Source: Candidatus Falkowbacteria bacterium RIFOXYC2_FULL_36_12 (GTDB taxonomy: Bacteria > Patescibacteriota > Patescibacteriia > UBA11705). From it: a stretch of DNA of 64,000 nucleotides. How positions within the stretch are numbered: the first letter of the stretch is position 1; each line of letters starts with the position of its first letter. The notes under the pieces are model-generated. The model worked only from the letters and a program-made list of their open reading frames with translations. It ran no database searches and had not been told where the DNA came from. A program made the position numbers and the translations under genes. The DNA lies in contig MFGJ01000007.1 in assembly GCA_001778235.1 (NCBI GenBank), positions 77,085-141,084 of the forward strand. Reading direction: 5' to 3'. Positions 1-64,000 of this stretch are shown piece after piece.

Positions 1-159
1 TCTATCTTTGGCACAATTGGGAAAAACTCAATGAAAAAAAATGGCTTTTTTTGTCAGTGGACATAATATTCATTGTTCTTCTAATAGACATCATTGATTT
101 CTTGACTGAAAAAATTATTTCTCTAAACCTCATTTTTATTTAATGCGGTTTTTTCTTTC

Positions 160-2088
160 TCATTTTACACTTGGAGGAATCTCATAGTAATCTAAAATAA
201 ATTTAGCTATTTTGCCGAAAATTGGGGTGGTTGAGGAGTCAGCAAATCGGGCAGTCTTAACATGGTCTAATTTTACCAACATTACAAAAGCTGGATCATC
301 ATAAGGCGCATATCCGACAAAAGTGTGTATTGTTTCATTACCGTACCCACCTTTTTCTGGGTCAGGGACTTCAGCTGTCCCAGTTTTTCCCGCAACAAGA
401 TAACCGGGGATTTTGGCTGATGAAGAGTGACCATTTTCTACAACCGACACCAACATACTGCCAAGGAGTTTTGAAGTTTGTTCTGAAATTACTTGCTTGA
501 TAAATTGGGGGCTAGTAATTTTTTCTGTGCCGTCAGGATTGATAATTTTATCCACGACATAGGGTTTCATAAATTTTCCTTTGTTGGCAATGGTTGAATA
601 TGCTTGAATCATTTGAAGTGGGGTAACTGTAATACCCTGCCCGAAAGAAGCTGTAGATAAATATAAATCATGTTTCTTATCCAAACTGGAAATATCGCCA
701 GTTGCTTCAGGTGAAATATCAATGTCAGTAATCTTACCAAAACCAAAATCTTTGACATACTGTGTAAATAAATCTATGCCAACCAACCTAGAAGCAAATA
801 TTGTTCCAGTATTCAAGGATTCTTCTAATACCTGTGTCATAGTTTTCCAGCCATGAGCCTTTGAATCTGAATTGCGAATATCATAACCTGCAATATGAAC
901 CACCCCGGTATCTTCATAACCTGTAAATGGAGTTACCTTACCGGTATCAAGAGCAGCGGCCATGGTTACGGGTTTAAATACAGAACCTGGTTCATAACTG
1001 GCGAGCAAGGCTGAATTATTAAAAACACTGATATCCTCAACTTTATTATATTCATTTGGGTCAAAATCAGGATAAGAACACATGGCAATAATCGCGCCAG
1101 TTTTGGGATTCATAACAATAATTTGCCCAGAATCAGCAACAAAATTTTCAATTCCAAAATACAATTGCTGACAAGTATAATATTGAATTGCTTTATCAAT
1201 AGTCAAGATAATACTAGAACCATTGCTGACGCTCTCGGATTCAGTATCGGCGAGAGCCAACAGACGACCAGTAGCATCTGATTCCGAACGGATAAAGCCT
1301 GAATGACCTGCAAGGATTTTGTCGTAATTACCTTCGATGCCATAATATCCTTTCAGCAAATTACTTTCTTCTGAATGGCCAACAAAACCCAGGAGCTGGC
1401 TACCCATGAATTTATCAGGATAATATCTGGCCGGTTCTTTTACCCAACGAATTCCTTCTAAATTATAACTCTGCAAGGTTGAAATCTGATCTTCGGTAAT
1501 TCGCCTTTTGACTGGCTCGTATGGATCATCTTTTTTACTAAGCCTCTCTAGCATTTTATATTTAAATAAATCAGTTGCTTCTTGCTCTGCCTGTTCGGTC
1601 AATCGCTTTTTCTCTTTGTCCAAAGCCTCAACAGTAAGCTCTTCAGACAAGGGAGCACTAACAGTCTCGATGGTTTTTTTTATATCATCAGAAAAATCAA
1701 TATTTTCAAATAATACCGTCATAACTGCTTCGGGATCTTCAATTTCTTTTGGCACGGCATAAACAAAATATAACTCCCGGTTGGTGGCAACGGGATATAA
1801 ATCATAACCGCCATTTATATTTTTTTCTTGGACAAAAATCTCACCTCGTTCAGGATATAAATTTTGGATTAATTCATGTTGATCACTGGCCAAAGCATAG
1901 TAGTAATCCCCTTCTATTATCTGTAATCGAATAAGCCTAAAAAATATTGCGCCAGCAATAATAATAAAAAAGAAACTCAAAACTTTTATTCGACGGTTGG
2001 AATGTTTCTCAATATCATTTTTTTTACCGCCAAGATAACTTGATGGCCTAATGGTGCGAACTTTAGTTTTTTTTACAAGCAAGGACAT
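160..2088 (-). CDS. Penicillin-binding protein 2/FtsI-family peptidoglycan transpeptidase
   Basis: 642 aa with an N-terminal TM segment. Transpeptidase motifs SVFK (SxxK) and KTGTA (KTG), plus a PBP dimerisation region. Confidence 0.85.
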   Translation of the reverse strand: MSLLVKKTKVRTIRPSSYLGGKKNDIEKHSNRRIKVLSFFFIIIAGAIFFRLIRLQIIEGDYYYALASDQHELIQNLYPERGEIFVQEKNINGGYDLYPVATNRELYFVYAVPKEIEDPEAVMTVLFENIDFSDDIKKTIETVSAPLSEELTVEALDKEKKRLTEQAEQEATDLFKYKMLERLSKKDDPYEPVKRRITEDQISTLQSYNLEGIRWVKEPARYYPDKFMGSQLLGFVGHSEESNLLKGYYGIEGNYDKILAGHSGFIRSESDATGRLLALADTESESVSNGSSIILTIDKAIQYYTCQQLYFGIENFVADSGQIIVMNPKTGAIIAMCSYPDFDPNEYNKVEDISVFNNSALLASYEPGSVFKPVTMAAALDTGKVTPFTGYEDTGVVHIAGYDIRNSDSKAHGWKTMTQVLEESLNTGTIFASRLVGIDLFTQYVKDFGFGKITDIDISPEATGDISSLDKKHDLYLSTASFGQGITVTPLQMIQAYSTIANKGKFMKPYVVDKIINPDGTEKITSPQFIKQVISEQTSKLLGSMLVSVVENGHSSSAKIPGYLVAGKTGTAEVPDPEKGGYGNETIHTFVGYAPYDDPAFVMLVKLDHVKTARFADSSTTPIFGKIAKFILDYYEIPPSVK

Positions 2089-2220
2089 GAATGAATATTT
2101 ATAAGATTAAATAAATAAAACTTGCCTCAAAATACTCGAGGTTTCTCTACATATTATAGCAAAAAATTTCCATAAAACAAAAAAGCCCAATAAAGGGCTT
2201 TTCTAGATGTATTAATAGGT

Positions 2221-2970
2221 TTACATATTATGGCCTTCTTTACCTACGCGTTCTAACGCTCTAAGAACTTCTAGAGGAATAGCGAGAACTACAGTATTTG
2301 ACTGATCTGAACTAAGGTCATTTAATGTTTGTAAAGTTCGTAAATGTAATGCTCCTGGAGCACCTGATAAAATTGTAGCTGCTTTTGCCATATTTTCAGC
2401 TGAAAGAACTTCACCTTCAGCTTTGATAATAACTGCTCTTTTTTCTCGTTCAGCTTCAGCCTGTTTAGCAATTGTTCTTTCCATATCTTCAGGAAGAGAA
2501 ACATCTTTCAATTCCACATTTTCTACTTTTATTCCCCATGGATCTGAAGCCTTATCAATAACACTTCTAATCCTCTCGGAGATATTTTCTCGCTCACTCA
2601 AAAGTTGATCTAATTCAACTTCGCCAACTAGATTTCTCATTGTGGTTTGCGCCAATTGACTCATAGCAAAAAAGAAATTTTCCACCTCAAGCACAGCTTT
2701 TTCAGCCAAAGCAATTTTATAATAAATAACAGCATTAACTGTAACTGAAATATTGTCCTTGGTAATAGCCTTTTGATCAGGGACATCAACGGCCTTTGTA
2801 CGGAGGTCAATCTTGCGCATTTGTTGAAAAACAGGAACAACTAATCTCCAACCTGGTTTTTTGGTACCAGAAAATTTACCCATAGTAAACATTACACCTC
2901 TTTCATATTCATTAATTTGACGAAGACTAATTAACAACAGAAAGAGAATGAACCCAAGAAAATAGTACAT
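2221..2970 (-). CDS. SPFH/band-7 (stomatin/HflC-like) membrane protein
   Basis: N-terminal TM segment, SPFH core, and a coiled-coil AEAEREKRA region typical of the family. Confidence 0.8.
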   Translation of the reverse strand: MYYFLGFILFLLLISLRQINEYERGVMFTMGKFSGTKKPGWRLVVPVFQQMRKIDLRTKAVDVPDQKAITKDNISVTVNAVIYYKIALAEKAVLEVENFFFAMSQLAQTTMRNLVGEVELDQLLSERENISERIRSVIDKASDPWGIKVENVELKDVSLPEDMERTIAKQAEAEREKRAVIIKAEGEVLSAENMAKAATILSGAPGALHLRTLQTLNDLSSDQSNTVVLAIPLEVLRALERVGKEGHNM

Positions 2971-2991
2971 AGATATATAAATTATTTATAA

Positions 2992-4029
2992 TTATTGATT
3001 ATCAAGTTGCCCGCCATATTGATTAATCATTTCATTTAATTTTTGTAGGTCCTGCTCACTCATATTGTCAAAGTCATCAAGATTAACCTCTGGGGCTGTG
3101 GGATTGTTTAGATCTGGCATCTGTAGAATTTCAGCCAAGTCAAATGGTTTGGCAGTAGCTGGGACATCAATATCAACTTTTTTATTGTATTTGGAAAAAT
3201 TTAGAGCTGCATCAACGCGAGAGATACTGGAATCTGGGTCATCAATATTTGTTCCCAGTTCAACTCGATATAACAGCTTGTCATCCACACCAATCCATAC
3301 TTCTGGTTCAAACTTTTCCCATTTTGTCAGAGAAGCCTCTAGATCAGCTTCTTCATCTGTAGTTAATTGTTCATTGTCGACAATTTTATTCAATTTTATC
3401 AGAAATTGTTTAATTTCAGACTTGTTCAATTTCAGACGGAAATGATATGTGTTGATATTATTTAAATCTGTCTGACCTAAATCTTCAACAATCTGGAAAA
3501 ACTGTGTTTTTGAGACCAATGACTTTATTTTCCTCAAATCAGCTGAACTCAATTCTGTCCCTTGCTCATCAACTGGGGCTTCAGACCCTAGAGAATTTAA
3601 ATCAAATTTATACCAATCGTCGCCAAGCGCTGAAGCATCAGTGCCAGTTACTTGTGGCATGGAATTCACTTTTATATATGTTTCTTGACTGCTTAAAACC
3701 ATTGAGAAATCTAAATTTTGGTCTGAATTGTTATCGCCTTGTCCCAGCACAATATTGATGAGTTGCAAATATTTATCTGGATCAGACATATCAACATCAC
3801 CGGAAATTTTTATTTTGGTGTTGTCGTTATTTGAGGCTGTTTGAGGATTTACCACAACGGCTAATCCTGGAATTGTCCCGAGAAGACCAATTGAAGCATC
3901 ATAGTGATAAGAACTGGTTTTGACCATGTTTTTTATCATTGATTTCATGACTGATTCTGGCGACTGGGTACAACCAGACAAACCAAGAAGAAGAAATGGC
4001 AGAATTATTAATAGATATAATTTTTTCAT
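2992..4029 (-). CDS. Hypothetical lipoprotein
   Basis: Signal peptide with an LSGC lipobox. No recognisable domain. Confidence 0.5.
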   Translation of the reverse strand: MKKLYLLIILPFLLLGLSGCTQSPESVMKSMIKNMVKTSSYHYDASIGLLGTIPGLAVVVNPQTASNNDNTKIKISGDVDMSDPDKYLQLINIVLGQGDNNSDQNLDFSMVLSSQETYIKVNSMPQVTGTDASALGDDWYKFDLNSLGSEAPVDEQGTELSSADLRKIKSLVSKTQFFQIVEDLGQTDLNNINTYHFRLKLNKSEIKQFLIKLNKIVDNEQLTTDEEADLEASLTKWEKFEPEVWIGVDDKLLYRVELGTNIDDPDSSISRVDAALNFSKYNKKVDIDVPATAKPFDLAEILQMPDLNNPTAPEVNLDDFDNMSEQDLQKLNEMINQYGGQLDNQ

Positions 4030-4166
4030 AGTTTATAACTGATAATTTAGCTAATAAATATTCTTTATTTAATATAACATGCAAAAAAACCAATGTAAAC
4101 CTAAAACTTGACATTTTCTGACTTATATTATAAGATATAGATTACCCGTGACAGCAAGGAGGGACA

Positions 4167-4418
4167 ATGTCAAGGGGAAATGGTAAAAGATTACCTCTGA
4201 CTCTAGTTATTTCCAGGACTGAAACAGGAGTGAATGTTCGCCTGAAAAATGCACCTGAAATTTTTGAGGTTTCAACCATTTCTGTCGCCGATGCTGTGGG
4301 AAAACTGCTTATGGGTCACCCTGATCTGTTTGGAGTGTTATGTGGTTTTAGCCATGACCCAATGACTCAAGGCTTTCTAGCCAACCCAATGAATTCTCTC
4401 AAATACACTGTTGATTGA
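4167..4418 (+). CDS. Hypothetical small protein
   Basis: 83-aa ORF preceded by an AAGGAGGG Shine-Dalgarno (SD) sequence and a TTGACA-like -35 element. Confidence 0.4.
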   Translation: MSRGNGKRLPLTLVISRTETGVNVRLKNAPEIFEVSTISVADAVGKLLMGHPDLFGVLCGFSHDPMTQGFLANPMNSLKYTVD

Positions 4419-4485
4419 ATAATGAGCGTATAAATCTGCGCTTATTTTTTTTATTAAAAAAGAACACATGATATGCGTTCTTTAA

Positions 4486-5676
4486 CTAGCCTTTCAAGGT
4501 AGCACAGCCAAGGGCGATAACAAAGGCTGAACTATTTCCACCATGTAGAGTAAAATCTTCTGGTTTGGTATCGGTTTCAGACATTTTTATTTGCCATTGC
4601 TTGAATGGATCAAATTCTGTAAAAACAATTCTTTCTCGAACAGGCTGAACAGAGTCTTTAGATGGATGTGCTAATTTTTCTGCATCATCCAAGCGACTAT
4701 AGCCTTTAAACAATCTATGACTTCTTTCTACGGCAGAGTCAAATTCAGTCTGAAAATCATTTAGACTCATACCTGTGAAGGATAGACAGGCTCTTTTAAC
4801 ATTAACGCCCTTAAACTCTCTTGCAAAAGCAAAGCATTTATCAAGCTCCACATAAAAATTGAACTGCCCTTTGTCATCGATTACGAAGTTCCGAGAAAAA
4901 AGGACATCGCCACTATAATAAACATGAAATGAGCAAACACGCCTACCAACATGAATCAAGGCAGTTGTGAGATCAAAATAGTTCAACTTTGCGTCAGGAT
5001 CTGACAATAATTGAGCATAGGCTTCAACTGGTGCGGTAACAATAACCGGTTCCAGACCAGCCAGTCTCATAACCTCCAAATACCCCTGATACAAATCCTT
5101 TTTTACAGCAACAATCATGACTCTTTCTCTGCCATCAAATATTTTCATCTTGCGCCAACCATAGACAAAGGTCTGTTCAGGGAAAGGAAGAATGCTGTCA
5201 ATGTCGCGAACAATATTTTTTCTCAACTGTTCATCATCATAAACTTCATATTCCAAAAATTTCACCATTACAGCAAATCCTGGCAAAGCAATGGCAACAC
5301 GATTATTTCTTAAGCCAATTCTTTCTTTTAGTTTTTGCAAGGCATTGGCGACTGTACGAATGGCTGATTCATCTCGCAGATAGACCAGATTTTCATCTGC
5401 ATAATGAGGCAAATCACAGCTTCCAATCTGATCGACCACATAACCATCATCATCATCCTTTAGCGCTACAATACTAATACCTTCGGGTGACATGGCTACA
5501 CCGGTTAAAGGTGCCTCTACAGAGGAAGGAACCGAGGCTTGGCGTAAAAAGTTCATGACATCTGTCAATCCAGGTAGATTAAAAGTTCTTTCAGCAGTTC
5601 GTGTTTTGACTGTCAACTTTACTTGATAAATCATCTGATCAGCTATTTGTTGTTCTCGATATAAATTGATAACCAT
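4486..5676 (-). CDS. Divergent PilM/FtsA-like actin-fold protein
   Basis: The C-terminal half resembles the PilM architecture (…VAVKKDLYQGYLEVMRLAGLEPVIV…, HVGRR…FSRNF, C-terminal …GGNS…IALGCA). The start is chosen at MVINLY because it follows a GGGAGGAGG SD. The canonical N-terminal DxGxxS phosphate motif is absent. Confidence 0.4.
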   Translation of the reverse strand: MVINLYREQQIADQMIYQVKLTVKTRTAERTFNLPGLTDVMNFLRQASVPSSVEAPLTGVAMSPEGISIVALKDDDDGYVVDQIGSCDLPHYADENLVYLRDESAIRTVANALQKLKERIGLRNNRVAIALPGFAVMVKFLEYEVYDDEQLRKNIVRDIDSILPFPEQTFVYGWRKMKIFDGRERVMIVAVKKDLYQGYLEVMRLAGLEPVIVTAPVEAYAQLLSDPDAKLNYFDLTTALIHVGRRVCSFHVYYSGDVLFSRNFVIDDKGQFNFYVELDKCFAFAREFKGVNVKRACLSFTGMSLNDFQTEFDSAVERSHRLFKGYSRLDDAEKLAHPSKDSVQPVRERIVFTEFDPFKQWQIKMSETDTKPEDFTLHGGNSSAFVIALGCATLKG

Positions 5677-5826
5677 TGGCGCCTCCTCCCGTGGGCAGGG
5701 TTGTAAAGAACCAGAAAAAACAGTATACACTAAAATTCAATTTTATTCAAGTGGCCATTTATTATAAGCAATTGACAAATCTTATACTTAATGCTAGATT
5801 ATATTATTAGGAAACGGGGGGGAAAG

Positions 5827-6081
5827 ATGAGCAAATCCAAAATGCTTTTTAGCCAGTCATTGCTGGCTTTAACCCTGATGTACTTTTTCTCTAAAGAAAT
5901 TATCCCAGCTTGGTTGATTAATAATATACTTTGGCACCAAATGGTGAATTTGTTGTCAGGGAATACAATCAATGCCTTTGTTTGGTTCCCAATTTCCCTT
6001 GCATTAAGTTTGACATGTTCACTGGTAATTTTCAAGCTGACACTACCTAATCTGCCAACGGCAAAGGAGAACAAGAAATGA
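5827..6081 (+). CDS. Small hydrophobic membrane protein
   Basis: Start follows a GGGGGGGAAAG SD. Two predicted TM helices. Confidence 0.4.
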   Translation: MSKSKMLFSQSLLALTLMYFFSKEIIPAWLINNILWHQMVNLLSGNTINAFVWFPISLALSLTCSLVIFKLTLPNLPTAKENKK

Positions 6082-6365
6082 CAAAACATGGACAAAATCT
6101 GATGCATAATCTGAAGATTTTTTTAAAGTCTTTTTTACTAAATTATCTGTTGATTCTAGTGAGCATAGCTATGATGATTTTCACTGTATGGATTTGTAGT
6201 GTAGCCTTTCTACTGATTTATGCAATCAGTATTGGACTTACCTATTTTCTGGGTTTGCAGATTAATGCTTTGCTTCTTGGGGTGATTGATTACCTACTGA
6301 TTGGTTTTATAATTACTGTCGCCTACATAACCAAACATGGTATTTATAATTCTAGAAGATTCTAA
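6078..6365 (+). CDS. Small hydrophobic membrane protein
   Basis: ATGA start/stop overlap with the upstream ORF (translational coupling). Highly hydrophobic. Followed by a hairpin plus T8 terminator. Confidence 0.45.
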   Translation: MTKHGQNLMHNLKIFLKSFLLNYLLILVSIAMMIFTVWICSVAFLLIYAISIGLTYFLGLQINALLLGVIDYLLIGFIITVAYITKHGIYNSRRF

Positions 6366-6450
6366 AAACTAAAACAGACTAAATTGTCTGTTGTTTTTTT
6401 TAATGCTATATTATAATAAACAATCTAATAATAAATATATACTTGCTATG

Positions 6451-6678
6451 TTTAAATTTATTATCATCGGACTGGTCATGGTGACTCTGATCATCATAGC
6501 GTGGTCACCTTGGATGTCGCAGGATGAAAGCTCGGCTATAATTTATCAAACTGCGGCGATAACCAAAGATGGTGAACGATGCACAGAACAACAGTGGACT
6601 GCAACCTGGGCGCCATTTGGCCGTATGGTCCGCCATTGCGACCGCAGTTGGTATGTCGGCTTCTGGGAGGCATTATAA
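6451..6678 (+). CDS. Small membrane protein (TM + Trp/Cys-rich tail)
   Basis: Internal Met start MFKFIIIGLV. One TM helix. Confidence 0.3.
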   Translation, partial: FKFIIIGLVMVTLIIIAWSPWMSQDESSAIIYQTAAITKDGERCTEQQWTATWAPFGRMVRHCDRSWYVGFWEAL

Positions 6679-6810
6679 AACACTAATCAATCTGTTTTGG
6701 ACAGGCTTTAATCAGCAGAATCGCAGAAAAACTGCGTGGCTGTAATTGGCCTGTTTTTTTATAATTATTAATTTTTCATAAATTATAGCTAAATACCGCA
6801 ATTAAATTTA

Positions 6811-6880
6811 AAAACCGCGAACCCGTTGCCTGGCAACGGGTTCGCGGAATATAACTTCACAATTGCGGGTTCGCGGTTTT
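6811..6880. terminator. Bidirectional intrinsic terminator with triplicated GC arm
   Basis: CCGCGAACCCGTTGCC-tggc-AACGGGTTCGCGG hairpin flanked by A and T tracts. A second GCGGGTTCGCGG copy is followed by T7. The element lies between convergent genes. Confidence 0.6.
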
Positions 6881-6903
6881 TTTCTGCTATTTTGACTTCA
6901 AAG

Positions 6904-8070
6904 TTAAATTGATTTTCTAATTTTCTTCATTAAATCCAGGTAAAATTCTAGATTGTTTAGAGTTGCTAAACGAATTGACAGGGGTTCACCGAGGGAAAAC
7001 AAATGGCGCAGATAAGCCTTTGAATACTTTTTCAAAACAGGAAATCTTGAATCTATATTGATTGGAGAAAAGTCTTGACTCCATTTCTCGGCTTTAATAT
7101 TAATCTGTTTATAGCTTGACCTCGGAGTGTTGAAAATGTCAGGCTGTGGCGATCGGACTGTGGCATCGGACCACAAATACAGCCTTCCATGTCTGGCTTC
7201 TCTAGTTGGGATAACGCAGTCAAACATATCAACGCCTCTTTTGACTGCATTAATAATATTTTCTGGTCGACCAACCCCCATTAAGTATCTCGGTTTATCT
7301 TCTGGTAATTCAGCTGTAATATAATCAAGAGTTTTATACATTTCTTTTTCAGATTCACCAACTGAAAGACCACCAATTGCATAACCATCAAAACCAATGG
7401 TTTTCAAATCATGTACACTTTTTATTCTTAATTTTTTATCCAAACCACCCTGTACAATACCAAAAAGCTTGGCCTTGTCACCTTGAGGCTGTTGAAGCGT
7501 CTTTTTTTCAAAATAGTTCTTGCATCTCTCGGCCCATCTGGTTGTCAGTTCAACAGACTTTTCCAAATAGTCTTTTTTGGCTGGGAGTTCAACACATTCA
7601 TCGAGAGCCATTATGATGTCTGATCCAAGATCCAGTTGAATTTGGATTGAATCCTCTGGACGCATAAATCTTTTACTTCCATCAATATGTGAACGGAATT
7701 CAACACCATCTTCGGTAATTTTCCTAATTTTGTTTAGAGAGAAAACTTGGAAGCCACCGCTGTCAGTCAAAATCGGTTTAGACCAATTCATGAATTGATG
7801 AAGACCACCAGCTTTTTTTATCAATTTATTACCAGGTTTTAGCATTAGATGATAAGTATTGCTCAAGACAATCTTGGCTTCCAGTTGTTCCAAATCTTCA
7901 TAGGTTAGCGCTTTAACCGAAGCTTTGGTGGCAATTGGCATAAAAAACGGAGTCTCAATAATGCCTCGTCGAGTCTTCAGTTGACCGCGACGAGCTTTTG
8001 ATTTTTGGGATTGTTTTAAGAGTTTGAATGACATAATCAAAAGATATTTTGTATGATATTTAAATTCCAA
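6904..8070 (-). CDS. tgt: Queuine tRNA-ribosyltransferase (tRNA-guanine transglycosylase)
   Basis: Conserved TGT motifs (…LMLKPG…, DSGGFQ, GVGRPE) and a C-terminal Zn-binding region. Confidence 0.9.
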   Translation of the reverse strand: MEFKYHTKYLLIMSFKLLKQSQKSKARRGQLKTRRGIIETPFFMPIATKASVKALTYEDLEQLEAKIVLSNTYHLMLKPGNKLIKKAGGLHQFMNWSKPILTDSGGFQVFSLNKIRKITEDGVEFRSHIDGSKRFMRPEDSIQIQLDLGSDIIMALDECVELPAKKDYLEKSVELTTRWAERCKNYFEKKTLQQPQGDKAKLFGIVQGGLDKKLRIKSVHDLKTIGFDGYAIGGLSVGESEKEMYKTLDYITAELPEDKPRYLMGVGRPENIINAVKRGVDMFDCVIPTREARHGRLYLWSDATVRSPQPDIFNTPRSSYKQINIKAEKWSQDFSPINIDSRFPVLKKYSKAYLRHLFSLGEPLSIRLATLNNLEFYLDLMKKIRKSI

Positions 8071-8609
8071 CCCAATATTTTTTCAAGGTCATTCTTGTCA
8101 ATCTTAACATTAACCTTAGCAAATTTGTTCTCTAAATAATATTGCCCAGAAAAAAAATTATTTTCTATGTCTATAACAATACACCCAATATTTCTGAACA
8201 CATAATCAGAGTAGTTAGAATGCTTCCCAAAAGGTGTTCCGTCTGGCAAAATATGAATTATTCCGTCTAAAGCATACTTAATAATTTCAGGTGGCAATGG
8301 GTTTTTAATTCCATGTATTAACAAAATAGTTTTAGAATCTTTATATGAATTAAACTTTCTCATTGCCTTTCTTGACGAGTCGCCAATTTTTTTATCAATT
8401 TTTTTTATTGGATCTTTTTTATAAGTGGATATACACAGAGTTCGCCATTCCTTTAATTCAATTCTGACTTTTAATTCGTTATTTACCAAATCTGCACTTG
8501 AAATGTTTGCAAATTTTTTATCCAAGTCTCCGTCAACCCAATGAGGGTCAATCTTGAGCAGTTCTTTTAATAAATTTTCTTTATAGATTGTATCAGTTTG
8601 TATTTGCAT
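8037..8609 (-). CDS. Hypothetical protein
   Basis: 190-aa ORF immediately downstream of the toxin-antitoxin pair. No recognisable motif. Confidence 0.45.
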   Translation of the reverse strand: MQIQTDTIYKENLLKELLKIDPHWVDGDLDKKFANISSADLVNNELKVRIELKEWRTLCISTYKKDPIKKIDKKIGDSSRKAMRKFNSYKDSKTILLIHGIKNPLPPEIIKYALDGIIHILPDGTPFGKHSNYSDYVFRNIGCIVIDIENNFFSGQYYLENKFAKVNVKIDKNDLEKILGWNLNIIQNIF

Positions 8610-8615
8610 ATACTT

Positions 8616-8882
8616 CTAATACAAATCTTTCCGCTGTTTAATTGTTAAAATAGTTAAAATCGTAATTTTATTGTTGGTGTTTTTGTGAAAAATGGCTCGA
8701 AAATCTCCGATACGAAAACGGAAAAGTCCTTTTAATGGGCCGGTCAAAGGCTTGGCATATTTCAAGGGAGATCTTTGATTAATAAAAAATTCAAGCTTGT
8801 TTAAAATCTGTATAACCTGTTTTTTGTCAAAACCAGCCAAGTCCTTTCGCGACTGCTGGGTATAAAATAGCTGAAAGCTCAT
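8616..8882 (-). CDS. RelE/ParE-family type II toxin
   Basis: 88 aa. Matches the family pattern (…RIGDFRAIF…ILTIKQRKDLY). Confidence 0.75.
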   Translation of the reverse strand: MSFQLFYTQQSRKDLAGFDKKQVIQILNKLEFFINQRSPLKYAKPLTGPLKGLFRFRIGDFRAIFHKNTNNKITILTILTIKQRKDLY

Positions 8883-8883
8883 A

Positions 8884-9135
8884 CTATTTTAAACCAAAAA
8901 TGGTCTTGATATCTTGATGACTGTAAATCAGACCCTGTTTCATTTCTTCAAGTGCGTTCTTGACATCATAAACCAGTTTTTCCAGACTGGCGTCCTTATC
9001 ATCAAGCGGTCGTAATTCAAAAACCGGTTTGTTTTTATTTAAAATAATTAATCTTTGCTTGTCCTTTTTAGCTTTCTGATAAAGCTTAGCCATATTCTGT
9101 CTAAACTCTTTTACCCCAACAAACTTGGTAGTCAT
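8884..9135 (-). CDS. Phd/YefM-family antitoxin
   Basis: 83 aa, directly upstream of and abutting the toxin gene. Phd-like N-terminus (VGVKEFRQNMAKL…PVFEL). Confidence 0.7.
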   Translation of the reverse strand: MTTKFVGVKEFRQNMAKLYQKAKKDKQRLIILNKNKPVFELRPLDDKDASLEKLVYDVKNALEEMKQGLIYSHQDIKTIFGLK

Positions 9136-9210
9136 ATTTTAATAACTTATTACTTAAGGATAACTTCAGTGTACACTTGTATTGAGCAAAAGTCAACAAA
9201 TAAAAAAGTA

Positions 9211-9555
9211 CTACAAATTACGCAGTACTGTTTTGTGAAGTATTTTTGTACCAAAGACTCCAACCAGAAACCCACCAACATATGAGGACATAACAATCAA
9301 AGCTTTTTGGATATTATTAAAAGCTGTTTGCAAGGATGACATACCGTCACCGATAGTATAATCAAATAGCACCAAAGCTAGTACATATAGACTCACAATA
9401 AAAAATGCATAACAGATGAACAGTATTGCTCCCTTTTTGGCTTTCAGGAGTGGATCTTCTTTCTTGAAAAAATGCCTGCCAGAATACAAGTCTAAACCTA
9501 GCATAATACCAACAATCAAATTCAATACTAGTTCAATGATTACTTCTCTTGGCAT
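9211..9555 (-). CDS. Hypothetical membrane protein
   Basis: 114 aa with 3-4 TM helices. Confidence 0.5.
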   Translation of the reverse strand: MPREVIIELVLNLIVGIMLGLDLYSGRHFFKKEDPLLKAKKGAILFICYAFFIVSLYVLALVLFDYTIGDGMSSLQTAFNNIQKALIVMSSYVGGFLVGVFGTKILHKTVLRNL

Positions 9556-9644
9556 GATTTCCTCCCTGCCTCGGTTTTTGATTGAATGAACGAACTATAT
9601 AATATCTTATCAAAATAAACTCTAATTGTCAATATTTATTGCCA

Positions 9645-9677
9645 ACAAAAAAACCAGCATTTTGCAATACTGGCTTT
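9645..9677. terminator. Hairpin terminator-like repeat copy 1
   Basis: A7-CCAGCATTTTGCAATACTGG-CTTTT. A near-identical copy lies at 9925-9958. Confidence 0.5.
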
Positions 9678-9685
9678 TGGATTGT

Positions 9686-9883
9686 TTATTCACTGTCTTT
9701 TTTTTCTTTGATTTTTTTTGCTATCTCGGCTAAAAGAGCCCCTGTAAATGCTTCACCTCTAAAGGCTTCACCCCTTTCTAATATCCTCTGTCCTTCAGCT
9801 AACTCTTCAGGAGTAAGATCATCAAACCCATTAATAACTCTTTCTGGTGAATTTGGATTTTCAAAATCTGGCATAATTTTCAT
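9686..9883 (-). CDS. Hypothetical small acidic protein
   Basis: 65-aa ORF flanked on both sides by the same hairpin repeat. No SD; TATAAT sits 8 nt upstream of the ATG. Confidence 0.3.
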   Translation of the reverse strand: MKIMPDFENPNSPERVINGFDDLTPEELAEGQRILERGEAFRGEAFTGALLAEIAKKIKEKKDSE

Positions 9884-9924
9884 AGTTATTTATTATAAAA
9901 ACAGTATAACACAATAATCATTAA

Positions 9925-9958
9925 ACAAAAAAACCAGCATTTTGCAATACTGGCTTTT
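9925..9958. terminator. Hairpin terminator-like repeat copy 2
   Basis: Identical 30-nt core to the copy at 9645-9677. Confidence 0.5.
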
Positions 9959-9993
9959 TCGTAAGATAGGAAAGAACAAGCTATATATAAACA

Positions 9994-10344
9994 TTATCTC
10001 TGTGCAAAAACTGTACTTGAATCAAGATAATAAATTGATGTATTTTCAACAAAATTTTCCTGACCTACTCTCTCGGAAATATTCTGCATAGATTGTAATT
10101 GATACATCTGCAGTTCCAATTTGTGATTGGTGTCAGTCAATTCTGCGACTTGTTTCTCAAGATCGCGAATTTCATAGCCTTTTGTTGAAAGATTGTTGAC
10201 TGAAAATAAATAGAAACCAATGGAGACAACGCTAACAACAATCAGTAAAAAACTCAAAATTTTTCTATTGTTAAATAAATTCTTCTTTTTTGCCACCTTG
10301 CTTTTGCGAGTGCTTTTGTTATTGCTTGTACAATATTTAGTCAT
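9994..10344 (-). CDS. ftsL: FtsL-like septum formation protein
   Basis: Basic N-terminus, a single TM helix, then a coiled coil. Positioned downstream of mraZ-rsmH as in dcw clusters. Confidence 0.5.
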   Translation of the reverse strand: MTKYCTSNNKSTRKSKVAKKKNLFNNRKILSFLLIVVSVVSIGFYLFSVNNLSTKGYEIRDLEKQVAELTDTNHKLELQMYQLQSMQNISERVGQENFVENTSIYYLDSSTVFAQR

Positions 10345-10503
10345 TTTGGTTGAACAAACCTTGCTCCAAAAAATTGAAGACCGGTTTTATTTTTTATTTT
10401 TATTTTTGTTTTTTATAAGACAAAGCAAAATACTGATACTGAATTTACTGAACTGAAAATTATCTACTTTTCCAGCTTGGTATAATTGCTGACAAATTGA
10501 CAG

Positions 10504-10650
10504 CTACCTTTCCTCTTTTTTTATAGTGAAGGCTTTACGATCGTGAAACTCGGCTTTTTTACCCTTGTTCCAACGACCAACTGGACTCAAATAACCAACC
10601 ACTCGACTATAAACTTCACATTTTTGTCTTTGTAATTGCTCTGAAGACAT
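10504..10650 (-). CDS. 48-aa peptide resembling the NrdD C-terminal glycyl-radical motif
   Basis: The translation MSSEQLQRQKCEVYSRVVGYLSPVGRWNKGKKAEFHDRKAFTIKKEER contains an RVxGYL…NKGK…E…R pattern like the class III ribonucleotide reductase (RNR) glycyl-radical tail. No SD. The ORF falls below the cutoff of the supplied ORF track. Confidence 0.3.
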   Translation of the reverse strand: MSSEQLQRQKCEVYSRVVGYLSPVGRWNKGKKAEFHDRKAFTIKKEER

Positions 10651-10743
10651 AGGTGTAGTGTTTATTTATTTATTTTTTTAGTTTATTGGTTTATTGTGAC
10701 AAGGGTAGAAGGATAACAGAGAGAATAAGGGGTGATTTTTTTA

Positions 10744-11679
10744 TTATATTTTCTCAATTACTCTAAGTTTGGCTGAACGAGCGCGGAAGTTTTCTGATAT
10801 TTCTCGGTCAGATGGTTTTATTGCTTTACGAGTAATCATTTTGAGAGAGGCCTTGTGATTACAGACACATTGTGGCAATTCTTTTGAGCAATGACAGTCA
10901 GTACTCTCGGCTTTGAAAAATTTTTTTACTATCCTATCTTCCAAAGAATGGAAAGTAATGACTACAAGTCTGCCACCAGGGCATAAGATATCAACGATAT
11001 CACGAAGTGCATTTTCAATATTTTCAAACTCGCTGTTAACTTCAATTCTTAAGGCTTGGAAAACTTGGGTAGCTGGATTGATGCGCTTTCGGGGATCTCG
11101 CTTTTTATTGGCGGTAATTAATTGGACTAATTGCAAGGTACTTTTTATTGGATTAATGGCTCTAGATTCTACTATGGCCTTGGCCAATCGGTGAGCCTGA
11201 TGCTCTTCACCATAATCTAAAAAAATTCGGCGAAGTTCTGATTCAGTATAATTATTAAGAATAAATTCAGCTGTAATCTTGGTACTGACAGAAAATCTCA
11301 TGTCTAATGGCTCATCTTGTTGGAAGGAGAAACCTCGGCCTGAATTTTGCAATTGATCCAGAGATAACCCCAAATCAAGGAGAACACCGTCAGCTGAATT
11401 AAATCCATTTTCATAAGCGTATTTTTTTACTTGACGATAATTATCATTTATTAAAATGATGCGATTTTTATATTGTTTCAAGGTATCTTTTGCTCGAATA
11501 ATTGCTTCCGTATCCCAATCGATTGCCAATAACTTGCCTATTGGTCCATTTTTTTGGAGGATGGCGATTGAATGTCCCCCAGCACCAAAGGTGCAATCAA
11601 TATAATTCTTGTTTGATTCAACTTTTAGACCGTTAATTACTTCTTCAAGCAAGACTGCTCGATGGACTGATAATGTCAT
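10744..11679 (-). CDS. rsmH: 16S rRNA (cytosine1402-N4)-methyltransferase RsmH/MraW
   Basis: Full-length match to the MraW architecture. SAM-binding motifs; AGGAG SD. Confidence 0.9.
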   Translation of the reverse strand: MTLSVHRAVLLEEVINGLKVESNKNYIDCTFGAGGHSIAILQKNGPIGKLLAIDWDTEAIIRAKDTLKQYKNRIILINDNYRQVKKYAYENGFNSADGVLLDLGLSLDQLQNSGRGFSFQQDEPLDMRFSVSTKITAEFILNNYTESELRRIFLDYGEEHQAHRLAKAIVESRAINPIKSTLQLVQLITANKKRDPRKRINPATQVFQALRIEVNSEFENIENALRDIVDILCPGGRLVVITFHSLEDRIVKKFFKAESTDCHCSKELPQCVCNHKASLKMITRKAIKPSDREISENFRARSAKLRVIEKI

Positions 11680-11682
11680 AAA

Positions 11683-12114
11683 TTAGACTCCTAACTCGCT
11701 AAGTTTTTCAGCGATCTGATTAGCATCCTTTTCTGTCGCCTGCTTATACTTTTCCCAGGTTTCCTCACTCCAGAGTTCAAGTCGGTTGAATAAGCCAGCA
11801 ATAACGACCTTTTTGCTGATACCAGCAAACTTCCTTAGATAATCAGGCAAAACAAATCTTCCCTGTTTGTCTAAAGAAATATCCATTGCTCCGGCTAACA
11901 TTAGACGGGCAAAGGCACGAGTATTGGCTTGACTCATTGGTAACTCTGCTAATTTGTGTGCCAATTTCTGCCATTCTTCTTTGGTATATAAAAATAATGA
12001 GTTGTCTAACCCTCTGGTAACAACAGCTCCTTTTTTTAACCTGGATTGAAACTTGATTGGCACTGACAATCGACCCTTCTGATCAATTGAATGCTTGTAT
12101 TCGCCAATAAACAT
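11683..12114 (-). CDS. mraZ: Transcriptional regulator MraZ
   Basis: MFIGEY…DQKGR N-terminus and the duplicated MraZ domain. The start is taken at MFIGEY. Confidence 0.85.
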   Translation of the reverse strand: MFIGEYKHSIDQKGRLSVPIKFQSRLKKGAVVTRGLDNSLFLYTKEEWQKLAHKLAELPMSQANTRAFARLMLAGAMDISLDKQGRFVLPDYLRKFAGISKKVVIAGLFNRLELWSEETWEKYKQATEKDANQIAEKLSELGV

Positions 12115-12234
12115 TTTGATAAGTGAGATCAGCGAGTTAAGCAAGGCAATCAAAGTAAGTTTGCCAAATTAACTGGACTGCTCGTTTTAGGTAAAAAAAG
12201 TGTGGGCAAATTATGAAAGTACAACTTTATAATT

Positions 12235-12250
12235 CCCCACATTTCTCCAC
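12235..12250 (-). promoter_or_regulatory. Putative MraZ operator (GTGGA-N5-GTGGG direct repeats)
   Basis: The minus strand reads GTGGAGAAATGTGGGG upstream of mraZ. The 10-nt-spaced GTGG repeats resemble MraZ boxes. Confidence 0.3.
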
Positions 12251-12481
12251 TTTCTTCCTAACAATTCCATTATACTGTTATTAAATTCCACCGTCAACCA
12301 CTTTATCCACAAGAAATTTTGCCTTGTTAAAGGTAAAAAACAACAACTAAAAAAATGTAACGAATCGTTTCTGCGATGAGTTTAGAGCAACAACATGACA
12401 ATCTCTCGCAAATCGACTTGGGTTTAAAATAAAAAGAATCCGAGTGCAAACTCGAACCTTAAACTATAATCTTTTAAATTT

Positions 12482-12772
12482 TTATCTCACTAACTCATAT
12501 TCATCGCCCAAGACTTGTTGCAGAGTGGTAATAATAAATTCATCATCGCGGTAATTTTCTTTTTCCGCATAATAAATCTCGAGCCGAGTACTTCGATATG
12601 AGATGTGCCAATTTTTGCCAAGTCGTACCTCCAGTTTATGGGCTAAGTCATGGGGTACTTGTTGCACCCCGTCCAATGAAAAAACATACTCGTCTTCATG
12701 ACCAGCAATGCCATATTCAATAAAAGCTCTTGTTTTTATTTGTTCGAAATTCATGGTTTTAGAATTATACAC
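12482..12772 (-). CDS. Hypothetical protein
   Basis: 96-aa ORF. TATAAT lies immediately upstream, so the transcript is possibly leaderless. Confidence 0.5.
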   Translation of the reverse strand: MYNSKTMNFEQIKTRAFIEYGIAGHEDEYVFSLDGVQQVPHDLAHKLEVRLGKNWHISYRSTRLEIYYAEKENYRDDEFIITTLQQVLGDEYELVR

Positions 12773-12949
12773 TGAAATAACCTGCCTTTCGGCAGACGGG
12801 ATTATTTGTCATATTAAGCTTGAAAGCTTCGCAGAGTACCCCCGGATCAAGTCCGGGGCATGCTTTAAGACAGGCTCTGTAAGCAGGTAAAGAAGAATTA
12901 TACCCTGAAATCCATCTTCGTTAAAACTTCGATGGACAAGCAAATTCAG

Positions 12950-13056
12950 GGTGACAAGTGTGAGGTGGTGACAAGTGTGAGGTGGTGACAAGTGCGAGGT
13001 GGTGACAAGTGCGAGGTGGTGACAAGTGATTGATGGTGACAAGTGGGGTTATTTTT
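12950..13056. repeat. Tandem array of about 6 copies of the 17-bp unit GGTGACAAGTGYGAGGT
   Basis: Directly visible. Copies are contiguous with no spacers. The array lies between tsaB and the downstream ORF. Confidence 0.9.
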
Positions 13057-13477
13057 TACTTTTGGTAATATTAGGTTTTTTGCCATATTCAGGAATAGCG
13101 ATCTGCTTGAACGAATTGTTGGTTGTCTTTTTGGAGACTTTCAGACCATCGGACCAAACCTTTTCCATTTTTTGTTTTTCCTCAAGTCCTAAATAGATTT
13201 TTTTTAATTTAATCCCATAAACCGGAATATCTAAACCATAAGCCAAAGCATTAGCAGTAGCACAACCAATACGCAAGGCTGAAAAATCACCAGGGCCAAT
13301 CACCACAAATATTTTTTCCAACCCTGACAAATCAGCTGAAATAATCTGTTTGATTTCTTTTAACAATAGCTCCGACTGCTTGAAAGCCTGATTAATGGTT
13401 TTCATTTTTGTAATATTCTCTTGTCCAATTGCAATAGAAAAACAAGAATTTGACTCTGTTGATATAAGTAAATTCAT
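13049..13477 (-). CDS. tsaB: tRNA t6A biosynthesis protein TsaB (short form)
   Basis: LISTESNSCFSIAIG … VVIGPGDFSALRIGCATANALAYGLDIPVYG matches the TsaB/YeaZ N-domain. Start taken at MNLL. Confidence 0.65.
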   Translation of the reverse strand: MNLLISTESNSCFSIAIGQENITKMKTINQAFKQSELLLKEIKQIISADLSGLEKIFVVIGPGDFSALRIGCATANALAYGLDIPVYGIKLKKIYLGLEEKQKMEKVWSDGLKVSKKTTNNSFKQIAIPEYGKKPNITKSKK

Positions 13478-13479
13478 AC

Positions 13480-14877
13480 CTAGTTTTGAATTATAACGGC
13501 TGTCCCTTCTGGAGTCCATTGGTATAGCCAATCTGCATTTGGTAGAGAAACATTAACACAACCATGACTCATCTTGTGGCCCCAATTGTTATGCCAGTAA
13601 GCACCGTGAATAGTAAATGGCCCCTTGAATGACATCACATCTGGAACATTGGGTAAATCATAATTATTTGGATTGTCTGGACCATAGAACCAGCTCATGC
13701 GTACAAGAGGGCGTTTTTTGAAAATGTAAAATTTACCGATTGGTGTGTCAAAACCGACCTTACCCGAAGAAATTAAAAAACTTTTTATTAATCTTCCCCT
13801 TTCATAGGCATACAATCTCTGTTCAGATATATCTACTTTTATAGCTTTCCCAGTAAGAGATAAAGTTGTATCAGCAGAAATAGTTTGAGGCAAAACAGCA
13901 ATCTCATTATTGTCAGACCCAAATTTTCCAAGCGCCACATTTATTCCACCACGGAAATTTTCTTCATAGGCAAAAAATTTGGGGTTTATTTTTACATTGC
14001 CATCAAGATCAAAAAATCTAACATGAGGGCCACCACTATATCCGGCAGCAGTTACAATCATGGGCTGTCCAGCTATCAAGTCCGCCTCAACATCAACTCC
14101 ACCACGGAAATGTTCAGCATAAGCAAGGAATTGTTTTAACTGCTCACCCTTATTATTAAAAACTTGAATTAATGGTGCACTACCAATTCCAGCGCCTAAG
14201 ATAATTTCATCAGCGCCATCATTGTTTAAATCAAAACTGGCAACTTTTTTTGGTTCAAAAGCCTTATCCGCTGGACTAGAAAATGATGGAAATATTTCTT
14301 GACCAGATGCACTGAAAAATTTTACTATATTTCTTCCATCTTGAAGCAAACTAATAATTATATCAGGCATGCCGTCAGAATTAACATCTCCAACATTTAC
14401 TTCCAGTCCGCCCCTAAAACCTTGATCATAGGCAAAAAAACCATTTGAGAATTTAGGATTACCAAAACCATCAAAAACTCGGACTTGTGGTCCTCCACCC
14501 TCTCCTGGTACAGTTACGATTTCATCTTTGCCATCGCCATCAAAATCCGCGGCCGCAAGATTAATCTTGCCTTCATAACCCACAGGATATGGTTGCCATT
14601 TATTTATCAAACTTCCATCGTATCGATAAAGTGCAACCTCTGGACGAGACTGATATCCGTAACTGACAATAATTTCATTAATATTATCCCCACCCAAATC
14701 TACGAGGGAAAAATCCATTACCCCCTGAAAACCATCTTGAACCAATTTCAGATCTTTGGTTGAGACTAGAGTGCTTGAGTTAAAAGCTCGGAAATCCAAG
14801 CCAGCTGCACTGACAGAAGAAACAGCCAGGAAAACTCCAACCGTTGCCACGAGCAATATAATTATATTCTTTTTCAT
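13480..14877 (-). CDS. Secreted FG-GAP repeat protein fused to L,D-transpeptidase (YkuD) domain
   Basis: Signal peptide, then repeated DxDxDGxxD(E)I FG-GAP/Ca-binding motifs. C-terminal HG…SHGCVN catalytic motif of L,D-transpeptidases. Confidence 0.75.
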   Translation of the reverse strand: MKKNIIILLVATVGVFLAVSSVSAAGLDFRAFNSSTLVSTKDLKLVQDGFQGVMDFSLVDLGGDNINEIIVSYGYQSRPEVALYRYDGSLINKWQPYPVGYEGKINLAAADFDGDGKDEIVTVPGEGGGPQVRVFDGFGNPKFSNGFFAYDQGFRGGLEVNVGDVNSDGMPDIIISLLQDGRNIVKFFSASGQEIFPSFSSPADKAFEPKKVASFDLNNDGADEIILGAGIGSAPLIQVFNNKGEQLKQFLAYAEHFRGGVDVEADLIAGQPMIVTAAGYSGGPHVRFFDLDGNVKINPKFFAYEENFRGGINVALGKFGSDNNEIAVLPQTISADTTLSLTGKAIKVDISEQRLYAYERGRLIKSFLISSGKVGFDTPIGKFYIFKKRPLVRMSWFYGPDNPNNYDLPNVPDVMSFKGPFTIHGAYWHNNWGHKMSHGCVNVSLPNADWLYQWTPEGTAVIIQN

Positions 14878-14962
14878 ATTTTTTCAAATTAATTATCTAT
14901 ATATATTCTAGCAAATTTATTATAAAATAAAAAATCTGCACCAGCAGAACTCAATCAATCAA

Positions 14963-15634
14963 TTACAATGAGTGAACCATTTCTAAATCATCAACTAAAA
15001 TTAGATTGTCCTCGTTCTCCAGTATCCCCAAAAGAAAACGATCTGCAATATCTCTGCGAAGCTTGTATTCTTTTAAATCCATTATTGTATATTTGATAGA
15101 CTTGCCAATCTCTCTTTCAAAATTTTTCACAGCTATCTGTATTTTTCTTTTTTCAAATGCACCGATAACTATCAAATCTGTTGGAGATTTTTCACTGCCA
15201 ATAAAACTGCCACTAAGAGCCAAATAGCTAATCCGACCAACACCCTTTATTCTTTCAGCGAATTTTTTCTCTACTATGATTTTACTCTTACCAAAAAGAG
15301 CATCCAATTCTTCACTGAATAAGCTGTTCTTGTTCAAGGTGTAATATTTTTTGGCATTGAACTTTTTAGCTTTTTTCTCCCCATATTCCTCTGAATTACT
15401 TTTTTGTTCAACGATAACATGGCCAGGCAAATCCTCCTCATCGATTTCTTGAATAAACCCAATATTAATCAAATTGGACAATTCCCTTCTTATTGAGTTT
15501 ATAAGTGAATCAGTTAACCTAGTAAGCTCACGGACGAAAAAAGCCTTGTCAGGATGTGACAGGAACAGCTTAAGTAATTTTACTCGCGTTTTTGAACCAA
15601 AAAGTTGTTCTAGCATAAATTTTTTATTCAGCAA
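14963..15634 (-). CDS. Hypothetical winged-HTH protein
   Basis: N-terminal HTH-like segment (FFVRELTRLTDSLINSIRRELSNL). The rest is uncharacterised. Confidence 0.45.
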   Translation of the reverse strand: MLNKKFMLEQLFGSKTRVKLLKLFLSHPDKAFFVRELTRLTDSLINSIRRELSNLINIGFIQEIDEEDLPGHVIVEQKSNSEEYGEKKAKKFNAKKYYTLNKNSLFSEELDALFGKSKIIVEKKFAERIKGVGRISYLALSGSFIGSEKSPTDLIVIGAFEKRKIQIAVKNFEREIGKSIKYTIMDLKEYKLRRDIADRFLLGILENEDNLILVDDLEMVHSL

Positions 15635-15708
15635 TTTCTATTTACTTCTTGCTATATCTATAGTATAATACAAACGAAAAAAATCCGTCAACTCTGCGAC
15701 CCAACTTT

Positions 15709-17838
15709 ATGCGCAATAACACTAATTTAATACTGTCCATAAAAGACCTACATTTAGATAAAGAAAAAGGTAAAAATACTTATTTATGCCAAAATTTTAA
15801 AATCTATCCTGAAGGAAAAGAGTTGCATGGCGGATATTTATTTGGAATAATTGAAATCACTGCGACTCCAAAAGACGAAGCTCAAAAAATTTATCAAATC
15901 ATAATAAACACCTTTCGCGAAAACTACTATAAACAAATTATTAGTTCACCTGAACCACAAAAGATAAACATTGAAACCATTTTTGAATTTGCCCTAAACC
16001 AAACAAATCAGAAAATTCTTGAGTTAATTGAAATCGGACAAATAAAGTTAATTATTGACAATCTGAATTACTTTATCGGAGCGATAAAAACATCAAGTGA
16101 AGCTTTGGCTGACATTATCTTTACCAATAAAGGCAGCATAAAAGCCTTTTTAATTTATAGAACCAAAAAAAATACAAACAAAATTATCGACATCCTGAAG
16201 TTTTCAAGTAATTCAAATAACCATGATAAGATAAAAATATTCTCATCGATTGCTGCTGGTGAACTAAAAAACCACAATACGCTAATAGTCTGTACTGAAA
16301 TTTTTAGCAATTACATATCGCCAGAAAAGATTTTAGATATTCTTTCAAAAAACGAGACAAATGAAGCAATTAATTATTTCAAAACCCAAATAAAACAAGT
16401 ACAAAGTAAAAACGACCTGTCATATAGCGCGCTATTTCTGCGACATGAATTAAATACTCTTACCTCCGACAGTCCATTATCACAAAAATCAATTAATGAA
16501 CTGATCCAAACATCTGAAACAACAGAAAAGCTATTGACTCCAGCCATGGCATTAAATATCAAAAAGCATTTTAATGCTATAAAAAATAAATTAAAATCTT
16601 CTAATAAATCAAAAACTCTAAAGGAAGCAAGAGTATCAAGCAAAGAAAAACAGGGACAAAGTGATCACAAATTACCAATCTGGCGCAATACTTACCTTTT
16701 CATCACAGGGCACAAGGGTTTATCACTTGCTAATATCAAATCTTCAATTATGAAAATGATGTCATCTCAAAAACCAAAAACAAAAATTCCGTACATCATT
16801 CTTGCGGTGATAGTTGTTTTAATTGTAGCCTTTACCTCCAGCATCTTCTGGTTTAGACACTCTGAAAAAGTAAAACAAGAACAAATTGTCTATACTCAAC
16901 AAATTGAAAATGTAAAAAATTTATTAAGTGATGCTGAAGCCAGTTATATATACAAGAACAACGCTCAAAGTATGGAAAAAATAAAGCAAGCACAAGGTGA
17001 ACTAGCTTTTCTACCACGATCTACTGAAAGTCAACAAATAAATTATGAGAATTTAGACCAGGCAGTTTCAGAGCTTTACAATAAAGTTCTTAACATAGAA
17101 AAAATCGTGGCTCAACAAATCGCAACCATACCGGCAGAACAAACATTGAATAAATTAGAATTATTCAATGATAGTTTATTACTAGCTGACACTTCAGAAC
17201 TTTTTATTGGTAAAATTGATAATTTTGAGGCAGTAAAATCAGCCTCAATAAGCTCACTCTCTCTCATAACAAATGATGAAACAAAAGCCCTAGTACTTGA
17301 TAATAATCAGAGCTTGTACTCTTTTTCTGGTTTGACTGTAGAGCCTTTGAATCAAAAGCTAGTAGCCAGCCCAACAGCAATGAAGTTATACAATGGTCGA
17401 CTATATGCTTTGCAAAAAAACAGCCAAACCATTACAAGATATACTTCAAATTTTACAGGAAATGAAGCTTGGATAAAAAACTTAGGTGAGGAAAATCTTA
17501 GCACGGCAGTATCAATATCAATTGATGGCAGTATCTATGTACTAAGCGAAAATGGTCATATTACGAAATTTTTTGCAGGGACAGTTGAAGCCTTCAATAA
17601 CCCAGTGATTGAACCGGAGATTAATAGCGCAGATAAAATAATCACATCTCCTGAAACCAACAACTTATTTATATTTGAAGCGGAAACAAAACGATTGCTA
17701 GTTATTAGCAAAACCGGAGATTTAACTCGGCAAATAGTTTTTGACTCAATGGAAAAAATCGATGACTTGGCAGTTGACAACACCGGAAAAAACGGTTTTC
17801 TAATATCAAACAATGCCTTGTATAAGTTCTCATTATAA
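15709..17838 (+). CDS. Large bitopic membrane protein, extracytoplasmic beta-propeller-like C-domain
   Basis: 709 aa. Cytoplasmic N-domain of about 350 aa, TM around residues 360-382, then a C-terminal region with repeated aromatic/Gly beta-strand motifs. Confidence 0.55.
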   Translation: MRNNTNLILSIKDLHLDKEKGKNTYLCQNFKIYPEGKELHGGYLFGIIEITATPKDEAQKIYQIIINTFRENYYKQIISSPEPQKINIETIFEFALNQTNQKILELIEIGQIKLIIDNLNYFIGAIKTSSEALADIIFTNKGSIKAFLIYRTKKNTNKIIDILKFSSNSNNHDKIKIFSSIAAGELKNHNTLIVCTEIFSNYISPEKILDILSKNETNEAINYFKTQIKQVQSKNDLSYSALFLRHELNTLTSDSPLSQKSINELIQTSETTEKLLTPAMALNIKKHFNAIKNKLKSSNKSKTLKEARVSSKEKQGQSDHKLPIWRNTYLFITGHKGLSLANIKSSIMKMMSSQKPKTKIPYIILAVIVVLIVAFTSSIFWFRHSEKVKQEQIVYTQQIENVKNLLSDAEASYIYKNNAQSMEKIKQAQGELAFLPRSTESQQINYENLDQAVSELYNKVLNIEKIVAQQIATIPAEQTLNKLELFNDSLLLADTSELFIGKIDNFEAVKSASISSLSLITNDETKALVLDNNQSLYSFSGLTVEPLNQKLVASPTAMKLYNGRLYALQKNSQTITRYTSNFTGNEAWIKNLGEENLSTAVSISIDGSIYVLSENGHITKFFAGTVEAFNNPVIEPEINSADKIITSPETNNLFIFEAETKRLLVISKTGDLTRQIVFDSMEKIDDLAVDNTGKNGFLISNNALYKFSL

Positions 17839-17873
17839 GTTTATTACTTTATTTATAAACAAAAAACTGGTAG

Positions 17874-18215
17874 TTACTTAACTACTAGTTTTGTAAATTT
17901 TTTCATGATTAGATTGCCCAATACAATCATCACAACCGCACTTGAAATGGTATAAATTGTGCCATTAAAAAGCCATAACAACCACACGAAAAAACCACAC
18001 AGGAAAAAATTAAACCCAAGGAAAAATTTATCAGATTTTTCAGTAATATAAATGCCAATAAGTACATAAACAATAATATAAAGCATACTTACACTGAAAA
18101 ACCATGAATTCATTGGGTCAAAAAGCTGATGAAAATCAATAACAACTGTGTCTAACCAGTTCATGATACACTCCTCGCTTGTTGGGGAAAAAGAACTAAT
18201 TGATAATAATAGCAT
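17874..18215 (-). CDS. Hypothetical membrane protein
   Basis: 113 aa with 3 TM helices. Confidence 0.45.
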   Translation of the reverse strand: MLLLSISSFSPTSEECIMNWLDTVVIDFHQLFDPMNSWFFSVSMLYIIVYVLIGIYITEKSDKFFLGFNFFLCGFFVWLLWLFNGTIYTISSAVVMIVLGNLIMKKFTKLVVK

Positions 18216-18240
18216 TTAGACTATCAGTTGTCAATATAGC

Positions 18241-18280
18241 AAAAAAACAAAAAACTCGCTATAACAGCGAGCTTTTTTAT
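18241..18280. terminator. Bidirectional intrinsic terminator downstream of rplL
   Basis: A-tract, CTCGCT-ataac-AGCGAG hairpin, T-tract. Confidence 0.6.
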
Positions 18281-18295
18281 AATGTTGAATAAGTA

Positions 18296-18733
18296 TTATT
18301 TCAAATTTACCTGACCACCAGCTTCAACAATCTTGTTTTTGATTTGTTCAGCTTCTTCTTTTTTAACAGCTTCTTTGATAATCTTTGGAGCGCCATCAAC
18401 CATATCTTTTGCTTCTTTCAAACCTAAACCTGTAACTTCTTTGACAATCTTGATGACGGCAATCTTGTTATCACCGCCTGAAACAAGCTCAATATTGAAT
18501 TCTGATTTTTCTTCGACAGCTTCGGCACCAGCAGCTGGACCGGCAACCATAGCCATGACTGGAGCAGCTGAACTTACACCAAATTTATCTTCAAGGATTT
18601 TTACTAATTCAGCTAAATCCATGACTGACATTTTTTCAATCTCTTCAACAAGAGATTTGAATTTTGCAGGTACTTCAACTGTTTTTTTGTCTTCAGCTGA
18701 TGTTTCCTCTACTGTTGTTTTTTCTTCTGACAT
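18296..18733 (-). CDS. rplL: 50S ribosomal protein L7/L12
   Basis: Canonical L7/L12 sequence (…[16 protein letters not shown]…). Confidence 0.95.
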
Positions 18734-18840
18734 AATTTTATAAGCGAGATCAGTGAGAAAAGCGAGTAAAGCGAGTAAAGTTATGAATGCATGAACTGAA
18801 CTCGCTGTACTTGCTGTATTCTGAACTGGCTGTGTTTAAT

Positions 18841-19362
18841 TTATTTATTATCTTTTATATTATTAATTACTGTGACGAAACTTCGCAGTGTTCCAGCCAA
18901 TACATTAACAAAGCCTGAAATTGGGGCGTTGATTGAACCAACAATCTTGGCATATAATTCCAACTTTGAAGGAAGCGCGGCCAATGCTTTGATACCAGGA
19001 ATATCAATTATTTCATTTTCAACTATACCACCACGGAATTGGACTTCTTCATGATTCTTGGCAAAGTCGGCTAAAATTTTTGCAGGAGCAACCTCATCTT
19101 CTCGGCCAAAAGCAACTGCCATACTACCAGAGTAATCAATCTTATCTTGACCTTCGAGTTTTAATTCGCTAATCAATTTTTTCAACAGGGTTTTCTTGAC
19201 AGCCAAAAACTCAACATTTTCTTCTTTGCATTTATTTCGTAGCTCTTCGGTCGCAACAACTGTCAAGCCATTGAAATCAGCAACAATCATTGATTTTGCA
19301 CCAGTCATTTGTTCTTTTAATATTTTTAGAGCATCTGATTTTTGCTCTTTGGTTTTTGCCAT
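18841..19362 (-). CDS. rplJ: 50S ribosomal protein L10
   Basis: L10 family sequence. Located upstream of rplL. Confidence 0.9.
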   Translation of the reverse strand: MAKTKEQKSDALKILKEQMTGAKSMIVADFNGLTVVATEELRNKCKEENVEFLAVKKTLLKKLISELKLEGQDKIDYSGSMAVAFGREDEVAPAKILADFAKNHEEVQFRGGIVENEIIDIPGIKALAALPSKLELYAKIVGSINAPISGFVNVLAGTLRSFVTVINNIKDNK

Positions 19363-19547
19363 ATTATTTGTTAATAATTTAGTAATTAAATCCTAGTAAT
19401 TGGATATAAAAAATCCCCGGTTGCCCGCAGATGAAATAAAACTGTTGTGGCTATACATCAAAATGATGTATCAGCTTCTAGTCCTATGCAAGGTATTGGT
19501 TTAAGCCAGTGTGGCCCTTGCAGTCTGCGGAAATATATTGTAGTTAT
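19363..19547 (-). promoter_or_regulatory. Putative ribosomal protein L10 leader (structured 5' UTR)
   Basis: GC-rich long-range pairing (CCGCAGA…TCTGCGG) and a hairpin plus U-tract just upstream of rplJ. Sits downstream of a consensus promoter. Confidence 0.4.
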
Positions 19548-19576
19548 ATACTAACAAAAATAACGGGCATTGTCAA
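19548..19576 (-). promoter_or_regulatory. Sigma70-type promoter of rplJ-rplL
   Basis: TTGACA-N17-TAGTAT on the minus strand. Confidence 0.5.
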
Positions 19577-19618
19577 TAAGCAATTTTTATCCTAAAAATA
19601 AACAAAAAAACAGCCGAT

Positions 19619-20386
19619 TTAGACTGATTTATTTTTCTTTCTATAACAAACCGAACAAATTTTTCCTTGCTCAAAATCACGGTATTTTAGCCTTCTTTGG
19701 TGCCTGCAAATACCACATTTGCCGTAGTTTTTAGGTATAAATATCCGTTGATAACAGGTATGGCAATATGGCATATTTTCTGGGTCACGATATCTGACTG
19801 ATCGGATTTTATTGCAACCAAAGCATTTCTTTTTATTGCCTTTTTTGTTATAACATTTTCGACACATTTTCCGTCCATCTAGTAAATTTTTAACAATGAT
19901 ATAATAGCCCTGACAAAATGAACACTTAAACTTCTTGTGATCATAAACTTCTCTCAAATAACAGGTAGAACAAATTGCATCTACTTCACTTAGCCAGATA
20001 TGTAATGGCTTCTTCTGCTTACAGATGACACAGACAATTAAGGAAAATTTCTGACGATAACATGTACGACAAAACTCGTTTTTCTGTTCATCTCGACCAT
20101 AAAAAAGTTTTTGTTTGTTACAACTGTTACAAATAATTGTTTTAGGACAATACTTTTTCCTTTTATAATTTTTACTGAAACTCATTGTTCCATTTTTTGC
20201 CCTATAGTTAACAATTTTTTGTTTGAGGCTAATTTCAGGTAAAACAACATTCTGATTTTGACTTAATGGATTTTCTTTTTCATTTTTTTCTCTCTGACGG
20301 CAGTCAAAACAGAGCTCAAAAACTGAAAACTTTGATGGTCGAACTGTATTTTTGATTTCCAGGCATAAATCACACCGATTGCTCAT
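19619..20386 (-). CDS. Basic protein with six tandem CxxC-X14-17-CxxC(Y) zinc-ribbon modules
   Basis: Six spaced CxxC…CxxCY units are visible in the translation. The protein is K/R-rich. Start at MSNRCDLC follows a GGAGGGG SD and overlaps the GT4 stop codon. Confidence 0.65.
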   Translation of the reverse strand: MSNRCDLCLEIKNTVRPSKFSVFELCFDCRQREKNEKENPLSQNQNVVLPEISLKQKIVNYRAKNGTMSFSKNYKRKKYCPKTIICNSCNKQKLFYGRDEQKNEFCRTCYRQKFSLIVCVICKQKKPLHIWLSEVDAICSTCYLREVYDHKKFKCSFCQGYYIIVKNLLDGRKMCRKCYNKKGNKKKCFGCNKIRSVRYRDPENMPYCHTCYQRIFIPKNYGKCGICRHQRRLKYRDFEQGKICSVCYRKKNKSV

Positions 20387-21530
20387 TGTCCCCTCCAAGG
20401 AATTGCTGGAGTTTGCTGGCTTGGATTGACCACTGGAAAGTTTGATTGATGCGACTAATGCCTTGATTAGCAAGAATGGCAGATTTTTCTGGATTGTCAA
20501 TTAGCTGTGAAATTGCCTCGGCGATTTCAATGGGGTTCAAGGGATTAACAACTAAACCATTATAATCATGAATTACAGCCTCAATCGCGCCACCACTGCG
20601 CCCGGCAATCGCTGGTAGACCAAAGAGGTTTGCTTCTAGGTAAACAATACCAAAACCCTCCACATCGCCATTATCGAGCCTCCTAGCGGGCATAACAAAG
20701 ATATCAGCTAGTTCATAATAAATTGGCAGTTCATGATCGGTTATGTTTTCAATTATTCGAACATTATTTGATAAGCCATACATCTGGATCATGTTTAGCA
20801 AGTAATTTTTATATTTTCCTTTACCGATTATAAGATACAAAATTTTAGGGTACTTGGATACAAGTATTTTCACAGCTTCAATCGTCTTGTCCGCACCTTT
20901 CCTTTCAACCAATCGACCAACGGTTATAATTATTTTTCGATCTGTGAGTGTTTCTTCTCTGATAATTTTATCTTTTAATGTTTGATCAGAACTTTTTTGA
21001 GAGAAATTTGGGCAAGGATAAATAATCTCAACTGGAGTATTATTGCCCAAGCCAACCTTGGTTAATTCATGACTGGTATATTGGCTATTGACAATTATTC
21101 TATCAGCATGTTTCAAAATTTTCTTTAATAAATGCCTTTTTCTCGGTCGAGATTGAGACAAGGCAATGTCTAAACCATGAAAAGATAATACATATGGAAT
21201 ATTCAAGAATTTTTTCAAAAGATAGGCGATTGTGCCACCGGGCAGGACTTGGGCGACAATAATTTGCTCAATTTTTTCACTCCTGACTATTCTCCAGGTT
21301 TGGAATAAAAAAGGTAGCCATTTTGGCCAAATTAATTTTTTGTTTGATAATAATTTATGGCGATAAATTAAGAAATTCTGTTTAATATCAAAATCAAGAG
21401 AATTATCATATTCTGGAGCAAGAACCACAATATCTTTATCTGGCAACTGTTTTAGTAAATTTGCCCAATAATTTGAAACACCACCAAACATTGGTGGGAA
21501 ATCCAGAGTGATAAGCAATGTTTTTTTCAT
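20370..21530 (-). CDS. Glycosyltransferase family 4
   Basis: EGFGIVYLEANLFGLPAIAGRSGG motif of GT4/GT-B enzymes. Confidence 0.85.
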   Translation of the reverse strand: MKKTLLITLDFPPMFGGVSNYWANLLKQLPDKDIVVLAPEYDNSLDFDIKQNFLIYRHKLLSNKKLIWPKWLPFLFQTWRIVRSEKIEQIIVAQVLPGGTIAYLLKKFLNIPYVLSFHGLDIALSQSRPRKRHLLKKILKHADRIIVNSQYTSHELTKVGLGNNTPVEIIYPCPNFSQKSSDQTLKDKIIREETLTDRKIIITVGRLVERKGADKTIEAVKILVSKYPKILYLIIGKGKYKNYLLNMIQMYGLSNNVRIIENITDHELPIYYELADIFVMPARRLDNGDVEGFGIVYLEANLFGLPAIAGRSGGAIEAVIHDYNGLVVNPLNPIEIAEAISQLIDNPEKSAILANQGISRINQTFQWSIQASKLQQFLGGDNEQSV

Positions 21531-22243
21531 ATTAATGTAATTATCCCTAATTGTCCTCCTTGGTTAGCACTTTTATCTCTCCGGTATGAATAATATTTAT
21601 GATTACAGCTGGTACAAACTGAACTTATTTCAAGGTTTTTGTGATGAACTCCAACGGTTTTTAGCTGATCAACAACCAGTGCGGTCAAATCATAATACAA
21701 TCTGTTATTAATTTTCTGCAAAAATTTGGACGGGAACATGTCAAGAATGTCTTGTTTTATCTCAAAACAGCATTTACCTATATGTGGACCAATTGCAATG
21801 TGCAAGCTATCTGACTTTGTATTATAATCTTTTTTCATTAATTCTGCAAGTTTAGGGATAATTTCCTTGACTACACCTTGCCAGCCTGCATGGGCGATAG
21901 CAATAACTTGATTTTGCTTATCATAAAAAAAAACGGGTAGACAATCCGCAGTCTCAATCCCTAAAATTATATTTTTTTCATTGGTTATTAGTGCATCATA
22001 GCCATTAAGCCAATTTTTCTCGGTTGATCCTCGACCACGGTCTTTTGAAATGACTTTAATTATTTTATTGCCATGAACCTGCTGAACTGTCACAAGATTT
22101 GGTAATGACAATTCAAGTTGATTAAAAAATGTCTGACGATTTGCCAGAACATTGTCACCAGACCATTTGAAAGATAAATTGCCATCGGTTGAATCACTAA
22201 ATGTTGCAATAATATCTGAAAATTTTTCAAAAAATCCAATCAT
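21527..22243 (-). CDS. YfiH/PgeF-family (laccase-domain) purine nucleoside/peptidoglycan editing enzyme
   Basis: ETADCLPV…HAGWQG…C…H motifs of the YfiH family. Confidence 0.75.
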   Translation of the reverse strand: MIGFFEKFSDIIATFSDSTDGNLSFKWSGDNVLANRQTFFNQLELSLPNLVTVQQVHGNKIIKVISKDRGRGSTEKNWLNGYDALITNEKNIILGIETADCLPVFFYDKQNQVIAIAHAGWQGVVKEIIPKLAELMKKDYNTKSDSLHIAIGPHIGKCCFEIKQDILDMFPSKFLQKINNRLYYDLTALVVDQLKTVGVHHKNLEISSVCTSCNHKYYSYRRDKSANQGGQLGIITLI

Positions 22244-22244
22244 A

Positions 22245-23681
22245 TTATTTTCTCAACATTGATTGCTTGAGATAAGTCATGTCTTGTCGGGAAAAACCTT
22301 TGACTAAGTATAAAACTCCAATATAAATAATAGCACCGATTACCATTACCAGAACTAAATTCATTGACTGTTTCAAGTATAAAACTGCAATGGTCATAAT
22401 GACAGCACTTAAAATAGTTTTAGCAAAAACAAGTATTAAATTCCGACGGCTATATGGGATAATTTTCCTGGCAACAAAAAGACTGATTAAAAAAAGTAAT
22501 GCGTGGCAAACAAGAAAAACAGCTGCAGCTCCAATATAACTATATTGGGGTATAAAAATTAAATTCAAAATAATATTCAAAGCCATAACAAGACCAACCA
22601 ACTTGGTATTTGTGACTTGCTTATCACAACCGTTTAGCAAAGCTCCTAAGGGGAAATTGAGAAAAACAAAAATCAAACCAAAAACTAATATCTTCAAAGT
22701 TAAAACAGAATTAATAAATTGCTGGCCAAAAAGCATTGGAATAACTTCATCGGATAAGCTTAATAAACCGAATGATATTGGCACGACAAAAATTGTCAGT
22801 AGCAACATGGCTTTATCAAAGGAAAATTTCAACTTTGCTTTGTCATGAACAAAATAATAGCTGAATGCTGGAAAAATGGCGGCAGCAAAAGCCGATGGGA
22901 TAAATTGAAGAGCAAATGGAACCTTCATGGCTGTTTGGTAAAAGCCTACCGCAGCATCACCTTTTAGATATGATAAAAGAACAGAGTCAATATTGCCATA
23001 GATGCGACTAAAAATCGCAATTAAAGCAAACGGTAAGGCAATTTTGAACAAAAATTTTAATATTTCAGGATCAAATTTCCAACAATATCGGACATTTAAT
23101 TTCCGACGAACCATGATACTAGAGTAGACAAAATTAAAAAGCCCACCGGCTAGAAGCGGTAACATTAAAAACATCAAGCTTTGATGGGTCAGTAAAACAT
23201 AGGCGCCGGATAAAACCACGACAACTTGACTAATCACAATACTGAAAGCCTCATATTTTAGATTTTGTCCACCACGAAAAACACCCCAAAAACTAAGAGT
23301 GAAGGAATCTAACATCATCAACAAACCAGATAAATATACTAAATTTTTGGTAATAGGTGGATAGCCCATTAAGTTTATCACCAGAATAACTACCAAATAA
23401 GATAAAATAGCCAAGATAGACTTTGAAGTCAGGATTGAAGATAAATATTTACTGGTTTTGTCAAAACTTTTGGCTGACTCTCTTATCAAAGCTGATGATA
23501 AACCGAAATCAATGAAAACCGCAAACATGGTGGTAAATGACAAGGCAAAAGTATATTTACCTAAATCTTCAACGCCAATAAATCTAGCAATTAAAACAAA
23601 ATAAACAAAAGCAAGGATTTTCTGTCCGATATAGGCAAGAGTGAGGTAAGTTGTGTTTTTGGCGATTGTTTGTTTTGTCAT
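22245..23681 (-). CDS. Polysaccharide/oligosaccharide flippase (MOP superfamily, Wzx-like)
   Basis: 478 aa with about 12-14 TM helices and MOP-family topology. Confidence 0.75.
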   Translation of the reverse strand: MTKQTIAKNTTYLTLAYIGQKILAFVYFVLIARFIGVEDLGKYTFALSFTTMFAVFIDFGLSSALIRESAKSFDKTSKYLSSILTSKSILAILSYLVVILVINLMGYPPITKNLVYLSGLLMMLDSFTLSFWGVFRGGQNLKYEAFSIVISQVVVVLSGAYVLLTHQSLMFLMLPLLAGGLFNFVYSSIMVRRKLNVRYCWKFDPEILKFLFKIALPFALIAIFSRIYGNIDSVLLSYLKGDAAVGFYQTAMKVPFALQFIPSAFAAAIFPAFSYYFVHDKAKLKFSFDKAMLLLTIFVVPISFGLLSLSDEVIPMLFGQQFINSVLTLKILVFGLIFVFLNFPLGALLNGCDKQVTNTKLVGLVMALNIILNLIFIPQYSYIGAAAVFLVCHALLFLISLFVARKIIPYSRRNLILVFAKTILSAVIMTIAVLYLKQSMNLVLVMVIGAIIYIGVLYLVKGFSRQDMTYLKQSMLRK

Positions 23682-23780
23682 AAAGTAATTAAATTATACA
23701 GTAAATTGTAATGATTTCAAAATTGTTAAGTGCGAATAATAATTGCTTATTTCAATCTCATCTAGTCATAAAATTTTCAC

Positions 23781-23815
23781 ATAAAAATCCTCTGCTAAGA
23801 GGATTTTTATTTATA
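23781..23815. terminator. Bidirectional intrinsic terminator downstream of rpsI
   Basis: A5-AATCCTCT-gcta-AGAGGATT-T5. Confidence 0.55.
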
Positions 23816-23828
23816 TAAATGGTTTTGA

Positions 23829-24320
23829 TTAACGCTTTCTCCATTGTGGTGCACGACGAGCTCGCTTCAAACCTGGTTTTTTTCGTTCTTTCTTTCGCGC
23901 ATCTCGAGTAATATAACCAGCTTTTTTCAATGGTTTTCTAAAATTTGGATTCAGCTGAATCAAAGCCTTGGCAATACCATTGCGAATAGCTTCAGCTTGG
24001 CTAGAAATACCGCCACCAGAAACTTTTACAGTAACATTCAATTTGTCCCCTTGTCCGATTAATTTCTGCGGAGACCGAACAATTTCCTGAAGTTCAAATG
24101 TTGGAAAATAAACTTCAAAAGCTTTTTCATTAACAGTAAATTTACCTTCACCCTTTTTGTAAACTCGAACTTGGGCGACTGAAGTTTTTCTTTTACCAAC
24201 AGAATATAAATATTCACCCCGTTTCTTGTCTTCTTCAACAACAACTTCCTCGACCAAAGGAGTTACAGGAGCTGTTTCGGTTTTTTTTCTAACTTTTTTA
24301 ATTGTTTTTTCTACTGCCAT
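23829..24320 (-). CDS. rpsI: 30S ribosomal protein S9 (with N-terminal extension)
   Basis: C-terminal …GGGISSQAEAIRNGIAKAL…RDARKKERKKPGLKRARRAPQWRKR. Confidence 0.9.
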   Translation of the reverse strand: MAVEKTIKKVRKKTETAPVTPLVEEVVVEEDKKRGEYLYSVGKRKTSVAQVRVYKKGEGKFTVNEKAFEVYFPTFELQEIVRSPQKLIGQGDKLNVTVKVSGGGISSQAEAIRNGIAKALIQLNPNFRKPLKKAGYITRDARKKERKKPGLKRARRAPQWRKR

Positions 24321-24326
24321 AGTATA

Positions 24327-24677
24327 TTAGTTTGCGAAACGCAATCTTTTAATCATCTCTGCTCTTAATTTATTTTTTGGAAGCATATTATAAACAGCTT
24401 TTTTCAAAACTTCTCTTGGTTTTTCTGCCATTAATTTTTTCATCTGGGTTGTTTTTAACCCACCTGGATAACCAGAATGTCGATAATACATTTTTTGTTC
24501 AAGTTTTTTACCAGTAATTTTCATTTTTTCTACACCGGTCACGGTCACTACTGCACCAGAATCTAGACGAGGATCAAAATCAACACGATTTTTACCGTGC
24601 AATAAAAAAGCAATATCAGAGGCTAATCTGCCAAGCGCTTTATCTGTTGCATCAATTGTATGAAATTGTCTTTGCAT
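24327..24677 (-). CDS. rplM: 50S ribosomal protein L13
   Basis: LGRLAS…LHGKN…YY(R)HSGYPGG motifs. The C-terminus looks shortened. Confidence 0.85.
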   Translation of the reverse strand: MQRQFHTIDATDKALGRLASDIAFLLHGKNRVDFDPRLDSGAVVTVTGVEKMKITGKKLEQKMYYRHSGYPGGLKTTQMKKLMAEKPREVLKKAVYNMLPKNKLRAEMIKRLRFAN

Positions 24678-24689
24678 AATATTAAATAT

Positions 24690-25043
24690 TTAGACTAATT
24701 CTAGCGAAACCATCTGTGCTTGATCGCCAGATCTTGGTCCAATTTTTATAATTCGAGTATAACCACCTTTTCGGTCTTTGTATTTCGGGCCGATTTCTTC
24801 TAACAATTTTTTTACTGCTTTTCCTGTATAAAAATATTTTTCAAGATTTCTTTTTACAGCTAATTCATTTTTCTTGCTAGCAGTAATGTATTTTTCGATA
24901 ATCGGTCTGACAGCTTGAGCTTTGGTCTTGGTGGTTTTTATTTTCCCATTGTTCAAAACAAAGCTTGTAGCAAGACTGCGAAGTAATGCTTTTCTCGGAT
25001 CTCTTGTTCTGCCAAGTTTTTTGCCTGACTTTTGGTGTCTCAT
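24690..25043 (-). CDS. rplQ: 50S ribosomal protein L17
   Basis: MRHQKSGKKLGRTRDPRKALLRSL N-terminus. Confidence 0.9.
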   Translation of the reverse strand: MRHQKSGKKLGRTRDPRKALLRSLATSFVLNNGKIKTTKTKAQAVRPIIEKYITASKKNELAVKRNLEKYFYTGKAVKKLLEEIGPKYKDRKGGYTRIIKIGPRSGDQAQMVSLELV

Positions 25044-25049
25044 AAAAAA

Positions 25050-25805
25050 TTATTCTTTTTCAGCAGTCGCCTCCTCTGATTCTTCGATTGAAGCATCAGC
25101 TGGCTCTTCTGCTTGTTTTTTTCCATTAACTAATAGTTGAAAATGGTTTATTAAAATTTCAGTTGACTGCTCAACAGCTTCTTGTGGAGTAATGGAACCA
25201 TCGGTTTCAATAGTCATTGTCAATTTATCATAATCTGTAATGTCTCCAACACGAGTATGTTCAACTTTGTATCCAACATTTCTAATTGGTGAAAAAACTG
25301 CGTCAACTAACATTGTTCCAATCGTAACATCATCCTTATTTCTCTCTTCAACCGGCAAATAACCTCTACCTTTCTGAACTGTAATTTCCATTTCTAATTC
25401 AGCTTTTTTGTCAGTAAGGGTAGCAATAGCCAAATCAGTATTAACAACTTCTACATCACTATTTTTTGAAATATCTTTGGCAGTGACAACTTTTTCTCCT
25501 TTGGCTTTCAAGGTAAGAACAACAGGTTCATCTGTATGGATTTTTACTCTAAGATTTTTTAGATTCAACATTATATTCAAGGCATCTTCTTTAACATTAT
25601 CAACTGATGAAAATTCTTGATCAGCTCCTTTGATTTTTACGGAAGTTACTGCAGCTCCAGGTAAAGATGAGAGTAAAACTCGTCTCAAAGCATTGCCGAT
25701 TGTTGTACCATAACCAAAATATAGTGGCTCAATTTCTAGAATTGCCTCGTTGGCATTACTGCCTTTTTTGTAATTTATTTTTGATGGCAGGAGAAATAAC
25801 TCCAT
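25050..25805 (-). CDS. rpoA: DNA-directed RNA polymerase alpha subunit (N-terminal domain only)
   Basis: EPLYFGYGTTIGNALRRVLLSSLPGAAVTSVKI is the alpha-NTD signature. The protein ends in an acidic tail after about 250 aa, and no alpha-CTD is visible. Confidence 0.85.
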   Translation of the reverse strand: MELFLLPSKINYKKGSNANEAILEIEPLYFGYGTTIGNALRRVLLSSLPGAAVTSVKIKGADQEFSSVDNVKEDALNIMLNLKNLRVKIHTDEPVVLTLKAKGEKVVTAKDISKNSDVEVVNTDLAIATLTDKKAELEMEITVQKGRGYLPVEERNKDDVTIGTMLVDAVFSPIRNVGYKVEHTRVGDITDYDKLTMTIETDGSITPQEAVEQSTEILINHFQLLVNGKKQAEEPADASIEESEEATAEKE

Positions 25806-25880
25806 AAAATTATACCGCACAACTCTCACCTTTTTACCCTCCTGGATAATCAAGGAATAGAGAAATCGCGACTTTATTTA

Positions 25881-26519
25881 TTAACGAGAATAGAACTCAA
25901 CGATTGATTTCATGTCAAAATCAAGTGCAAACTTCTTGGAATCTGGAACAGAAACTACCTTGCCTGACATATCTTGTGGATCGACAAATAGCCAATTTGC
26001 TAATTCATGATTTTTTAATCTTTCAGCTAAATCATTGAATACTACTCGGTTTTTTATACTTTTTTCTCGTACGGTGATAACATCATTCACTTTTAATTGG
26101 TATGATGGGATATCTACTTTCTTCCCATTAACCATGAAATGACCGTGACTGACTAATTGTCGAGAATGTTTTATTGATTTACCATAGCCCAATTTGTGGA
26201 CAACATTATCAAGTCTCATTTCAAGCATTCGGTATAGAGCTTGACCAGTTGTTTCTGCTTTTTGAGCAATAGCTTTGTCAAAATAGTTTTTGAACTGTTT
26301 TTCTCTTAAATTATATAAACTTTTAGCTGATTGTTTTTCTCTAAGCTGTTTTCCGAAATCGGTCAATCGTGCTCTAGTCTGTTTTGGCCCCTGAATACCT
26401 GGACCATAACTTCTTCGAGTAATGGCACAATTGGGGGAATCACAACGACCGTCTTTTAGATAAAGCTTTTTACCTGTACGCCGACAGATTCTACATTTTG
26501 CATTTTGATTTTCTGACAT
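25881..26519 (-). CDS. rpsD: 30S ribosomal protein S4
   Basis: Canonical S4 sequence including a zinc ribbon (CRICRR…C…C). Confidence 0.95.
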   Translation of the reverse strand: MSENQNAKCRICRRTGKKLYLKDGRCDSPNCAITRRSYGPGIQGPKQTRARLTDFGKQLREKQSAKSLYNLREKQFKNYFDKAIAQKAETTGQALYRMLEMRLDNVVHKLGYGKSIKHSRQLVSHGHFMVNGKKVDIPSYQLKVNDVITVREKSIKNRVVFNDLAERLKNHELANWLFVDPQDMSGKVVSVPDSKKFALDFDMKSIVEFYSR

Positions 26520-26542
26520 AATTTATTGAAAACTATACCCGA

Positions 26543-27073
26543 TTATACTCTTCGTGGTTTGCGTCTTCGGCAACCATTGTGAGGAATCGGAGTAATATCT
26601 TTAATAGACAAAATATTTATACCATTGGCATTGATGGCTCTAACAGCAGATTCTCTACCCAAGCCAACACCTTTTACAAAAACATTAACTTCTTTTAGAC
26701 CATATTGAATGATTTTATCAGTTGCTTTTTTGACAATTACAGAGGCAGCATATGGAGTAGCTTTTCTTGCACCTTGGAAACCATTTTCTCCAGCGCTTGA
26801 TGAAGCTAAAACATTACCATTCTGGTCAGTAAAAGTGACGGTAGTATTGTTGTATGTTGCTTTAATATATGCTCTGCCAAGAGAAACTTGCTTCAATACT
26901 TTCTTTTTTCCTTTTGCAGTTTTAATTTTTGCATTAGCTGAAGGCTTTTTCTTGTCTTTTGACTGATTTTCAACTGCAATATCCGCTGAATCATTTGGTG
27001 TAGAGGTGGTAGCAATATCAGCTTCTTTTTCAGCAACCTGATTGTCTTCAATTGTCTTTTTTTCGTCTGCCAT
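26543..27073 (-). CDS. rpsK: 30S ribosomal protein S11 (N-terminal acidic/basic extension)
   Basis: C-terminal S11 core (…VKGVGLGRESAVRAI…IPHNGCRRRKPRRV). Confidence 0.9.
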   Translation of the reverse strand: MADEKKTIEDNQVAEKEADIATTSTPNDSADIAVENQSKDKKKPSANAKIKTAKGKKKVLKQVSLGRAYIKATYNNTTVTFTDQNGNVLASSSAGENGFQGARKATPYAASVIVKKATDKIIQYGLKEVNVFVKGVGLGRESAVRAINANGINILSIKDITPIPHNGCRRRKPRRV

Positions 27074-27113
27074 AGTTATAGTAATAAAAATTTTTGATTA
27101 TCAAATTTAAATA

Positions 27114-27503
27114 TTATGTTTTTTGAGCACTAGCTTTCTTTCCACTACCGGCTGTTCGTCTAACATTGCCACGGACTGTGCGAGAATTTGTCTTGGTTCT
27201 CTGACCTCGGGCTGGTAAAGATCGGCTATGACGACTACCACGATATGATTTTATTTCTTTCAAACGCTTGATGTCAGTCAAAACATCTCTTCGAAGTGAA
27301 CCTTCAGTTCTCATATCATTTTCAATAATCGCACGCAAACGGCTGACTTCGTCGTCGGTCAAATCTTTTACTTTTTTATTAATATCAATTTTAGTTTGAT
27401 TTAAAATTTTTGTACTGACTGCCTTACCAATGCCGTAAATATAAGTTAATCCGATCTGGACTCTTTTTTCATTTGGTAAATTTACACCTGATATTCTAGC
27501 CAT
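27114..27503 (-). CDS. rpsM: 30S ribosomal protein S13
   Basis: MARISGVNLP…GIG… canonical S13. Confidence 0.95.
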   Translation of the reverse strand: MARISGVNLPNEKRVQIGLTYIYGIGKAVSTKILNQTKIDINKKVKDLTDDEVSRLRAIIENDMRTEGSLRRDVLTDIKRLKEIKSYRGSRHSRSLPARGQRTKTNSRTVRGNVRRTAGSGKKASAQKT

Positions 27504-27524
27504 AAAATATAAATAAAATTAAAA

Positions 27525-27638
27525 TTATCCTTGGCGCTGTTTATGCTTGGGATTTTTACAAATAACTCCGACGCGTCCTTTGCGTCGAACAATTTTACAA
27601 TCTTTGCAGATTTTTTTCACTGATGATCGAACTTTCAT
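27525..27638 (-). CDS. rpmJ: 50S ribosomal protein L36
   Basis: Hand-translated 37 aa: [37 protein letters not shown]. Not in the supplied ORF track. Confidence 0.85.
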
Positions 27639-27695
27639 AATAAATCTCTTACATCTGAATTTTCAGATGCAGTCAGTAATAATAGATTATTTTTT

Positions 27696-27911
27696 TTAGA
27701 AACGGTAAACCACTCTGCCTTTGGATAAATCATAAGGTGTCATTTCCACCTTGACTTTATCTCCTGGTAATAAACGGATTTTATTCATCCTCATTTTCCC
27801 AGAAAGATGCGCCATGATTTCATGTCCATTTTCAAGAGCGATACGGAACAAGGTTGCAGGAAGTAATTCCTCAACTGTGCCCACCATCTCAATTACATCT
27901 TGTTTTCCCAT
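27696..27911 (-). CDS. infA: Translation initiation factor IF-1
   Basis: Canonical IF-1 (…MVGTV…[18 protein letters not shown]…). Confidence 0.95.
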
Positions 27912-27934
27912 TGAATATTGGTAAAGATAGGTTA

Positions 27935-27962
27935 ATTATACAGTAAAATAAAATATTGTCAA
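27935..27962 (-). promoter_or_regulatory. Consensus sigma70 promoter of the infA-rpmJ-rpsM… operon
   Basis: TTGACA-N16-TATAAT on the minus strand, about 17 nt upstream of the infA ATG. It overlaps the palindrome TTGTCAATC-N20-GATTGACTA. Confidence 0.55.
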
Positions 27963-28152
27963 TCCCATAGTAAACAATCTTGGAGATTGACTATTTTCAC
28001 CTATTTTAGATAAATAATACTTAATTTTTTAATGATAAATTTTCTAGAAATGCTTAAATTCAAAGCACCAATATAATAGCTAATTAATAAAATTTTGTCA
28101 AATTTTAGGGTAAAAGTTTATCCACATTAGAAAAGCGAGTTCAGGAATTAAC

Positions 28153-29940
28153 TTAATCTCTTCTTTTAAACAGTTTTTCTAATTCCTCATACTTATACTC
28201 AAGAACGCAAGGACGGCCATGGACGCAAGTGTATTGACTAGGGTTTGATTCAAGTGAGTCAATCAGAGCATACATTTCATCAATAGTAAGTTCATCGCCA
28301 AATTTAACTGCACTCCGGCAACTCATCATATTCAAAACTCGATTGGTTGCATCAGAAATTTTTATTCCATCTACCATACCTGAAAGATTGTTTTCATCCA
28401 AATCATTAATAATTTCTTTTAGAGATGATTTATAATCAACTTTGTAGACGGCCAGTGGAACAGAGTTTATTACAAAGCTATTATTACTAAATTCGTCTAA
28501 CTCAAAACCAAGTCGGTTAAAAAACTCCAGGTTATTTTTTACCAAGTTTGCCTCACTCGGAGATAATTCCAAACTGTCAGGGATCAATAGTGTTTGTTTG
28601 GCAACTGAACGAGAAAGCCAGTCTCGAGAAATTTTTTCATACTGTACCCTCTCGGAAGATGCATGCTGATCATAAATTTTTATTCCTTGAGAGGTCTCAA
28701 CAATAATATATGATTTTTGAATCTGTCCAATAATTTTATATTCACGGTCAGTTTTATTTTCAACAAAAACCATTGGGTCAGTCGATAAGTTTGAGATTAA
28801 TGGCTCGGAAATATCTGAACGATGATTAAAAGAATTTGAAGGTTCAAATTTAGTCTGGTTGAAATTTTCGAATTTGAAATTACTTTTATTTTTGAGTGCA
28901 TGGCTGATGGGTGAAAAATTTCGGTCAACTTTTATCTGTTTGGTTAATTCACTTTGATCTAAAACTTCCGCCACAACTCGGTAAGCCATTTTGTAAATCA
29001 TCTGCGGTTCTGCAAAACGAACTTCCATTTTTCGAGGGTGCACATTTACATCAACTGACTTTGGGTCAATTTGGATAAACAAAATAAAGACAGGGAAAAG
29101 ATTATGGGCGATAATGGTCGAATAGGCTTCTTTCACTTGTTTGGCAATAACATACTCATTGACAGGTCGACCATTAACAAATAAATATTGAAGTTTATGA
29201 TTGTTACGAGCTATCTGCGGTTTGCCGATAAAACCTGATAAATGGAATTCTATACCATTGTAATCCACTTTCAACAAATTATCAGCGATTTCACCACCTA
29301 AAACTTCATAGATTCGGTTTCTCAAATCATTGGTGGCTGGATACTGGTAAACTGTTTTGCCATTATGGATAAACCTCCAGGTAACTTTGTTGTAGGCTAA
29401 GGCATAATTTATAAATAAATCAACAATGTGGTTGAATTCGGTGACAGCGGTTTTCAAATATTTCTGACGAGCCGGCACATTATGAAATAATTTATTGACA
29501 GTAATAGTGGTACCGTCTGAAGCCCCAATTTCCTGACTGGAACTTTGATTGTTTTCAACTTTTACTTCAATTGCGCTCAAATCATTTTTTTGTTTTGTGA
29601 TTAATGAGAAATGACTAACTGAAGAAATACTGGCCAGAGCCTCACCACGGAAACCCATTGTATTAATATTAAAAAGATCATCAAGATTAGCAATCTTGGA
29701 AGTTGCATGTTGCTTGACGGCAAGAATTGCGTCTTCTTTTGACATGCCCTTGCCATTATCTTTGATTTTTATTGAATTCACTCCCCCATTTTCGATCTCA
29801 ACTTCAATCATATCAGCACCGGCATCGAGGCTGTTTTCAACTAATTCTTTTACAACTGAAGCTGGTCTCTCGACAACTTCACCGGCAGCAATTTGATTGA
29901 TTAATTCTTGAGGTAAGATTTTGATTGTATTTTCACTCAT
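28153..29940 (-). CDS. mutL: DNA mismatch repair protein MutL
   Basis: N-terminal GHKL ATPase motifs (IAAGEVVERPASVVKELVENSLDAG). C-terminal dimerisation domain. Confidence 0.9.
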   Translation of the reverse strand: MSENTIKILPQELINQIAAGEVVERPASVVKELVENSLDAGADMIEVEIENGGVNSIKIKDNGKGMSKEDAILAVKQHATSKIANLDDLFNINTMGFRGEALASISSVSHFSLITKQKNDLSAIEVKVENNQSSSQEIGASDGTTITVNKLFHNVPARQKYLKTAVTEFNHIVDLFINYALAYNKVTWRFIHNGKTVYQYPATNDLRNRIYEVLGGEIADNLLKVDYNGIEFHLSGFIGKPQIARNNHKLQYLFVNGRPVNEYVIAKQVKEAYSTIIAHNLFPVFILFIQIDPKSVDVNVHPRKMEVRFAEPQMIYKMAYRVVAEVLDQSELTKQIKVDRNFSPISHALKNKSNFKFENFNQTKFEPSNSFNHRSDISEPLISNLSTDPMVFVENKTDREYKIIGQIQKSYIIVETSQGIKIYDQHASSERVQYEKISRDWLSRSVAKQTLLIPDSLELSPSEANLVKNNLEFFNRLGFELDEFSNNSFVINSVPLAVYKVDYKSSLKEIINDLDENNLSGMVDGIKISDATNRVLNMMSCRSAVKFGDELTIDEMYALIDSLESNPSQYTCVHGRPCVLEYKYEELEKLFKRRD

Positions 29941-30066
29941 ATAGCAATACTTTATCAATTTTTATAGCAGAAAGCAAAAAATCCTTATCTATATTTAGAT
30001 TTAGTTTTTGGAAAATTTATGCTCTAACAAAAAAGAGTGCAAAATTACACTCTATGATAATACAGT

Positions 30067-30528
30067 TTAGTAAGCTTTGAGATTGATCTTTTTGCCACAG
30101 GAAATAAACTCTGTTAGAAACTTTCCAAGTTTGTCTGTGTCCAACTTCTCGGCACAGGCTGTGACAACGGTCAGGTCACCACCAAACTTGTATCTGGCGT
30201 TCAGATATTGATAAATTGCCACCAGCGATTCAGCATCTCGGAGTTGTAATTTATAAGCAATTTCATAAGCATCAAGATACTGCTTTAACGGCAAATCACT
30301 CGGAGGAAGATAATATTTGCTGGCCAATCTATTATAATCAAATCTATTATGGGCAGAATTGTGAGCATCAGTGCTACCGGCGACTTCACAAGCAAAAAAA
30401 ATTAGCTCGCTTTCAACCATAAATCTTCTGTATTCGCGGAACAACCTTCTTTTATAAGCCAAGAATAACAGAGCACAGACAATAATCAATGTACACAAAA
30501 TAATTACAATGTACCACGAATTTTCCAT
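30067..30528 (-). CDS. Hypothetical membrane protein
   Basis: 153 aa with an N-terminal TM helix. The start is abutted by a G9 tract. Confidence 0.5.
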   Translation of the reverse strand: MENSWYIVIILCTLIIVCALLFLAYKRRLFREYRRFMVESELIFFACEVAGSTDAHNSAHNRFDYNRLASKYYLPPSDLPLKQYLDAYEIAYKLQLRDAESLVAIYQYLNARYKFGGDLTVVTACAEKLDTDKLGKFLTEFISCGKKINLKAY

Positions 30529-30529
30529 T

Positions 30530-30538
30530 CCCCCCCCC
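30530..30538. repeat. Homopolymeric C9/G9 tract at -2 of start codon
   Basis: Directly visible. This is the longest G/C homopolymer in an AT-rich window. Confidence 0.9.
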
Positions 30539-30605
30539 GCCGGTTGGTGGTGGCAAGACAGAGTTTATTTAGGGTGAAATGAATTGACAGTAATGGTTGA
30601 AAAAG

Positions 30606-30785
30606 TTATTTTTTTCCCATAAACCTAGCTCTGATAGCCATAAACCCACCAAAAGTGGCTGACACTACCAACAAACCAACATAAACCAGGCGAAGAGTAC
30701 TATCGGGTGTATTGGGCAAATAAACAAGAAAATACAACAACCACAAACCCACAACGGTTAAAAGAACAATGGGAATTTGAAGCAT
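30606..30785 (-). CDS. 59-aa hydrophobic peptide
   Basis: Hand-translated MLQIPIVLLTVVGLWLLYFLVYLPNTPDSTLRLVYVGLLVVSATFGGFMAIRARFMGKK. GGAGGTGG SD. Confidence 0.4.
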   Translation of the reverse strand: MLQIPIVLLTVVGLWLLYFLVYLPNTPDSTLRLVYVGLLVVSATFGGFMAIRARFMGKK

Positions 30786-30869
30786 GCCACCTCCTGCCCT
30801 TTGCTGGAATAAATAATTTTAACAACTTTTATGAATTTGTCAATAAAAAAACAGTATAAATTTATACTG

Positions 30870-31244
30870 TTATGAAGGTAAATTGGCTAGTGTTAAGACA
30901 TAGAAGGCTACATTGAGACCAAAAGAAAGGAAACCTGCGACAACAATCATTGGTGGTGATGAAAAGGTACTAATAGCTAATAAAACCTGAAGGAACAAGG
31001 CAATACAACCAATGAATGTGACCACAAACTGACCAAGACTAACAGCAAAGAGGAAGAACATCAAAAGCAAAGCTGCAGTAAAAAACCATGAAATAATTAC
31101 AAAAACACTAAATCCGGCACTATAGTCCCTAGTCAAAGTAACACTGATTATCATGATTAAACAGAACAATGAACAAGCAATCATAACACCACCTAGAGTT
31201 GCCATACCTGCTACCATGTCTGCCTCCTCGGGGTAAAAGGACAA
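30870..31244 (-). CDS. Hypothetical polytopic membrane protein
   Basis: 124 aa with 4 TM helices. Confidence 0.5.
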   Translation of the reverse strand: MSFYPEEADMVAGMATLGGVMIACSLFCLIMIISVTLTRDYSAGFSVFVIISWFFTAALLLMFFLFAVSLGQFVVTFIGCIALFLQVLLAISTFSSPPMIVVAGFLSFGLNVAFYVLTLANLPS

Positions 31245-31265
31245 TACTAAAAAGTATCTAAATTT

Positions 31266-33836
31266 TTAATTTTTGTCAATATTTTTCTTCAGCTGTTCAA
31301 TTTTTTGCAAAGCTTCAATCGGAGTAATAGCATTCGGATCAATTTTCATTAATTCCTTGGCTAGCCTCTCTTCTCGCGGAGAAAATTCCAAAGATTTCTG
31401 AACTGGTTTAGTTATTGTCAGATTTGACTTTGCTTCTAGTTCGCGAAGTACTTCTTCAGCTCGGTCAATTATTTTATCTGGTAAACCAGCTAATTTGGCA
31501 ACTTCAATGCCATAACTGTCACTGGTTGCGCCTCGGATAATCTTATGAAGAAAAACAACTTTTCCCTGATTTTCTGACACAGCCACACAATAATTTTCAG
31601 CTCGGGGTAATTTCGCAACTATATCAACTAATTCATGATAATGAGTGGCGAACAAAGTTTTTGCTCTGATTTGGTTATGAATGTATTCTACAATAGACCA
31701 AGCAATACTAACACCATCAAAGGTTGAAGTCCCACGACCAATTTCATCAAGCACAATCAAAGATCTTTCAGTGGCATTATTAATAATATTGGCAGCTTCC
31801 TGCATCTCATTCATAAAGGTTGAAACACCCTGACTCAAATTGTCACTGGCTCCAACACGAGTAAATATCCGATCAACAAGACCAATCTCGGCTGACCTAG
31901 CAGGGACAAAACTTCCAGTCTGTGCTAGCAATGTGATCAAGGCAACCTGACGCAAATAACTGGACTTGCCCGACATGTTCGGACCGGTAAGTAAAATCAT
32001 TTCATTTTTTTCATGATCAAATTCTGTATCATTCGAAACATAGCGATCAGCTAATCGTTCAATGACAGGGTGACGGCCATCTTTTATGATTATCCGACCA
32101 TTAGCATTGACAACAGGCTTGCAGTAATCATTGGCGCGGGCCAGAATGAAAAAACCTAAAACCAAATCAAGTTCAGCGATTTGCCTGGCAGAATTTTGGA
32201 TTTCAGCAAAATATTTTACTACTTTTTCTCTTAGTTCCTGAAAAATCTGGTATTCAATATGGGAAATTTTGTCTTCAGCACCAAGAACTTTTTCTTCATA
32301 CTCTTTTAATTCTGGCGTAATAAATCTCTCCGCATTGACCAAAGTCTGCTTCCTAATATAATTTTCTGGGACAGCATTTAATTTTGTATTACTTATCTCA
32401 ATATAATAACCAAATACTTTGTTATATTTAACTTTCAGCGATGAAATCCCAGTATTTTTTATTTCCTGTGCCTGCATTTCCAAAATCCAGTCTTTGCCAC
32501 CACGAGAAATTTGCCGGAGCTGATCAAGTTCAGCATTATAACCATCTTTTATCATCTGACCTTGATTCAAAGTAATTGGCGGTTCATCAACCAAGGTCTC
32601 TTCGATTAATTTTATTACTGATTCATGCGAGACTAAATTGGAATTTATATCTGTGAATTTCTGCTGTTGCAATTCGACCAGTAATAATTTCAGAGGATTG
32701 ATTAATTTCAGACTATGTTTCAAAGCTACAAGATCCCGAGCATTGGCACGACCACAACCGATCTTGCCAACTAGGCGTTCAAAATCAGACATTTGCTTTA
32801 ATGACTCAATAATTTTTATGGCAATAGGTACTGTATTAACTAATTCTTCAACCGCATTAAGTCTATCAGTAATTTGATTAAGATTTATAAAAGGCAAAAG
32901 TAAACTACGGCGCAGAGCCCGACCCCCCATAGCTGTAATGGTCTGGTCCACTACCTGAAGCAAACTGCCATCAGTAGAAAATGTCCAATTATTTTGCAAT
33001 AACTCTAGATTTCTAATAGTAGCCTGATCTAAAGTCATAAAATTTTCTATAGCATAACGCTTCATGGTAAGAATATGATCCAAGGCGGTTTTCTGGGTTT
33101 CTTTCAAGTATCCCAGTAAATTCCCCGCACTTTCAATTGCCACGGGTAGTTCATTTAGACCAAAACTGGAAAGATTCTTTACCTTGAATTGCTCAACTAA
33201 ACTACGATCAGCTTTTTCAAAAGCTGGCAATTTGTAAACATTAAGATTTTTTAACCCAGCAATAAATTCAGTTAAACGGCTATCATTTATCAATTCTGGA
33301 GTAACAATTATTTCACTTGGCTTTAATCTGGCTAATTCATTTTTCACAACTTCTAAATTGAGAATTTCAGTTGCTTGGAAATCTCCAATCGTCAAATCGC
33401 AAACTGCAAAGCCCCAAGTATTTTTCTGCAAACTCAAACTGACAAGATAATTGTTCTGCCTGTTGTCTAAGACTGAATCATTCATGGTTGTACCTGGGGT
33501 AACCACACGCACAACTTCGCGCTTCACAATCCCAGGCAACGATGGATCACTAATCTGCTCACAGATAGCAACTCGTTTGCCAACTTTTGTTAATTTGGCA
33601 ATGTAATTTTCAGCTGCGTGATAAGGGATTCCGCACATTGGTGTTTCATTTTCAGTGCCTTTGGCTCTCTTGGTTAAAGTAATATTTAGTATTCCAGAAG
33701 CTTCCCTAGCATCCTCACCAAACATTTCATAAAAATCACCCATGCGAAAAAACAAGATATCTTTGGGATATTTTTGTTTTATCTCATAATATTGTTGGAA
33801 CATTGGAGTTGGCATAACTAAATTATACTTTAACAA
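31266..33836 (-). CDS. mutS: DNA mismatch repair protein MutS
   Basis: Mismatch-binding N-terminus (FFRMGDFYEMFGEDA) and a C-terminal Walker A ABC ATPase (GPNMSGKSS). The start may be the internal MPTPMFQQY. Confidence 0.95.
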   Translation of the reverse strand: MLKYNLVMPTPMFQQYYEIKQKYPKDILFFRMGDFYEMFGEDAREASGILNITLTKRAKGTENETPMCGIPYHAAENYIAKLTKVGKRVAICEQISDPSLPGIVKREVVRVVTPGTTMNDSVLDNRQNNYLVSLSLQKNTWGFAVCDLTIGDFQATEILNLEVVKNELARLKPSEIIVTPELINDSRLTEFIAGLKNLNVYKLPAFEKADRSLVEQFKVKNLSSFGLNELPVAIESAGNLLGYLKETQKTALDHILTMKRYAIENFMTLDQATIRNLELLQNNWTFSTDGSLLQVVDQTITAMGGRALRRSLLLPFINLNQITDRLNAVEELVNTVPIAIKIIESLKQMSDFERLVGKIGCGRANARDLVALKHSLKLINPLKLLLVELQQQKFTDINSNLVSHESVIKLIEETLVDEPPITLNQGQMIKDGYNAELDQLRQISRGGKDWILEMQAQEIKNTGISSLKVKYNKVFGYYIEISNTKLNAVPENYIRKQTLVNAERFITPELKEYEEKVLGAEDKISHIEYQIFQELREKVVKYFAEIQNSARQIAELDLVLGFFILARANDYCKPVVNANGRIIIKDGRHPVIERLADRYVSNDTEFDHEKNEMILLTGPNMSGKSSYLRQVALITLLAQTGSFVPARSAEIGLVDRIFTRVGASDNLSQGVSTFMNEMQEAANIINNATERSLIVLDEIGRGTSTFDGVSIAWSIVEYIHNQIRAKTLFATHYHELVDIVAKLPRAENYCVAVSENQGKVVFLHKIIRGATSDSYGIEVAKLAGLPDKIIDRAEEVLRELEAKSNLTITKPVQKSLEFSPREERLAKELMKIDPNAITPIEALQKIEQLKKNIDKN

Positions 33837-33856
33837 AAATATACTTTTTTTTCACC

Positions 33857-33884
33857 TTGACAATTAAGCTGGAAATGCTATATT
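33857..33884 (+). promoter_or_regulatory. Sigma70-type promoter (TTGACA-N16-TATATT)
   Basis: Directly visible. It is divergent from the mutS start. Confidence 0.5.
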
Positions 33885-33919
33885 ATCAACATCCTCGAGA
33901 AACAACAAGGGGAAAAAGA

Positions 33920-34120
33920 ATGAAAACCACAAGAGAGTATTATTCTTCTGTATATTTCCAGTTGAAATTTGGGACAAATTGTCATCATCCTGCTTGTTGT
34001 CGTCAGCGAGCTGAATATCGGAAAATTCGTCAATTCCCAGACTGCAGTAAGGATTGCAAGAAAGGTCTAAGTGAGCTAACTCCAGAGTGTCGGGAAAAGC
34101 CATTTCTAGTTAAAAATTAA
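33920..34120 (+). CDS. Small Cys-rich protein (66 aa)
   Basis: AAGGGGAAAAAG SD then ATG. Downstream of the consensus promoter and followed by a hairpin/T-tract. Six Cys residues. Confidence 0.4.
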   Translation: MKTTREYYSSVYFQLKFGTNCHHPACCRQRAEYRKIRQFPDCSKDCKKGLSELTPECREKPFLVKN

Positions 34121-34123
34121 ACA

Positions 34124-34160
34124 AAAACCCAGTCTTTAGTAAAGTCTGGATTTTTATTTG
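34124..34160. terminator. Bidirectional terminator
   Basis: A5-CCAGTCTTT-agt-AAAGTCTGG-ATTTTTATTT. Confidence 0.5.
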
Positions 34161-34167
34161 GTAAAAA

Positions 34168-34485
34168 TTATACTTGTGGTTTGTTTTCATCATTCATTTC
34201 ATTTTTTGGTTCTTCAACCGGCAATTCTACTGTGGGTGAATTTTGTTCAGTAGAAGTACTGATTGAGTCTTTTTTTTCTTCTTCTGTATCTGGCATTAAA
34301 TTTACTTCTGGCGTCTGATCAACCATTGGCGCAGGGACTTCATTTTCTTCTGCTTGGACAGGTTCAGCATCACATTTATTACAGATATTTGGATTTTTTT
34401 CTGATCGTTTTACACCCAAAATTTTGGAAAAACCTGAAAGGAATCCTCCAATTGGCGCCCCGCACTTTTCGCATTTTTTTTCCAT
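34168..34485 (-). CDS. Zinc-ribbon protein with acidic tail
   Basis: CEKCGAP…CNKCD four-Cys ribbon, followed by a Glu/Pro-rich low-complexity tail. Confidence 0.5.
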   Translation of the reverse strand: MEKKCEKCGAPIGGFLSGFSKILGVKRSEKNPNICNKCDAEPVQAEENEVPAPMVDQTPEVNLMPDTEEEKKDSISTSTEQNSPTVELPVEEPKNEMNDENKPQV

Positions 34486-34526
34486 AGGTTTGCAGTTAAT
34501 AATAGTTATTTAAAATTATTGTTTAA

Positions 34527-34829
34527 TTAATCTAGGTTGAATCTATTTCGAATTTTTTTAATTCTATCTTTTTCAGCAAAATCAGGCTCTGGTTCAATTC
34601 CGCCCCCTGGCATTGAAACCAACTGTGCTGAAATTACCTGTTTTAAGAATTCAATATCTTTTGGAGTTATCTTCCCAGTATGTAATTTTTTTTCAATTTT
34701 TTTTAATTGCGCCATTGTCTCATGAGGAACCAAAGGTGGACCTGAACGCTCTTTTTGCTGGAGCTTGTATTCTCTAACTCCATTTTCATCAAAACCCTGA
34801 TTGAATTCTTGTGGTCGTGGTAAAGCCAT
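34527..34829 (-). CDS. Hypothetical protein
   Basis: 100-aa ORF. Its start lies immediately after 69-bp repeat copy 1. Confidence 0.5.
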   Translation of the reverse strand: MALPRPQEFNQGFDENGVREYKLQQKERSGPPLVPHETMAQLKKIEKKLHTGKITPKDIEFLKQVISAQLVSMPGGGIEPEPDFAEKDRIKKIRNRFNLD

Positions 34830-34833
34830 ATTC

Positions 34834-34902
34834 TTTATATTAATTTAATACTGCTTTTATTCTACGAATTCCAGCTGAACTGGATTCTTCTTTTTTTATT
34901 TG
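34834..34902. repeat. 69-bp perfect direct repeat, copy 1
   Basis: Identical to 35605-35673. Contains the GAATTCCAGCTGAACTGGATTC hairpin. Confidence 0.95.
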
Positions 34903-35594
34903 TCTTTACCTTTATTCCAAGCTGTTTCAGCCTGCCAACCAACCAAAATTCTTGTTGGGACATCTACCCGGATCAGCTTTTCAGTGGCTTTTTCCGAAAA
35001 ACCCTCTTTCACCACATAACTCATCTCAACCAATGATTTGTCAACTGAAAATTTACCTACCTGCGCCCTACGCCAGGCTCCATTTGCATCGCGAATCATA
35101 AGCTCCGTTGCTTCTTTGTCCCATTTATTAAATAAATCATTGCCGTATTTGGCTACAACATCAGCTTCTTTGTTTACATAGTCGCGATCCACCCCTAAAT
35201 TTTGCATAATTTCCCGCTGCCAATTCATAAATACTGTTTGTGGCACAGTCATCATTGATTTAATGCCGCCATCTTCAACCATTTCTACTTTCACATTCTT
35301 TTCATCTGAACCCACAATTTTTGCCTGAACCCAGCCATTATCCACTCCACCTCTAATCGCCACTGTCGCCTTGGCATCTATCAAAGAATGTAATTTACCC
35401 ATGTCACCGGTACTTATCATTAACATTCTTGAAAAATAATTTATTGCATCCTGCTCTGCCCTGTTAGCCCTTTCAGACTTTGTTAGCATGGGAGCTTTTA
35501 TACTTTCTGTTATTGGCTCTTGTTGAGACGAAACAGTTTCCTGTGTTTTTTCCTCCACACCTTTTTTCCCAAATAATTTTTCTAAAAAACCCAT
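34896..35594 (-). CDS. Hypothetical protein bracketed by 69-bp repeats
   Basis: 232-aa ORF. No motif recognised. Confidence 0.55.
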   Translation of the reverse strand: MGFLEKLFGKKGVEEKTQETVSSQQEPITESIKAPMLTKSERANRAEQDAINYFSRMLMISTGDMGKLHSLIDAKATVAIRGGVDNGWVQAKIVGSDEKNVKVEMVEDGGIKSMMTVPQTVFMNWQREIMQNLGVDRDYVNKEADVVAKYGNDLFNKWDKEATELMIRDANGAWRRAQVGKFSVDKSLVEMSYVVKEGFSEKATEKLIRVDVPTRILVGWQAETAWNKGKDK

Positions 35595-35604
35595 AGATTT
35601 GTTT

Positions 35605-35673
35605 TTTATATTAATTTAATACTGCTTTTATTCTACGAATTCCAGCTGAACTGGATTCTTCTTTTTTTATTTG
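35605..35673. repeat. 69-bp perfect direct repeat, copy 2 (encodes alaS C-terminal 20 aa + stop)
   Basis: Identical to 34834-34902. On the minus strand it translates to QIKKEESSSAGIRRIKAVLN*. Confidence 0.95.
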
Positions 35674-37461
35674 GAAATGCCCAAGTTCGCCGGTGTGTTC
35701 TACATGAGGACCGCCACACATTTCAGCTGAAACATCACCAACTGTATACACTTTTACTATATCACCATATTTATCCTCAAACAAACCTGTAACCTTTTTT
35801 TCCCGAGCTTCATCATAAGGTAATTCTTGGCAGATAACTTGGTAATCTGCTTCAATCCATTTGTTTACTAAATCTTCAACTTTTTTGATCTGCTCTGGGG
35901 TCATCTTGTCTGGATGAGTAAAATCAAATCTTAATCGTTCTTCAGTTATGTTACTGCCTTTTTGATTAACATGCTTGCCAAGAACTTGACGCAAAGCTGA
36001 ATGAAGTAGATGAGTAGCTGTGTGAAGCTTCATGGTAGCGTCAGAGTGTTCGGCGAGGCCACCCTTGAATTTCTTTTCTGATCCATGGCGGGAGAGATTT
36101 TGGTGTTTGACAAATTCTGAATTGAATTCTGCTTCATCAATATTAATCCCCTTTTCCAAAGCTAATTCTTCGGTCATCTCAAGTGGAAAACCATAGGTTG
36201 AAAATAAAATAAAGGCTTCATGACCAGAAATTTTATTGCCTCTGGACATTTTTTCAAACTCTTTCAAACCTTTTTCTAATGTCTTGGCAAATTTCTCTTC
36301 TTCACTGGTAATTTCAGCTAATATCTGGTCTTTTTTACTATCAATCTTATAAATTTCTGAATAATAATTTATGTATTCTTCGACAATTTGATTGGCAAAA
36401 GATTTTTCAATACCTAGTTGATGAGCATAACGAACTGACCGACGAATCAAGCGACGAGTAAAATATCCTTGGTCCACATTTGAAGGGTTTGCTCCATCAA
36501 AAATTAATAAAGTGGCGGCTTTCAGATGATCACAAATAATACGGAAAGCTTTGTTATCATCAGCATTTGCATCATATTTTTTACCTGAAATATCTTCCAA
36601 TTTTCTAATGGCTGTTTGGAACAAATCAATATTAAAAATATCTGGAGAATCAATGGCAGCCATAGTCATCCGTTCTAATCCGCCACCAAAATCAACATTT
36701 TGTTGAGGCAATTGTTCAAAACCAGTTTTAGTTTTTATATATTGCATGAAAACATTGTTGCCGATTTCAATAAACCGACCGCAGTCGCAATTGACATGAC
36801 ATTTTTGTTTTGAAAACTGTGAATTTTCATGAATTTGTTTATCAACGCCAAAATCCCAGAAAATTTCTGAATCTGGACCACCTGGTTCTCCGACTGGCAT
36901 GCTTGAGCTAATACCGGCACGACTCCACCAATTTTTAGTTTCATCATAGTAAAAAATCTTGCCATCTTGCATGCCATTTTCTGTGACATTTTCAACTGCT
37001 TTGGCCTCAATCCCAAGTTTTTTGAATTCTTCTTGCCACAATTGTACGGCATCATCATCTTTCGGGATGTTGATATCTAGCTTACCACCGAAAACTGTAA
37101 TGAATATTCTATTTGGGTCAAGTTTTAATTCCTTTGTAAGAAATTCAAACATCCAAGATATTTGTTCTTTCTTGAAATAGTCTCCCAAACTCCAATTACC
37201 AAGCATTTCAAAACAAGTAGTATGACGATTGTCCCCAATTTCATTAATGTCCTGTGTCCTAAAACATCTTTGGGAGTCAGCAATTCTGACACCTAAAGGA
37301 TGTTTTTCTCCAAGCAAGTATGGAATCATTGGTTGCATGCCAGCGCTAGTAAATAATGTTGTTGGATCATTTTCTGGCAAAAGTGAAGCAGAAGGAATAA
37401 TTGCATGTCCTTTGTTTTTGAAGAAATCTAAATATTTTTGTCGTAATTCATGAGTTGTCAT
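35611..37461 (-). CDS. alaS: Alanine--tRNA ligase (short form lacking C-Ala domain)
   Basis: Class II catalytic core plus editing-domain motifs (HTATHLLH…CGGPHV). 616 aa. Confidence 0.9.
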   Translation of the reverse strand: MTTHELRQKYLDFFKNKGHAIIPSASLLPENDPTTLFTSAGMQPMIPYLLGEKHPLGVRIADSQRCFRTQDINEIGDNRHTTCFEMLGNWSLGDYFKKEQISWMFEFLTKELKLDPNRIFITVFGGKLDINIPKDDDAVQLWQEEFKKLGIEAKAVENVTENGMQDGKIFYYDETKNWWSRAGISSSMPVGEPGGPDSEIFWDFGVDKQIHENSQFSKQKCHVNCDCGRFIEIGNNVFMQYIKTKTGFEQLPQQNVDFGGGLERMTMAAIDSPDIFNIDLFQTAIRKLEDISGKKYDANADDNKAFRIICDHLKAATLLIFDGANPSNVDQGYFTRRLIRRSVRYAHQLGIEKSFANQIVEEYINYYSEIYKIDSKKDQILAEITSEEEKFAKTLEKGLKEFEKMSRGNKISGHEAFILFSTYGFPLEMTEELALEKGINIDEAEFNSEFVKHQNLSRHGSEKKFKGGLAEHSDATMKLHTATHLLHSALRQVLGKHVNQKGSNITEERLRFDFTHPDKMTPEQIKKVEDLVNKWIEADYQVICQELPYDEAREKKVTGLFEDKYGDIVKVYTVGDVSAEMCGGPHVEHTGELGHFQIKKEESSSAGIRRIKAVLN

Positions 37462-37514
37462 AGTAGTTGTATATAAAGAAAACAGAAAAGCAAAAAATCA
37501 AAAAACAAATCCGA

Positions 37515-37886
37515 CTAATTGCTGAAATTTTTCAAATGATTTGAAATGTTTTCAATTTCCTTCCAAAGCATTGCTGAGATCTCCTCAGAATAACTTTTAA
37601 GTTTTTGATAATTATCTTCTAACAAATATTTTTCTTCGAATGAAAATTTTAATAAATATTTTGATTCCTGAAGTGATGCAAAAGAAATTTCTAAAAAATG
37701 TAGCCGAGATTTTAGTCTTCCCCTGGCATAACCTTCAATATAATTCAATACAACCGACAAAGATGATCTTCTAAATTGTGAAGTCACCCCAAATGTTTCT
37801 TCTTTCGGGAATATTTTTGTTACTTTATAAACCCCATGTACATAAACATCCATTTTGTCACAAAGCTTTTTTTGGTAGTCATTCAT
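37515..37886 (-). CDS. Four-helix-bundle protein (23S rRNA intervening-sequence protein family)
   Basis: Family pattern …FP.EE.FG..SQ.RRSS.SV..N..EG…K… Paralog of the gene at 63424-63795. Confidence 0.7.
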   Translation of the reverse strand: MNDYQKKLCDKMDVYVHGVYKVTKIFPKEETFGVTSQFRRSSLSVVLNYIEGYARGRLKSRLHFLEISFASLQESKYLLKFSFEEKYLLEDNYQKLKSYSEEISAMLWKEIENISNHLKNFSN

Positions 37887-38011
37887 AGTCGTGATTTCAT
37901 GATTTCTGGATTTTTTGATTTATTTTATACTTCATACATCATATTCTATCTTATTTTTGCAATTTTATCAAATTATCTTGCACTTTATTTTCCTAGATAA
38001 CAACGCCATTA

Positions 38012-39082
38012 TTACTTAATTACCCCTCCGCCAAGACACTCTTTGCCTTTCCAAAACACGGCATACTGACCTGCAGTGATAGATTTCTGGGGGCTTTTAA
38101 ACTGAACAATATATTTATTCAAGTGATTTTTCGTAATAACTGCCTTGAATGCTTTCTGCGCAGAGCGAACCTTACATTTGACATTTATTGGCAATCTTGG
38201 TTCATCAACAATCCATTCAATACTATCAAGAATCAGGCTTTCAGACTCCAGTAAATCTTCATTGGTTGTTACCCATAGGGTGCTTGAAGCTAAATCTAGC
38301 CTAGTAACAAACCATGGTCCGTCAGCTAACCCAATGCCTTTTCTTTGTCCAATTGTGTACTTTTGCAAACCAGAATGCTGACCCAGTGTTTTTTTAGTTT
38401 CAAGATCTTTTATTGGTCCTGTTTTAAAAGTAAAATATCTAGATAAAAACTGATGCATATTGCCAGAAGGAATAAAGCAAACCTCTTGAGACTCTCGCTT
38501 GCTGGCTGTGGGCAAACCGAATTTGGCGGCAAGTTTGCGTACTTTAGATTTTTTTAATTTTGCAAGAGGAAACATAACATGTTTTAGCTGACCTTGGGTT
38601 AATCTATGCAAAAAATAAGTTTGATCCTTGGCTTCATCCTTGCCCTTGTAGAGATGATATTTATCATCTTTTTCAAATTCAAGTCGTGCATAATGTCCAG
38701 TTGCCAGATAATCAACCCCTAATGCCTTTACTTTGTCTAATGCTTGACCAAACTTAATATAACGATTGCAATCAACGCAAGGATTTGGAGTGTGTCCTGA
38801 TTGGTACTCGGAAATGAACTTATCAACAATTTCTTTTTTAAAATCTACTTCAAGATTTATGGTATAAAATTTTATATTCAATTTTTGAGCAACTCGACGA
38901 GCATCCTGCATTGATTCGAGTGAACAACAGATGTTTTCCCGAACATTACCATCAATTTTTTCTCCCCAAAAATGAAAAAACACACCGATAACATCGTATC
39001 CTTGTTTTTTGAGTAAAGCAGCGGCAACTGAAGAGTCAACCCCACCACTCATACCAACCGCGACTGTGCCTTTTGATTTCAT
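38012..39082 (-). CDS. mnmA: tRNA-specific 2-thiouridylase MnmA
   Basis: PP-loop SGGVDSS, catalytic Cys residues, full-length architecture. Confidence 0.9.
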   Translation of the reverse strand: MKSKGTVAVGMSGGVDSSVAAALLKKQGYDVIGVFFHFWGEKIDGNVRENICCSLESMQDARRVAQKLNIKFYTINLEVDFKKEIVDKFISEYQSGHTPNPCVDCNRYIKFGQALDKVKALGVDYLATGHYARLEFEKDDKYHLYKGKDEAKDQTYFLHRLTQGQLKHVMFPLAKLKKSKVRKLAAKFGLPTASKRESQEVCFIPSGNMHQFLSRYFTFKTGPIKDLETKKTLGQHSGLQKYTIGQRKGIGLADGPWFVTRLDLASSTLWVTTNEDLLESESLILDSIEWIVDEPRLPINVKCKVRSAQKAFKAVITKNHLNKYIVQFKSPQKSITAGQYAVFWKGKECLGGGVIK

Positions 39083-39095
39083 ATAAAATTATTAT

Positions 39096-39130
39096 AAAAA
39101 AAATTCCGCCATTTGGCAATGGCGAAATTT
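39096..39130. terminator. Bidirectional intrinsic terminator
   Basis: A8-TTCCGCCATT-tggc-AATGGCGAA-ATTT. Confidence 0.5.
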
Positions 39131-39139
39131 CAATATTGA

Positions 39140-39814
39140 TTATTCTTCAGTTTCAAAACTGGCTACTATTTGGTCAAAAATAGCCTTGTCAGATTCAGAG
39201 AGACTATTCAAATAAAACTCGTAAACAACTCCGTTACCAGAAATAAACACAGTATAACCACTGACAGGATATCCCACATAACCAGCTGTTATTGCCGTCT
39301 TATTACCAATAGTTGTCTGTACACGATTATTATATTTTACTTCTGCATTTTGTTCTCTAAGATCTAGCATCTGATCGATTGTGCGAGAGGGAGAGTTATC
39401 ATTTACATTAATACCGCCTAATCCTTGTTCACTGGTTGCGTTTGGTCCAAATAATGAATTGCGAGCCGGTCCATTGTTCCAAACAAAGGCATTCCAGTCT
39501 GACGGATACTTAAAACTGTAGTGGCCTTCAGTATTGGTAAATAACTTCATTTCTCCACTACTAATATCCACATCGACATCAAATTCACCATCTTTCATTA
39601 CCCCATCAACATCTAATTGAGTAGCCTCAAGTTCATTGATTTTATCTTCTAATTGTATTTTATCTTGCTCAAATGATGCTCTCATTGAGTTCATCTCTCG
39701 ATTGATGTAAAAATAAATACCTAATATAACCAGGACAAAAATCAGAGCTATCGCAATAAGACTGATGATGGTGCCTGTTTTTTTAGGGGTTTTTTCATAG
39801 GAATAATTATCCAT
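39140..39814 (-). CDS. Membrane-anchored hypothetical protein
   Basis: N-terminal TM helix and coiled coil, then an extracytoplasmic domain. Confidence 0.5.
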   Translation of the reverse strand: MDNYSYEKTPKKTGTIISLIAIALIFVLVILGIYFYINREMNSMRASFEQDKIQLEDKINELEATQLDVDGVMKDGEFDVDVDISSGEMKLFTNTEGHYSFKYPSDWNAFVWNNGPARNSLFGPNATSEQGLGGINVNDNSPSRTIDQMLDLREQNAEVKYNNRVQTTIGNKTAITAGYVGYPVSGYTVFISGNGVVYEFYLNSLSESDKAIFDQIVASFETEE

Positions 39815-39825
39815 AGATTTTCAAG

Positions 39826-41127
39826 TTATTTATTTAAAAATTTGTGTAAAAGTAAATCCACTTCTTCATAATTCTGGCTGATTTTTGCGCCAAGGACCAA
39901 GGCGATTAATTCCTGACTTGAATTTTTTGTCAATCTGGCACGAGTCACTAAATTGTATCCTGCTTCGGTAGTATAACCGGTTTTTCCTCCAGTAATATAT
40001 AAATCGCGCAAAAGAAGTTTGTTGGTGTTTTGGCACCAATATGACCTAACCTCATTACCTCGCTTGTAGGTAATCTCTGACCAATATGTGGTTGTTGCCT
40101 GAAGAAAGTCAAACTTATTAAATGTACGCTTGAATATTTCCAGCATTTCGCGAGCAGTTGAAACATTGTATTCGCTTAGACCGGTGGGTTCGACAAAGCT
40201 GGTATTTGTTAAACCCCACTGCTGAACAAGTGCATTCATTTTAGCGACAAACTGATCTTCAGTCATCCCGGTTGAACGCATCAAAGCGCGCGTAGCATTA
40301 TTTTTTGAGCCTACCAGTGTTGCATTAAATAAATTTTTTACAGAAATCAAATCTCCTGGCTCAAGAGGAATACTGGCACCGCCAACATTATCTGATTCAA
40401 TAATTGTTACTTTTTTATCCCAACCAGGATTATTTTCAACAAAAACTTGGGCGGTAATTAACTTGGTAAGACTGGCAATTGGTCTAACCTGATCTGCATT
40501 TTTTTCAAAAATAATATTTCCATCTAAGTCTGCAACAATGGCCGACTGTGCAGTCAGCTGATCTGATAATGATCGTGGAATATTTTCAGGAATAGAAGAA
40601 ACATTTGGAGCAGTTGTAGCTGTTTTATTTTCTAAAACCACGATTTCAGCAAATGGGAAAATGGTCTCGGCAATTGCAATCTTGCGCTCTGAATCAACTT
40701 TGGTAGTTAATGCACGCCATTGTTCTTTTGATCGGTCATAGAAATAAATCGCCTTTTCTTCATCAGTACTAGTTGTGTATTTCACAGCCAAAGTAGCTTT
40801 CTTGCTCAATATTCCTGACACAGGTAGCTTCAAATCATAAATATAATGTGAACTTATCGCTGTTTTGTTTTCTGGGATTGGTGTCTCTGAATTTATATGT
40901 TCAATTTTTACGGTAATTGGAGTTTGGTATTGATTTGGGAATATTGGTAACCAAAAATTGTCGTCCAGACTCTTGATGGTGAAACCTTTTTGTAAAGTTG
41001 GCTGATCAAGTGTTAAAATTCTAGTTGAATTGATAGTATAAGCACTGGCATTGGTCGCCTGAAATAAAGCAAAAACAAAAACAGCAATGGCTGTCAATAT
41101 TAAAATAAATTTCTGATTTTCAGACAT
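39826..41127 (-). CDS. D-alanyl-D-alanine carboxypeptidase (S11, PBP5-like) with extra N-terminal domain
   Basis: Signal peptide, then SLTKL (SxxK), SKN (SxN) and KTGYT (KTG). Confidence 0.8.
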   Translation of the reverse strand: MSENQKFILILTAIAVFVFALFQATNASAYTINSTRILTLDQPTLQKGFTIKSLDDNFWLPIFPNQYQTPITVKIEHINSETPIPENKTAISSHYIYDLKLPVSGILSKKATLAVKYTTSTDEEKAIYFYDRSKEQWRALTTKVDSERKIAIAETIFPFAEIVVLENKTATTAPNVSSIPENIPRSLSDQLTAQSAIVADLDGNIIFEKNADQVRPIASLTKLITAQVFVENNPGWDKKVTIIESDNVGGASIPLEPGDLISVKNLFNATLVGSKNNATRALMRSTGMTEDQFVAKMNALVQQWGLTNTSFVEPTGLSEYNVSTAREMLEIFKRTFNKFDFLQATTTYWSEITYKRGNEVRSYWCQNTNKLLLRDLYITGGKTGYTTEAGYNLVTRARLTKNSSQELIALVLGAKISQNYEEVDLLLHKFLNK

Positions 41128-41137
41128 AGGTAAAAAA

Positions 41138-41590
41138 TTATTGGATTAATTCAACACCAGAGGCATTGAGACGATAACAACCTTTTTTAGAATAATTACC
41201 TATTCCTGTCTCTAAATAAAATAAGACTTCAAAATCATCATCGGAAATTTGAGAAAAACTATATTCGCAAGGTTGGGTACAATCATCACTACAAAGGACT
41301 TTTGATTTCGGATCCCTGAAATTATAAATGGTTGGTAAAAGTTTCTCAAGACGGGAATTCTGACAAGCATAAACCGGTCCTGACTGACAACCTGATTCAG
41401 CATAACTACCGAATTGGATTTTGGTCGAAGCCATGACACTGCGAAGGACACTGATATCACTGGTGCGTTTCACATCTCGCGCTTCTCTACCAGCAAAAAA
41501 GAACATTAGAAATATCAAAATAACCACTACCAAAGAAATAGCTAAAATAGTGATAATTTCTACAATTGTAAATCCTTCAGACTTTTTCAT
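41138..41590 (-). CDS. Type IV pilin-like protein
   Basis: Prepilin class III signal …SEGFTIVEIITILAISLVVV. Confidence 0.65.
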   Translation of the reverse strand: MKKSEGFTIVEIITILAISLVVVILIFLMFFFAGREARDVKRTSDISVLRSVMASTKIQFGSYAESGCQSGPVYACQNSRLEKLLPTIYNFRDPKSKVLCSDDCTQPCEYSFSQISDDDFEVLFYLETGIGNYSKKGCYRLNASGVELIQ

Positions 41591-41595
41591 AAAAC

Positions 41596-42066
41596 TTATT
41601 CAATGCCTCTCTCGGTTAGGTGATGACAGCCTTTCTTGTACCCACTGACGGAATTTTCTAACCAAAAAATTACTTCATAACCGTCTTGGGCGATTTTTGT
41701 AAAATTGTAATTGCAGGGTGTTTCTGAACATTGTGAACTGCACGCAAGAATTTTTTCAGCTGGGTCATTAATAGATGCAAGATTGTCTAAATATTTTGAC
41801 AGCATAAAAGTGTCCCCTTCTCCCTGACAACCACTCACCAAACCTTGGAATTCTCCACCACAAGCTGCCAAATATGAACCATCTTCTTCTGCGATAATTT
41901 TCATTACTTGCTGAATATTGGTAATATCATTTATTCTTTTGGCATCACGACCCTTTTCTTGAATACCATTGAGTGATATCAAGGCCACGACTATCAAGAT
42001 TGCACCAACTGCCACAACGATTAATAACTCAATTAAGGTAAAGCCAAATGATTTTTTGCAAGTCAT
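41596..42066 (-). CDS. Type IV pilin
   Basis: …KSFGFTLIELLIVVAVGAILIVVAL prepilin motif. Cys pair near the C-terminus. Confidence 0.7.
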   Translation of the reverse strand: MTCKKSFGFTLIELLIVVAVGAILIVVALISLNGIQEKGRDAKRINDITNIQQVMKIIAEEDGSYLAACGGEFQGLVSGCQGEGDTFMLSKYLDNLASINDPAEKILACSSQCSETPCNYNFTKIAQDGYEVIFWLENSVSGYKKGCHHLTERGIE

Positions 42067-42133
42067 AAATATTTGTTTAGATTTTACTCTTATCAAGTAA
42101 TCAAAAATTAAAATTTTTTACTAAAATAGCTTT

Positions 42134-43228
42134 CTATTTTTCAATATCTCTCATGGCAAGACCAATACAAACGGCGAGACGAGAACCAACCGCATCTAAA
42201 GCTGGTTTCAAATCTTCTGGAGATAAAACTCTGGCCCATGGATCTCCGAGAAAAGTCCTTATATTAAACATCTTTGTAAAGTATTCTGTCAAATTGAATA
42301 TTTTTGCCGTACCACCAGATAGAATAAGGCGGTCAATTCTTTTGGCTTCATTTCCAGGTTGTTTCCCAAAAAAATCAAGTAAATATTTGATTTCATTGAT
42401 AATCGGTACCAGACTTTTTTCAATAGATTCTGGCAACAATTGTCCTTGATTTAAAACTTGGGAAGAATAATTAGCTAAATCCCGTTTGAATTGCTCTGCC
42501 TGATCAATTGAAATATTCATGGTCTCGGCTAAAATCTTGGTGATTTGGTAGCCACCTATATCAACTGTTCTCTCCATATATGGAATACCGTTGTCAACAA
42601 TAGTAATATCAGTATTGGCAGCACCAATATCAACAATAATTACTGTTGATTTATCTTTGCCGACAAGTGCTCTTGCCATACCGAAAGATTCTGTTTCAAG
42701 GCTAAGCAAATTAAAACCAGCTTTTTTGAAAATATCAATATATTTCTTGACTAATGTTTTGGCTGCAGCGGTCAAGAGTACCTGGACACCAGCTTTTGGG
42801 TCGGTTGAAGAACCACCACCGTTCAGAACTTTCCAATCTAAGACCATTTCATCTAGAGGTAGGGGTAGCACTTTTTCAGCCTCGGCCTGAACTGCTTCTG
42901 TAACTTTTTTTATTGAAGTTAAATCTTTTTTATTAATATCGGTCAAATACAAAATAGTAGTAAAGACAGATGATGCCGGCAAAGCAGTAATCGCATCTTT
43001 TGTTTGAACTTTTGATTTTTCGGCAATTTTTTTTATTGAATCTGCCATTTCAGTTGGTTTATCAAGCAGATTTTCAGTCGCTGACTTGGTAGATCTCTCG
43101 AGATAACCATATGTCAAAAGCTGTGCCCGGCCTTTATTGTCGAGAAGTTCAACCAACTTAACACTGCTACCACCAATATCAACTCCGAGATAACTTTTAT
43201 CACCAGTTTTTTTGGAAAACAATCCCAT
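42134..43228 (-). CDS. pilM: Type IV pilus assembly ATPase-like protein PilM
   Basis: YLGVDIGGSSVKLVEL phosphate-1 motif. Actin-fold architecture. Ends …GLAMRDIEK. Confidence 0.8.
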   Translation of the reverse strand: MGLFSKKTGDKSYLGVDIGGSSVKLVELLDNKGRAQLLTYGYLERSTKSATENLLDKPTEMADSIKKIAEKSKVQTKDAITALPASSVFTTILYLTDINKKDLTSIKKVTEAVQAEAEKVLPLPLDEMVLDWKVLNGGGSSTDPKAGVQVLLTAAAKTLVKKYIDIFKKAGFNLLSLETESFGMARALVGKDKSTVIIVDIGAANTDITIVDNGIPYMERTVDIGGYQITKILAETMNISIDQAEQFKRDLANYSSQVLNQGQLLPESIEKSLVPIINEIKYLLDFFGKQPGNEAKRIDRLILSGGTAKIFNLTEYFTKMFNIRTFLGDPWARVLSPEDLKPALDAVGSRLAVCIGLAMRDIEK

Positions 43229-43359
43229 AGCAAAAAAATTTAGTTATGACTAACTAGATATATTATACCACAAATTATTTGTAAAGGAAATGATTATCCA
43301 CTAAAATCACTTCTTATCACTTCTATAAAACAAAAAAGTCCGAATGATTTCGAACCTGT

Positions 43360-44196
43360 TTAATTGAATGATAATGTTTCTGTTTTTTCGGATTTATGGG
43401 TTTCGGTTGTAATAACATTGATGTCAACACTATAAACCCTTACAAGCTCATCTTTGCTTTCAATTTCTTTAACAAGACTGTCAAGTCTGAGCCGGAGCAC
43501 TCCCAGCATTGCATCTTCATCGATGAGGTTAACCCCCTGAAATAACTTTTCATTTAGATCCTCTGAAGAAATGCCCCGTTGAAATTCAGATGGCGTAACA
43601 TTGACGCATAAAACCTTTTTCGACAACCAAGCTTCAAAAGTTCCAATAAATTTGTATTTAATGCTCACAGAAACTTTTAGCTGTTTATTGCCTTGGACAA
43701 AAACCGACGATACTAACCAGTTTGAATCAAGGCCAATAAATGCTCTGGGGTTCAGCCAATAAAAATATTTGCAATAATTCATCTCATTCAGTTTGAACAG
43801 AGCAAGAAACTTATCTCCTTCTAATTCACCAAGAATCTTATTAGTCTTATCGTAGAGGTAATACTTTGTTACACATACTGGACTTTCTGCATTGTAATCA
43901 GTAAAGTCAAACTTTACTACCTGGGTTTCATCAAACTTTGCAGATAGATACCAGCATAACTGCTTCCGTTTAGATAATCCGATAGTAATCAGAACAACAC
44001 AAACAGCAATCATAATAATACCAAACATACCAAACCCGTTTTCACCAAAACCATCATAAAAATACAATACCAGTGCTCCACAAATTACTGGGATTAGAAC
44101 GATTAAAGATGGTGCCAAAAAAGATGAAAATAAATGTCTTAGTTTATTAATTCTGATTTTATTGTTAAGGATCTTATATGACTCGACTGCGTCCAT
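43360..44196 (-). CDS. Hypothetical membrane protein
   Basis: Two N-terminal TM helices followed by a soluble domain. Confidence 0.5.
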   Translation of the reverse strand: MDAVESYKILNNKIRINKLRHLFSSFLAPSLIVLIPVICGALVLYFYDGFGENGFGMFGIIMIAVCVVLITIGLSKRKQLCWYLSAKFDETQVVKFDFTDYNAESPVCVTKYYLYDKTNKILGELEGDKFLALFKLNEMNYCKYFYWLNPRAFIGLDSNWLVSSVFVQGNKQLKVSVSIKYKFIGTFEAWLSKKVLCVNVTPSEFQRGISSEDLNEKLFQGVNLIDEDAMLGVLRLRLDSLVKEIESKDELVRVYSVDINVITTETHKSEKTETLSFN

Positions 44197-44338
44197 CTTG
44201 GCCTCCCTGGTCCTTGGTGGCTTCTCAAAACAAATAATAAGTTAACATAATCCCGAGAGGCTGTCAACTAATAAACTTCAAAATATTTTTACACAAAAAA
44301 ATCCAGAATTCATGCGGGATTAATAAAATTAATCATTA

Positions 44339-44740
44339 CTAACAAGCTTTGTCCATGGCATCATTGGCTAATTTGTCTGCAACTTTGTTTTTTTCACGAA
44401 CAATGTGCTTGAATTCTGATTTGGAAAATTTATGTCGAAGATTCCAAACTTTCATAAATTGTTTTGCCAAGCCAGGGTCTTTTACCTTGTAGTCACCATT
44501 TATTTGCCTGACGACGAGTTCACTGTCAAGAAAGCAGGTAACTTCTGTAGCGCCTAATTTGTTACAAGTTTCAAGACCACAGATAATAGCTTGGTACTCT
44601 GCTTGATTGTTGGTAGTCTCACCAATATATTTACTAACCTGATCGATTAGTTTATTTTTTTCATCGTAAATAGCAACCCCAATACCGGCTGGGCCTGGAT
44701 TGCCGCGAGCACCTCCATCTGAATATATTTTTAGTTTCAT
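44339..44740 (-). CDS. rnhA: Ribonuclease HI
   Basis: IYSDGGARGNPGPAG…QAEY…D…VVRQINGDYK motifs. Confidence 0.9.
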   Translation of the reverse strand: MKLKIYSDGGARGNPGPAGIGVAIYDEKNKLIDQVSKYIGETTNNQAEYQAIICGLETCNKLGATEVTCFLDSELVVRQINGDYKVKDPGLAKQFMKVWNLRHKFSKSEFKHIVREKNKVADKLANDAMDKAC

Positions 44741-44804
44741 AGCAAAAGTTTATAGTTGTAAACTGAAGATAATAATAAAATTATAACTTTATTTTGAAGT
44801 ATTT

Positions 44805-46532
44805 TCAATTTTTTTTCAAATCAACAATACGAGCCTCAACGCTCTCAACCCCATTCCAGACATTGACTCCGAGTTCAACAACGACCTCGATAACATCTCC
44901 CGGACACAGAACCTCACCCCAGCTGTCAGCCATACCAAAAGCTAAAAATTTTTCAGCATGCAAAGAAGTACCTTGTTTGGCCATCAATCGCAGATGTTTT
45001 TCTCCATTTCCGATCTTATCAATCGCGGTAATTTCTAATTGCTTAATAAGAAATAATGGTTTTGGATTGCCTTCGCCAAAAGGTGCAAAAGCTTCAATTT
45101 TTTTCATTAAATCAAGATTGAAATCAGCTAATTTGGCAGTAGAATCAATACTGATAATAGGTTTTAAATCCTCAATCTTTATCATAGCATCAGCCTTGTC
45201 CAATATTATCTTTTGGAATTCAGATAAATGCTCGGCTTTACTAATAGTAAAACCGCATGCTTGGGCATGACCGCCAAAGCGTGAAAGTAACTTCTCTGCC
45301 TGATATAAAACTTCGGTTATATTAAAAGACTCAATACTCCTACCTGAACCAACAATTTGTTCACCGACCTTGGTCATTGCCATAACTGGCCGACAATACT
45401 CATTGCTTATTTTGCCAGCAATTAAACCAATAACTCCTGGATTCCAAGATTCATTGTAAATAAAATAAATTTTTTGCGTACTCTGGGATTCAATAATTGT
45501 TTTTGCTTGTTTAATCGCATCTTCAGTTATTTTCTGACGATCAACATTGGTTGCCTGAAGCTCTGTAGCCAAGAGATTAGCCTCGTCAAAATCATCTGTG
45601 GTCAATAATTTAAAAGCAACTTCAGCATGCTTCAAACGACCGGCAGCATTTAATCTTGGTCCGATTTGGTAGCCAATAGTTGTGGCGGAAAGTTTGGCTA
45701 AATCAATTCCAGCAATCTCAAGTAGCTTTATCAATCCTGGACGACGAGTTTGCTTCAAAACAATTAATCCATAACGCACCAAAATACGATTTTCATCGAT
45801 TAACGGCATCATGTCTGAAACCGTCCCAATTGCAACAATGTCAAGTAACCATTTAAGAAAGCCTTTTTTTCCTCCCCACTTATTTAATTCATTGGTTTCT
45901 TTATCAATACTTTCAATCAGTGCAACAGATAATTTATAGGCCACTCCGGCAGCACAAAGATGCTCAAAAGGATATTTTTCACCTTTGACCTTTGGGTTTA
46001 TAATAGCAAAAGCATTTGGCAGGATTGCTGGCGCTTCGTGATGATCAGTAACTATCACTTCAAGACCATTTTCAGTAGCAAGCTGGACTTCAGCGACATT
46101 GGTAATGCCACAGTCAACTGTAATTAGTAATTTGTACTTTGAGACAAACTGATTAATATTTTTTATATTTATGCCATAACCATCATCTTCTCGATGAGGA
46201 ATAAACACATCAACTTCAGCCCCAAGAGCCTGCAGGGTTTTAAAAAGAATGCTTGAGCTGGTAACTCCGTCGGCATCATAGTCGCCATGGATAATTATTT
46301 TCTCACCTGAATTAATGGCCTGCAATATACGATCCACTGCTTTTTTCATGTGATTAAAAAGGAAAGGATCATGTAGCTTATCAAATTCTGGAAACAAAAA
46401 ACATTCAATCTCATTTGGTTTATGAAGATTTCTATTGTATAATAACCCTTGGATCAGTGGATGGTACTGACTAAATTTTTGCTGGAAGTCTTCAGGCGGT
46501 TCTGGCTTCAACATCCAATTTTTTTCAACCAT
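44805..46532 (-). CDS. recJ: Single-stranded-DNA-specific exonuclease RecJ
   Basis: DHH (IHGDYDADGV) and DHHA1 (GGHAQACG) motifs. Confidence 0.9.
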   Translation of the reverse strand: MVEKNWMLKPEPPEDFQQKFSQYHPLIQGLLYNRNLHKPNEIECFLFPEFDKLHDPFLFNHMKKAVDRILQAINSGEKIIIHGDYDADGVTSSSILFKTLQALGAEVDVFIPHREDDGYGINIKNINQFVSKYKLLITVDCGITNVAEVQLATENGLEVIVTDHHEAPAILPNAFAIINPKVKGEKYPFEHLCAAGVAYKLSVALIESIDKETNELNKWGGKKGFLKWLLDIVAIGTVSDMMPLIDENRILVRYGLIVLKQTRRPGLIKLLEIAGIDLAKLSATTIGYQIGPRLNAAGRLKHAEVAFKLLTTDDFDEANLLATELQATNVDRQKITEDAIKQAKTIIESQSTQKIYFIYNESWNPGVIGLIAGKISNEYCRPVMAMTKVGEQIVGSGRSIESFNITEVLYQAEKLLSRFGGHAQACGFTISKAEHLSEFQKIILDKADAMIKIEDLKPIISIDSTAKLADFNLDLMKKIEAFAPFGEGNPKPLFLIKQLEITAIDKIGNGEKHLRLMAKQGTSLHAEKFLAFGMADSWGEVLCPGDVIEVVVELGVNVWNGVESVEARIVDLKKN

Positions 46533-46676
46533 AAAGATATATCAATTTAGATATTTTACTACATATATGAAAAAAGCCCAAAAAATTGTGTGGACGATTG
46601 TGGTTATTATTATGATAATATCCATGTTTTTCTTTACTTTAATGCCAATTTTTTATTAAATTAAAATCAATAACTA

Positions 46677-46705
46677 TTGACAAATTTGGCTAAAACCATT
46701 AAACT
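46677..46705 (+). promoter_or_regulatory. Sigma70-type promoter (TTGACA-N17-TAAACT) for the paralog pair
   Basis: Directly visible, followed by a GAGGAGGAGGAG SD. Confidence 0.5.
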
Positions 46706-46737
46706 CAATTTTCCCCATAGAGGAGGAGGAGTGAAGA

Positions 46738-47217
46738 ATGCAAACAAACAAATCTGAATACCACAACGAACCAAAATGGCCGAAGAGTTTAACAGACCTA
46801 AAAACTGCTGAAACCATGTGGAAAATTTCTCTGCTAAAAGAGTTTTTGCGTGTTCTAACTTTTAAAATTGATGGTCCTGATAATTTCACAGTCAAATTCC
46901 TTCTTTGGCTGGTTGATCAGAGTGAAGGGTTGACAAAAAATGTTTATGCTGTTTTTCCCGAAGAGTCTCCAGATCTTTACAGAAAGGTCAGGGATAATGT
47001 TCACAGCATGGGGTCAACCGGTGGTAATATCCAAGACTATAGGTTTATTGAGATACTGGGTATTGATTGTTCATTTTCTTATTTTGGATCAACACTGGCA
47101 CAATCAAGCTTGGCTGAAGCGGAAAGAACGATTGGACTATGGGAAAATCCAGTGCCAAAACTTGGCAGACAGACCAGACAGGACAAAATAGTTTATATTG
47201 TCAAGACAACATTATAA
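46738..47217 (+). CDS. Hypothetical protein, paralog A
   Basis: Shares …K(F/L)L…L(V/E)(D/S)…LTKNV…(V/I)FP.E.P… with the next gene. Confidence 0.55.
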   Translation: MQTNKSEYHNEPKWPKSLTDLKTAETMWKISLLKEFLRVLTFKIDGPDNFTVKFLLWLVDQSEGLTKNVYAVFPEESPDLYRKVRDNVHSMGSTGGNIQDYRFIEILGIDCSFSYFGSTLAQSSLAEAERTIGLWENPVPKLGRQTRQDKIVYIVKTTL

Positions 47218-47218
47218 G

Positions 47219-47692
47219 ATGATTGGCATTAGAAAAAATCCTAACAAAAAGCCAGGAAGGCTCGAAGAATTGACAATAAAGAATCCACTTGAACCAGTGA
47301 AAAAATATATTGTGACAATCGTTGGTCTATCAAATGAAACTAAAAAACTGCTTACCTTCATGTTAGAATCAAGCGATAACCTAACAAAGAATGTTCTAGT
47401 TATTTTCCCACCAGAGCTACCTGTTCAAAAGGAATTTATTAGGGGACAAATCTTGGAACAGCTATGCTGTGATGCAAGGCTAGAAAAATTGCTACAATCT
47501 GCGACTGACACCGGGTTTAGCCTTCTGCCATTTGGACTATCGAGATTACAAACATCTAGCTCGGCCGTAGATACAATCGCACTGGTAGAAACTGCGCTAA
47601 TGACATCTGGCAAGCTTGCAATAAAGCCTGTTGAAGAAATACTTCTAAATCCAAATTTTTTCAGCAACAAAAAAAACACCTCTAGGAACTAG
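47219..47692 (+). CDS. Hypothetical protein, paralog B
   Basis: Begins 1 nt after the stop of paralog A. Internal similarity to A. Confidence 0.55.
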   Translation: MIGIRKNPNKKPGRLEELTIKNPLEPVKKYIVTIVGLSNETKKLLTFMLESSDNLTKNVLVIFPPELPVQKEFIRGQILEQLCCDARLEKLLQSATDTGFSLLPFGLSRLQTSSSAVDTIALVETALMTSGKLAIKPVEEILLNPNFFSNKKNTSRN

Positions 47693-47716
47693 AGCTGTTT
47701 TTTAAATGATAAAAAT

Positions 47717-49540
47717 CTAGCGTTTCATGACTGCAATAAAAGATTCCTGTGGAATTTTAACCTTTCCAACACCCATCTCCATCATTTTTTTCTTGCCTTT
47801 TTTCTGTTTGTTTAGAAGTTTTTGCTTGCGAGAATGGTCTCCACCATACAGCTTGGCAGTGACATCTTTACGCAAAGCGTTTATTCTCTCGGCGGCAATA
47901 ACCTTTCCTCCAATAGATGCTTGCAATTTGATAACAAACTGCTGTTTTGGGATGGTTTCCTTTAGTGCTTGGACAATTTTTTTACCAGTGTTAAAAGCTG
48001 AATCACGATAAATAATGGTAGAAAAAGCTTCAACCGGTTTCTCTGCAACCAAAATATCCATTTTCACCAAATCAGCACGCTGATATTTCAATAACTCATA
48101 ATTCATTGAGGCAAAACCAGATGAAACACTTTTTAATTTGTCATAAAAATCAACAATAACTATTGCCAAAGGAATATGATAATGAATAATTACTCTATCT
48201 GCTCCGATGTATTCAGTTGTCAAATAATCACCTCTTGATTCCTGGACTAAAGGCATAACATTGCCAATATATTCCTTCGGGCAGAGGATATCAACGGCCA
48301 TGATAGGCTCTTCAATATAATCTACAATAGCTGGATCTGGAAATTCATTAGGATTTTTCATGATAAAAGTACTAGAATCAACTTTTTGTTCTTTTTTTAT
48401 ATCTGTGTCAATCTTTGTTCCAGCCTTTTGGTGAACTCGATAAGCAACACTCGGCGTAGTAATAACGATTTCCAAATTAAATTCTCGGCGAAGTCTCTCC
48501 GTGAAAATTTCCAAGTGTAAAAGACCTAGAAAACCGCAACGAAAACCAAAACCAAGTACTGGAGAATTTTCAGGTTCAAACATTAATGAAGCGTCATTTA
48601 ATTTTAATTTATTGATTGCTTCGCGAAGATCATTGTAATCACTGCCCTCTTCACAGAAAATACCCGCATAGACCATTGGCTTGACATCTTTATAGCCTGC
48701 CAACGGCTGGACATGAGATTTTTTGAGAGTAATTGTATCACCAACACGGCATTTCTCAATTTCTTTTAACCCAGTGATTATATAGCCTATTTCACCGGCT
48801 TTTAGACATCCAGTTGATTTGAGTTGAGGCTTCAGTACTCCAGCTTCAAGCATTTCAGTATCAGTATTTGTGGCAAAAAACTTTACTGAATCATTTTTTT
48901 GTACAGTTCCTTCAAAAACTCTCAAATAAGCCACTACCCCTTTGAATTCATCATAATAAGAATCAAAGATAAGGGCTCGTAAATCTTTATCAATTTCCTG
49001 TTTTGGACCTGGAACTTTTTTTATAACCTGTTGTAAAATTGCTTCAACTCCTTCACCTGTCTTAGCTGAACAAGCAAAAATATCCTCTTTTTTACAACCA
49101 ATAAGATCAATGATTTCTTGTGAAACCTTTTCAACATCGGCTGAAGGCAAATCTATTTTGTTTAATACTGGAATAATCTCCAACCCCTGCTCAATCGCTA
49201 GATACAAATTGGCAACAGTTTGAGCCTGAACACCCTGCGCAGCGTCTACGAGCAGAATTGCGCCTTCAACGGCGGCCAAGGAACGAGAAACCTCGTATGA
49301 AAAATCCACATGTCCTGGAGTATCTATTAAATTCAGTTTATACCCATCATAATCCATTTGAACAGGTTGTAGCTTGATAGTAATACCTCTTTCTTGTTCT
49401 AAATCCATCTGGTCAAGTAATTGATTTCTCATTTTTCTGTCTTCAACCGTTCTGGTCAATTCCAAAAAACGGTCAGCCAAAGTGGACTTACCATGATCAA
49501 TATGAGCAATAATGCAAAAATTCCGAATTTTATCCAACAT
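47717..49540 (-). CDS. lepA: Elongation factor 4 (LepA)
   Basis: GTPase G1-G4 motifs (AHIDHGKST, DTPGH, NKID) and the LepA C-terminal domain. Confidence 0.95.
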   Translation of the reverse strand: MLDKIRNFCIIAHIDHGKSTLADRFLELTRTVEDRKMRNQLLDQMDLEQERGITIKLQPVQMDYDGYKLNLIDTPGHVDFSYEVSRSLAAVEGAILLVDAAQGVQAQTVANLYLAIEQGLEIIPVLNKIDLPSADVEKVSQEIIDLIGCKKEDIFACSAKTGEGVEAILQQVIKKVPGPKQEIDKDLRALIFDSYYDEFKGVVAYLRVFEGTVQKNDSVKFFATNTDTEMLEAGVLKPQLKSTGCLKAGEIGYIITGLKEIEKCRVGDTITLKKSHVQPLAGYKDVKPMVYAGIFCEEGSDYNDLREAINKLKLNDASLMFEPENSPVLGFGFRCGFLGLLHLEIFTERLRREFNLEIVITTPSVAYRVHQKAGTKIDTDIKKEQKVDSSTFIMKNPNEFPDPAIVDYIEEPIMAVDILCPKEYIGNVMPLVQESRGDYLTTEYIGADRVIIHYHIPLAIVIVDFYDKLKSVSSGFASMNYELLKYQRADLVKMDILVAEKPVEAFSTIIYRDSAFNTGKKIVQALKETIPKQQFVIKLQASIGGKVIAAERINALRKDVTAKLYGGDHSRKQKLLNKQKKGKKKMMEMGVGKVKIPQESFIAVMKR

Positions 49541-49697
49541 AATTTAATAGCGAGTAAATCCAAGTCAGAACAAAGCAAGTAAAGTTTTATCCTGCACATT
49601 GGGCTGACTAAACAGAAAATACTAGTTTGAATTAAAGTAAGTATAATATAGCAGATAATCAGCAAAAAATCAACTAAAAACAGTAATGTTATTACTG

Positions 49698-50078
49698 CTA
49701 TTTTCTTTTAAAATTTTCCAATAGCGCTTCATAGTCTGCTCGGAGCATCCAATATACATCGCCAATAGAATCATTACTAGAAAAGTGAAAGACCCCCTGA
49801 CTTTTCAATTCGCTCCACATAAGATCAACCAATCGATTGGCAACTGGTCCAATCACATTTGCTTGTCGTGCTTCCAAAAGGTAATCCTTATTAAAATTGA
49901 AAAAATGATACCTGCTAGCTGAACCGAAAATTCTAGTAAACACAGGTTGTGGCAACATTATGGATAGCATTTGTCCAGCTTGATCCTGAATTTCCACGAC
50001 TTGACCAGAGACAAGTATTTCAAAAAAATTTAGTTGCAAATCCTGAAAATTTGATATTCTGGTACCATGACCAGTCAT
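49698..50078 (-). CDS. Hypothetical protein
   Basis: 126-aa ORF upstream of lepA. Confidence 0.5.
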   Translation of the reverse strand: MTGHGTRISNFQDLQLNFFEILVSGQVVEIQDQAGQMLSIMLPQPVFTRIFGSASRYHFFNFNKDYLLEARQANVIGPVANRLVDLMWSELKSQGVFHFSSNDSIGDVYWMLRADYEALLENFKRK

Positions 50079-50146
50079 CTCTCCCCCCTGTATGTGGATG
50101 AGGTAAAAGGTAAAGATAATTTATCAAAATTATACTAAAAAGTAAA

Positions 50147-51784
50147 TTAATTCATGCTGACTGAATCAATTCCCTCTGATTTTACTTTTATTTTTTTATT
50201 CAGGCGGTGAGCAGTAGCTTCAATAATCATCTTGAGTTCTGGACAGCGGAGAGTTTGGCAAACCATTAAATAAACAATTAAACCAATTAAAAATAGCACC
50301 AGACTCTGCATTAATATACCCCAAAAACTCTGAAGATCAAAATATCTGGCGATTGGGATTTTCAGATAATACATAGCCCCACCCATTATAAAGGAAGCAA
50401 ATACCACTTTGACAAATGAGATAATAATTTTCGGATCATTTAACTTGCCAATTTTTATTCTAAAAGCAATAAATAATACTAAAAAATTAACAATCGAACT
50501 GATAGTGAAAGCAATAATCAAGCCGAGAAAACCATACTTTGATGGGAGAGTAAAGGCAAGAATTAAATTAATAATCGCGCCTGAAAGTCCGGCAATAAAC
50601 GGAGTAATGGTATTATGCATGGAATAAAATGAACGAGCGAGTAATGGAATAAGCGATTGGGCAAAAAGACTTACAGCAAAAATACCTAGAGCATCAGCTG
50701 TCAGTAAAGTATCTTGCCAATTGAAAACACCACTTCCGAGAACAACTCTAACTATTTGAACGCGCAGGACAATAAAAACAGCACTTAACGGTAATATAAG
50801 AAAAAATATCATGCGTGCCGTCTGGATAAATGATTTTTTGAATTCTAAAATCTTGTTTTCATTGTACAGTCTAGATAGAGTTGGAAAAGCAGCAATAGCA
50901 AAAGAGATTCCTACTAAAGCTAAAGGAAATCCCTGAAGATTGTTTGCGAAATTAAATACAGTGATACTACCAACTGCAATCAGAGAACTAAAAATTGTTA
51001 TCACAATTAAATTTACCTGGGTTGTAACCAGACCTAAAACTCGTGGAATCATCAAAGTGGATATTTCTCGTAAATTTGAATCTTTAAATTTGAAAATAAA
51101 GTGAAATTTGTAACCAAATTTTGACAACAAAGGAACTTGTATTAATAGATGGAGTAATGCCCCCAAAACAACACCCCAAGCTAAACCATTGATACCAAAC
51201 CAATCAACGAGCCAAATAGCTCCGATTATTATACCAAAATTGTACATAATTGGAGCCAATGAGTAGACAAAAAATCTTTTGTAGGTTTGCAGAACTCCAC
51301 CCACAATACCGCTGATGCCAAGTAAAATTGGACTTAGAAACATAATTTTGGTTAAAGTGCTGGTAATAGCCATCTGATTGTCAGAAAATCCAGGGGAAAT
51401 CAAAGGAACAATTTTATCGGCAAAAATTAAAATAATTACAGTTACGACCAATAATAAAACAGAGAAAACATTTATAACATTACTTACAAAATCCCAGGCT
51501 TGCTTATTGGTGGAATAATCTTTATCCTCTTCATTTTTTAATAATTTAGAAAAAATAGGAATAAAGCCGGCTGAAATTGCACCAAAAACTATAAAATTAA
51601 AAACTAAATCAGGAATTCGAAAAGCAGTATAATACATGTCCAAGGTTGATCCTGCGCCAAATTGTCCAGCCAGAACACGATCACGAATAACACCAAGAAC
51701 TCGACTAAAAACTCCGGCAAGTGCAATTATAAATGCAGCCGAAGCTATTGAACTAATTTTTTGTACAAACAATTTTCTTATCAT
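50147..51784 (-). CDS. murJ: Lipid II flippase MurJ (MviN family)
   Basis: 545 aa with about 14 TM helices and a MurJ-like N-terminus (…RDRVLAGQFGAG…YYTAFRIPD…). Confidence 0.75.
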   Translation of the reverse strand: MIRKLFVQKISSIASAAFIIALAGVFSRVLGVIRDRVLAGQFGAGSTLDMYYTAFRIPDLVFNFIVFGAISAGFIPIFSKLLKNEEDKDYSTNKQAWDFVSNVINVFSVLLLVVTVIILIFADKIVPLISPGFSDNQMAITSTLTKIMFLSPILLGISGIVGGVLQTYKRFFVYSLAPIMYNFGIIIGAIWLVDWFGINGLAWGVVLGALLHLLIQVPLLSKFGYKFHFIFKFKDSNLREISTLMIPRVLGLVTTQVNLIVITIFSSLIAVGSITVFNFANNLQGFPLALVGISFAIAAFPTLSRLYNENKILEFKKSFIQTARMIFFLILPLSAVFIVLRVQIVRVVLGSGVFNWQDTLLTADALGIFAVSLFAQSLIPLLARSFYSMHNTITPFIAGLSGAIINLILAFTLPSKYGFLGLIIAFTISSIVNFLVLFIAFRIKIGKLNDPKIIISFVKVVFASFIMGGAMYYLKIPIARYFDLQSFWGILMQSLVLFLIGLIVYLMVCQTLRCPELKMIIEATAHRLNKKIKVKSEGIDSVSMN

Positions 51785-51788
51785 AAAA

Positions 51789-52358
51789 CTAAATTATCAA
51801 ATCCGCCTCTGTCTCATTATCAACCCCAGCAGCATTTGCCTCATCAGTGTCTAAATGTACAACTTTGTTATAATTTTCAGCTGTTCGAACTTCGACTCTA
51901 TCATAAATCACCTCTCTTGGGCTTATGATACGGATCTTGATGTCCTGACCGGACTTCAAACCCAGTAACATGGCTTCATCGGTCGAAATATGCAAATGTC
52001 GTTTGGCAACAATAACCCCTTTTTCTAAATTTAACTCCCCTTTTGGTCCGCGCAGTATTAATGAACCAGAACCTTCAAGTTTACCTGATAATCTTAGTGG
52101 TGCGTTGATACCTAATAGAATTGCATCAGACTTGGCTATTTCTACTTGAGTTTCACCACGACAAGGACCAACAATTCGCACATCATCAATTTGCCCCTTT
52201 GGTCCAACCAGAGAAACTCGACTGGTACTAGAGAATTCACCAAACTGTGAAAGATCTTTATGCTTTATTAAAACAAAATTAGGCCCAAAAAGTTTTTCCA
52301 GGTCCTGTTGGGTAATATGAAGATGTCTAGCTGATACTTCAATTTTAGAGCTAAGCAT
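51789..52358 (-). CDS. PduL/EutD-type phosphate acyltransferase
   Basis: Duplicated motif (…ARHLHITQQD… and …KRHLHISTDE…) characteristic of PduL. Confidence 0.65.
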   Translation of the reverse strand: MLSSKIEVSARHLHITQQDLEKLFGPNFVLIKHKDLSQFGEFSSTSRVSLVGPKGQIDDVRIVGPCRGETQVEIAKSDAILLGINAPLRLSGKLEGSGSLILRGPKGELNLEKGVIVAKRHLHISTDEAMLLGLKSGQDIKIRIISPREVIYDRVEVRTAENYNKVVHLDTDEANAAGVDNETEADLII

Positions 52359-52403
52359 AATATAAGATGTTTACAGTAAAATTATAGCATTTTCCAGAAA
52401 ATA

Positions 52404-52432
52404 TTGACAGCCTAGATGGTGATAGCTACAAT
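52404..52432 (+). promoter_or_regulatory. Sigma70-type promoter (TTGACA-N17-TACAAT)
   Basis: Directly visible upstream of the HD-domain gene. Confidence 0.5.
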
Positions 52433-52463
52433 TCAAGCATAACCAGACAACAGGAGACAAGAG

Positions 52464-53117
52464 ATGCGACAGATACGAGACCCAACAAAAAAAGAGTTCT
52501 TTCAACAAGTGAGAAAATTAATTCACAAAAGAGAATTTATCACAGCCATTGAATTTACCTATACTTTTGCTAAACAAGCTCACGCTGAACAAAAAAGAGC
52601 TAACGGAGCTCCCTACTTCAGACATGTTGTTGGTGTCGCTTGGATCATTATGACTGAAATCAAATTGCGGCCAATAGATTACCAAACTGCAATTATTGCG
52701 TCTCTACTTCATGATATGCTCGAAGACACCTACATCAACAAGCCAGAACAACTTCATTTCATTTATGACCAAGTTTCTCCTGATATTGCAACGATTGTGA
52801 CAGAATTAACCAAAAAAAGAGGGAAAATCGGCATTAATAGATTTAAAAAATTGCTTCGTAGTCGGAAAGCTCTGACAAAACTTGTAAAAGCAGCTGACCG
52901 ATTGCACAACCTACGCACACTGCATCATTGTGATGAACTAAAAATGACGACCAAAATGCAGGAGACTGAATTTATTATACTTCCTTGGCTTGATGGAGAG
53001 ACCATTGACCCCAATTGCCTGTTTCAAGCTCCTCTAGCTAAACTGAAACAGAACATCAGAAAAGAACTGCAACGCTATAAAAAATCAATCAGGAGTAAAA
53101 TGAAAAAACAGTGCTAA
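52464..53117 (+). CDS. HD-domain protein, SpoT/Mesh1-like (p)ppGpp hydrolase
   Basis: RHVVGVA…LLHDMLEDT…VTELTK motifs of the RelA/SpoT hydrolase domain. Confidence 0.7.
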   Translation: MRQIRDPTKKEFFQQVRKLIHKREFITAIEFTYTFAKQAHAEQKRANGAPYFRHVVGVAWIIMTEIKLRPIDYQTAIIASLLHDMLEDTYINKPEQLHFIYDQVSPDIATIVTELTKKRGKIGINRFKKLLRSRKALTKLVKAADRLHNLRTLHHCDELKMTTKMQETEFIILPWLDGETIDPNCLFQAPLAKLKQNIRKELQRYKKSIRSKMKKQC

Positions 53118-53147
53118 ACCGCTCTGTTTTTTACTTCAATATTTTAG

Positions 53148-54149
53148 TTATCTAATACCACCTTTCAATAAACCGTTTTGAGCACCAATTTTTGTCAATA
53201 CAGCTGAACTGTTTTTTATACCATATTCAATCCCTTTGGAGAATGTTCCAGTTTTGTGATAAGCTGACAAAAAACCAGAAGCAAAAGCATCCCCAGCACC
53301 GACTGTATCAACTTTTTTGGTTTTGCGAGCTGGTTTGAAATAATAATGACCTTTTTCATCGAGACCATAAGCGCCTTTATCGCCAGCTGTGATTATTAAG
53401 TTTTTCATTTTCAACTTTTTCAAAGTATCAAGCAAGTATCTTGATTGATTAATTTTTTTCTTATCTACTTTTCGACCAAAGGCATTAATTGCCAACTCTG
53501 TTGCCTCATCTTTATTTAATATCAAGACATGAATCCTGGGCATTAGTTTAATCATTTTTTTGTATTCAATAAGCTGTCTTCGACCTGGAGTCCATAATAT
53601 TTTAATTTTCTGATGCTCTGGTCTAAACCAAGTTTTTTCTGCCTGCCTGACAACTTTTATAAACTCATATTCCCAACCAGAAACTGAAAGTGGCCCAACA
53701 TAATACCAGTTAGTTCTAATTTTATTTAAATTGGGTAATTTCAAATGCTGGGATGCGCCTTTGTAAGTGAAAATCGTGTGTTCTTTATCATTCTTGGCTA
53801 CAAGAATAAAAGAAAAACCCGTTGCATTGTGTTTATCGGTTTGGATTAGTGAAGTATTAATACCTCGTTGTTTCAAAAAATAAAAAATCTCTTGGCCACT
53901 AAAATCTTTGCCAATATTGATAATCGGCGCAACCTTTAGTCCAAAATTCTTCAAACCGATTGCAACATTCATGGCTCCTCCCCCATAAGTCAAATGCAAA
54001 TCATCTATTTCCAGTTTTGCACCATATTCCACAGCCATCAATTTTTGTTTCAAAAGATTTTTTTTGTTTCGGAGAATCTCGACTTCATCACTGATGAAAG
54101 TAATGTCTTTTATTGCGCTACCAATTGTTACAACATCTACTTTTCTCAT
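53148..54149 (-). CDS. PfkB-family carbohydrate/nucleoside kinase
   Basis: GGGAMN N-terminal motif and VDTVGAGDAFASGFL C-terminal motif. Confidence 0.8.
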   Translation of the reverse strand: MRKVDVVTIGSAIKDITFISDEVEILRNKKNLLKQKLMAVEYGAKLEIDDLHLTYGGGAMNVAIGLKNFGLKVAPIINIGKDFSGQEIFYFLKQRGINTSLIQTDKHNATGFSFILVAKNDKEHTIFTYKGASQHLKLPNLNKIRTNWYYVGPLSVSGWEYEFIKVVRQAEKTWFRPEHQKIKILWTPGRRQLIEYKKMIKLMPRIHVLILNKDEATELAINAFGRKVDKKKINQSRYLLDTLKKLKMKNLIITAGDKGAYGLDEKGHYYFKPARKTKKVDTVGAGDAFASGFLSAYHKTGTFSKGIEYGIKNSSAVLTKIGAQNGLLKGGIR

Positions 54150-54263
54150 TTTACTAATCTAGGAATATTACGAAAATTACAAATACAAATTATTAGTATT
54201 CGCAATATTGATAGTTTTTGTTTATTTGCATTTAAATTATAGCATTTCTTAAAAACCGATACA

Positions 54264-54296
54264 AATAAAAAAAGCCTTTATAGGCTTATTTTATTT
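54264..54296. terminator. Bidirectional intrinsic terminator
   Basis: A7-AAGCCT-ttat-AGGCTT-ATTTTATTT. Confidence 0.55.
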
Positions 54297-54308
54297 GTAA
54301 AAATATTT

Positions 54309-55700
54309 TTAAGAAAATTTTTGAGAAAAATATTCTGGCAGTTGATCAATAGCTACCCTTTCCTGTGCCATAGTATCACGATCACGAATTGTGACAGCTT
54401 TGTCATCTAGAGAATCAAAATCAACTGTAATGCAATATGGAGTACCGATCTCGTCCTGCCGACGGTAGCGTTTGCCAACATTACCATTGTCATCAAATTC
54501 GCAAACCCAAGCAGTTTTGAGTTTATCAAAAATTTCTTTGGCTTTTTTCACTAACTGCGGTTTGTTTTTTAACAAAGGGAAAACGGCGATTTTCACTGGT
54601 GCTAATGATTTTTCGAGTTTCAAGACTATTCTTTCCTCATCTCCAATTTTTTCTTTGGTATAGGCATCACAGATTACCATCAGTAAAATTCGATTCAAAC
54701 CGACTGATGCTTCAATGACCCAAGGCATGAATTTCTCATTTGTTCGAGGGTCGGTATAACTAAGGTCAGAGCCAGAATGTTTTGAGTGTTGGGTCAAATC
54801 ATAATCTGAACGATTGTGAATACCTTCTAATTCCTTGAAACCAAATGGAAAGTTGTATTCAATGTCATAAGCTTCTTTGGCATAAAAAACCAAATTTTCA
54901 TGTTTATGCCACCTCAAATTTTTTTCTAAAATACCCAGTTCATTAACATAAAAATCCCAGCGTTCTTCTTTCCATCGCTTATATTGTTTCTTGGCATCTT
55001 CTGGTTTGACAAAGTATTGGAATTCCATTTGTTCAAATTCACGAGTGCGGAAAATAAATTGTCTGGCAGTGATTTCATTACGAAAGGCTTTGCCAACTTG
55101 AGCAATGCCAAAAGGTATTTTAACCCGTGAAGAATCAAGAACATTTTTGAAATTAATGTAAATCCCTTGGCAAGTTTCACCCCGCAAATATGTTGGTTCT
55201 TTGTCCCAGTCACCGGTAAAATTTCCTAAATTTGATTTGACCAAAAGATTAAAGCTTTTTGCCTCGGAAAAAATGTTGGAACCGCATTTTGGACATTTGA
55301 CCTTGTCTTTATTTTTATCAAAAATTTTATTTATTTCTGACTCTGACATTTTTTCATCAGCAAAAACTCCAGCTTCTTCGAGCAAATGGTCAACTCGTGA
55401 ACGAGTATGGCATTTTTTGCATTCAGCCATAGGATCAGAAAATCCGCTGACATGACCACTGGCCTGCCAGACTTTTGGTGACATAAAAATCGCGCTATCA
55501 AGACCGACAACATCCTCACGATTGTGAACCATGTTTTGCCACCACTTAGCTTGAATGGCATTTTTTAGTTCAATACCGTATGGGCCGTAATCATAAACAG
55601 CTGAAAAACCACCATAAATTTCTGATGAGGGGAAAACAAAACCTCGTCGCTTGCAAAAACTGATGATTTCTTCGAATCGATTTTCATTTTTATCTATCAT
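54309..55700 (-). CDS. glyQS: Glycine--tRNA ligase (dimeric GlyQS type)
   Basis: Class II motifs. Full-length alpha2-type GlyRS including a zinc ribbon insertion. Confidence 0.9.
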   Translation of the reverse strand: MIDKNENRFEEIISFCKRRGFVFPSSEIYGGFSAVYDYGPYGIELKNAIQAKWWQNMVHNREDVVGLDSAIFMSPKVWQASGHVSGFSDPMAECKKCHTRSRVDHLLEEAGVFADEKMSESEINKIFDKNKDKVKCPKCGSNIFSEAKSFNLLVKSNLGNFTGDWDKEPTYLRGETCQGIYINFKNVLDSSRVKIPFGIAQVGKAFRNEITARQFIFRTREFEQMEFQYFVKPEDAKKQYKRWKEERWDFYVNELGILEKNLRWHKHENLVFYAKEAYDIEYNFPFGFKELEGIHNRSDYDLTQHSKHSGSDLSYTDPRTNEKFMPWVIEASVGLNRILLMVICDAYTKEKIGDEERIVLKLEKSLAPVKIAVFPLLKNKPQLVKKAKEIFDKLKTAWVCEFDDNGNVGKRYRRQDEIGTPYCITVDFDSLDDKAVTIRDRDTMAQERVAIDQLPEYFSQKFS

Positions 55701-55717
55701 AATTTTTTTGATATGAA

Positions 55718-56272
55718 TTAAACCGTCATTACTTCCTTTTCTTTGGCTTCTGCCATGTCATTTAATTTTTTGTTCCAATTTTCAACTTCTTTATCAAGTT
55801 CTTTCTGGAAATCAAATTTATCATCTTCAGTAATTTGTTTATTCTTTTCAGCAGAAACAATATCTTCTTTGGTTTTTTCTCGAATTGATCGAATAGAAAT
55901 GCGAGTGTGTTCAAGTTTTTCTTTTAAAATTTTAATCAAATCTCGTCGATTTTCTTCAGTCATAAGAGGCATTGTCACGCGGACTACACTTCCGTCGATT
56001 GAAACCGAGACACCCAAGTCAGCTGAAACTAACGCTTTTTCAATTTCTTTGGTCAAGCTTTTATCCCAAGGTTCAACTCTCATTGATCTAGCTTCAGGGA
56101 CGGCAATACTCGCAAGTTGCATGAGTGGCGTTGGGGTGCCGTAAGCTATAACATTAACTCGCTCAATCATTGTCGGGTTAGCTCGACCAGTACGGATTGA
56201 AGATAATTCCTGCTTAAAATGCTCAATAGTTTTATCTACTTCTGGTTGAATATTTTTTAGATATTGATTCAT
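55718..56272 (-). CDS. frr: Ribosome recycling factor
   Basis: Canonical RRF sequence. Confidence 0.95.
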   Translation of the reverse strand: MNQYLKNIQPEVDKTIEHFKQELSSIRTGRANPTMIERVNVIAYGTPTPLMQLASIAVPEARSMRVEPWDKSLTKEIEKALVSADLGVSVSIDGSVVRVTMPLMTEENRRDLIKILKEKLEHTRISIRSIREKTKEDIVSAEKNKQITEDDKFDFQKELDKEVENWNKKLNDMAEAKEKEVMTV

Positions 56273-56281
56273 ATTTTCTTT

Positions 56282-57355
56282 CTAACTTGCTGGTCTGAAA
56301 CCAACAAATAATATTTTGTCATTTTTTAGATTAATTTCTGTGTCCCCGACTCTGGTAATTGAGGGTAAACTTTTAGTTTCCCAGGTTGCTCCACCATCAA
56401 CACTACGATAAAGCGTCTTGTCATCGGTAACAAACATCACATTCGGATCAACTGTTGACTGTTCAAAATCACGAAATACTACCTCATCTTCAGCTGTGAC
56501 CAGTTTTACCTGCGACCAAGAGCTACCTCCATCACCTGATTTTAAGAGACCAAACTTAGATAAATAGAATACTGTATTTGGATGTTTTTTGTCAATTTCA
56601 ATGCCATAACCAGTTCGGATCAACCCATCAAATTGCTTCATGTTATCACGAAGAGAAATCCAATTTAAGCCAGAATCACTTGACTTGAATAGCCCAAGCT
56701 TGTCTGTGGCAAGATATAAAATCCGACTGTCATTAGGATCCATTTCCATTTCCTTGGTTTCAGTTGCCAGTCCAGCTGTCTTGGCCCAGCTGATACCATT
56801 ATTTAAACTTTTGTATACATTACCAGTATATGAAAGAGCATAAACGATTTTTGAATCAAACCAATCAACAACAATTGAGCGCATTAATTCATCAGCTGTT
56901 GCGGTAGTAAACATAATTTCCCAACTTCGATTGCAATCACTACTTTTAACTATTTTATTTTCCACAGCAGCATAAATACTACATCGATCTTTTGGGTCAA
57001 CAGCAATAGACAAGACTCGACCACTAACTTTGGTTAACAAACTTTTCGCTTGAGTCCAGCCATCGCCACCATTGTAAGAATAATAAATTCCATTTTGACC
57101 TGTACCAGCATAAATTGAATCAGCATCAGTTGGATCATTGGCTAGGGTAAAAATACTGGCGCCACTGAAATTTGCATCTTGGGCCCCAGGAGTAAGAAGA
57201 GTGGCTTTTCTAATCCAAGTCTCGCCACGATCACCAGTAACAAACATACCCAAACCAGTGCCAGTACTCTCGCCTTTTTTGGTAATAGAAATACAACCGG
57301 TCAAGGAAATAGCCATGAATAAAATTAGAGTGGTGAATAAAAATTTTTTCAACAT
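56282..57355 (-). CDS. BNR/Asp-box repeat lipoprotein (Ycf48/sialidase-like beta-propeller)
   Basis: LTGC lipobox. Six S-x-D-x-G-x-T/S-W motifs (GDRGETW, NGGDGW, NNGISW, DSGLNW, GDGGSSW, VDGGATW). Confidence 0.65.
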   Translation of the reverse strand: MLKKFLFTTLILFMAISLTGCISITKKGESTGTGLGMFVTGDRGETWIRKATLLTPGAQDANFSGASIFTLANDPTDADSIYAGTGQNGIYYSYNGGDGWTQAKSLLTKVSGRVLSIAVDPKDRCSIYAAVENKIVKSSDCNRSWEIMFTTATADELMRSIVVDWFDSKIVYALSYTGNVYKSLNNGISWAKTAGLATETKEMEMDPNDSRILYLATDKLGLFKSSDSGLNWISLRDNMKQFDGLIRTGYGIEIDKKHPNTVFYLSKFGLLKSGDGGSSWSQVKLVTAEDEVVFRDFEQSTVDPNVMFVTDDKTLYRSVDGGATWETKSLPSITRVGDTEINLKNDKILFVGFRPAS

Positions 57356-57378
57356 AATTTTATTATTATTTTTGTTTT

Positions 57379-58398
57379 TTATATAAATAAATTTTCAAAA
57401 ACTAATTTTGGATTAATATTTTGTTCAAGATATAATTTTGATTTTTCAGCAGACTGTAACTTTTGATTAAAATTGAAATCCAGATCTTTTAATGCCTGCA
57501 TTTCTTCTCGTAAAAAAATATTACTAATATACTTATCATTATAATACTTTAATAGCTCGACGTCACGTAAAATTGAAATAAAAATATCTAAAACTTTTTT
57601 TGCTGAATCAACGCCTGATTTGCCAAGTAAAGTATCAATCATCTGAAATTTTTCTGAATTGGACGAGGTAAAAAGTTTGAACACCTCCTGAATTTTTTGT
57701 TTGTGTTCAAGATATAGGTCTAAATGATTAAAATATTTAAGTGCGACCGTAATCCTTCCTTGGGAAATAGCTGACAATTCAAGGGCAAGACTACGATTGG
57801 CGCCTTGATCGACTAAATAATCAAAAATGTTTTCTCGAGGCACTGGAGAAAAATTTAATATTTGACAACGGGAAACTATGGTTGGCAAAATAATATTGGT
57901 ATTCTGGCTGATAAGAATAATAATGGTTTTAGCTGTTGGTTCTTCAAGAAATTTTAATAAGGAGTTGCTGGCTTCGAGGCTCATGGCTTCAGCTTCGGGA
58001 ATAATGACAATCTTGTAGGAATTTTGGAATGACCGCTTGGATAAACTGGATTGCAAGTCCCGTATTTGCTTGATAGAGATGTTTTTTTTGAGCAAGCCTT
58101 TATCATTGCGTTCGCGTTCGACCAGATAATAATCAGCATAAATACCTTTTTTGAACATCTGGCAGGCGCTACATTCGCCACAAGCAAAAGGCTTTTTCAC
58201 TTTGCCATTTTTTAAATATTCAGAATAATTATCACAAATCAAAAATTGACTGAATTTCTTGGCGACTGAAGTTTTGCCAACTTTTTTCGGACCAACAAAC
58301 AGATATGATTGAGCAAAAGTCTGATTCAGAATATTTGTTTGTAGAAAATCCAGAATTTTTGTATGTCCAACAACTGACCAGTTGAAAGATTTAGTCAT
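57379..58398 (-). CDS. holB: DNA polymerase III delta-prime subunit
   Basis: Walker A GPKKVGKTS, a zinc module CGECSAC, and AAA+ clamp-loader architecture. Confidence 0.85.
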   Translation of the reverse strand: MTKSFNWSVVGHTKILDFLQTNILNQTFAQSYLFVGPKKVGKTSVAKKFSQFLICDNYSEYLKNGKVKKPFACGECSACQMFKKGIYADYYLVERERNDKGLLKKNISIKQIRDLQSSLSKRSFQNSYKIVIIPEAEAMSLEASNSLLKFLEEPTAKTIIILISQNTNIILPTIVSRCQILNFSPVPRENIFDYLVDQGANRSLALELSAISQGRITVALKYFNHLDLYLEHKQKIQEVFKLFTSSNSEKFQMIDTLLGKSGVDSAKKVLDIFISILRDVELLKYYNDKYISNIFLREEMQALKDLDFNFNQKLQSAEKSKLYLEQNINPKLVFENLFI

Positions 58399-58504
58399 AA
58401 GATGATTGATAAAAGTCCAGAGTTGTAATCGGAAATGGGAATTTGGAAAACTTAACTATGAACCAGAAACTCGGGACTTGCTAAATATATTTTACCACAG
58501 TTTG

Positions 58505-59722
58505 TTATACATTTTCAAAAATTTTGAGAGTATCTGTCGCACATTGTTCCCATGAGAATTTTTTGGATTGTTCAAAGCCTTTTTCAATTAACGCCTGTCT
58601 GACTTCGGGATTAAAAACAACTGTCTCCATAGCTTTTTCAATCAAATCAATATTTTCTGGATTAAATTTAATGGCAGCTTCACCGGCAACTTCTGGTAGT
58701 GATGTTGTGTTGGAGCAGACAACAGGGCAACCACAACTCATGGCTTCAAGCACAGGTATGCCAAAACCTTCATAAAGTGATGGGAAGATAAACAGTTCAG
58801 CATTATTGAGTAAAAAGGCGTTTTCTTCTGATGATAAATATTTTAGATAAATAATATCACTATCTTCTTGTTCAAGACTTAGTTTCATCATTACTTCTTC
58901 AAAACCATTGCCCTTTTTGCCGACTAAAACTAATTTATATTTTGATTGGGGATTTTTGGCTTTGAATTTTAGGAAGGCTTTAACCAATCTTTCAAAATTT
59001 TTCTTGGCTTCCAGTCTGCCGGTGAACATAAAATATGGGGCGTCAATCTGATATTTTTCCAGAAGCAAACTTCTAGCAGAATCTTTATCAAGATGCATGT
59101 CTTTGTAAACATCACTGCTAAACCCATTGTAAACCACTTCAATTTTTTCAGCTGGAATTTTGTAAACATCCATAATTTCTTTTTTGGAAAACTCGGACAC
59201 TGTAATTATTTTTATGGCGTGCTTTTTTATAAAACGGATTGTCCACTTGTGATAAAGTTTGTCAGCCCAGTTATATAATTCAGGAAATCTTTCAAAACCA
59301 ATGTCATGAACTGTGACTATCACTTTTTTGGGATTTAATAATGGAATGGTATGAGCTGGGACAAAAAGAAGATCTGGCTTGTGCTGGCCAAATTTCATTT
59401 CATAGCTAAGGCGGATCAAAGTCCAAAATCTAACGGGTGGCCATTTGAGCAAAGCTTGCTGGAAATTATCAGGGCATTTTGCCAGTTTGTCACCGAGAGG
59501 AAGATTGGTATATAAAAGATATTGATTTTTCTGATCAATTTTTTTCAATTCCTGAATCAAGTGATAGGAATACCACTCGACTCCTGTCTTGGCTGGTCTG
59601 TTGGCGCGCGAAGCGTCAATGCCGATTAACATAAAAATAAGTAAAGAATAAAGAAAGATGTGCAGGGTGTGAATTGTGAATAATTTATTTAAATTAATTA
59701 AATTCTGTGGATATATTGACAA
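58505..59722 (-). CDS. Glycosyltransferase family 4
   Basis: EGFGIPVLEAMSCGCPVVCSN motif. The true start is probably the internal MLIGIDASR (around 59632). Confidence 0.85.
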   Translation of the reverse strand: MSIYPQNLINLNKLFTIHTLHIFLYSLLIFMLIGIDASRANRPAKTGVEWYSYHLIQELKKIDQKNQYLLYTNLPLGDKLAKCPDNFQQALLKWPPVRFWTLIRLSYEMKFGQHKPDLLFVPAHTIPLLNPKKVIVTVHDIGFERFPELYNWADKLYHKWTIRFIKKHAIKIITVSEFSKKEIMDVYKIPAEKIEVVYNGFSSDVYKDMHLDKDSARSLLLEKYQIDAPYFMFTGRLEAKKNFERLVKAFLKFKAKNPQSKYKLVLVGKKGNGFEEVMMKLSLEQEDSDIIYLKYLSSEENAFLLNNAELFIFPSLYEGFGIPVLEAMSCGCPVVCSNTTSLPEVAGEAAIKFNPENIDLIEKAMETVVFNPEVRQALIEKGFEQSKKFSWEQCATDTLKIFENV

Positions 59723-59815
59723 AATTGACTTTGTTTGTTATATTTAAATTGACACTTGTGGGGGCTTTGGCTCCCTCGCGGTCAATTCATAAACCGCAGA
59801 CGGGTGTCTTTTTTG

Positions 59816-60298
59816 TTACTCTATTTCTAAATCACCTGAATATAAAACCTTTCTTAATATCCCCGAATTCTTTTTCTTTTTCCATGAAGGATAAATACTA
59901 TGAAACATTTTTGCCCCACCTTCAACTTCCTTTACAATAATCTTAAATCTAGTTTCATTTAGAATAGCAATAAACACATAATATCTAACAAGGACCAACC
60001 TCTTTTCCCAACGAGAATTAATTTTTCTTCTTTCAAACCTTTTAGACTCGGCATACTCTTGTAAGGTGTGAGATAATCCTATAATTTTTGGTGCGAATGG
60101 TAGCAACCTCAATCTCATATATTGTTCAATGCGAGATCTTGTTTTGTTCCATTCTTTAAACAATAAATGCTCATATCCCTCACTATTAAAATGAACATTT
60201 TCTTTGAAGTAAGGGCACCATACTTTCTTGATATTTTTATAAAAATTTTCAGCTTTTTCCCGCTTTTGATTCAATTGTTCATCACTGATTTCTATCAT
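59816..60298 (-). CDS. Hypothetical basic protein
   Basis: 160-aa ORF downstream of mreB. Not MreC-like. Confidence 0.45.
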   Translation of the reverse strand: MIEISDEQLNQKREKAENFYKNIKKVWCPYFKENVHFNSEGYEHLLFKEWNKTRSRIEQYMRLRLLPFAPKIIGLSHTLQEYAESKRFERRKINSRWEKRLVLVRYYVFIAILNETRFKIIVKEVEGGAKMFHSIYPSWKKKKNSGILRKVLYSGDLEIE

Positions 60299-60300
60299 AA

Positions 60301-61308
60301 CTATCTAGTCGCTAAAATTGATCGCTTATACATTTCCAGATTATCAAGGGCAATACCTGTGCCTTTGACCACACAAAGTAAGGCATCATCGGCGACATAG
60401 ACAGGCACGCCAATTGCCCGTGAAATTAACTGATCAATGTTGCGAAGCAAACTGCCTCCACCACTCATAATAATTCCTTTATCAATAATATCAGCTGAAA
60501 GCTCTGGTGGAGTTTGGTTGAGCACTTCTTTCACCGCTTCAATAATACCTTCAAGGTTTTTTTGCAGTGCTTCGGTTACATCATTTGAACTGATTGAAAC
60601 TGTCTTTGGCAAACCGCTGACCATATCACGACCACGGATATCCATAATTTCAGGATCTTCAACATACAAAGCTCGACCAATATCAATCTTGATATTTTCT
60701 GCTGTTCTCTCACCAACAGCTAAACCATATTTTCGTCGAATAAACTCTGAAATTGAATAATCAAAATGATTCCCACCAATTCTAACAGATCTGGCAGCTA
60801 CGATGCCACCAAGAGAAATAACCGCAACTTCACTGGTACCTCCTCCAATATCAATAATCATATGACCGCTGGCTGTACCGATTGGAATGTTAGCGCCGAT
60901 GGCTGCAGCAATAGGTTCCTTGATAATATAAGCAGCCCGAGCACCAGCGGCGATTGTCGCATCAATAACAGCACGCCTCTCTGTAGAAGTAATCCCAGCT
61001 GGGACAGCGACCATAACTTCTGGTCGAAACAATTTTATTCCGCCAAGTGATTTATTAATAAAATAACGAAGCATGGCTTCGGTTGCTTTGTAATCGGCAA
61101 TAACTCCGTCCTTCAGTGGCCGTGATGCAATAATTGATTCAGGAGTGCGCCCAATCATTTCTTTGGCTTCATCACCAACTGCCAGAATTTTCTTGTCAGT
61201 AATTGATATAGCCACAACCGAAGGTTCATTGATAACAATTCCTTTTTTTGGCAGATGAACAAGAGTATAGGTAGTACCAAGATCAATCCCAACTTTTTTT
61301 ATAAACAT
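60301..61308 (-). CDS. mreB: Rod shape-determining protein MreB
   Basis: GIDLGTT…, DIGGGTSEVAV and actin-fold motifs. Confidence 0.9.
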   Translation of the reverse strand: MFIKKVGIDLGTTYTLVHLPKKGIVINEPSVVAISITDKKILAVGDEAKEMIGRTPESIIASRPLKDGVIADYKATEAMLRYFINKSLGGIKLFRPEVMVAVPAGITSTERRAVIDATIAAGARAAYIIKEPIAAAIGANIPIGTASGHMIIDIGGGTSEVAVISLGGIVAARSVRIGGNHFDYSISEFIRRKYGLAVGERTAENIKIDIGRALYVEDPEIMDIRGRDMVSGLPKTVSISSNDVTEALQKNLEGIIEAVKEVLNQTPPELSADIIDKGIIMSGGGSLLRNIDQLISRAIGVPVYVADDALLCVVKGTGIALDNLEMYKRSILATR

Positions 61309-61310
61309 AA

Positions 61311-61883
61311 TTACTTATTATCAAAAAGCCCCTCTTCTTTCATTTTTTTTAATTCATCTGTTTTTATTTTACTTTGCTGTTCAAGATAATATTTATTAAC
61401 ATTGGGAATCAACTTCAGCCAAGTTTTAATTAATTCAAGAATTTTTTCGAATTGAACTTTGGCAGATTTTAGCAGAAGTGAAATTTTCGAAGCTGTTTCC
61501 TCACCCATTCTTTTGAACTCCACTTGCTCATCCGGAGTCATTGACTTGTAATCATCTTCTAATTCCTGCTGAAGAACGCCTTCGACTTCGAGCTGAACAG
61601 GATCTTTTTGCGCTTGAGAAACTTGTAGGGTTTGAGCAGAAGTAATTGAACCAATTTCTTCCTTGTGAGCTTCAAGTTCTTTTTTTACATTCTCATGCTC
61701 TTCAATAGTTTTTTTCTCTTCTTCAGCTACTGTTTCAAGAGCTCTTTCAGGTTGGTCAACTGGCGCCGGAATAGCCTCTTGTTTATTTAAAGTTTGCTCA
61801 ACAATATCCTGTGAAGTCTGCAATTCGGGATTTAAGGTGGGCTTTTCTGGCTCTTGGGTATTTTGTGTTTTTGTTACTGCCAT
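61311..61883 (-). CDS. Hypothetical acidic coiled-coil protein
   Basis: 190-aa Glu/Gln-rich protein. Confidence 0.5.
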   Translation of the reverse strand: MAVTKTQNTQEPEKPTLNPELQTSQDIVEQTLNKQEAIPAPVDQPERALETVAEEEKKTIEEHENVKKELEAHKEEIGSITSAQTLQVSQAQKDPVQLEVEGVLQQELEDDYKSMTPDEQVEFKRMGEETASKISLLLKSAKVQFEKILELIKTWLKLIPNVNKYYLEQQSKIKTDELKKMKEEGLFDNK

Positions 61884-62004
61884 ATTAATATAAAATAATT
61901 CTAATTAGACATAGTAATTATATCAATTCTGTCCAATCCAGTAAATAGCAAAAACCAGTAAATCTTGAATAAATAAATAGTTCAAGCAAAACAAGTTACC
62001 TCTA

Positions 62005-62033
62005 TTGACTTTTTTAGTTATTTATGATATAAT
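62005..62033 (+). promoter_or_regulatory. Consensus extended -10 sigma70 promoter (TTGACT-N17-TGATATAAT)
   Basis: Directly visible, 35 nt upstream of the GC-rich ORF. Confidence 0.55.
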
Positions 62034-62068
62034 AATTAGTTAGAAAAAGAAACTGAATTGGGGTAGCA

Positions 62069-62287
62069 ATGGAAAATCTGTTGGTGCAAATAGTGTTCCT
62101 GATGGCAATCTTCTACGGGCTGTTCGTGATGGTGCTCGGCACCAAGCGGGTCAACAAGTATGTGGGCAAGATGACCAAGAAAGCCTTGAACTGGCTGGTC
62201 AGACTGCCATTCAGGCTGATCCGCTGGAGCTGGCGCAAGGCGTTTCCGCGCCGGCGTAGGCAGAACCGTAGAAGAGCCCAGCCCTGA
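62069..62287 (+). CDS. GC-rich (about 58% GC, GC3 about 80%) small membrane protein with Arg-rich tail
   Basis: 72 aa: MENLLVQIVFLMAIFYGLFVMVLGTKRVNKYVGK…RRRRQNRRRAQP. There is strong third-position GC periodicity. The stop codon overlaps the perfect hairpin AGCCCTG-acac-CAGGGCT. Confidence 0.5.
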   Translation: MENLLVQIVFLMAIFYGLFVMVLGTKRVNKYVGKMTKKALNWLVRLPFRLIRWSWRKAFPRRRRQNRRRAQP

Positions 62288-62407
62288 CACAGGGCTAGCG
62301 CAGTCAACTCGCCTCGTGGTCAAATGATCGCGGGGTTTTGCTTTTGGAAAAGAAAAAAGCTTGCCTTCCACTAATTACAAATTAGCCACGAATCTACAAA
62401 TCGATAT

Positions 62408-63373
62408 TTAACTAAGTTGTTTTAAGGTTTTTTTTACATCAGACAAGTTTTCAACTCTGACAAGTTTTGCTCGCCAATCACTAGCACCAGGAAAACCCTT
62501 CAGATACCAACAGAGATGTTTGCGGATTTCTAAAAAAGCTTTATCGTTTTTTGATTTTGATAATAGTTTTGCATGCTTTAGTGCAACTTTTTTTATTTGT
62601 TCTAGATCGAATTCAGAATATTTTCCGTTTTGAAGATAATCATTGATTTGTTTGAATAGCCATGGCTTGCCGTATAGTCCTCTAGCTAAACCAACGCCGT
62701 CAACGCCTGTTTTGTCGAGCATTTCCTTGATGTCTTCGGGTGTATTTAAACCTCCATTGCCCAAAACAACACCCTTGAATTTTTCTTTGGCCAGCTTGAT
62801 GGAATCAAAATCAATTGAACCGCTGAAACCCTGTTCATAAGTTCGGCCATGAAGCATCAGAGCTGAAACATTGTAATCTTTTATTTTGTCGAGAAAATCA
62901 AAAACCGTGATTTTTCCAGTTTGATCTTTTTTGTTAATTGAAATTCTGGTTTTTATTGATACTGGGATTGAAGCAGATTCAACTGTTGCATGGACTATTT
63001 CTTGTGCTAAATTCAAATCCCGAAGTAAAGTTATTCCGCCTTCATGAGCCACAACTTTTTTGGCTGGACAGCCAAAGTTTATATCAATGCCGTCAAAACC
63101 AGCTTCTTCTACTCGTTCAACTGCTTTTTTAATTAGCTCTGGTCTTTTGCCGAAAAGTTGTAGTACAACTTTACCTTCTTTCTTATGATTAAAATCAAGT
63201 AGCTCAAGTGTTGTTTTCCCTTTATAATACAAGCCATCAATTGAAGTCATTTCAGTGTAAACAACATCTGCACCAAAGCTATAACACAACTGGCGAAAAG
63301 CTGAATCTGAAATTCCTGCCATGGGGGCTAGGGCGAGGATCGGTTTGTTGAATTTGTTCCAGAAATTGGACAT
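62408..63373 (-). CDS. tRNA-dihydrouridine synthase (DusB-like)
   Basis: LAPMAGISDSAFR N-terminus. TIM-barrel flavoenzyme motifs. Confidence 0.85.
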   Translation of the reverse strand: MSNFWNKFNKPILALAPMAGISDSAFRQLCYSFGADVVYTEMTSIDGLYYKGKTTLELLDFNHKKEGKVVLQLFGKRPELIKKAVERVEEAGFDGIDINFGCPAKKVVAHEGGITLLRDLNLAQEIVHATVESASIPVSIKTRISINKKDQTGKITVFDFLDKIKDYNVSALMLHGRTYEQGFSGSIDFDSIKLAKEKFKGVVLGNGGLNTPEDIKEMLDKTGVDGVGLARGLYGKPWLFKQINDYLQNGKYSEFDLEQIKKVALKHAKLLSKSKNDKAFLEIRKHLCWYLKGFPGASDWRAKLVRVENLSDVKKTLKQLS

Positions 63374-63423
63374 ATAGTTGATAGTTGATAGATTATAGTT
63401 GAAAGTACTTAAATGATAATATT

Positions 63424-63795
63424 CTAACTGTCTGATTTGTTTTTCTTTTTCAATATTGATAAATTAAGACTATAGAGCATCCTACCACATTCATCATATT
63501 GATCCAAAAAATAGTTTAGGCGTTCTTTTTCTAAATAACTTTTACGATGAGCAATCTTCAAATGATGAACAGTTTCCCGTATTTCACCCTGGGCTCTAGA
63601 AATAGATATTGAATAGATTTTCGTATATTTATTACCAAATCCTTCCGCTAAATTTGCAGGTGCTGAATTAGATGACCTTCTAAGCTGTGAACCTATTTCG
63701 TAAAGTTCATATTTGGGAAATTCTAATGTCAAATAATGAATTTCTATAGCCAAATTGAATAATTTATTGTAGACAATCAAATCATCAACCTTCAT
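63424..63795 (-). CDS. Four-helix-bundle protein (23S rRNA intervening-sequence protein family)
   Basis: Same family pattern as 37515-37886 (…FP..E.Y.IGSQLRRSSNS…NLAEG…). Confidence 0.7.
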   Translation of the reverse strand: MKVDDLIVYNKLFNLAIEIHYLTLEFPKYELYEIGSQLRRSSNSAPANLAEGFGNKYTKIYSISISRAQGEIRETVHHLKIAHRKSYLEKERLNYFLDQYDECGRMLYSLNLSILKKKNKSDS

Positions 63796-63897
63796 ATTAC
63801 TCTAATTTTTCAATATTTTTTATACTATAATCTATTTACTATAATCTATACTCTTCTCATAAATTATACCTAATTTTCGCTTATTTTTCAACCAATA

Positions 63898-63926
63898 TTG
63901 ACATTTTTATCAGAATATGCTATAAT
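63898..63926 (+). promoter_or_regulatory. Perfect consensus sigma70 promoter (TTGACA-N17-TATAAT) at window edge
   Basis: Directly visible. The downstream 70 nt reach the window end and contain no ORF start. Confidence 0.55.
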
Positions 63927-64000
63927 GTAGTGTTAGGCTTAGAGTGCCTGATTGTACCTAAACACGGGAGAAAATCCGAAAATTGGCTGAAAAAAGCCAG

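Follow-up and report, generated by a model that had tools for sequence, protein, structure and literature searches.

We analysed a 64-kb stretch of DNA (hereafter the window) from an uncultured groundwater Candidatus Falkowbacteria bacterium of the CPR, concentrating on the spacer between tsaB and a downstream small ORF. All of the genes around this spacer are on the minus strand, and no tRNA or tmRNA was found in the 64-kb window. The tsaB stop codon is a TAA at 13051..13049; 3 nt beyond it begins a 17-bp tandem array, at the place where the initial annotation had put its start, and after the array come hairpins, two TATAAT boxes and the small ORF (Table 1). The TsaB protein of the window has exactly the sequence of one recorded under the name Candidatus Falkowbacteria bacterium RIFOXYD2_FULL_35_9, and the nearest other TsaB homologues share only about 50% identity with it.

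The small ORF had been described as a leaderless-looking reading frame of 96 aa. It is a real and probably leaderless gene, but it starts at the ATG at 12754 and encodes 90 aa, as its homologues align from residue 4 and not from the GTG that would give 96. Its syntenic counterpart in a related genome (L012) shares 48% identity with it (E = 1e-28), and a full HMMER search extended the family to 35 representatives, aligned as A1. A word-index protein search that returned no homologue was therefore a false negative. By these comparisons the ORF is a genuine member of an uncharacterised family of small proteins. AlphaFold2 modelled the product with confidence (pLDDT 95); it matched no Pfam family, had no significant match in the PDB and, in the model, showed no recognisable DNA-binding fold.

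Table 1. Features of the tsaB-ORF region of the window, in the direction of transcription
Feature	Position	Strand	Basis
tsaB CDS, 142 aa from ATG at 13477	13049..13477	-	Pfam TsaD and NCBIfam TsaB matches
17-bp tandem array, 6 cores CACTTGTCACC	12950..13045	-	Tandem Repeats Finder, repeat finder, shuffles, alleles, composition
Module hairpin 'P', outer CCCTGAA.../...TTCAGGG, inner TCCATC/GATGGA	12903..12951	-	Inverted-repeat scan, folds, module alignments
Promoter-like site P1, TTAACG-16-TATAAT, 10/12 consensus (12924..12897)	12897..12924	-	Promoter scan; activity putative
Copy 1 of 18-nt block, ATTTCAGGGTATAATTCT, conserved module 3' end	12894..12911	-	Repeat finder, shuffles, module alignment
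Hairpin CCCCGGA-CTTGA-TCCGGGG, 7 bp, 6 of them G-C	12840..12858	-	Direct reading, folds; no match in related loci
Hairpin AAGCT-TTCA-AGCTT	12816..12829	-	Direct reading, folds
Hairpin GTCTGCC-GAAA-GGCAGGT (CTGCC-GAAA-GGCAG at 12782-12795)	12780..12797	-	Direct reading, related loci
Predicted outer stem TACTCTG (12838..12832) / CAGTGTA (12774..12768)	12768..12838	-	Minimum-free-energy fold
P2, copy 2 of 18-nt block, ATTTCAGTGTATAATTCT	12761..12778	-	Repeat finder, shuffles, module alignment
ORF, 90 aa	12482..12754	-	Syntenic homologue, family alignment A1, AlphaFold2 model
Intrinsic-terminator-like hairpin and T run, 3' of the ORF	12437..12458	-	Sequence scan

The array is a variable-number tandem repeat

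The initial annotation had counted about six copies of a 17-bp repeat, and Tandem Repeats Finder bore this out, reporting on the minus strand a period of 17, 5.6 copies, 93% matches, no indels and a score of 150. This is the sole strong tandem array in the window, where the runner-up scored 58. On the gene strand the unit consists of the core CACTTGTCACC followed by 6 nt; the core occurs six times, every one inside the array, against a chance expectation of 0.54 in shuffled sequence. Taken from the 5' end of the minus strand, the successive linkers are ATCAAT, ACCTCG, ACCTCG, ACCTCA and ACCTCA, so that the variants stand paired side by side (G,G,A,A) and the most diverged unit is the outermost. 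As in a minisatellite, the array is made of head-to-tail copies of a single unit and lies between the tsaB stop codon and the ORF start; it must be noncoding, its period of 17 not being divisible by 3. On the transcribed strand C accounts for 45% of the bases and G for 8% (43 and 8 of the 96 nt, respectively), and the corresponding RNA is predicted to be unstructured. A scan of 596 Gb of genome contigs with the 17-mer TTTCAGKGTATAATTCT, a pattern too short for such a search, gave 118 chance matches in unrelated taxa.

The number of units is polymorphic. Ten assemblies carry 6 units and two carry 5, with the spacer fixed in all 12; one of the five-unit assemblies (L001) differs from the window by a single 17-nt gap, with zero substitutions over 10,273 nt. 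Freely varying copy number, along with a lack of transcription across the region, had been proposed beforehand as what would speak for a neutral repeat. A change from 6 to 5 units in otherwise identical strains goes in that direction, but the array does not vary freely, because the 6-unit allele was recovered in ten assemblies from several samples. The best reading of these results is that the array is a variable-number tandem repeat generated by slippage. A further assembly, L010, which looked like a one-unit allele in another gene context, was rejected as such: it joins a locus of the L137 type (see below) to the window locus through a 74-nt module common to both, and is best read as a chimera or a recombinant.

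Hairpins and promoter-like sites of the spacer

The three hairpins listed in the initial annotation (CCCCGGA-N5-TCCGGGG, AAGCT-ttca-AGCTT and CTGCC-GAAA-GGCAG) were all recovered, as was the TATAAT upstream of the small ORF, at 12769..12764. Three further features had been overlooked. The largest hairpin of the spacer lies immediately 3' of the array, with the final array core as its 5' flank and a -10 box adjoining its 3' arm. P1, which contains this box, is the best promoter-like site of the spacer. Finally, an 18-nt block, ATTTCAGKGTATAATTCT, is present twice in the spacer, against 0.18 matches expected in shuffled sequence, and its second copy carries the TATAAT of P2, 9 nt ahead of the ATG and with no -35-like hexamer. 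TATAAT boxes also stand 2-9 nt ahead of the ATG at other genes of the same genome, which makes a leaderless mRNA driven by P2 plausible. Promoter-like matches are no commoner in the region than in shuffled sequence (4 versus 3.8 expected), so the case for P1 and P2 as promoters comes entirely from their conservation and orientation. Readings of the module as a sigma-54 or an ECF-sigma promoter were discarded after a by-eye check, as the spacing is wrong.

The predicted outer stem encloses the two small hairpins, and its layout may correspond to that of a ACTCTGAAAC...GTTCAGAGT hairpin present in two metagenomic loci, L137 and L135, with weak homology. Near-identical CTGCC-GACA-GGCAG hairpins are nested in CTGAA/TTCAG palindromes at L137:9642-9655 and L137:8063-8076.

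The description of the region as GC-rich and structured held in part. It lies above the window background of 35% GC, but only in this relative sense (array 54%, remaining spacer 41-47%), and its enrichment in GC-rich perfect hairpins reaches just the top 4% of windows of the same size. A 201-nt stretch folds at z = -3.2 on both strands, but the part past the first promoter alone reaches only z = -1.8, a level matched by 9 of 200 shuffles. For the array taken together with the big hairpin the value is z = -0.3, as no structure is predicted for the RNA of the array.

The spacer is specific to one lineage

Three related Falkowbacteria (L012, L013 and L015) have the order YkuD, tsaB and small ORF, then a variable stretch, then mraZ and rsmH. 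Their tsaB-ORF gaps measure 91, 13 and 6 nt, respectively, and hold neither array nor hairpins, whereas that of the window measures 294 nt; as the relatives keep the gene order with such short gaps, the 294-nt spacer is lineage-specific. A module profile (see below) run on the three loci returned zero copies. The core of the spacer, some 90 nt at about 12800-12890, gave only 9-nt chance matches when compared with related loci on both strands. Nothing in the 64 kb reached an Rfam gathering score, the interval 12400-13200 at E<10 gave only a 13.7-bit chance match, and permissive E-values returned nothing relevant for L135 and L136. Three Falkowbacteria retain the genes on both sides but lack the spacer, so neither conservation nor covariation can be demonstrated for it, and no homologue with compensatory changes was found for its core.

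The array unit matches the edge of a repeated module

The spacer contains two copies of a module (12885-12965 and 12752-12800) that recurs elsewhere. Its parts are a 5' edge, C-C-T-C-N-CAYTTGTCACC; a CTGAA...TTCAG palindrome, the loop of which may hold additional nested hairpins; and a 3' block with a -10 box, TTTCAG(G/T)GTATAA (TTTCAGGGTATAA). This block is invariant, TATAA box included, in the 10 module copies of alignment A2. Three of them lie at L153:4646-5172, in the dnaK-rlmE spacer of the same 320-kb contig, about 4.5 kb outside the window, and the block of the last one is 8 nt ahead of the rlmE ATG. The spacer that separates an MFS gene from ksgA holds three more (L137:9356-10000), and two are in L135; L137 and L135 are metagenomic loci, either from the same genome as the window or from co-occurring relatives. 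The copies are very similar: the P1 module of the window differs from an L137 copy at 1 of 68 positions and, as read by eye, from an L153 copy by 1 difference over the approximately 52 nt that they have in common. In the window, L153 and L137 the -10 box is aimed at the downstream gene. The L135 modules face a noncoding stretch and not a gene, which we count against the interpretation proposed below.

Every module has a single CAYTTGTCACC immediately ahead of the palindrome, and the 17-bp unit is this 5' edge of a module. CTGAA...TTCAG stems are present in most copies (L153_Pb has no 5' arm), and the insert between the two halves ranges from 3 to about 70 nt. L137 carries an independent array, five copies of a 21-bp unit with the homologous edge CACTCGTCATCCTGAACACTA, and within a module loop a twofold 12-bp duplication of ACTTGTCCRTCG. 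Several intergenic copies with hairpin-forming palindromes, as expected of a modular repeat, were thus found: two clusters on one contig (12755-13048 of the window and L153:4646-5172) in the approximately 84 kb of genome scanned, besides those of L137 and L135. The flanking direct repeats (18 nt in the window, 17 nt in L137) both overlap module sequence. No transposase was seen in the scanned sequence, the only terminal inverted repeat around the whole insertion was an 8-nt pair at chance level, and two scans of viral contigs with module patterns gave no match.

Origin of the spacer and alternative explanations

The interpretation that we favour, with somewhat better than even confidence, is that slippage gave rise to the array as a variable repeat, that it lies within a repeat element carrying promoters, in a composite spacer built from modules, and that it has no sequence-specific role. 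The tsaB-ORF spacer would be a lineage-specific noncoding insertion assembled from hairpin-promoter modules, and replication slippage would have amplified the 5' edge of one module head to tail into the 17-bp array. The inserted element would part tsaB from a small gene that in the relatives adjoins it and is probably co-transcribed with it. P1 would then give an mRNA with a structured leader of about 135 nt and the proximal P2 a nearly leaderless one, while the large module hairpin, together with the C-rich RNA of the array, which is predicted not to fold, would occupy the place at which tsaB transcription has to stop. Rather than a novel RNA gene or a set of sites for a regulator, the array is most likely a side product of module growth, and its sequence probably has no specific role. 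Two further observations weigh against this interpretation. The same motif was arrayed independently at two loci, which could reflect selection for many copies and not mutational bias, and the core of about 90 nt, which has no relatives, could be a functional RNA.

The position and composition of the array would also suit a function of its RNA, one in which a C-rich rut site in the tsaB 3' UTR loads Rho, the module hairpin acts as the pause site and the downstream promoters are insulated; composition and length would then matter, and not the exact unit. Nowhere else on the gene strand of the window does C exceed G so strongly: the difference C-G reaches 31 in 80 nt, where its mean is -2.6 with an sd of 5.8. 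RhoTermPredict reportedly looks for a rut site with a pause hairpin behind it, and the locus has candidates for both. Right after the tsaB stop codon come about 100 nt of RNA that is rich in C, poor in G and predicted to be unstructured, longer than the minimum of 80 nt for such a tract, and then a strong hairpin. Unlike other genes of the window, tsaB lacks a canonical intrinsic terminator. Tracts of the same composition, C-rich and G-poor, stand immediately upstream of modules at L153:4779-4858 (C33, G6), at L137:9673-9752 (the 21-bp array; C32, G7) and at L137:8084-8197. However, real rut sites are not tandem repeats, the C-richness of both arrays may be inherited from one common module edge, and the relatives do with a gap of 6-91 nt and no such tract. 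No rho signature was detected in the approximately 140 kb of Falkowbacteria sequence searched, which covers a part of this genome, and we found no paper on Rho in CPR bacteria. We regard this function as unlikely, if worth keeping in mind. For the region the initial annotation had suggested a small RNA or a cis-regulatory RNA. The stretch concerned would begin at P1, extend as far as the CTGCC hairpin (about 12890..12780) and, if cis-acting, serve as a leader that regulates the 90-aa ORF; this seems to us rather unlikely. P1 is a good match (10/12), three to four hairpins follow it within 110 nt, GTCTGCC-GAAA-GGCAGGT is succeeded by a U-rich run in the manner of a weak terminator, and the spacer is fixed in the 12 assemblies; but there is no Rfam match, the fold past P1 is marginal, the core has no homologue in related loci that could provide evidence of covariation, and species with the same ORF do not have the stretch.

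The same annotation had also proposed an iterated binding site for a regulator. Such a regulator would recognise CACTTGTCACC and act on P1 or block read-through. In its favour, this 11-nt motif stands at the head of each module, and two loci have multiplied it independently of each other, with linkers that differ (17 and 21 bp), the motif being conserved and the spacer not; about 55 nt separate the P1 -10 box from the closest unit upstream of it. With periods of 17 and 21 bp, however, helical phasing is not conserved, and one unit can be lost in nature. Inserts of up to about 70 nt between the palindrome halves fit single-stranded hairpins better than a dimer on duplex DNA. We found no candidate binder: relatives that have no array keep the two neighbouring genes, of 223 aa and 709 aa, and the small ORF product was rejected for this function, its confident model pointing to no DNA-binding fold. 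Neither is the array the operator of MraZ. That operator consists of GTGGG-type repeats, which follow one another in the same direction every 10 bp at the promoter of mraZ; the canonical boxes, GTGGAGAAAT GTGGGGAATT, are at 12250..12231, some 700 nt off, and the unit is unlike them. A binding array is therefore, in our judgement, distinctly unlikely. Thus, a regulatory-looking noncoding spacer ahead of a real small gene is what the locus contains, while neither of the specific proposals, an RNA or a regulator array, found support.

TIGR systems occur in CPR bacteria, and their arrays consist of two alternating 8-12-nt repeats with variable 9-nt spacers (PMC12045711). The array resembles them in its short period and in the hairpin that follows it, and TGTCACCA, present in units 1-5, starts with UG and ends with CCA, so that 8 nt of repeat and 9 nt of spacer would make 17, half a 34-nt TIGR unit. 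But the would-be spacers are near-identical (TCAATCACT, CCTCGCACT twice and CCTCACACT twice), there is one repeat type and no alternation of edge and loop repeats, the array amounts to only 2.8 TIGR-unit equivalents, no Nop-domain tas gene is present among the neighbours within about 10 kb, and the homologous 21-bp array has no UG...CCA motif. A ToxI-like type III antitoxin was rejected along with it: no ToxN-, CptN- or TenpN-type toxin gene lies downstream, where the 90-aa ORF, of no Pfam family and unlike ToxN, is kept in relatives without repeats. We hold either identity to be highly improbable. There is next to no chance that the array represents the iterons of a replication origin or of an integrated replicon. 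Iterons are typically direct repeats of 17-22 bp in 5-7 copies, which the array resembles, but the chromosomal housekeeping gene order is conserved, no rep gene is present, and there is neither a switch of gene strand nor an inflection of GC skew. DnaA boxes are unclustered (27 near-matches in 64 kb versus 21 expected), with the single perfect box 640 nt off, and the viral-contig scans argue the same way.

Discussion

The modules recall several known intergenic repeats. BOX elements of Streptococcus pneumoniae consist of boxA, boxB repeated n times and boxC, with units of about 45 bp. Like them, the modules are intergenic hairpins beside genes, at several loci of a genome, with a sub-module repeated in variable number; unlike them, they have units of 17-21 bp and a conserved -10 box towards the downstream gene, and show no sequence similarity to BOX, with only 2 loci seen in about 84 kb of genome. 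The likeness extends to the Correia elements of Neisseria, to other miniature inverted-repeat elements that carry promoters and to the 'putative mobile promoters' reportedly described by Matus-Garcia, Nijveen and van Passel in 2012, in that short palindromes bring outward-facing promoters to unrelated genes: near-identical modules stand ahead of the non-homologous ORF90, rlmE and ksgA. Unlike with Correia-type elements, we could not delimit terminal inverted repeats with a target-site duplication for the modules or link a transposase to them, and nesting in loops is prominent. With REP, BIME and REPIN sequences they share extragenic palindromes clustered in spacers after stop codons and a hairpin form that is seemingly conserved, but not a GTAG-type head nor, in the sequence searched, a RAYT gene, and their strongest conservation is in the promoter-like block and not in the stem. 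Minisatellite (VNTR) loci of bacteria are used for MLVA typing. The array is like them in being noncoding, in differing in unit number between otherwise identical strains, and in its blocks of variant units and degenerate edge unit; it differs in that its unit is traceable to the edge of a repeated promoter module.

A bolder extension has, in our view, a small chance of being correct. The modules could be a mobile promoter element, so far undescribed, that spreads inside single Falkowbacteria as well as among those that occur together and that grows by nesting hairpins in hairpins, with the C-rich arrays selected in a cassette of terminator, insulator and promoter that would work through Rho or a dedicated protein. 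If true, the number of units would adjust how well adjoining transcription units are kept apart in a CPR genome that is streamlined.

Returning to the slippage-generated repeat within a promoter-bearing element, the locus alone opens no new mechanism. The genomes of CPR bacteria (Patescibacteria) are small and densely packed, and to our knowledge little has been established about their promoters, terminators and repeat elements. For assemblers the module carries a warning, as contigs break or turn chimeric at it, and the repeat copy number may serve as a strain marker in aquifer time series. What the locus supplies is a sequence-defined putative promoter module, TTTCAGGGTATAA after a CTGAA/TTCAG palindrome, reused before ORF90, rlmE and ksgA, which should be useful for annotating transcription units in uncultured bacteria, and which apparently can insert between once-adjacent genes and sprout variable tandem arrays.

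A tandem array and a duplicated promoter-like block separate tsaB from ORF90

The host belongs to Candidatus Falkowbacteria (CPR, Patescibacteria) and is of groundwater origin; a second assembly, GCA_001780315.1, is 100% identical to the window across 10 kb. Around the finding everything lies on the minus strand, in the order YkuD-type L,D-transpeptidase, tsaB, spacer, ORF90 (a small ORF), terminator-like hairpin, mraZ and rsmH. Tandem Repeats Finder gave the array a period of 17, 5.6 copies, 93% matches and a score of 150, and it is the sole strong tandem array in the 64-kb window; its core occurs 6 times versus 0.54 expected. The array, hairpins, TATAAT and small ORF described in the initial annotation are all present, but the largest hairpin and the duplication of the promoter block had been overlooked.

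Features of the tsaB-ORF90 locus and of the related module clusters
Feature	Position	Strand	Remarks
tsaB	13477..13049	minus	
tsaB-ORF90 spacer, 294 nt	13048..12755	minus	
ORF90, 90 aa	12754..12482	minus	
Terminator-like hairpin after ORF90	12458..12437	minus	
Array: six cores CACTTGTCACC, 6-nt linkers between	12950-13045	minus	3 nt past tsaB stop codon
Largest hairpin, 49 nt	12951..12903	minus	3' arm adjoins TATAAT
P1, promoter-like site: TTAACG, 16 nt, TATAAT		minus	top promoter-like site of the region (promoter scan)
Three hairpins of the initial annotation			in the ~115 nt between P1 and the second 18-nt block
P2, second copy of 18-nt block ATTTCAGKGTATAATTCT			its TATAAT 9 nt upstream of ORF90 ATG
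Module cluster, L137 (= L136)	L137:9356-10000		645-nt spacer, MFS transporter gene to ksgA
Module cluster, L135			after DUF378-type gene (family by eye from translation)
Module cluster, L153	L153:4646-5172		527-nt dnaK-rlmE spacer, ~4.2-4.7 kb past coordinate 64000, same contig

The proposed Rfam scan was run and returned no relevant family: no match reached gathering score anywhere in the window, and at E<10 the spacer gave a single 13.7-bit chance match. For a 201-nt stretch the predicted fold is better than that of shuffled sequence (z ~-3.2 on both strands), mostly owing to the 49-nt and CCCCGGA hairpins. The putative P1 transcript has a fold z of -1.8, and the array RNA is predicted to be unstructured.

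Several neighbouring features were recorded. The mraZ promoter, TTGACG-17-TATAAT (12297..12269), has a perfect DnaA box, TTATCCACA (12303-12311), a short way upstream, and DnaA boxes precede mraZ in the related loci L013 and L015 too; two MraZ-type boxes, GTGGAGAAAT and GTGGGGAATT, lie just downstream of this promoter (12250..12231), not in the array, and an MraZ operator was rejected as a reading of the latter, as were iterons or a replication origin. rsmH is followed by a 48-aa ORF (10504-10650, minus strand) that matches NrdD (glycyl-radical) in Pfam, in an arrangement repeated in the other Falkowbacteria loci fetched, and a 50-aa paralogue follows nrdD at L137:992-1144; these may be GrcA-like spare glycyl-radical parts. 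About 245 nt of window 9679-9923 are absent from L008/L142 (Logan SRR4389122), an indel polymorphism in the population. Small proteins at 63424-63795 (minus strand) and L152:15355-15747 match the Pfam families 23S_rRNA_IVP / bAvd, to which the accessory protein of diversity-generating retroelements belongs; the gene of one adjoins LexA and Y-family polymerase genes.

The spacer is specific to this lineage and ORF90 is conserved

The closest TsaB homologues share merely ~50% identity. Three related Falkowbacteria loci, L012, L013 and L015, have the common order YkuD, tsaB, small ORF, variable stretch, mraZ and rsmH, with tsaB-ORF gaps of 91, 13 and 6 nt, respectively. None of these gaps holds an array or hairpins, which indicates that the spacer is an insertion specific to the window's lineage. 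A ToxI-like antitoxin was rejected because these relatives keep the small ORF without the array.

Judged by sequence comparison, ORF90 is a genuine gene. Its product is 48% identical to that of the syntenic ORF of L012 (E = 1e-28), and a gene of its family lies directly downstream of tsaB in L012 and L015. This uncharacterised family has 35 cluster representatives among 1.84 billion proteins and the motif GH-E.EYV ... LG..W.V.NRGTRLEI ... RDD. The AlphaFold2 model (pLDDT 95) is a small alpha/beta fold, beta-beta-alpha-beta-beta-alpha-beta, without a significant PDB match; ORF90 has no Pfam family, and neither the model nor the PDB and Pfam comparisons gave any indication of DNA binding.

The spacer contains members of a multi-copy module family

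Two more loci, L136/L137 and L135, turned up in a metagenome scan with the hairpin-promoter pattern; they come from this genome or from co-occurring relatives. L136 is identical to the corresponding part of the 108-kb contig L137, whose KsgA is recorded on one JGI contig; the window proteins looked up are each on 9 to 24 contigs from several public sources, and no overlapping orthologous genes were found that would assign L137 and L135 to one or the other. Extended by 10 kb at each end of the window, the window's contig (ENA ERZ909580, 320 kb) has a cluster at one end (L153) and none in the 10 kb past the other. Since L153 lies on the window's own contig, the module family is multi-copy in this genome; inside the 64-kb window its motifs are confined to the finding.

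In the ten aligned copies the block TTTCAG(G/T)GTATAA is invariant. Upstream of it is a CTGAA...TTCAG palindrome, preceded by the edge CAYTTGTCACC and, before that, a C-rich CCTCN. The palindrome loop is empty in compact copies (L135, L153) and elsewhere is occupied by an inner hairpin of either of two unrelated kinds (TCCATC.../...GATGGA or TGCACT.../...AGTGCG), with larger inserts at L137:9850-9955. The P1 module differs from an L137 copy at 1 of 68 positions and from an L153 copy at one in ~52 shared nt (by eye). Near-identical relatives of the CTGCC-GAAA-GGCAG hairpin are nested in such palindromes at L137:9642-9655 and 8063-8076, and the ~90 nt at 12800-12890 (CCCCGGA and AAGCTT hairpins) have no relative in the related loci compared. 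Every module points toward the downstream gene, but those of L135 face a 450-nt non-coding stretch. The locus has the features that define a multi-copy palindromic intergenic element. As for defined termini, a target-site duplication or a mobilising enzyme, the long flanking direct repeats (18 nt in the window, 17 nt in L137) overlap module sequence and no transposase was seen.

The clusters have contents of their own. That of L137 has, besides its three modules, a 21-bp x5 array, two small hairpins (GTCACCCCTGAACTAAATTCAGGGCAGGCT) and a 12-bp stretch duplicated in tandem (x2); the entire 563-nt composite is bracketed by a 17-nt direct repeat, ATAATTAGATKTTSTCA. L153 has three modules (TTTCAGGGTATAAA), and 8 nt separate the last of them from the rlmE ATG. 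The dnaK stop codon is followed there by a CCTGAAGTAATTTCAGG hairpin, and the spacer also holds a C-rich 26-nt x1.9 repeat, at a place equivalent to that of the array, and a GGGGCTTGCCTGCCGTAATCTTGATGAAGGCAGGTCTGGGG module of which L135 has two copies. In L135, ~700 nt of non-coding DNA separate convergent genes (9450-10170, minus strand), and the stretch at which two modules point carries hairpins and an 11-nt x3 repeat, CCTGCCTGCCG; it has no Rfam match and might give rise to a non-coding RNA under the control of the modules.

The array is a variable-number repeat of the module edge

The array unit, ACCTCR plus the core, is the module 5' edge, and the last core runs directly into the P1 palindrome. 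L137 carries an independent amplification of the homologous edge with another period (CACTCGTCATCCTGAACACTA, 21 bp, 5 copies), and a 12-bp piece, ACTTGTCCRTCG, is duplicated within a module loop. The suggested copy-number comparison showed that unit number differs in nature: ten independent assemblies, three NCBI genome bins among them, have six units, and two have five, with one ACCTCG unit gone. Aligned with the window over 10,273 nt, one five-unit contig shows this 17-nt gap and no substitution. Variant linkers sit next to each other in pairs, and divergence is greatest in the outermost unit. From the polymorphism, linker pairs, edge-unit divergence and module origin, we infer a repeat driven by slippage and with its origin in a repeated element; the locus has the features that define a variable-number tandem repeat.

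Several contigs terminate in or beside the array or module. One 1003-nt contig (L010, ENA ERZ909575) has the window's ORF90 locus joined to an MFS locus of the L137 type at a 74-nt module common to both and is therefore most likely a chimera, so the module is able to mislead assemblers.

Discussion

In relatives, tsaB and the adjacent small ORF are probably co-transcribed. A composite element with putative promoters sits between the two genes in this lineage, and ORF90 would have come under the control of these promoters: a transcript from P2 would be nearly leaderless, and P1 would produce either a structured leader of ~135 nt or a short RNA that ends at the CTGCC hairpin, while tsaB transcription would end in the array-hairpin region. 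Promoter-like matches in the region are no more frequent than in shuffled sequence; the putative promoter activity rests on the invariant -10 block, the orientation and the distance to start codons. Two modules stop 8-9 nt upstream of an ATG (ORF90 and rlmE), a distance compatible with leaderless mRNA, and GTATAAT boxes 2-9 nt before the ATG of other genes (63869, 33828, 25815 and 23699, minus strand) suggest that such mRNAs are frequent in this genome. After tgt, a perfect 15-bp GC-rich hairpin, CCGCGAACCCGTTGC-CAG-GCAACGGGTTCGCGG (6815-6847, minus strand), is followed by TTTTT, a textbook intrinsic terminator, so the organism uses such terminators.

A less likely alternative is that the array itself acts on transcription as a rut-like or insulator element. 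Its transcribed strand has 45% C and 8% G, and nowhere else on the window's gene strand is the excess of C over G as large; its unstructured RNA begins 3 nt past a stop codon with a hairpin next, and at L153 and L137, too, module copies have C-rich, G-poor tracts a short way upstream. The only other strongly C-rich, G-poor 80-nt gene-strand tracts, both intergenic, are 10655-10734, after rsmH, and 63323-63402, a 7-nt x4.7 repeat (ATAGTTG on the plus strand, 63374-63406). A protein-binding array, another alternative, draws its best support from the fact that one motif was amplified independently at two loci, but the periods differ (17 vs 21 bp), one unit has been lost in nature and no candidate binding protein was found. 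An sRNA or leader starting at P1 is possible, but without comparative support.

TIGR arrays combine a UG...CCA motif with a 9-nt spacer (PMC12045711), and TGTCACCA plus 9 nt also makes 17; however, the would-be spacers are almost identical, there is a single repeat type, no Nop-domain gene lies within ~10 kb and the motif is missing from the homologous 21-bp array. The array is probably without sequence-specific function, and we lean slightly towards the whole picture of a promoter-bearing composite insertion with a slippage array that has no specific function.

Pneumococcal BOX elements are modular intergenic repeats with a tandem sub-module in variable number, and Correia elements and 'putative mobile promoters' carry promoters; together with REP/BIME palindromes and ordinary variable-number repeat loci, these are the closest analogues. 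The locus provides no evidence of a new class of RNA or a new regulatory mechanism. The array is usable as a strain marker, and the locus helps in understanding promoters and transcription-unit boundaries of CPR genomes.

What the first reader, a model, noticed from the sequence alone, without database searches (positions are those of the whole stretch)
19619..20386. A protein of six tandem Zn-ribbon modules is translationally coupled to an envelope glycan operon
The translation shows six repeats of CxxC-X14-17-CxxC-Y(R/Q/N). The protein is highly basic. Its start overlaps the GT4 stop and is preceded by a strong SD, so it is the last gene of the flippase-YfiH-GT4 operon. I recognise no standard family; it might be a nucleic-acid- or protein-binding scaffold. 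Such a cytoplasmic poly-zinc-ribbon protein co-transcribed with cell-surface polysaccharide genes is unexpected.
Basis: seen in the sequence. Interest (0 to 1): 0.6.

Follow-up and report, generated by a model that had tools for sequence, protein, structure and literature searches.

The report
Six-finger zinc protein, lineage-specific operon add-on
The gene is real and encodes a very basic protein of six four-cysteine zinc fingers from a large, uncurated family whose members are often fused to DNA-cutting and DNA-recombining enzymes, but its link to the sugar-envelope genes is absent from related genomes and is probably positional.

Summary
Window 19619-20386 (- strand) encodes a 255-aa protein with pI 9.7. 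It has 12 CxxC motifs forming six CxxC-x16/17-CxxC modules. Its ATG overlaps the GT4 stop by 17 nt and follows a GGAGGGG Shine-Dalgarno site.

No curated library matches it. An exhaustive HMMER search found 141 distant relatives (E<=1e-3). These are tandem arrays of the same ~33-aa module, and 82% of the arrays have pI>9.

AlphaFold2 with an alignment of relatives gave pLDDT 84. Each module is hairpin-hairpin-helix, which is a treble-clef finger and not a rubredoxin-like ribbon. The best solved matches are tandem LIM domains, and GATA fingers match weakly by profile.

Longer relatives carry GIY-YIG nuclease, tyrosine-recombinase or HTH domains and sit in recombinase cassettes on actinobacterial plasmids. 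The most likely role of the array is therefore nucleic-acid, probably DNA, binding. This is inferred, not shown.

The glycan link is not conserved. Three related Falkowbacteria-type contigs keep flippase-GT4 (two of them also downstream rplJ), but carry an amino-acid-kinase gene in this slot. No orthologue of the zinc protein exists in the databases searched.

Verdict: a divergent stand-alone member of an uncharacterised zinc-finger array family, appended to the operon in this lineage. Interest is moderate.

The parts
19619..20386 (-). Gene for the 255-aa, six-module Cys4 zinc-finger array protein (P0001; NCBI 'hypothetical protein A2300_04440', Candidatus Falkowbacteria bacterium RIFOXYB2_FULL_35_7)
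   Evidence: ORF and translation. An identical product is called in public assemblies. It has 141 distant relatives by exhaustive phmmer.
20300..20374 (-). Module 1 (aa 5-29), CxxC-x17-CxxC. It is followed by Arg, not Tyr.
   Evidence: It aligns with the first (x17) module of relatives in A2. AF2 pLDDT is 85-93. A module HMM built from relatives does not score it above shuffles: 1.2 bits, shuffle maximum 6.0 bits.
20132..20299 (-). Lineage-specific 56-residue linker (aa 30-85), part helical and part disordered, containing the odd 25th Cys (C80)
   Evidence: It is absent from all relatives in alignment A2. pLDDT is below 50 at residues 42-51 and 66-77.
20060..20131 (-). Module 2 (aa 86-109), CxxC-x16-CxxC-Y
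   Evidence: Module HMM score 18.5 bits, shuffle maximum 6.0 bits.
19961..20032 (-). Module 3 (aa 119-142)
   Evidence: Module HMM score 25.1 bits.
19853..19924 (-). Module 4 (aa 155-178)
   Evidence: Module HMM score 18.9 bits.
19754..19825 (-). Module 5 (aa 188-211), the one closest to the family consensus
   Evidence: Module HMM score 38.5 bits. It also gives the weak match to the LIM protein CRIP.
19646..19717 (-). Module 6 (aa 224-247)
   Evidence: Module HMM score 19.5 bits.
20390..20396 (-). Shine-Dalgarno site GGAGGGG, lying inside the last GT4 codons, 3 nt upstream of the ATG
   Evidence: Read from the sequence.
20370..20386 (-). 17-nt overlap between the end of GT4 (TGA stop at 20372-20370) and the start of the zinc-finger gene
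19611..19626 (-). Weak terminator-like hairpin with a T-run, overlapping the stop codon
   Evidence: Consensus scan. Fold energy -11.3 kcal/mol, z = -2.2. This is only suggestive.
20370..23681 (-). Upstream operon genes: MOP/Wzx-type flippase 22245-23681, PgeF/YfiH 21527-22243, GT4 glycosyltransferase 20370-21530
   Evidence: Pfam and NCBIfam hits. The genes are tightly packed.
23693..23720 (-). Promoter-like site TTGAAA-16-TATAAT upstream of the flippase gene
   Evidence: 11 of 12 consensus matches. This is a consensus match only.
19398..19576 (-). Downstream boundary of the unit: promoter-like site (19576-19548) and ribosomal protein L10 leader (19548-19398) ahead of rplJ-rplL
   Evidence: RF00557 scores 42 bits against a gathering score of 44, with E = 9.5e-6 in the local search. 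The promoter-like site scores 10 of 12 with a TG extension.

Best explanation
The gene encodes a soluble, strongly basic protein built as beads on a string. It has six mononuclear Cys4 zinc fingers of the treble-clef type: a CxxC knuckle, a beta-hairpin, then a helix that starts at the second CxxC. A lineage-specific 56-residue linker lies between finger 1 and fingers 2-6.

It is a divergent, stand-alone member of a widespread but uncurated family of tandem ~33-residue finger arrays found in prokaryotes and mobile elements. In other members the array forms the N-terminal part of tyrosine recombinases and GIY-YIG nucleases. On that basis the array most likely binds nucleic acid, probably DNA, through its many exposed Lys and Arg residues, with each finger holding one Zn2+.

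In this Falkowbacteria lineage the gene was added at the 3' end of the flippase-PgeF-GT4 operon, in the slot where relatives carry an amino-acid-kinase gene. It is expressed by translational coupling to GT4.

Shown here: the motif architecture, the family relationship, the predicted fold, the fusion partners and the lack of conserved synteny. Inferred: zinc binding, DNA binding, and that the coupling to the glycan genes is positional and not functional.
For: Architecture and chance control.

Family relationship:
- Exhaustive phmmer gave 141 non-self hits at E<=1e-3 and 21 at E<=1e-10.
- The hits are tandem arrays with spacers of 15-17 residues and periods of 31-36. The module consensus is ExCSxCG[RK]x[RK]PVxxRxxDGxP[IVL]CxxCYx[RK].
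- A module HMM built only from relatives scores window modules 2-6 at 18.5-38.5 bits. The maximum over 500 shuffles was 6.0 bits.

Fold:
- AF2 with the A2 alignment gave mean pLDDT 84.3, with most 10-residue blocks of the finger region above 90.
- Each module is strand-strand-strand-helix.
- The top Foldseek PDB hits are tandem LIM domains: PINCH1 LIM4-5 at E 1.9e-4 with probability 1.0, then LMO2, LMO4 and Lhx3/4.
- The A2 profile hits the GATA-3 and GATA-1 double fingers at 9e-5 and 2e-4.

Nucleic-acid inference:
- Of 34 longer relatives, 8 carry GIY-YIG, 4 carry Phage_integrase and 1 carries MerR/HTH_17.
- The cassette tyrosine recombinase - HTH - array-bearing 'site-specific integrase' is seen in L018, L022 and the Streptomyces plasmid NZ_CP108555.
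- P0034-like proteins occur in 240 plasmid records, mostly actinobacterial.
- Two array proteins lie inside replication-gene clusters that look phage-like.
- 82% of 108 arrays have pI>9, with a median of +3.7 net charge per module. The window array carries +30 over five modules.

Lineage-specific insertion:
- No orthologue was found by k-mer search or exhaustive search (where the best non-self hit is 32% identical in the repeats only).
- L010, L011 and L027, whose GT4 is 47-50% identical, have an AA_kinase gene after GT4 and no zinc gene.
- The GC content of the gene equals that of the genome.
Against: - No experiment or solved structure exists for any family member.
- DNA binding rests on domain fusions and charge alone.
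- The closest solved folds, LIM domains, are protein-protein adaptors.
- The window protein lacks several family-conserved positions. Arg13 is present in only 3 of 6 modules, and module 1 is not recognised by the module HMM.
- Tight translational coupling to GT4 could still reflect a functional link that arose recently.
- Only three related contigs were available to test synteny.
- The model has pTM 0.46, so the relative arrangement of the fingers is not predicted.
Confidence: 0.5

Rival explanations
1. It is a protein-protein interaction scaffold in the manner of eukaryotic LIM-only proteins. The fingers would dock peptides or partner proteins, possibly the cytoplasmic faces of the glycan machinery, and would not bind nucleic acid.
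For: The best structural matches are tandem LIM domains that bind peptides: LMO2/LMO4 with LDB1, and PINCH1. There are weak sequence matches to the LIM proteins CRIP and CRP. The gene is co-translated with GT4.
Against: The defining binuclear LIM pattern is not met: the fingers are 9-12 residues apart, there is no His ligand, and there is no Pfam LIM hit. The family's fusion partners are DNA enzymes. The arrays are uniformly very basic. No conserved partner gene was seen across contexts.
Confidence: 0.2
2. It is an RNA- or ribosome-associated basic zinc protein. The gene lies between the S13...S9 ribosomal cluster and rplJ-rplL and could act on rRNA, mRNA or ribosome assembly.
For: The gene is embedded in ribosomal gene clusters. 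Another stand-alone array (P0023) follows rpsP-KH-trmD on a low-GC contig. The protein is very basic. RanBP2-type and other Cys4 fingers that match the profile include RNA binders.
Against: Small CPR-type genomes are dense in translation genes, so this adjacency is expected by chance. The rplJ operon has its own promoter-like site and L10 leader. The slot holds an unrelated kinase gene in relatives. Other stand-alone arrays sit in unrelated contexts.
Confidence: 0.12
3. It is a dedicated regulator or accessory factor of the flippase-PgeF-GT4 envelope glycan pathway.
For: The 17-nt overlap and the SD site inside GT4 imply co-expression. The four genes form one tight unit.
Against: The pairing is absent from all three related contigs. 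No relative that I could place is near glycan genes. No orthologue exists anywhere else.
Confidence: 0.08
4. It is a decaying or functionless remnant of a mobile-element protein, that is, the array part of a recombinase or nuclease that has lost its catalytic domain.
For: The family is common in mobile-element recombinases. The gene is an orphan in this lineage. Its modules are divergent from the consensus.
Against: All 24 zinc-ligand Cys are intact, the frame is uninterrupted, and the gene has a good SD. Stand-alone arrays are the most common form of the family. No recombinase relative lies in the 64-kb window. The composition is fully host-like.
Confidence: 0.07

Closest known systems
Uncurated family of tandem Cys4 finger arrays
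   Same: It has the same module (CxxC-x15-17-CxxC-Y), the same ~33-residue period and the same basic charge. Phmmer gives E down to 3e-18, and five of six modules score 18-38 bits with a module HMM.
   Different: The window protein has a unique 56-residue insert after finger 1. It deviates at several consensus positions and has no extra domain. It does not itself reach any Pfam model, DZR_2 included, at E<=1.
LIM domains (Pfam PF00412), e.g. PINCH1 LIM4-5, LMO2, LMO4, CRP/CRIP
   Same: Strings of Cys-rich treble-clef fingers with 16-17-residue loops. These are the best Foldseek matches, and the C-terminal LIM finger of CRIP/CRP gives a weak sequence match, including the trailing Y...F.PK.
   Different: LIM is binuclear, with two fingers fused by a 2-residue spacer and a His ligand. 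Here the fingers are independent, all Cys4, and 9-12 residues apart. There is no Pfam LIM hit.
GATA-type zinc finger (Pfam PF00320)
   Same: The pattern is Cys4, C-x2-C-x17-C-x2-C, a treble clef followed by a basic tail, and GATA fingers bind DNA. The profile hits the GATA-3 and GATA-1 double fingers at about 1e-4. Module 1 aligns in register with the GATA C-finger.
   Different: The GATA signature residues (TPLWRR, CNACGL) are absent. The hhalign probability is only 23%. There is no Pfam GATA hit. Most modules have x16 spacers.
RanBP2-type zinc-finger repeats (Nup358)
   Same: Both are tandem Cys4 repeats. Nup358 is the strongest profile hit in the PDB, at 3.7e-15.
   Different: The match is out of register: it pairs the second CxxC of one module with the first CxxC of the next. 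The W and N signature residues are absent. The 56-residue gap between CxxC 2 and CxxC 3, the even CxxC count and the AF2 model all favour the intramodule register.
DnaJ cysteine-rich domain (CxxCxGxG x4) and rubredoxin-like zinc ribbons
   Same: Both have repeated CxxC pairs that bind zinc.
   Different: There is no GxG after the CxxC and no Pfam hit. The PDB DnaJ match has E = 0.03 only. The predicted helix at the second CxxC makes each module a treble clef, not a two-knuckle ribbon.

Membership tests
Uncurated tandem Cys4 finger-array family (one search hits) | Module C-x2-C-x15-17-C-x2-C repeated head to tail with a period of 31-36 residues | tested here: met
   The window has spacers of 17, 16, 16, 16, 16 and 16 residues and periods of 33, 36, 33 and 36 for modules 2-6. 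In the family, spacers are 15-17 in 714 of 743 modules and the modal period is 33.
Uncurated tandem Cys4 finger-array family (one search hits) | Significant sequence similarity beyond the cysteines | tested here: met
   Phmmer gives E = 3e-18 to 1e-10 for 21 proteins. A module HMM built without the window scores modules 2-6 at 18.5-38.5 bits, against at most 6.0 bits for composition-preserving shuffles. Module 1 scores only 1.2 bits.
Uncurated tandem Cys4 finger-array family (one search hits) | Conserved non-Cys positions (G5, V10, R13, G17, hydrophobic 20, Y25, basic 27) | tested here: inconclusive
   Y25 is present in 5 of 6 modules, R13 in 3 of 6 and basic 27 in 3 of 6. G5 is mostly replaced. 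The protein is a divergent member.
LIM domain (PF00412) | Binuclear pattern C-x2-C-x16-23-H-x2-C-x2-C-x2-C-x16-21-C-x2-(C/H/D), with the two fingers 2 residues apart | tested here: not met
   The inter-finger gaps are 9 and 12 residues and there is no His ligand. There is no Pfam LIM hit at E<=1.
LIM domain (PF00412) | Treble-clef finger fold arranged in a string | tested here: met
   The AF2 secondary structure fits this fold. Foldseek gives E = 1.9e-4 to 1e-2 to tandem LIM structures. Both results rest on a predicted model.
GATA-type zinc finger (PF00320) | C-x2-C-x17-18-C-x2-C with the conserved TPLWRR and CNACGLY residues | tested here: not met
   Only module 1 has the x17 spacer, and the signature residues are absent. 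There is no Pfam hit. The hhalign probability is 23%.
   In the AF2 model a helix begins at the second CxxC of every module: H27-38, H107-114, H140-147, H176-183, H209-215 and H245-253. This is a prediction, not a solved structure.
DnaJ cysteine-rich domain | Four CxxCxGxG motifs forming two interleaved zinc sites | tested here: not met
   No GxG follows any CxxC. There is no Pfam hit. The PDB DnaJ entry 1exk matches at E = 0.034 only.
Pfam DZR_2 (PF18912) | A score at or above the gathering threshold of 27 bits | tested here: not met
   The window protein gives no hit at E<=1. Twelve of 34 long relatives match at E<=1e-3, and some exceed 27 bits through summed repeats.
Any zinc-finger family | Zinc is actually bound, one ion per Cys4 module | not testable with these tools
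   This needs ICP-MS or a PAR assay on purified protein.

The most novel reading that the evidence does not exclude
The family may be a prokaryotic and mobile-element counterpart of eukaryotic poly-zinc-finger DNA readers. In that reading, tandem 33-residue GATA/LIM-half-like Cys4 fingers each read a few base pairs. The arrays would then supply modular, evolvable target recognition to tyrosine recombinases and GIY-YIG nucleases. Stand-alone copies such as this one would be sequence-specific regulators, here recruited by a CPR bacterium and co-expressed with its envelope glycan genes.
Probability: 0.12. Interest if true: 0.7.

Novelty: new variant of a known kind. Interest (0 to 1): 0.4.

Why it matters
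If the arrays bind DNA in a modular way, they would be an undescribed class of bacterial DNA-recognition domain. Recombinases and nucleases on actinobacterial plasmids and other mobile elements use them, which makes them relevant to mobile-element targeting and possibly to engineering.

For this window the practical message is more modest. The gene should be annotated as a tandem Cys4 treble-clef zinc-finger protein, probably nucleic-acid-binding. It should not be read as part of the glycan pathway, because the association is confined to one groundwater Falkowbacteria population.

Tried and rejected
- AF2 on the single sequence was useless, with pLDDT 32.
- The k-mer homology search found only the protein itself. 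The profile version returned only 3 proteins.
- Tblastn of the window protein against cultured phages and plasmids found nothing.
- PHROGs and PADLOC gave no hit.
- Literature searches for tandem zinc-ribbon recombinases, DZR_2 and zinc-finger tyrosine recombinases found nothing relevant. The search for prokaryotic LIM/treble-clef work returned general treble-clef papers, which I did not read further.
- I read HNH-like motifs by eye in the C-termini of P0012, P0032 and P0040. Pfam, NCBIfam and the PDB did not confirm them. The only support is a tblastn hit at E = 1e-3 to annotated phage HNH endonucleases, so I do not rely on it.
- The RanBP2-like alternative zinc register suggested was considered and rejected, because of the 56-residue gap, the even CxxC count and the AF2 model.
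- dN/dS was impossible. All nine public loci are 100% identical at nucleotide level across the region.
- There is no DNA-level repeat in the gene and the modules share only 2-7 non-Cys identities, so the repeats are old.
- No recombinase relative lies in the window.
- The metagenome scan with GT4 added only one informative short contig.

Full report
**Observation.**

The ORF at window 19619-20386 on the minus strand translates to 255 residues. It contains 25 cysteines, 24 of them in 12 CxxC motifs. These pair into six modules of the form CxxC-spacer-CxxC at residues 5-29, 86-109, 119-142, 155-178, 188-211 and 224-247. The spacers are 17, 16, 16, 16, 16 and 16 residues. Tyr follows the fourth Cys in five of the six modules. 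The protein has pI 9.67, with 59 Lys+Arg against 20 Asp+Glu.

No other such module occurs in any frame of the 64-kb window. None of 20,000 shuffles of the protein produced more than two modules. The modules share only 2-7 non-Cys identities with each other, and there is no DNA-level repeat. The repeats are therefore ancient, not a recent amplification.

**Gene context.**

- The ATG at 20386 lies 17 nt inside the GT4 reading frame, whose TGA stop is at 20372-20370. GGAGGGG precedes the ATG by 3 nt.
- The upstream genes are a MOP/Wzx-type flippase, PgeF/YfiH and a GT4 glycosyltransferase. They abut or overlap one another.
- The best promoter-like site of the region (11 of 12 matches) lies just upstream of the flippase.
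- A weak hairpin with a T-run overlaps the stop codon.
- About 40 nt further downstream comes another promoter-like site, then a ribosomal protein L10 leader (RF00557: 42 bits, gathering score 44, local E = 9.5e-6), and then rplJ-rplL.
- The organism is Candidatus Falkowbacteria bacterium RIFOXYB2_FULL_35_7. The identical protein and identical DNA occur in the public groundwater contigs examined: 22 carry the exact protein, and the nine loci compared are identical at nucleotide level.

**Family.**

Pfam, NCBIfam, PHROGs and PADLOC give nothing for this protein. The k-mer homology search finds only the protein itself. There is thus no orthologue at 50-90% identity.

An exhaustive phmmer search of 1.84 billion representatives found 141 other proteins at E<=1e-3, of which 21 are at E<=1e-10. 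The best is 32% identical, in the repeat region only. Most of these are tandem arrays of 3 to 17 copies of the same module; a minority look like eukaryotic LIM-type proteins with only 1-2 regex modules (e.g. P0014).

Over 743 modules the spacer is 15-17 residues, the modal period is 33, and the consensus is ExCSxCG[RK]x[RK]PVxxRxxDGxP[IVL]CxxCYx[RK]. An HMM built from the relatives' modules alone scores window modules 2-6 at 18.5-38.5 bits each. Shuffled versions of the window protein never exceed 6.0 bits. Module 1 is not recognised by this HMM. It does align with the x17 first module of relatives in alignment A2. The 56-residue stretch between modules 1 and 2 is unique to this protein.

**Fold.**

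- With the 30-sequence alignment A2, AlphaFold2 gives mean pLDDT 84.3. Most 10-residue blocks of the finger region score above 90 (range 78-96), and only the linker falls below 50. pTM is 0.46, so the fingers behave as independent beads.
- Every module has the same pattern: a strand, the first CxxC knuckle, a beta-hairpin, and a helix starting at the second CxxC. This is a treble-clef finger, not a rubredoxin-like two-knuckle ribbon.
- The best Foldseek matches in the PDB are tandem LIM domains. PINCH1 LIM4-5 scores E = 1.9e-4 with probability 1.0, followed by LMO2, LMO4 and Lhx3/4. The Stc1 tandem finger appears lower in the list.
- By sequence, the protein weakly matches the C-terminal finger of the LIM proteins CRIP and CRP. 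The A2 profile matches the GATA-3 and GATA-1 double fingers at about 1e-4.
- Hhalign puts module 1 in register with the GATA C-finger, but at only 23% probability.
- The strongest PDB profile hit, the RanBP2-type repeats of Nup358, is out of register and I reject it.
- Strict membership of LIM, GATA, RanBP2, DnaJ-CR or DZR_2 is not met in each case; the membership table gives the details.

**What the relatives suggest about function.**

- Among 34 relatives longer than 400 residues, 8 carry a GIY-YIG nuclease domain, 4 a Phage_integrase domain and 1 a MerR/HTH_17 domain.
- P0003 has nine fingers, an integrase-like region and a GIY-YIG domain. It lies in an overlapping gene string: integrase - integrase - HTH - a second finger-array recombinase-like protein - P0003.
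- P0143 follows an integrase and an HTH gene.
- The same three-gene cassette is annotated on Streptomyces plasmid NZ_CP108555 as tyrosine recombinase, HTH regulator and 'site-specific integrase'.
- P0034-like proteins occur in 240 plasmid records, mostly of Streptomyces, Rhodococcus and Mycobacterium.
- Two further array proteins sit inside replication-gene clusters that look phage-like. These clusters include primase, SbcCD-like proteins, gyrase B and DNA polymerase III alpha.
- The arrays are almost uniformly basic. 82% have pI>9, with a median of +3.7 net charge per module. The window array carries +30 over five modules.
- Fusion to DNA-acting enzymes together with the charge makes nucleic-acid binding, most likely DNA binding, the best-supported role for the module. 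This is inference. No member has been studied experimentally as far as I could find.

**Is the glycan association meaningful?**

- Two species-representative Falkowbacteria genomes and one metagenome contig have GT4 orthologues at 47-50% identity.
- L011 keeps the whole order: S13-S11-S4-rpoA-L17-L13-S9-flippase-GT4 ... rplJ-rplL and the large conserved minus-strand gene.
- In L011, however, the slot between GT4 and rplJ holds a 222-residue amino-acid-kinase family gene (PF00696). PgeF is not present between the flippase and GT4.
- L010 and L027 show the same kinase gene directly after GT4.
- None of these contigs encodes anything like the zinc protein. The window does not encode the kinase.
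- Stand-alone relatives sit in unrelated contexts: after rpsP-KH-trmD, beside an FG-GAP protein, beside a SEC-C protein, and among hypothetical genes with a PIF1 helicase or a DUF2786 gene.
The co-transcription is best read as a consequence of where the gene landed.
- The gene's GC content (0.30-0.33) matches the genome. No recombinase relative lies in the window. The acquisition is therefore not recent, or the donor is not identifiable.

**Verdict.**

The protein is a divergent, stand-alone, lineage-specific member of an uncharacterised family of tandem Cys4 treble-clef finger arrays.

I give about 0.5 to the full statement of the best explanation. Within it, identity and fold stand at about 0.85, DNA or nucleic-acid binding at about 0.45-0.5, and the positional, non-functional nature of the operon link at about 0.75. 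The rivals are a LIM-like protein scaffold (0.2), RNA or ribosome binding (0.12), a glycan-pathway accessory (0.08) and a remnant (0.07).

Novelty: a new variant of a known kind, namely zinc-finger arrays. The interest lies mostly at family level and not in this particular operon.

Noticed in passing
L022 3998-10349; L018 491-4007; L026 3599-7379 (Streptomyces plasmid NZ_CP108555): A recurrent cassette has the order tyrosine recombinase(s) - small HTH protein - large protein with an N-terminal tandem Cys4 finger array and a C-terminal recombinase-like domain. In L022 there are two such array proteins, one ending in a GIY-YIG nuclease. P0034-like array recombinases hit 240 plasmid records, mostly actinobacterial and mostly annotated 'hypothetical protein'. 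This looks like an undescribed multi-recombinase mobile element family.
   Followed up: partly
window 19398-19548 (- strand): A ribosomal protein L10 leader (RF00557) lies upstream of rplJ. It scores 42 bits, just under the gathering score of 44, but covers the full model and keeps the conserved CCGCAGAC...GGCUUAA core. It is probably a genuine L10 leader in a CPR bacterium.
   Followed up: partly
window 21527-22243 compared with L011 5538-8179 and L010 3065-5756: PgeF/YfiH sits between the flippase and GT4 only in the window lineage. In the two related Falkowbacteria genomes the flippase and GT4 are directly adjacent. The operon therefore gained two genes here (PgeF and the zinc-finger gene), and the AA_kinase gene that follows GT4 in relatives is absent from this slot and from the rest of the window.
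   Followed up: partly
window 18249-18277: A strong bidirectional terminator-like hairpin (13 pairs plus T-runs on both strands) lies after rplL. It accounts for the spurious sub-threshold Trp_leader and STnc hits in the Rfam scan.
   Followed up: no
window 15709-17838 (+ strand); L011 10228-12375: A 709-aa protein with no Pfam family is conserved in sequence and position, opposite in orientation to rplL, in the related Falkowbacteria genome (715 aa). It is a conserved lineage-specific unknown.
   Followed up: no
P0008 residues ~190-273; P0023 residues ~165-246: Two stand-alone five-finger arrays share a similar C-terminal helical extension that has no family match. This suggests a separate subfamily with an added domain.
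   Followed up: no
L030 7001-8008; L031 4805-5854: Finger-array proteins P0032 and P0040 end in an HIDHIIP...NHQW motif that I read as HNH-like. They sit inside replication-gene clusters that look phage-like. Pfam and NCBIfam do not confirm the HNH reading. The only support is a tblastn hit at E = 1e-3 to annotated Roseobacter phage HNH endonucleases.
   Followed up: partly
window 13480-14877 (- strand): A YkuD L,D-transpeptidase domain is fused to FG-GAP repeats behind a signal-like N-terminus. This is an unusual architecture for a peptidoglycan cross-linking enzyme, and it lies near the envelope operon.
   Followed up: no

Follow-up and report, generated by a model that had tools for sequence, protein, structure and literature searches.

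A 702-bp segment carrying a single orphan gene appears to have been inserted recently behind alaS in one lineage of Falkowbacteria, and the perfect 69-bp direct repeat that brackets this gene is best read as the scar of that insertion, without a function of its own. We put the probability of this reading at about 0.7. The DNA analysed is a stretch of 64,000 nucleotides, called the window below. The gene order of the region, entirely on the minus strand, is mnmA, a four-helix-bundle gene, alaS, ORF232, ORF100, ORF105 and mutS, and the features are the following:

38012-39082, minus strand: mnmA, the upstream end of the gene order given above
37515-37886, minus strand: TIGR02436/23S-rRNA-IVP four-helix-bundle gene, between mnmA and alaS
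35611-37461, minus strand: alaS, 616 aa, with Pfam domains tRNA-synt_2c (4.9e-116) and tRNA_SAD
35605-35673, minus strand: repeat copy 2, which is the functional one and forms the 3′ end of alaS: QIKKEESSSAGIRRIKAVLN (20 codons), the stop TAA and a further 6 nt
34903-35604, minus strand: unique insert of 702 bp, made of a 10-nt leader followed by ORF232 as far as its third-last codon
34896-35594, minus strand: ORF232, a 232-codon ORF between the repeat copies
34834-34902, minus strand: repeat copy 1, a tail of alaS left orphaned and untranslated
35637-35658 (copy 2) and 34866-34887 (copy 1), no strand assigned: imperfect palindrome GAATTCCAGCTGAACTGGATTC, encoding EESSSAGI
34527-34829, minus strand: ORF100, the next gene after copy 1
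34168-34485, minus strand: ORF105, a zinc-ribbon-like small protein
31266-33836, minus strand: mutS, beyond ORF105

The preliminary description of this DNA had reported a perfect 69-bp direct repeat around a 232-aa gene, and the two copies are indeed identical letter for letter, with a start-to-start spacing of 771 bp. They widen to 72 bp if one mismatch is accepted (34831-34902 and 35602-35673). No further copy was found in the 64-kb window with up to 3 mismatches tolerated, 100 dinucleotide shuffles produced 0 matches of this kind, and first-order Markov simulations of the window contained no repeated 20-mers whatever. The 69-bp repeat is exact and far above chance expectation. The window holds a second perfect repeat, of 35 nt, at 9644 and 9924; a general mechanism producing bracketed orphan genes, considered from this 35-nt repeat, was weakened by the finding that, in relatives, ordinary genes too are flanked by duplicated terminator hairpins of a similar kind.

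The relation of the two copies to the genes around them is also as first described. alaS is an intact gene for a short alanyl-tRNA synthetase of the CPR type, whose product ends in FQIKKEESSSAGIRRIKAVLN followed by the stop, and copy 2 encodes its last 20 residues and its stop codon. Copy 1 is read by ORF232 in a frame other than that of alaS and supplies the stop of that gene: ORF232 ends with GGT AAA GA/C AAA TAA, where the slash marks the start of copy 1, the first 7 nt of which complete the Asp codon with its last base and add the Lys codon and the stop. On its other side, only 4 nt separate the end of copy 1 from the ORF100 ATG (1 nt in the 72-bp version). The duplicated block spans alaS from codon 597 almost exactly to the start codon of ORF100, a point that the first reading had left unstated. 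ORF232 is presumably read as part of the alaS operon, since its ATG lies 16 nt from the alaS stop and no promoter-like site was found between the two.

The structure recurs, in part or as a whole, in 26 contigs taken from assemblies of ENA, NCBI, JGI and Logan, which were produced from different samples and with different assemblers. All of these contigs represent one near-clonal Falkowbacteria population (Rifle groundwater, MAGs of the RIFOXY series). Complete repeat copies are identical in every contig, and only two of the loci (∼99.8%) have any mismatch to the window. No empty-site allele was found among the contigs of this population. Two apparent variants of alaS were set aside: the gene of 655 aa in contig L087 is a scaffold-gap artefact, with 10 Ns and a duplicated overlap, and the gene of 621 aa in L084, a low-coverage contig, differs over the first ∼100 residues only and was read as having a chimeric start.

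Could the repeat have been created by the assembly, or does it stand for a collapsed array of several tandem 771-bp units? Four contigs (L087, L090, L097 and L104) break inside or at the repeat, and a fifth, L089, contains a unit-to-unit junction, as such readings would have it. The breaks, however, are what assemblers working with k below 69 are expected to produce. Moreover, the same path came out of different pipelines and samples, including MEGAHIT contigs obtained with k127 and k141, i.e. with k greater than the repeat length, and one contig of 320 kb. We give next to no weight to an artefact or a collapsed array: the structure is real.

The junction in L089 calls for a separate comment. 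This 2-kb MEGAHIT k127 contig ends with the end of ORF232, the repeat, and the six nucleotides AAACAA, which normally follow copy 2. It is the junction of one unit with another, as in a circle or a tandem array, and is compatible with either loss of ORF232 as a circle or its tandem amplification, over a distance of only 6 nt past the repeat. We regard it as a lead and not as evidence of mobility. RecA-mediated events or a chimeric read could account for it.

Whether ORF232 was inserted can be approached through relatives. A scan of the genome collection for AlaRS returned 80 loci, and 77 relatives were compared for duplication of the alaS tail. A second tail copy downstream of the gene was present in 0 of the 77. 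An ancient arrangement, for which the preliminary description would have expected both copies, diverged, in all relatives, is not what these genomes contain. Likewise, the longest exact direct repeat within 4 kb in ∼957 kb of the relatives' DNA measured 37 nt, and the 69-bp duplication of coding sequence is an outlier by comparison.

Synteny is kept only in the closest relative, L001 (Falkowbacteria CG10_39_11, found again as L112), whose AlaRS is 73% identical to that of the window. Its alaS ends in AAAGAAGAATCCAGTTCAGCTGGTATTCGAAGAATAAAAGCAATATTAAATTAA and has a single tail; a 79-aa ORF starts 7 nt after the stop, and is followed by a 73-aa ORF, the ORF105 homologue, a four-helix-bundle gene and mutS. 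This ORF79 is 27% identical to ORF100 (E 4e-6) in a single targeted comparison only, and tblastn at a threshold of 1e-3 did not find the homology, which makes ORF79 a weak candidate for the positional homologue of ORF100. The preliminary description had proposed that an insertion would leave, in related genomes, alaS followed directly by the ORF100 gene with one repeat copy. The order observed in L001 and L112, alaS, then 7 nt, then a weak ORF100 homologue, with one tail, favours such an insertion, with the limits that this empty site comes from a distant relative (AlaRS 73%) and that the occupied site is that of one near-clonal population. ORF100 was then probably the ancestral downstream neighbour of alaS.

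An empty site or a donor was also looked for directly. Searching the JGI metagenome collection with the 69-mer gave no match, and the same search with a 23-mer core of the tail returned only more distant alaS genes and the species of L001. Further away, L109 (63% identity) has the order alaS, a 216-aa ORF, an 84-aa ORF, the ORF105 homologue and mutS, the 216-aa and 84-aa ORFs being unrelated to ORF232 and ORF100. ORF105 and mutS form a conserved syntenic anchor at the far side of the variable interval, and between alaS and ORF105 each relative carries unrelated small genes. This interval differs in gene content among relatives and is therefore a hot spot of gene turnover.

The two copies also give an idea of the age of the event. 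In the alaS frame, a stop codon precedes copy 1 by two codons, and copy 1 is for this reason free of coding constraint. Over the 63-nt coding tail of alaS, the window and L001 are identical at 57/63 nt (6 differences), and the two copies in the window differ at 0. From zero differences in 69 bp we estimate that the duplication is no older than roughly 3-4% neutral divergence, barring gene conversion, through which old copies could stay identical.

We now consider the insert itself. A tandem duplication as its origin was discarded, as the insert and the DNA 771 bp away share 27% identity, a random level, and no other DNA of the window is similar to it. ORF232 looks like a real gene: by our own calculation the chance probability of a 232-codon open frame at ∼40% GC is about 3e-7, its GC1 > GC2 pattern agrees with that of its neighbours, and its product is internally duplicated. 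After a disordered-looking N-terminus, the protein contains two such duplicated domains of ∼70 aa (E 6e-4), each with a sub-threshold match to the Pfam families Tudor_4 or Agenet at equivalent positions. A single-sequence AlphaFold model had a pLDDT of 41 and was unusable. The GC3 of ORF232, 0.352, is the highest among window ORFs of at least 200 aa (0.22-0.335 for the others), which lends mild support to a foreign or young origin.

Searches for homologues of ORF232 returned almost nothing. In 5.8e9 clusters, only the protein itself and a one-residue variant were recovered, and a full HMMER scan of 1.84e9 (1.84 billion) representative proteins yielded no credible homologue; the sole extra match, P0006, is a highly repetitive protein of 1112 aa and was judged spurious. 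No match was found in PHROGs, NCBIfam and PDB sequences, and two weak matches of ∼16 bits were all that PADLOC returned. A phage or plasmid origin was dismissed after tblastn against IMG/VR and the phage and plasmid collections, where again no match was found. The preliminary description had pointed to mobile-element and phage databases as the place where this protein might be recognised. Although ORF232 is on this evidence not recognisable as a protein of a mobile element, its deviant GC3 and its status as a lineage-restricted orphan are what would be expected of an insert.

The alternative to a scar is a functional cis element, present in two copies under selection, either as a leader or translation-coupling region shared by the genes behind alaS and ORF232 or as a 3′ stabilising hairpin. 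The same 69-72 nt precede both ORF232 and ORF100. The 69-mer has an MFE of −9.1 kcal/mol and folds better than its shuffles (z = −3.0), and around copy 1, flanking inverted repeats of 7-13 nt pair over the ORF100 start. Against this, no Rfam family was detected between 33500 and 38500 at E ≤ 1, and no promoter- or terminator-like site is present on the coding strand of the repeat; the antisense strand has only a weak terminator-like hairpin. A conserved nucleic-acid element within the alaS tail was rejected, as synonymous sites vary freely in the 77 relatives, and one copy suffices in these genomes. The imperfect palindrome announced in the preliminary description is present in both copies, is 22 nt long, and folds as a bulged 9-bp hairpin. 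It is incidental to the coding sequence, consisting of the codons for EESSSAGI, because its nucleotide sequence is unconserved among the relatives. A programmed frameshift that would fuse ORF232 to the AlaRS tail was rejected too, given the alaS-frame stop ahead of copy 1 and the lack of an accessible slippery site. We hold a selected cis element to be highly improbable, and a scar without sign of function is the best-supported view of the repeat.

What machinery might have produced this scar? A Pfam scan of the 30 large ORFs of the 64-kb window, i.e. ∼30 kb on either side, detected no integrase, transposase or reverse transcriptase. The ORFs scanned encode housekeeping functions: PBP2, TGT, MraW, L,D-transpeptidase, glycosyltransferases, MutL, MutS, RecJ, LepA, MurJ, a class II aminoacyl-tRNA synthetase (tRNA-synt_2b with an HGTP anticodon-binding domain), a DNA polymerase III delta-prime-like protein, MreB and Dus, among others; a few had no Pfam match. 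No tRNA gene is present in the window.

The preliminary description had proposed an insertion next to alaS that left either a target-site duplication or a recombination scar. The insertion part is supported, and the duplication of a classical transposon is excluded: ORF232, the only ORF of the insert, has no match to a transposase in Pfam, NCBIfam or PHROGs, no terminal inverted repeats were found at the insert ends (34903-34925 compared with 35585-35604), and 69 bp is too long. Target-site duplications are usually short and of fixed length, about 2-14 bp. An exception is the IS1549/IS1634 type, where duplications are long and variable, from 8 to 514 bp (PMC2266710). The present repeat resembles theirs in being tens of bp long, but those are elements of 1.5-2 kb with a DDE transposase and defined ends, whereas the insert next to alaS has neither transposase nor terminal inverted repeats.

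Several other known systems were compared. Integron cassettes share with the insert a promoter-less ORF, often an ORFan, that begins a few nucleotides after one repeat and ends within the next, and repeats in direct orientation containing an imperfect palindrome. However, the window has no intI or attI, the repeat is host coding sequence that is present in the uninterrupted relative, and there is one unit only. The cassette assignment was rejected on the absence of R″/R′ core motifs and of an attC whole-site hairpin, the hairpin being a local one of 9 bp, and of any GTTRRRY/RYYYAAC pair by inspection. The VR/TR pairs of DGR systems came to mind as the 3′-terminal coding segment of a gene is repeated nearby in non-coding form, and as a gene with a four-helix bundle (an Avd-like fold) adjoins alaS. 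This was discarded as well: the copies are 100% identical and lack adenine-specific differences, there is no RT, a housekeeping synthetase is no DGR target, and the four-helix-bundle protein scores 27.8 bits against the Avd model, for a cut-off of 80. Finally, hairpin-ended elements of the IS200/IS605 or PATE type were excluded, as the repeat is native alaS sequence, found in the uninterrupted alaS of L001.

The hallmark of tyrosine-integrase elements is to integrate into a conserved gene at its 3′ end and to bring along a copy that restores the end of that gene, and this brings us to the possibility that the copies are attL and attR of a tiny cassette without integrase. The recombinase would be the product of a helper element or of a gene elsewhere in the genome. 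It would recognise the alaS tail, perhaps through the imperfect palindrome, and a 771-bp circle carrying ORF232 would move in and out. The likeness is real: foreign DNA lies between identical direct repeats, one of which makes the target gene complete (alaS is intact), the displaced native tail lies at the far end, beside ORF100, and the identity ends just past the alaS stop. The end of L089 is moreover the junction expected of an excised circle or of a tandem copy. The absence of an integrase gene from the insert has a precedent in CIMEs, or cis-mobilizable elements, which retain attL and attR and have lost their integration genes (PMC5704250).

The differences weigh more, in our opinion. The insert is a mere 702 bp with one ORF and no remnant of an integration or transfer gene, and it is reduced to that ORF so closely, with its 10-nt leader and a stop inside the repeat, that decay from a larger element would need two implausibly precise deletions. 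No cognate recombinase was found among the large ORFs of the window, and no autonomous relative was recognised; IMG/VR has no match to the 23-mer core of the tail. The chief objection, together with the single tail context, is that a family of mobilisable cassettes should leave relatives, whereas the cargo is unique among the representative proteins scanned. The palindrome, made of codons whose synonymous sites are unconserved, does not help, and excision is a candidate only, with a junction that other events could explain. We consider this explanation improbable.

A related and bolder proposal sees in the 771-bp unit, made of ORF232 and one tail of alaS, a minimal single-gene cassette that lacks an integrase and would cycle between integrated, tandem and circular forms where alaS ends. 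An unrecognised recombinase would mobilise it in trans or, in a more radical version, ORF232 would do so, using its two Tudor/SH3-like barrels to bind att DNA, and the unit-to-unit junction of L089 would be its excision or amplification product. We rate this as a long shot.

Coming back to the recent insertion, the sequence of events may be pictured as follows. The 702 bp of DNA, with its one promoter-less orphan gene, would have been joined at the junction of alaS and ORF100 in such a way that either side of the insert kept the 63 coding bases at the end of alaS, the stop and a short spacer. With the upstream copy alaS is complete, and the essential gene is untouched; the downstream copy is a dead alaS tail. 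The latter happens to provide ORF232 with its last two codons and stop, and ORF100 retains its original leader.

For the joining itself, we favour a single reciprocal crossover between the chromosome and an incoming circle bearing the same alaS tail, either at an att-like site or by homologous recombination of the Campbell type. This route is preferred because the duplicated block starts within the gene and reaches a little beyond the stop, as rebuilding the gene would need. The similarity with Campbell-type integration and with homology-facilitated illegitimate recombination lies in the foreign DNA placed beside a homologous anchor without a dedicated recombinase, and a single crossover with a circle does generate perfect direct repeats of the common segment; the difference is that the circular or donor molecule with an alaS tail is hypothetical here. 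The same product would arise if a 69-nt staggered break were filled in around captured DNA, and as far as can be judged from the letters alone, crossover and staggered-break repair are not discriminated either way.

Illegitimate joining deserves to be weighed in its own right. Two nicks 69 nt apart may have been followed by filling of the overhangs around a captured fragment, in effect a long target-site duplication made with no transposase. Or homology-facilitated illegitimate recombination may have taken place: a closely related haplotype with the order alaS-ORF232 would have used alaS for the exchange at one end and the microhomology CAAATAA at the other, so that two alternative downstream arrangements were combined. 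None of this requires a recombinase, in line with the gene content of the region. The upstream boundary of the repeat coincides with the C AAA TAA end of ORF232, and a joint at a microhomology would explain both this and the fact that ORF232 is not truncated. The interval downstream of alaS varies among relatives, which makes alternative haplotypes plausible, and long duplications of variable length occur even with true transposons, as in the insertion sequences cited above. On the other hand, the donor haplotype was not found, ORF232 being an orphan, and the microhomology stays hypothetical as long as there is no donor. Homology-facilitated illegitimate recombination, furthermore, typically yields insertion-deletions and not duplications. 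We view illegitimate joining as a possible, if rather unlikely, origin of the locus.

Whatever the joining route, recombination between the two identical copies would be expected to remove ORF232 precisely, as a 771-bp circle, and restore the ancestral site, or else to amplify the unit in tandem.

Unless the cycling cassette were proven, the locus reveals no new machinery, and it is one more case of an event of a known type. What it does offer is a natural example of how an orphan gene specific to one lineage may enter a housekeeping operon of a streamlined CPR genome and leave the essential gene undamaged. With perfect 69-bp repeats on both sides, the acquisition would be reversible by ordinary recombination, and this could give rise to presence/absence or copy-number heterogeneity of ORF232. 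The locus is also a data point on the origin of ORFans and, for Falkowbacteria, on the turnover of genes behind alaS.

The end of contig L089 (ENA ERZ909576, a MEGAHIT k127 contig of the window's own near-clonal population) carries, at 1946-2020, the 3′ end of the orphan gene ORF232, then the 69-bp repeat that brackets this gene, then AAACAA. Since these last nucleotides are the normal flank of copy 2, the repeat copy at the alaS 3′ end, and not the ORF100 flank, the contig end reads as a unit-to-unit junction, such as either a circle of 771 bp or a tandem copy would give, with 6 nt only past the repeat. Two other public contigs of this population contain aberrant alaS products. The 655-aa product of L087 (1931-3898) was rejected as a real variant, because the locus holds a scaffold gap, with 10 Ns and a duplicated overlap. 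Contig L084 has low coverage, and its 621-aa product (529-2394) is aberrant only over approximately the first 100 residues, which we read as a chimeric contig start. A K102E variant of ORF232 (residue 102, window ∼35289-35291) was found in a second dataset, SRR3989339, with no contig on record for it; ORF232 is thus present in one or more strains that differ slightly.

Short inverted repeats were detected around each 69-bp copy (34819-34831/34898-34910, and 35566-35576/35667-35677). The first, GGTAAAGCCATAT/ATTTGTCTTTACC, flanks copy 1, and its predicted RNA pairing spans the ORF100 start codon; the second, TTCCCAAATAA/TTATTTGGAAA, joins the alaS side of copy 2 to ORF232 codons 7 to 10. Both are possibly a chance product of AT-rich DNA.

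The window contains a second perfect direct repeat, of 35 nt, which brackets an orphan ORF with the same architecture as at alaS/ORF232:

9644-9678 and 9924-9958, the two repeat copies, a hairpin that resembles a terminator and has runs of T on either strand
9686-9883, minus strand, 65-aa ORF between the copies
9994-10344, 116-aa ORF after mraW, in the usual ftsL place

The 65-aa ORF lies directly downstream of the 116-aa ORF, and no homologues of it were found outside its own cluster. This repeat may be just a recurrent terminator, because in relatives, too, some ordinary genes stand between duplicated terminator hairpins (L022, 146/830; L039, 8406/9887). Elsewhere in the window, ∼6 tandem copies of the 17-nt unit GGTGACAAGTGYGAGGT (12933-13062) are found either between small ORFs of the minus strand or where such ORFs end.

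The window AlaRS (35611-37461) is 616 aa long, and the 80 CPR relatives (L001-L080) match it over similar gene lengths, ∼1.8-2.0 kb. E. coli AlaRS has ∼875 aa. The window protein and its relatives are thus far shorter, and the C-terminal C-Ala domain therefore appears to be missing from them. The C-terminal end of the window protein is the conserved KEESSSAG(V/I)RRIKA motif.

Gene order around alaS also differs from that of the closest relative, L001, as seen with one of two 123-aa four-helix-bundle proteins (TIGR02436/23S rRNA IVP family) that share 29% identity:

37515-37886, four-helix-bundle gene, upstream of alaS
63424-63795, second four-helix-bundle gene

Because the L001 homologue is located between ORF105 and mutS, and not upstream of alaS, this small gene has shifted position relative to its neighbours. 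The interval from alaS to the conserved zinc-ribbon ORF105 and mutS holds different small ORFs that are mutually unrelated from one lineage to the next:

Small ORFs of the alaS-ORF105 interval
Window, 34168-35594: ORF232 and ORF100
L001, 3242-3867: ORF79 and ORF73
L109, the second relative, 889-2004 (oriented): ORF216 and ORF84

Gene turnover thus has a local hot spot in the alaS-ORF105 interval.

Follow-up and report, generated by a model that had tools for sequence, protein, structure and literature searches.

Among the smallest bacterial membrane proteins, E. coli YohP, AcrZ and MgrB have fewer than 100 amino acids and one membrane helix, and are encoded by single-gene units with their own promoter and terminator. 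Short membrane proteins undergo post-translational insertion, as they are too short for co-translational SRP targeting (PMC7549839), and structure and nucleotide content of the E. coli yohP mRNA determine its translation-independent membrane targeting (PMC10066597). Comparable arrangements are encountered in other systems. Type I toxins, such as Hok, Fst, TisB, AapA1 and the lysine-tailed toxins of Clostridioides difficile, combine a small hydrophobic peptide and a charged C-terminal tail with a highly folded mRNA, and phage holins display one membrane helix followed by a highly charged C-terminus. In TatA/TatE proteins (MttA_Hcf106), a membrane helix follows a short N-terminus and is joined through a Gly-x-Lys hinge to an amphipathic helix, beyond which lies a charged tail.

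Here, a 64-kb stretch of DNA from a Candidatus Falkowbacteria genome (hereafter designated as the window) was found to contain a small GC-rich gene that resembles each of these systems in part. The picture that emerges is probably that of an inherited single-gene membrane-protein unit, whose GC richness is under selection, the likeliest target being a stable mRNA with an open start.

Composition and architecture of the GC-rich island

A windowed GC profile identified the island as the strongest outlier of the 64 kb, with a 200-nt peak of 0.595 against a mean of 0.354 (sd 0.045). The GC content amounts to 55.3% over positions 62055-62345 and to 57.8% over 62090-62340, and the boundaries with the surrounding sequence are abrupt. 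On the plus strand, a 72-codon ORF (62069-62287) encodes a small membrane protein of 72 aa (MENLLVQIVFLMAIFYGLFVMVLGTKRVNKYVGKMTKKALNWLVRLPFRLIRWSWRKAFPRRRRQNRRRAQP), with a GC of 0.557 that is distributed as 0.48, 0.40, and 0.79 over codon positions 1, 2, and 3, respectively. This GC3 is 12.9 sd above that of the 64 host ORFs of the window (0.288 +/- 0.039, maximum 0.41), and GC1 and GC2 are host-like. Given the amino acids of this ORF and the synonymous usage of the host, 25.2 GC-ending codons were expected and 58 were observed (z = 9.1). These values agree with an initial annotation made from the letters of the sequence, which had estimated a GC of about 58% and a GC3 of about 80%. The same annotation had described the flanking genes as AT3-biased and about 33% GC; the bias is real (GC3 0.27-0.29), but their overall GC is higher, at 36-41%.

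Abrupt GC boundaries are also what an assembly chimera or a contaminant insert would produce. Practically no weight can be given to this explanation, since a 7.8-kb JGI contig and an independent groundwater contig from ENA carry the island base for base, the latter crossing both the AT-to-GC and the GC-to-AT junctions before continuing into dus, and homologues of the gene are found at this site in other genomes.

The signals surrounding the ORF are those of a complete gene. A sigma-70-type promoter (62005-62033, plus strand) is composed of a -35 box TTGACT (62005-62010), a 17-nt spacer, and an extended -10 element TGATATAAT (62025-62033). With 11 of 12 consensus positions and the TG extension, it matches the native consensus promoter proposed in the initial annotation. 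Transcription is predicted to start near 62040, followed by an AT-rich 5' UTR of about 29 nt (62040-62068) with a Shine-Dalgarno-like GGGG (62060-62063) located 5 nt before the ATG. At the other end of the ORF, a perfect 7-bp hairpin with a 3-nt loop (62280-62296), AGCCCTG (62280-62286)-ACA-CAGGGCT (62290-62296), encloses the stop codon TGA (62285-62287), as had been noticed earlier, and a comparable 6-bp hairpin, GACCUG-AAC-CAGGUC, covers the stop codon of a homologue (locus L049, see below). The initial annotation made no mention of the intrinsic terminator (62311-62346), which consists of an 11-pair stem (62311-62336) and a T run TTTGCTTTTG. In the predicted fold of the mRNA, most of the coding region is closed by a perfect 10-nt long-range inverted repeat (62109-62275), formed by TCTTCTACGG (62109-62118) and CCGTAGAAGA (62266-62275), which was not conserved among homologues. 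As deduced from these elements, the island constitutes a self-contained transcription unit of about 306 nt with a single gene, in which a strong extended -10 promoter is followed by a short AT-rich leader with its Shine-Dalgarno sequence, the ORF, the stop-codon hairpin, and the terminator.

Two other interpretations of the same segment were considered and rejected. In a minus-strand ORF of 111 aa (62036-62371), GC is highest at codon position 1 and no promoter is present, so that it was regarded as non-coding. An 8-nt inverted repeat surrounding the island (TAATTAGT, 62033-62040, and ACTAATTA, 62370-62377) raised the possibility of a miniature mobile element, which was discarded because chance alone should yield AT-rich 8-mers of this kind and the repeat does not include the -35 box.

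Over the window as a whole, the minus strand carries nearly all of the long ORFs. Another small ORF forming a single-gene unit (6448-6678, plus strand) runs opposite to its neighbours; its 76-aa product has a membrane or signal-anchor helix at the N-terminus (MFKFIIIGLVMVTLIIIAW...) and a tail rich in Cys and Trp. The GC3 of this ORF is likewise elevated, at 0.52 versus 0.29 for the host, its mRNA shows no excess folding (z = -0.35), and a promoter-like TTGTCT-17-TGCTATATT is found upstream. A moderately GC-rich stretch between ORFs 12482-12772 and 13049-13531 contains a 17-nt tandem repeat (GGTGACAAGTGCGAGGT, 12950-13045; 5.6 copies, 93% match).

Homologues at the dus/mreB site and the origin of the gene

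Homologues of the 72-aa product are scarce in protein databases. An exhaustive phmmer search of 1.84 billion representative proteins returned a single one, P0122, a 79-aa protein with 42% identity (E = 1.8e-5), whose gene is found on a 471-kb contig (L049) of a Parcubacteria-type genome. This gene occupies the same site as that of the window: it is divergent from an operon encoding the acidic protein, MreB, a glycosyltransferase and the DNA polymerase III delta' subunit, and convergent with dus. A word-indexed search of 5.8e9 proteins retrieved only the query itself, and its repetition with a 3-sequence profile revealed no further members because most ORFs of the family are not called as genes. 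Scanning a genome collection with the Dus protein detected distant relatives only (<= 38% identity) and no sibling genomes.

Syntenic loci were thus gathered from the contigs of close Dus homologues and from a metagenome scan, and the strand opposite to dus was read for small ORFs. Eight further membrane-helix ORFs were recognized at this site (L132, L050, L052, L048, L125, L047, L134, and L130), bringing the family to ten members with the window gene and that of L049. A family HMM recovered these ten alone, and the window has no paralogue. The acidic-protein/mreB flank is present in eight of the nine homologue loci (L047, L048, L049, L050, L052, L125, L132, and L134); in the ninth, L130, the gene is downstream of dus but the locus ends before this flank. 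All ten members have the promoter layout TTGAC[AT]-N14-TG[AC]TA...T upstream, a Shine-Dalgarno sequence, and a terminator-like hairpin with a T run after the stop. Judged by Dus homologues, the organism falls within Parcubacteria/Patescibacteria, and those matches that carry a name are Candidatus Falkowbacteria. Comparisons between members gave saturated pS values of 0.62-0.78 and pN values of 0.41-0.53.

Twelve loci, the window included, share the dus/acidic-protein/mreB synteny, and the gene is found in ten of them. The initial annotation had pointed to the distribution among sibling genomes as informative, and the outcome is twofold: the presence of the gene at nine related loci speaks for inheritance, and it is absent from L046 and L051. 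Being missing from two syntenic relatives, one of which has the closest dus gene, the gene is dispensable.

Several local rearrangements were observed around this site. In L046 and L047, which have the closest dus genes, an inserted corA separates dus from the small-gene site (L046 6800-7800, L047 5976-6896). The position of the small gene in L046 is taken by an AT-rich gap with a 60-aa Cys-rich ORF, likened by eye to a zinc-ribbon transposase fragment. In L134 (4120-4470, minus strand), and identically in L135, a frameshift divides the family gene: the part encoding the membrane helix stops at 4279, and the remainder, coding for the polybasic C-terminal region rich in Trp (SLVWWILTAPFVGLYRAIQRSRSRPRP...), is read in a different frame as far as the terminator. 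This split gene, in a locus whose Dus protein is that of NCBI Candidatus Falkowbacteria RIFOXYC2_FULL_48_21, may represent a pseudogene or a programmed frameshift, or result from a sequencing error.

Neighbouring genes of the window were also inspected. The conserved acidic protein (61311-61883, minus strand), with homologues in L047, L048, L132, L134, and others, is in every case encoded directly upstream of mreB. Its net charge is -13 in the window and ranges from 0 to -34 in relatives, it has no Pfam match, and its C-terminal region carries the motif W[LF]K[ML]IPGVNK[YF][YF]LEQ.SKIK.D. A gene for a 23S rRNA intervening-sequence protein (63424-63795, minus strand; PF05635, E = 3.6e-27) adjoins dus. 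Another PF05635 copy was found at a different position in L047 (8758-9132), which suggests that these small genes move around.

The initial annotation had explained the composition of the island by a recent acquisition from a high-GC donor, possibly an actinobacterial host, so that its GC3 would reflect donor codon usage before amelioration. The extreme contrast with the host (GC3 z = 12.9) and the absence of the gene from the syntenic relatives L046 and L051 are compatible with this scenario, which we nevertheless consider highly improbable. No homologue was identified in high-GC taxa among the 1.84 billion representatives, the only match being the Parcubacteria-type P0122 at the same site, and blastn and tblastn searches against phages and plasmids yielded nothing meaningful at the DNA or protein level. 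Nine other related loci have the gene at the same position, under a host-type promoter, and the host-like GC1 and GC2 also argue against a foreign origin.

Codon composition within the family provides a further argument. The GC3 of the small gene exceeds that of the adjacent dus in six of the nine members compared, with differences of +0.51 in the window, +0.29 in L049, +0.35 in L132, +0.31 in L050, +0.54 in L052, and +0.36 in L048; the excess is only about 0-0.1 in L047, L134, and L130. The six members have GC3 values of 0.56-0.82 and mutually saturated synonymous sites, in genomes of 34-42% GC. As synonymous sites have been fully turned over and yet are GC-rich in several lineages, the GC content is maintained rather than carried over from an unameliorated import. 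The gene is vertically inherited in a clade of Parcubacteria resembling Falkowbacteria, at a site that is fixed, with dus on one side and the acidic-protein/mreB operon on the other, and the persistence of its GC richness would be due to selection, not to a remnant of transfer.

The protein product and its known counterparts

The 62069-62287 ORF is a genuine protein-coding small ORF, as supported by the Shine-Dalgarno sequence and start codon, the 3-base periodicity, the conservation of amino acids, and pN < pS. The 72-aa product has an N-terminal membrane helix at about residues 4-24 (nt 62078-62140). From there, a Gly-x-Lys hinge leads to an amphipathic helix rich in Trp and Arg and then to the polybasic tail PRRRRQNRRRAQP; the net charge of the product is +17. 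The single membrane helix and polybasic tail read from the letters at the outset were both recovered. AlphaFold2, run on a 2-sequence alignment, predicted a helix spanning residues 2-58 and a disordered tail (mean pLDDT 74.5). Across the ten members, the membrane helix ends with [YQH]G..[MI]V.G.K and precedes an amphipathic segment rich in Trp, Arg, and Lys, which reads W.L...PFR.I.W.WR in the closest pair, with a polybasic tail usually next. Every member is cationic (net +3 to +19) and contains 2-6 Trp, with lengths of 61-120 aa. Searches of Pfam, NCBIfam, PHROGs, PADLOC, and PDB revealed no family matched by more than one member, all matches being weak. By sequence comparison, these proteins represent a new, lineage-specific family of small single-pass membrane proteins that matches no known one.

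Following the positive-inside rule, the N-terminus would be outside and the C-terminal part cytoplasmic. The Trp/Arg-rich amphipathic helix would then rest on the inner face of the membrane, ending in the disordered polybasic tail, whose probable ligands are anionic lipids, nucleic acid, or an acidic partner. For the latter, the conserved acidic protein specified by the divergent gene that precedes mreB is a speculative candidate.

The product combines one membrane helix with a polybasic tail, an architecture that led the initial annotation to qualify it as holin- or type I toxin-like, and only this architectural likeness has stood. Under such a hypothesis, the gene would encode a membrane-damaging peptide, the translation of which is kept low by a folded mRNA and rare codons. 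The strong promoter, the over-folded mRNA (see below), and the location of the AUG and first codons in a predicted local hairpin are in line with this hypothesis, but the accessibility of the Shine-Dalgarno/AUG region equals or surpasses that of synonymous permutations, so that the sequestration of the ribosome-binding site found in type I systems does not appear to be selected here. A consensus scan detected no antisense sigma-70-like promoter in the window transcript or in eight of the ten members altogether, and the two remaining members have only weak matches (9/12). In contrast to typical type I loci, which are mobile or duplicated, the gene occurs in one copy and keeps its synteny in species between which dS is saturated, and with 61-120 aa, its products are larger than most type I toxins. 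The resemblance to holins is likewise restricted to the protein: no phage genes or lysis cassette occur nearby, the neighbours being mreB and the genes of the acidic protein, Dus, and the 23S rRNA intervening-sequence protein; no holin match in PHROGs or Pfam was common to the family, every match in these databases concerning one member only (E > 0.003), and tblastn against phages was empty. No toxin, holin, or defence family was matched. A toxin or holin function is thus unlikely.

From its short N-terminus through the membrane helix, the Gly-x-Lys hinge and the amphipathic helix to its charged tail, the product recalls the layout of TatA/TatE. This relationship was rejected: hhalign gave a probability of 4.9% against TatA sequences, though the alignment fell exactly at the hinge, neither Pfam PF02416 nor a TatA structure of the PDB was matched at E <= 10, and the tail is basic in the family versus acidic in TatA. 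The small E. coli proteins YohP, AcrZ, and MgrB share the general layout of the family, with fewer than 100 aa, one membrane helix, and a single-gene unit having its own promoter and terminator. The family differs from them by the lack of any sequence relationship, by its long cationic Trp/Arg-rich cytoplasmic extension, and by a distribution confined to a Parcubacteria clade. To our knowledge, a gene-specific GC3 excess of 0.3-0.5 has not been described for proteins of the YohP/AcrZ/MgrB type.

Folding of the mRNA and a proposed selection on codon composition

When compared to dinucleotide shuffles, the predicted transcript is over-folded (z = -3.79; -3.09 for the opposite strand), and so are those of L049 (-3.58) and L132 (-3.08). 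In a stricter test, the protein and its codon set were kept and synonymous codons were permuted. The minimum free energy remained lower than expected in the window (z = -3.06, reached by 0/200 permutations), L049 (-2.48), L132 (-2.57), and L048 (-2.23), with values of about -1.4 in L050 and L052 and of about 0 to -0.9 in the other four members; 24 control segments from host genes had a mean z of -0.17 (sd 0.69, minimum -1.51). The trait is therefore not universal: three of nine members have little GC3 excess, and four of ten have no excess folding. The 3' UTRs of the members are also GC-rich, and the unpaired probability of the region from the Shine-Dalgarno sequence to the AUG is at least that of synonymous permutations in all of them. 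Codon-aligned consensus folding (alifold) was no better than its permutation null (z of +1.5, +0.8, -0.7, and +0.3), a comparison of low power given that the sequences were few and very divergent.

Most structured RNAs of AT-rich genomes form GC-rich islands, and the functional product could be such an RNA, either non-coding or dual-function with a secondary ORF. Folding z-scores of -3 to -3.8 in three homologues, in excess of synonymous permutations, and the GC-rich 3' UTR go in this direction. Yet, no Rfam match was obtained at gathering score over the whole 64-kb window, be it to 6S RNA or to the SRP, RNase P, and tmRNA families that the initial annotation had named as matches that would refute it; lowering the threshold to E <= 10 over 61850-62450 returned only noise (E 3.9-9.4), and ARAGORN found no tRNA or tmRNA in the window. 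The strong GC3 periodicity, the Shine-Dalgarno sequence, the homologues with their conserved amino-acid motifs, and pN < pS uphold the early preference for a protein, and the consensus folding reveals no conserved architecture. An RNA as the functional product is accordingly quite unlikely.

Other explanations were sought for the GC-ending codons. Their rarity in the host agrees poorly with a simple selection for strong expression. Translational selection was discarded, as the other ORFs of the window, including any ribosomal-protein-type genes, have a GC3 of at most 0.41, indicating that GC-ending codons are not the preferred set of the host. A TCAACT motif shared by the 3' UTRs of three members was no commoner than other hexamers, and a pairing between 5' and 3' regions in the L132 fold, involving the anti-Shine-Dalgarno, was inconsistent across members; neither was retained. 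Since no base-pairing pattern is conserved, the cause may also be unrelated to RNA, and could lie for instance in a constraint on the DNA or in a local bias of mutation.

Selection for a compact and stable mRNA body, in which the ribosome-binding site is left open, would be the likeliest cause of the GC richness. Excess folding with an accessible start and no conserved architecture points to a compact or stable message, and not to a riboswitch-like RNA or to the lock-down of a toxin. Such a GC-rich fold would provide a message that is long-lived, targetable to the membrane, or both, for a protein too short for co-translational targeting. A bolder and less probable proposal, which we advance as tentative, is that the GC-rich, over-folded mRNA is itself part of the function, as an unusually stable message, as one that docks at the membrane or translocon without translation, or by serving in addition as a regulatory RNA. 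If so, this function would hold synonymous sites GC-rich against the AT pressure of the genome over long evolutionary time, and the gene would offer a natural, conserved case of a gene-specific codon composition set by selection on mRNA structure.

These observations add an unannotated family of small membrane proteins, which gene callers frequently overlook, next to the mreB operon of Falkowbacteria-like Parcubacteria. The gene is otherwise ordinary in kind, and its unusual element is that a conserved, gene-specific excess of GC3 goes together with over-folded mRNAs, in genomes that are AT-rich and streamlined. They also illustrate that an extreme compositional outlier in a streamlined AT-rich genome need not be foreign DNA, being here an old resident gene. 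With its 219 nt, this gene is a small and tractable case for asking whether selection on mRNA structure or stability can override a genome-wide mutational bias.
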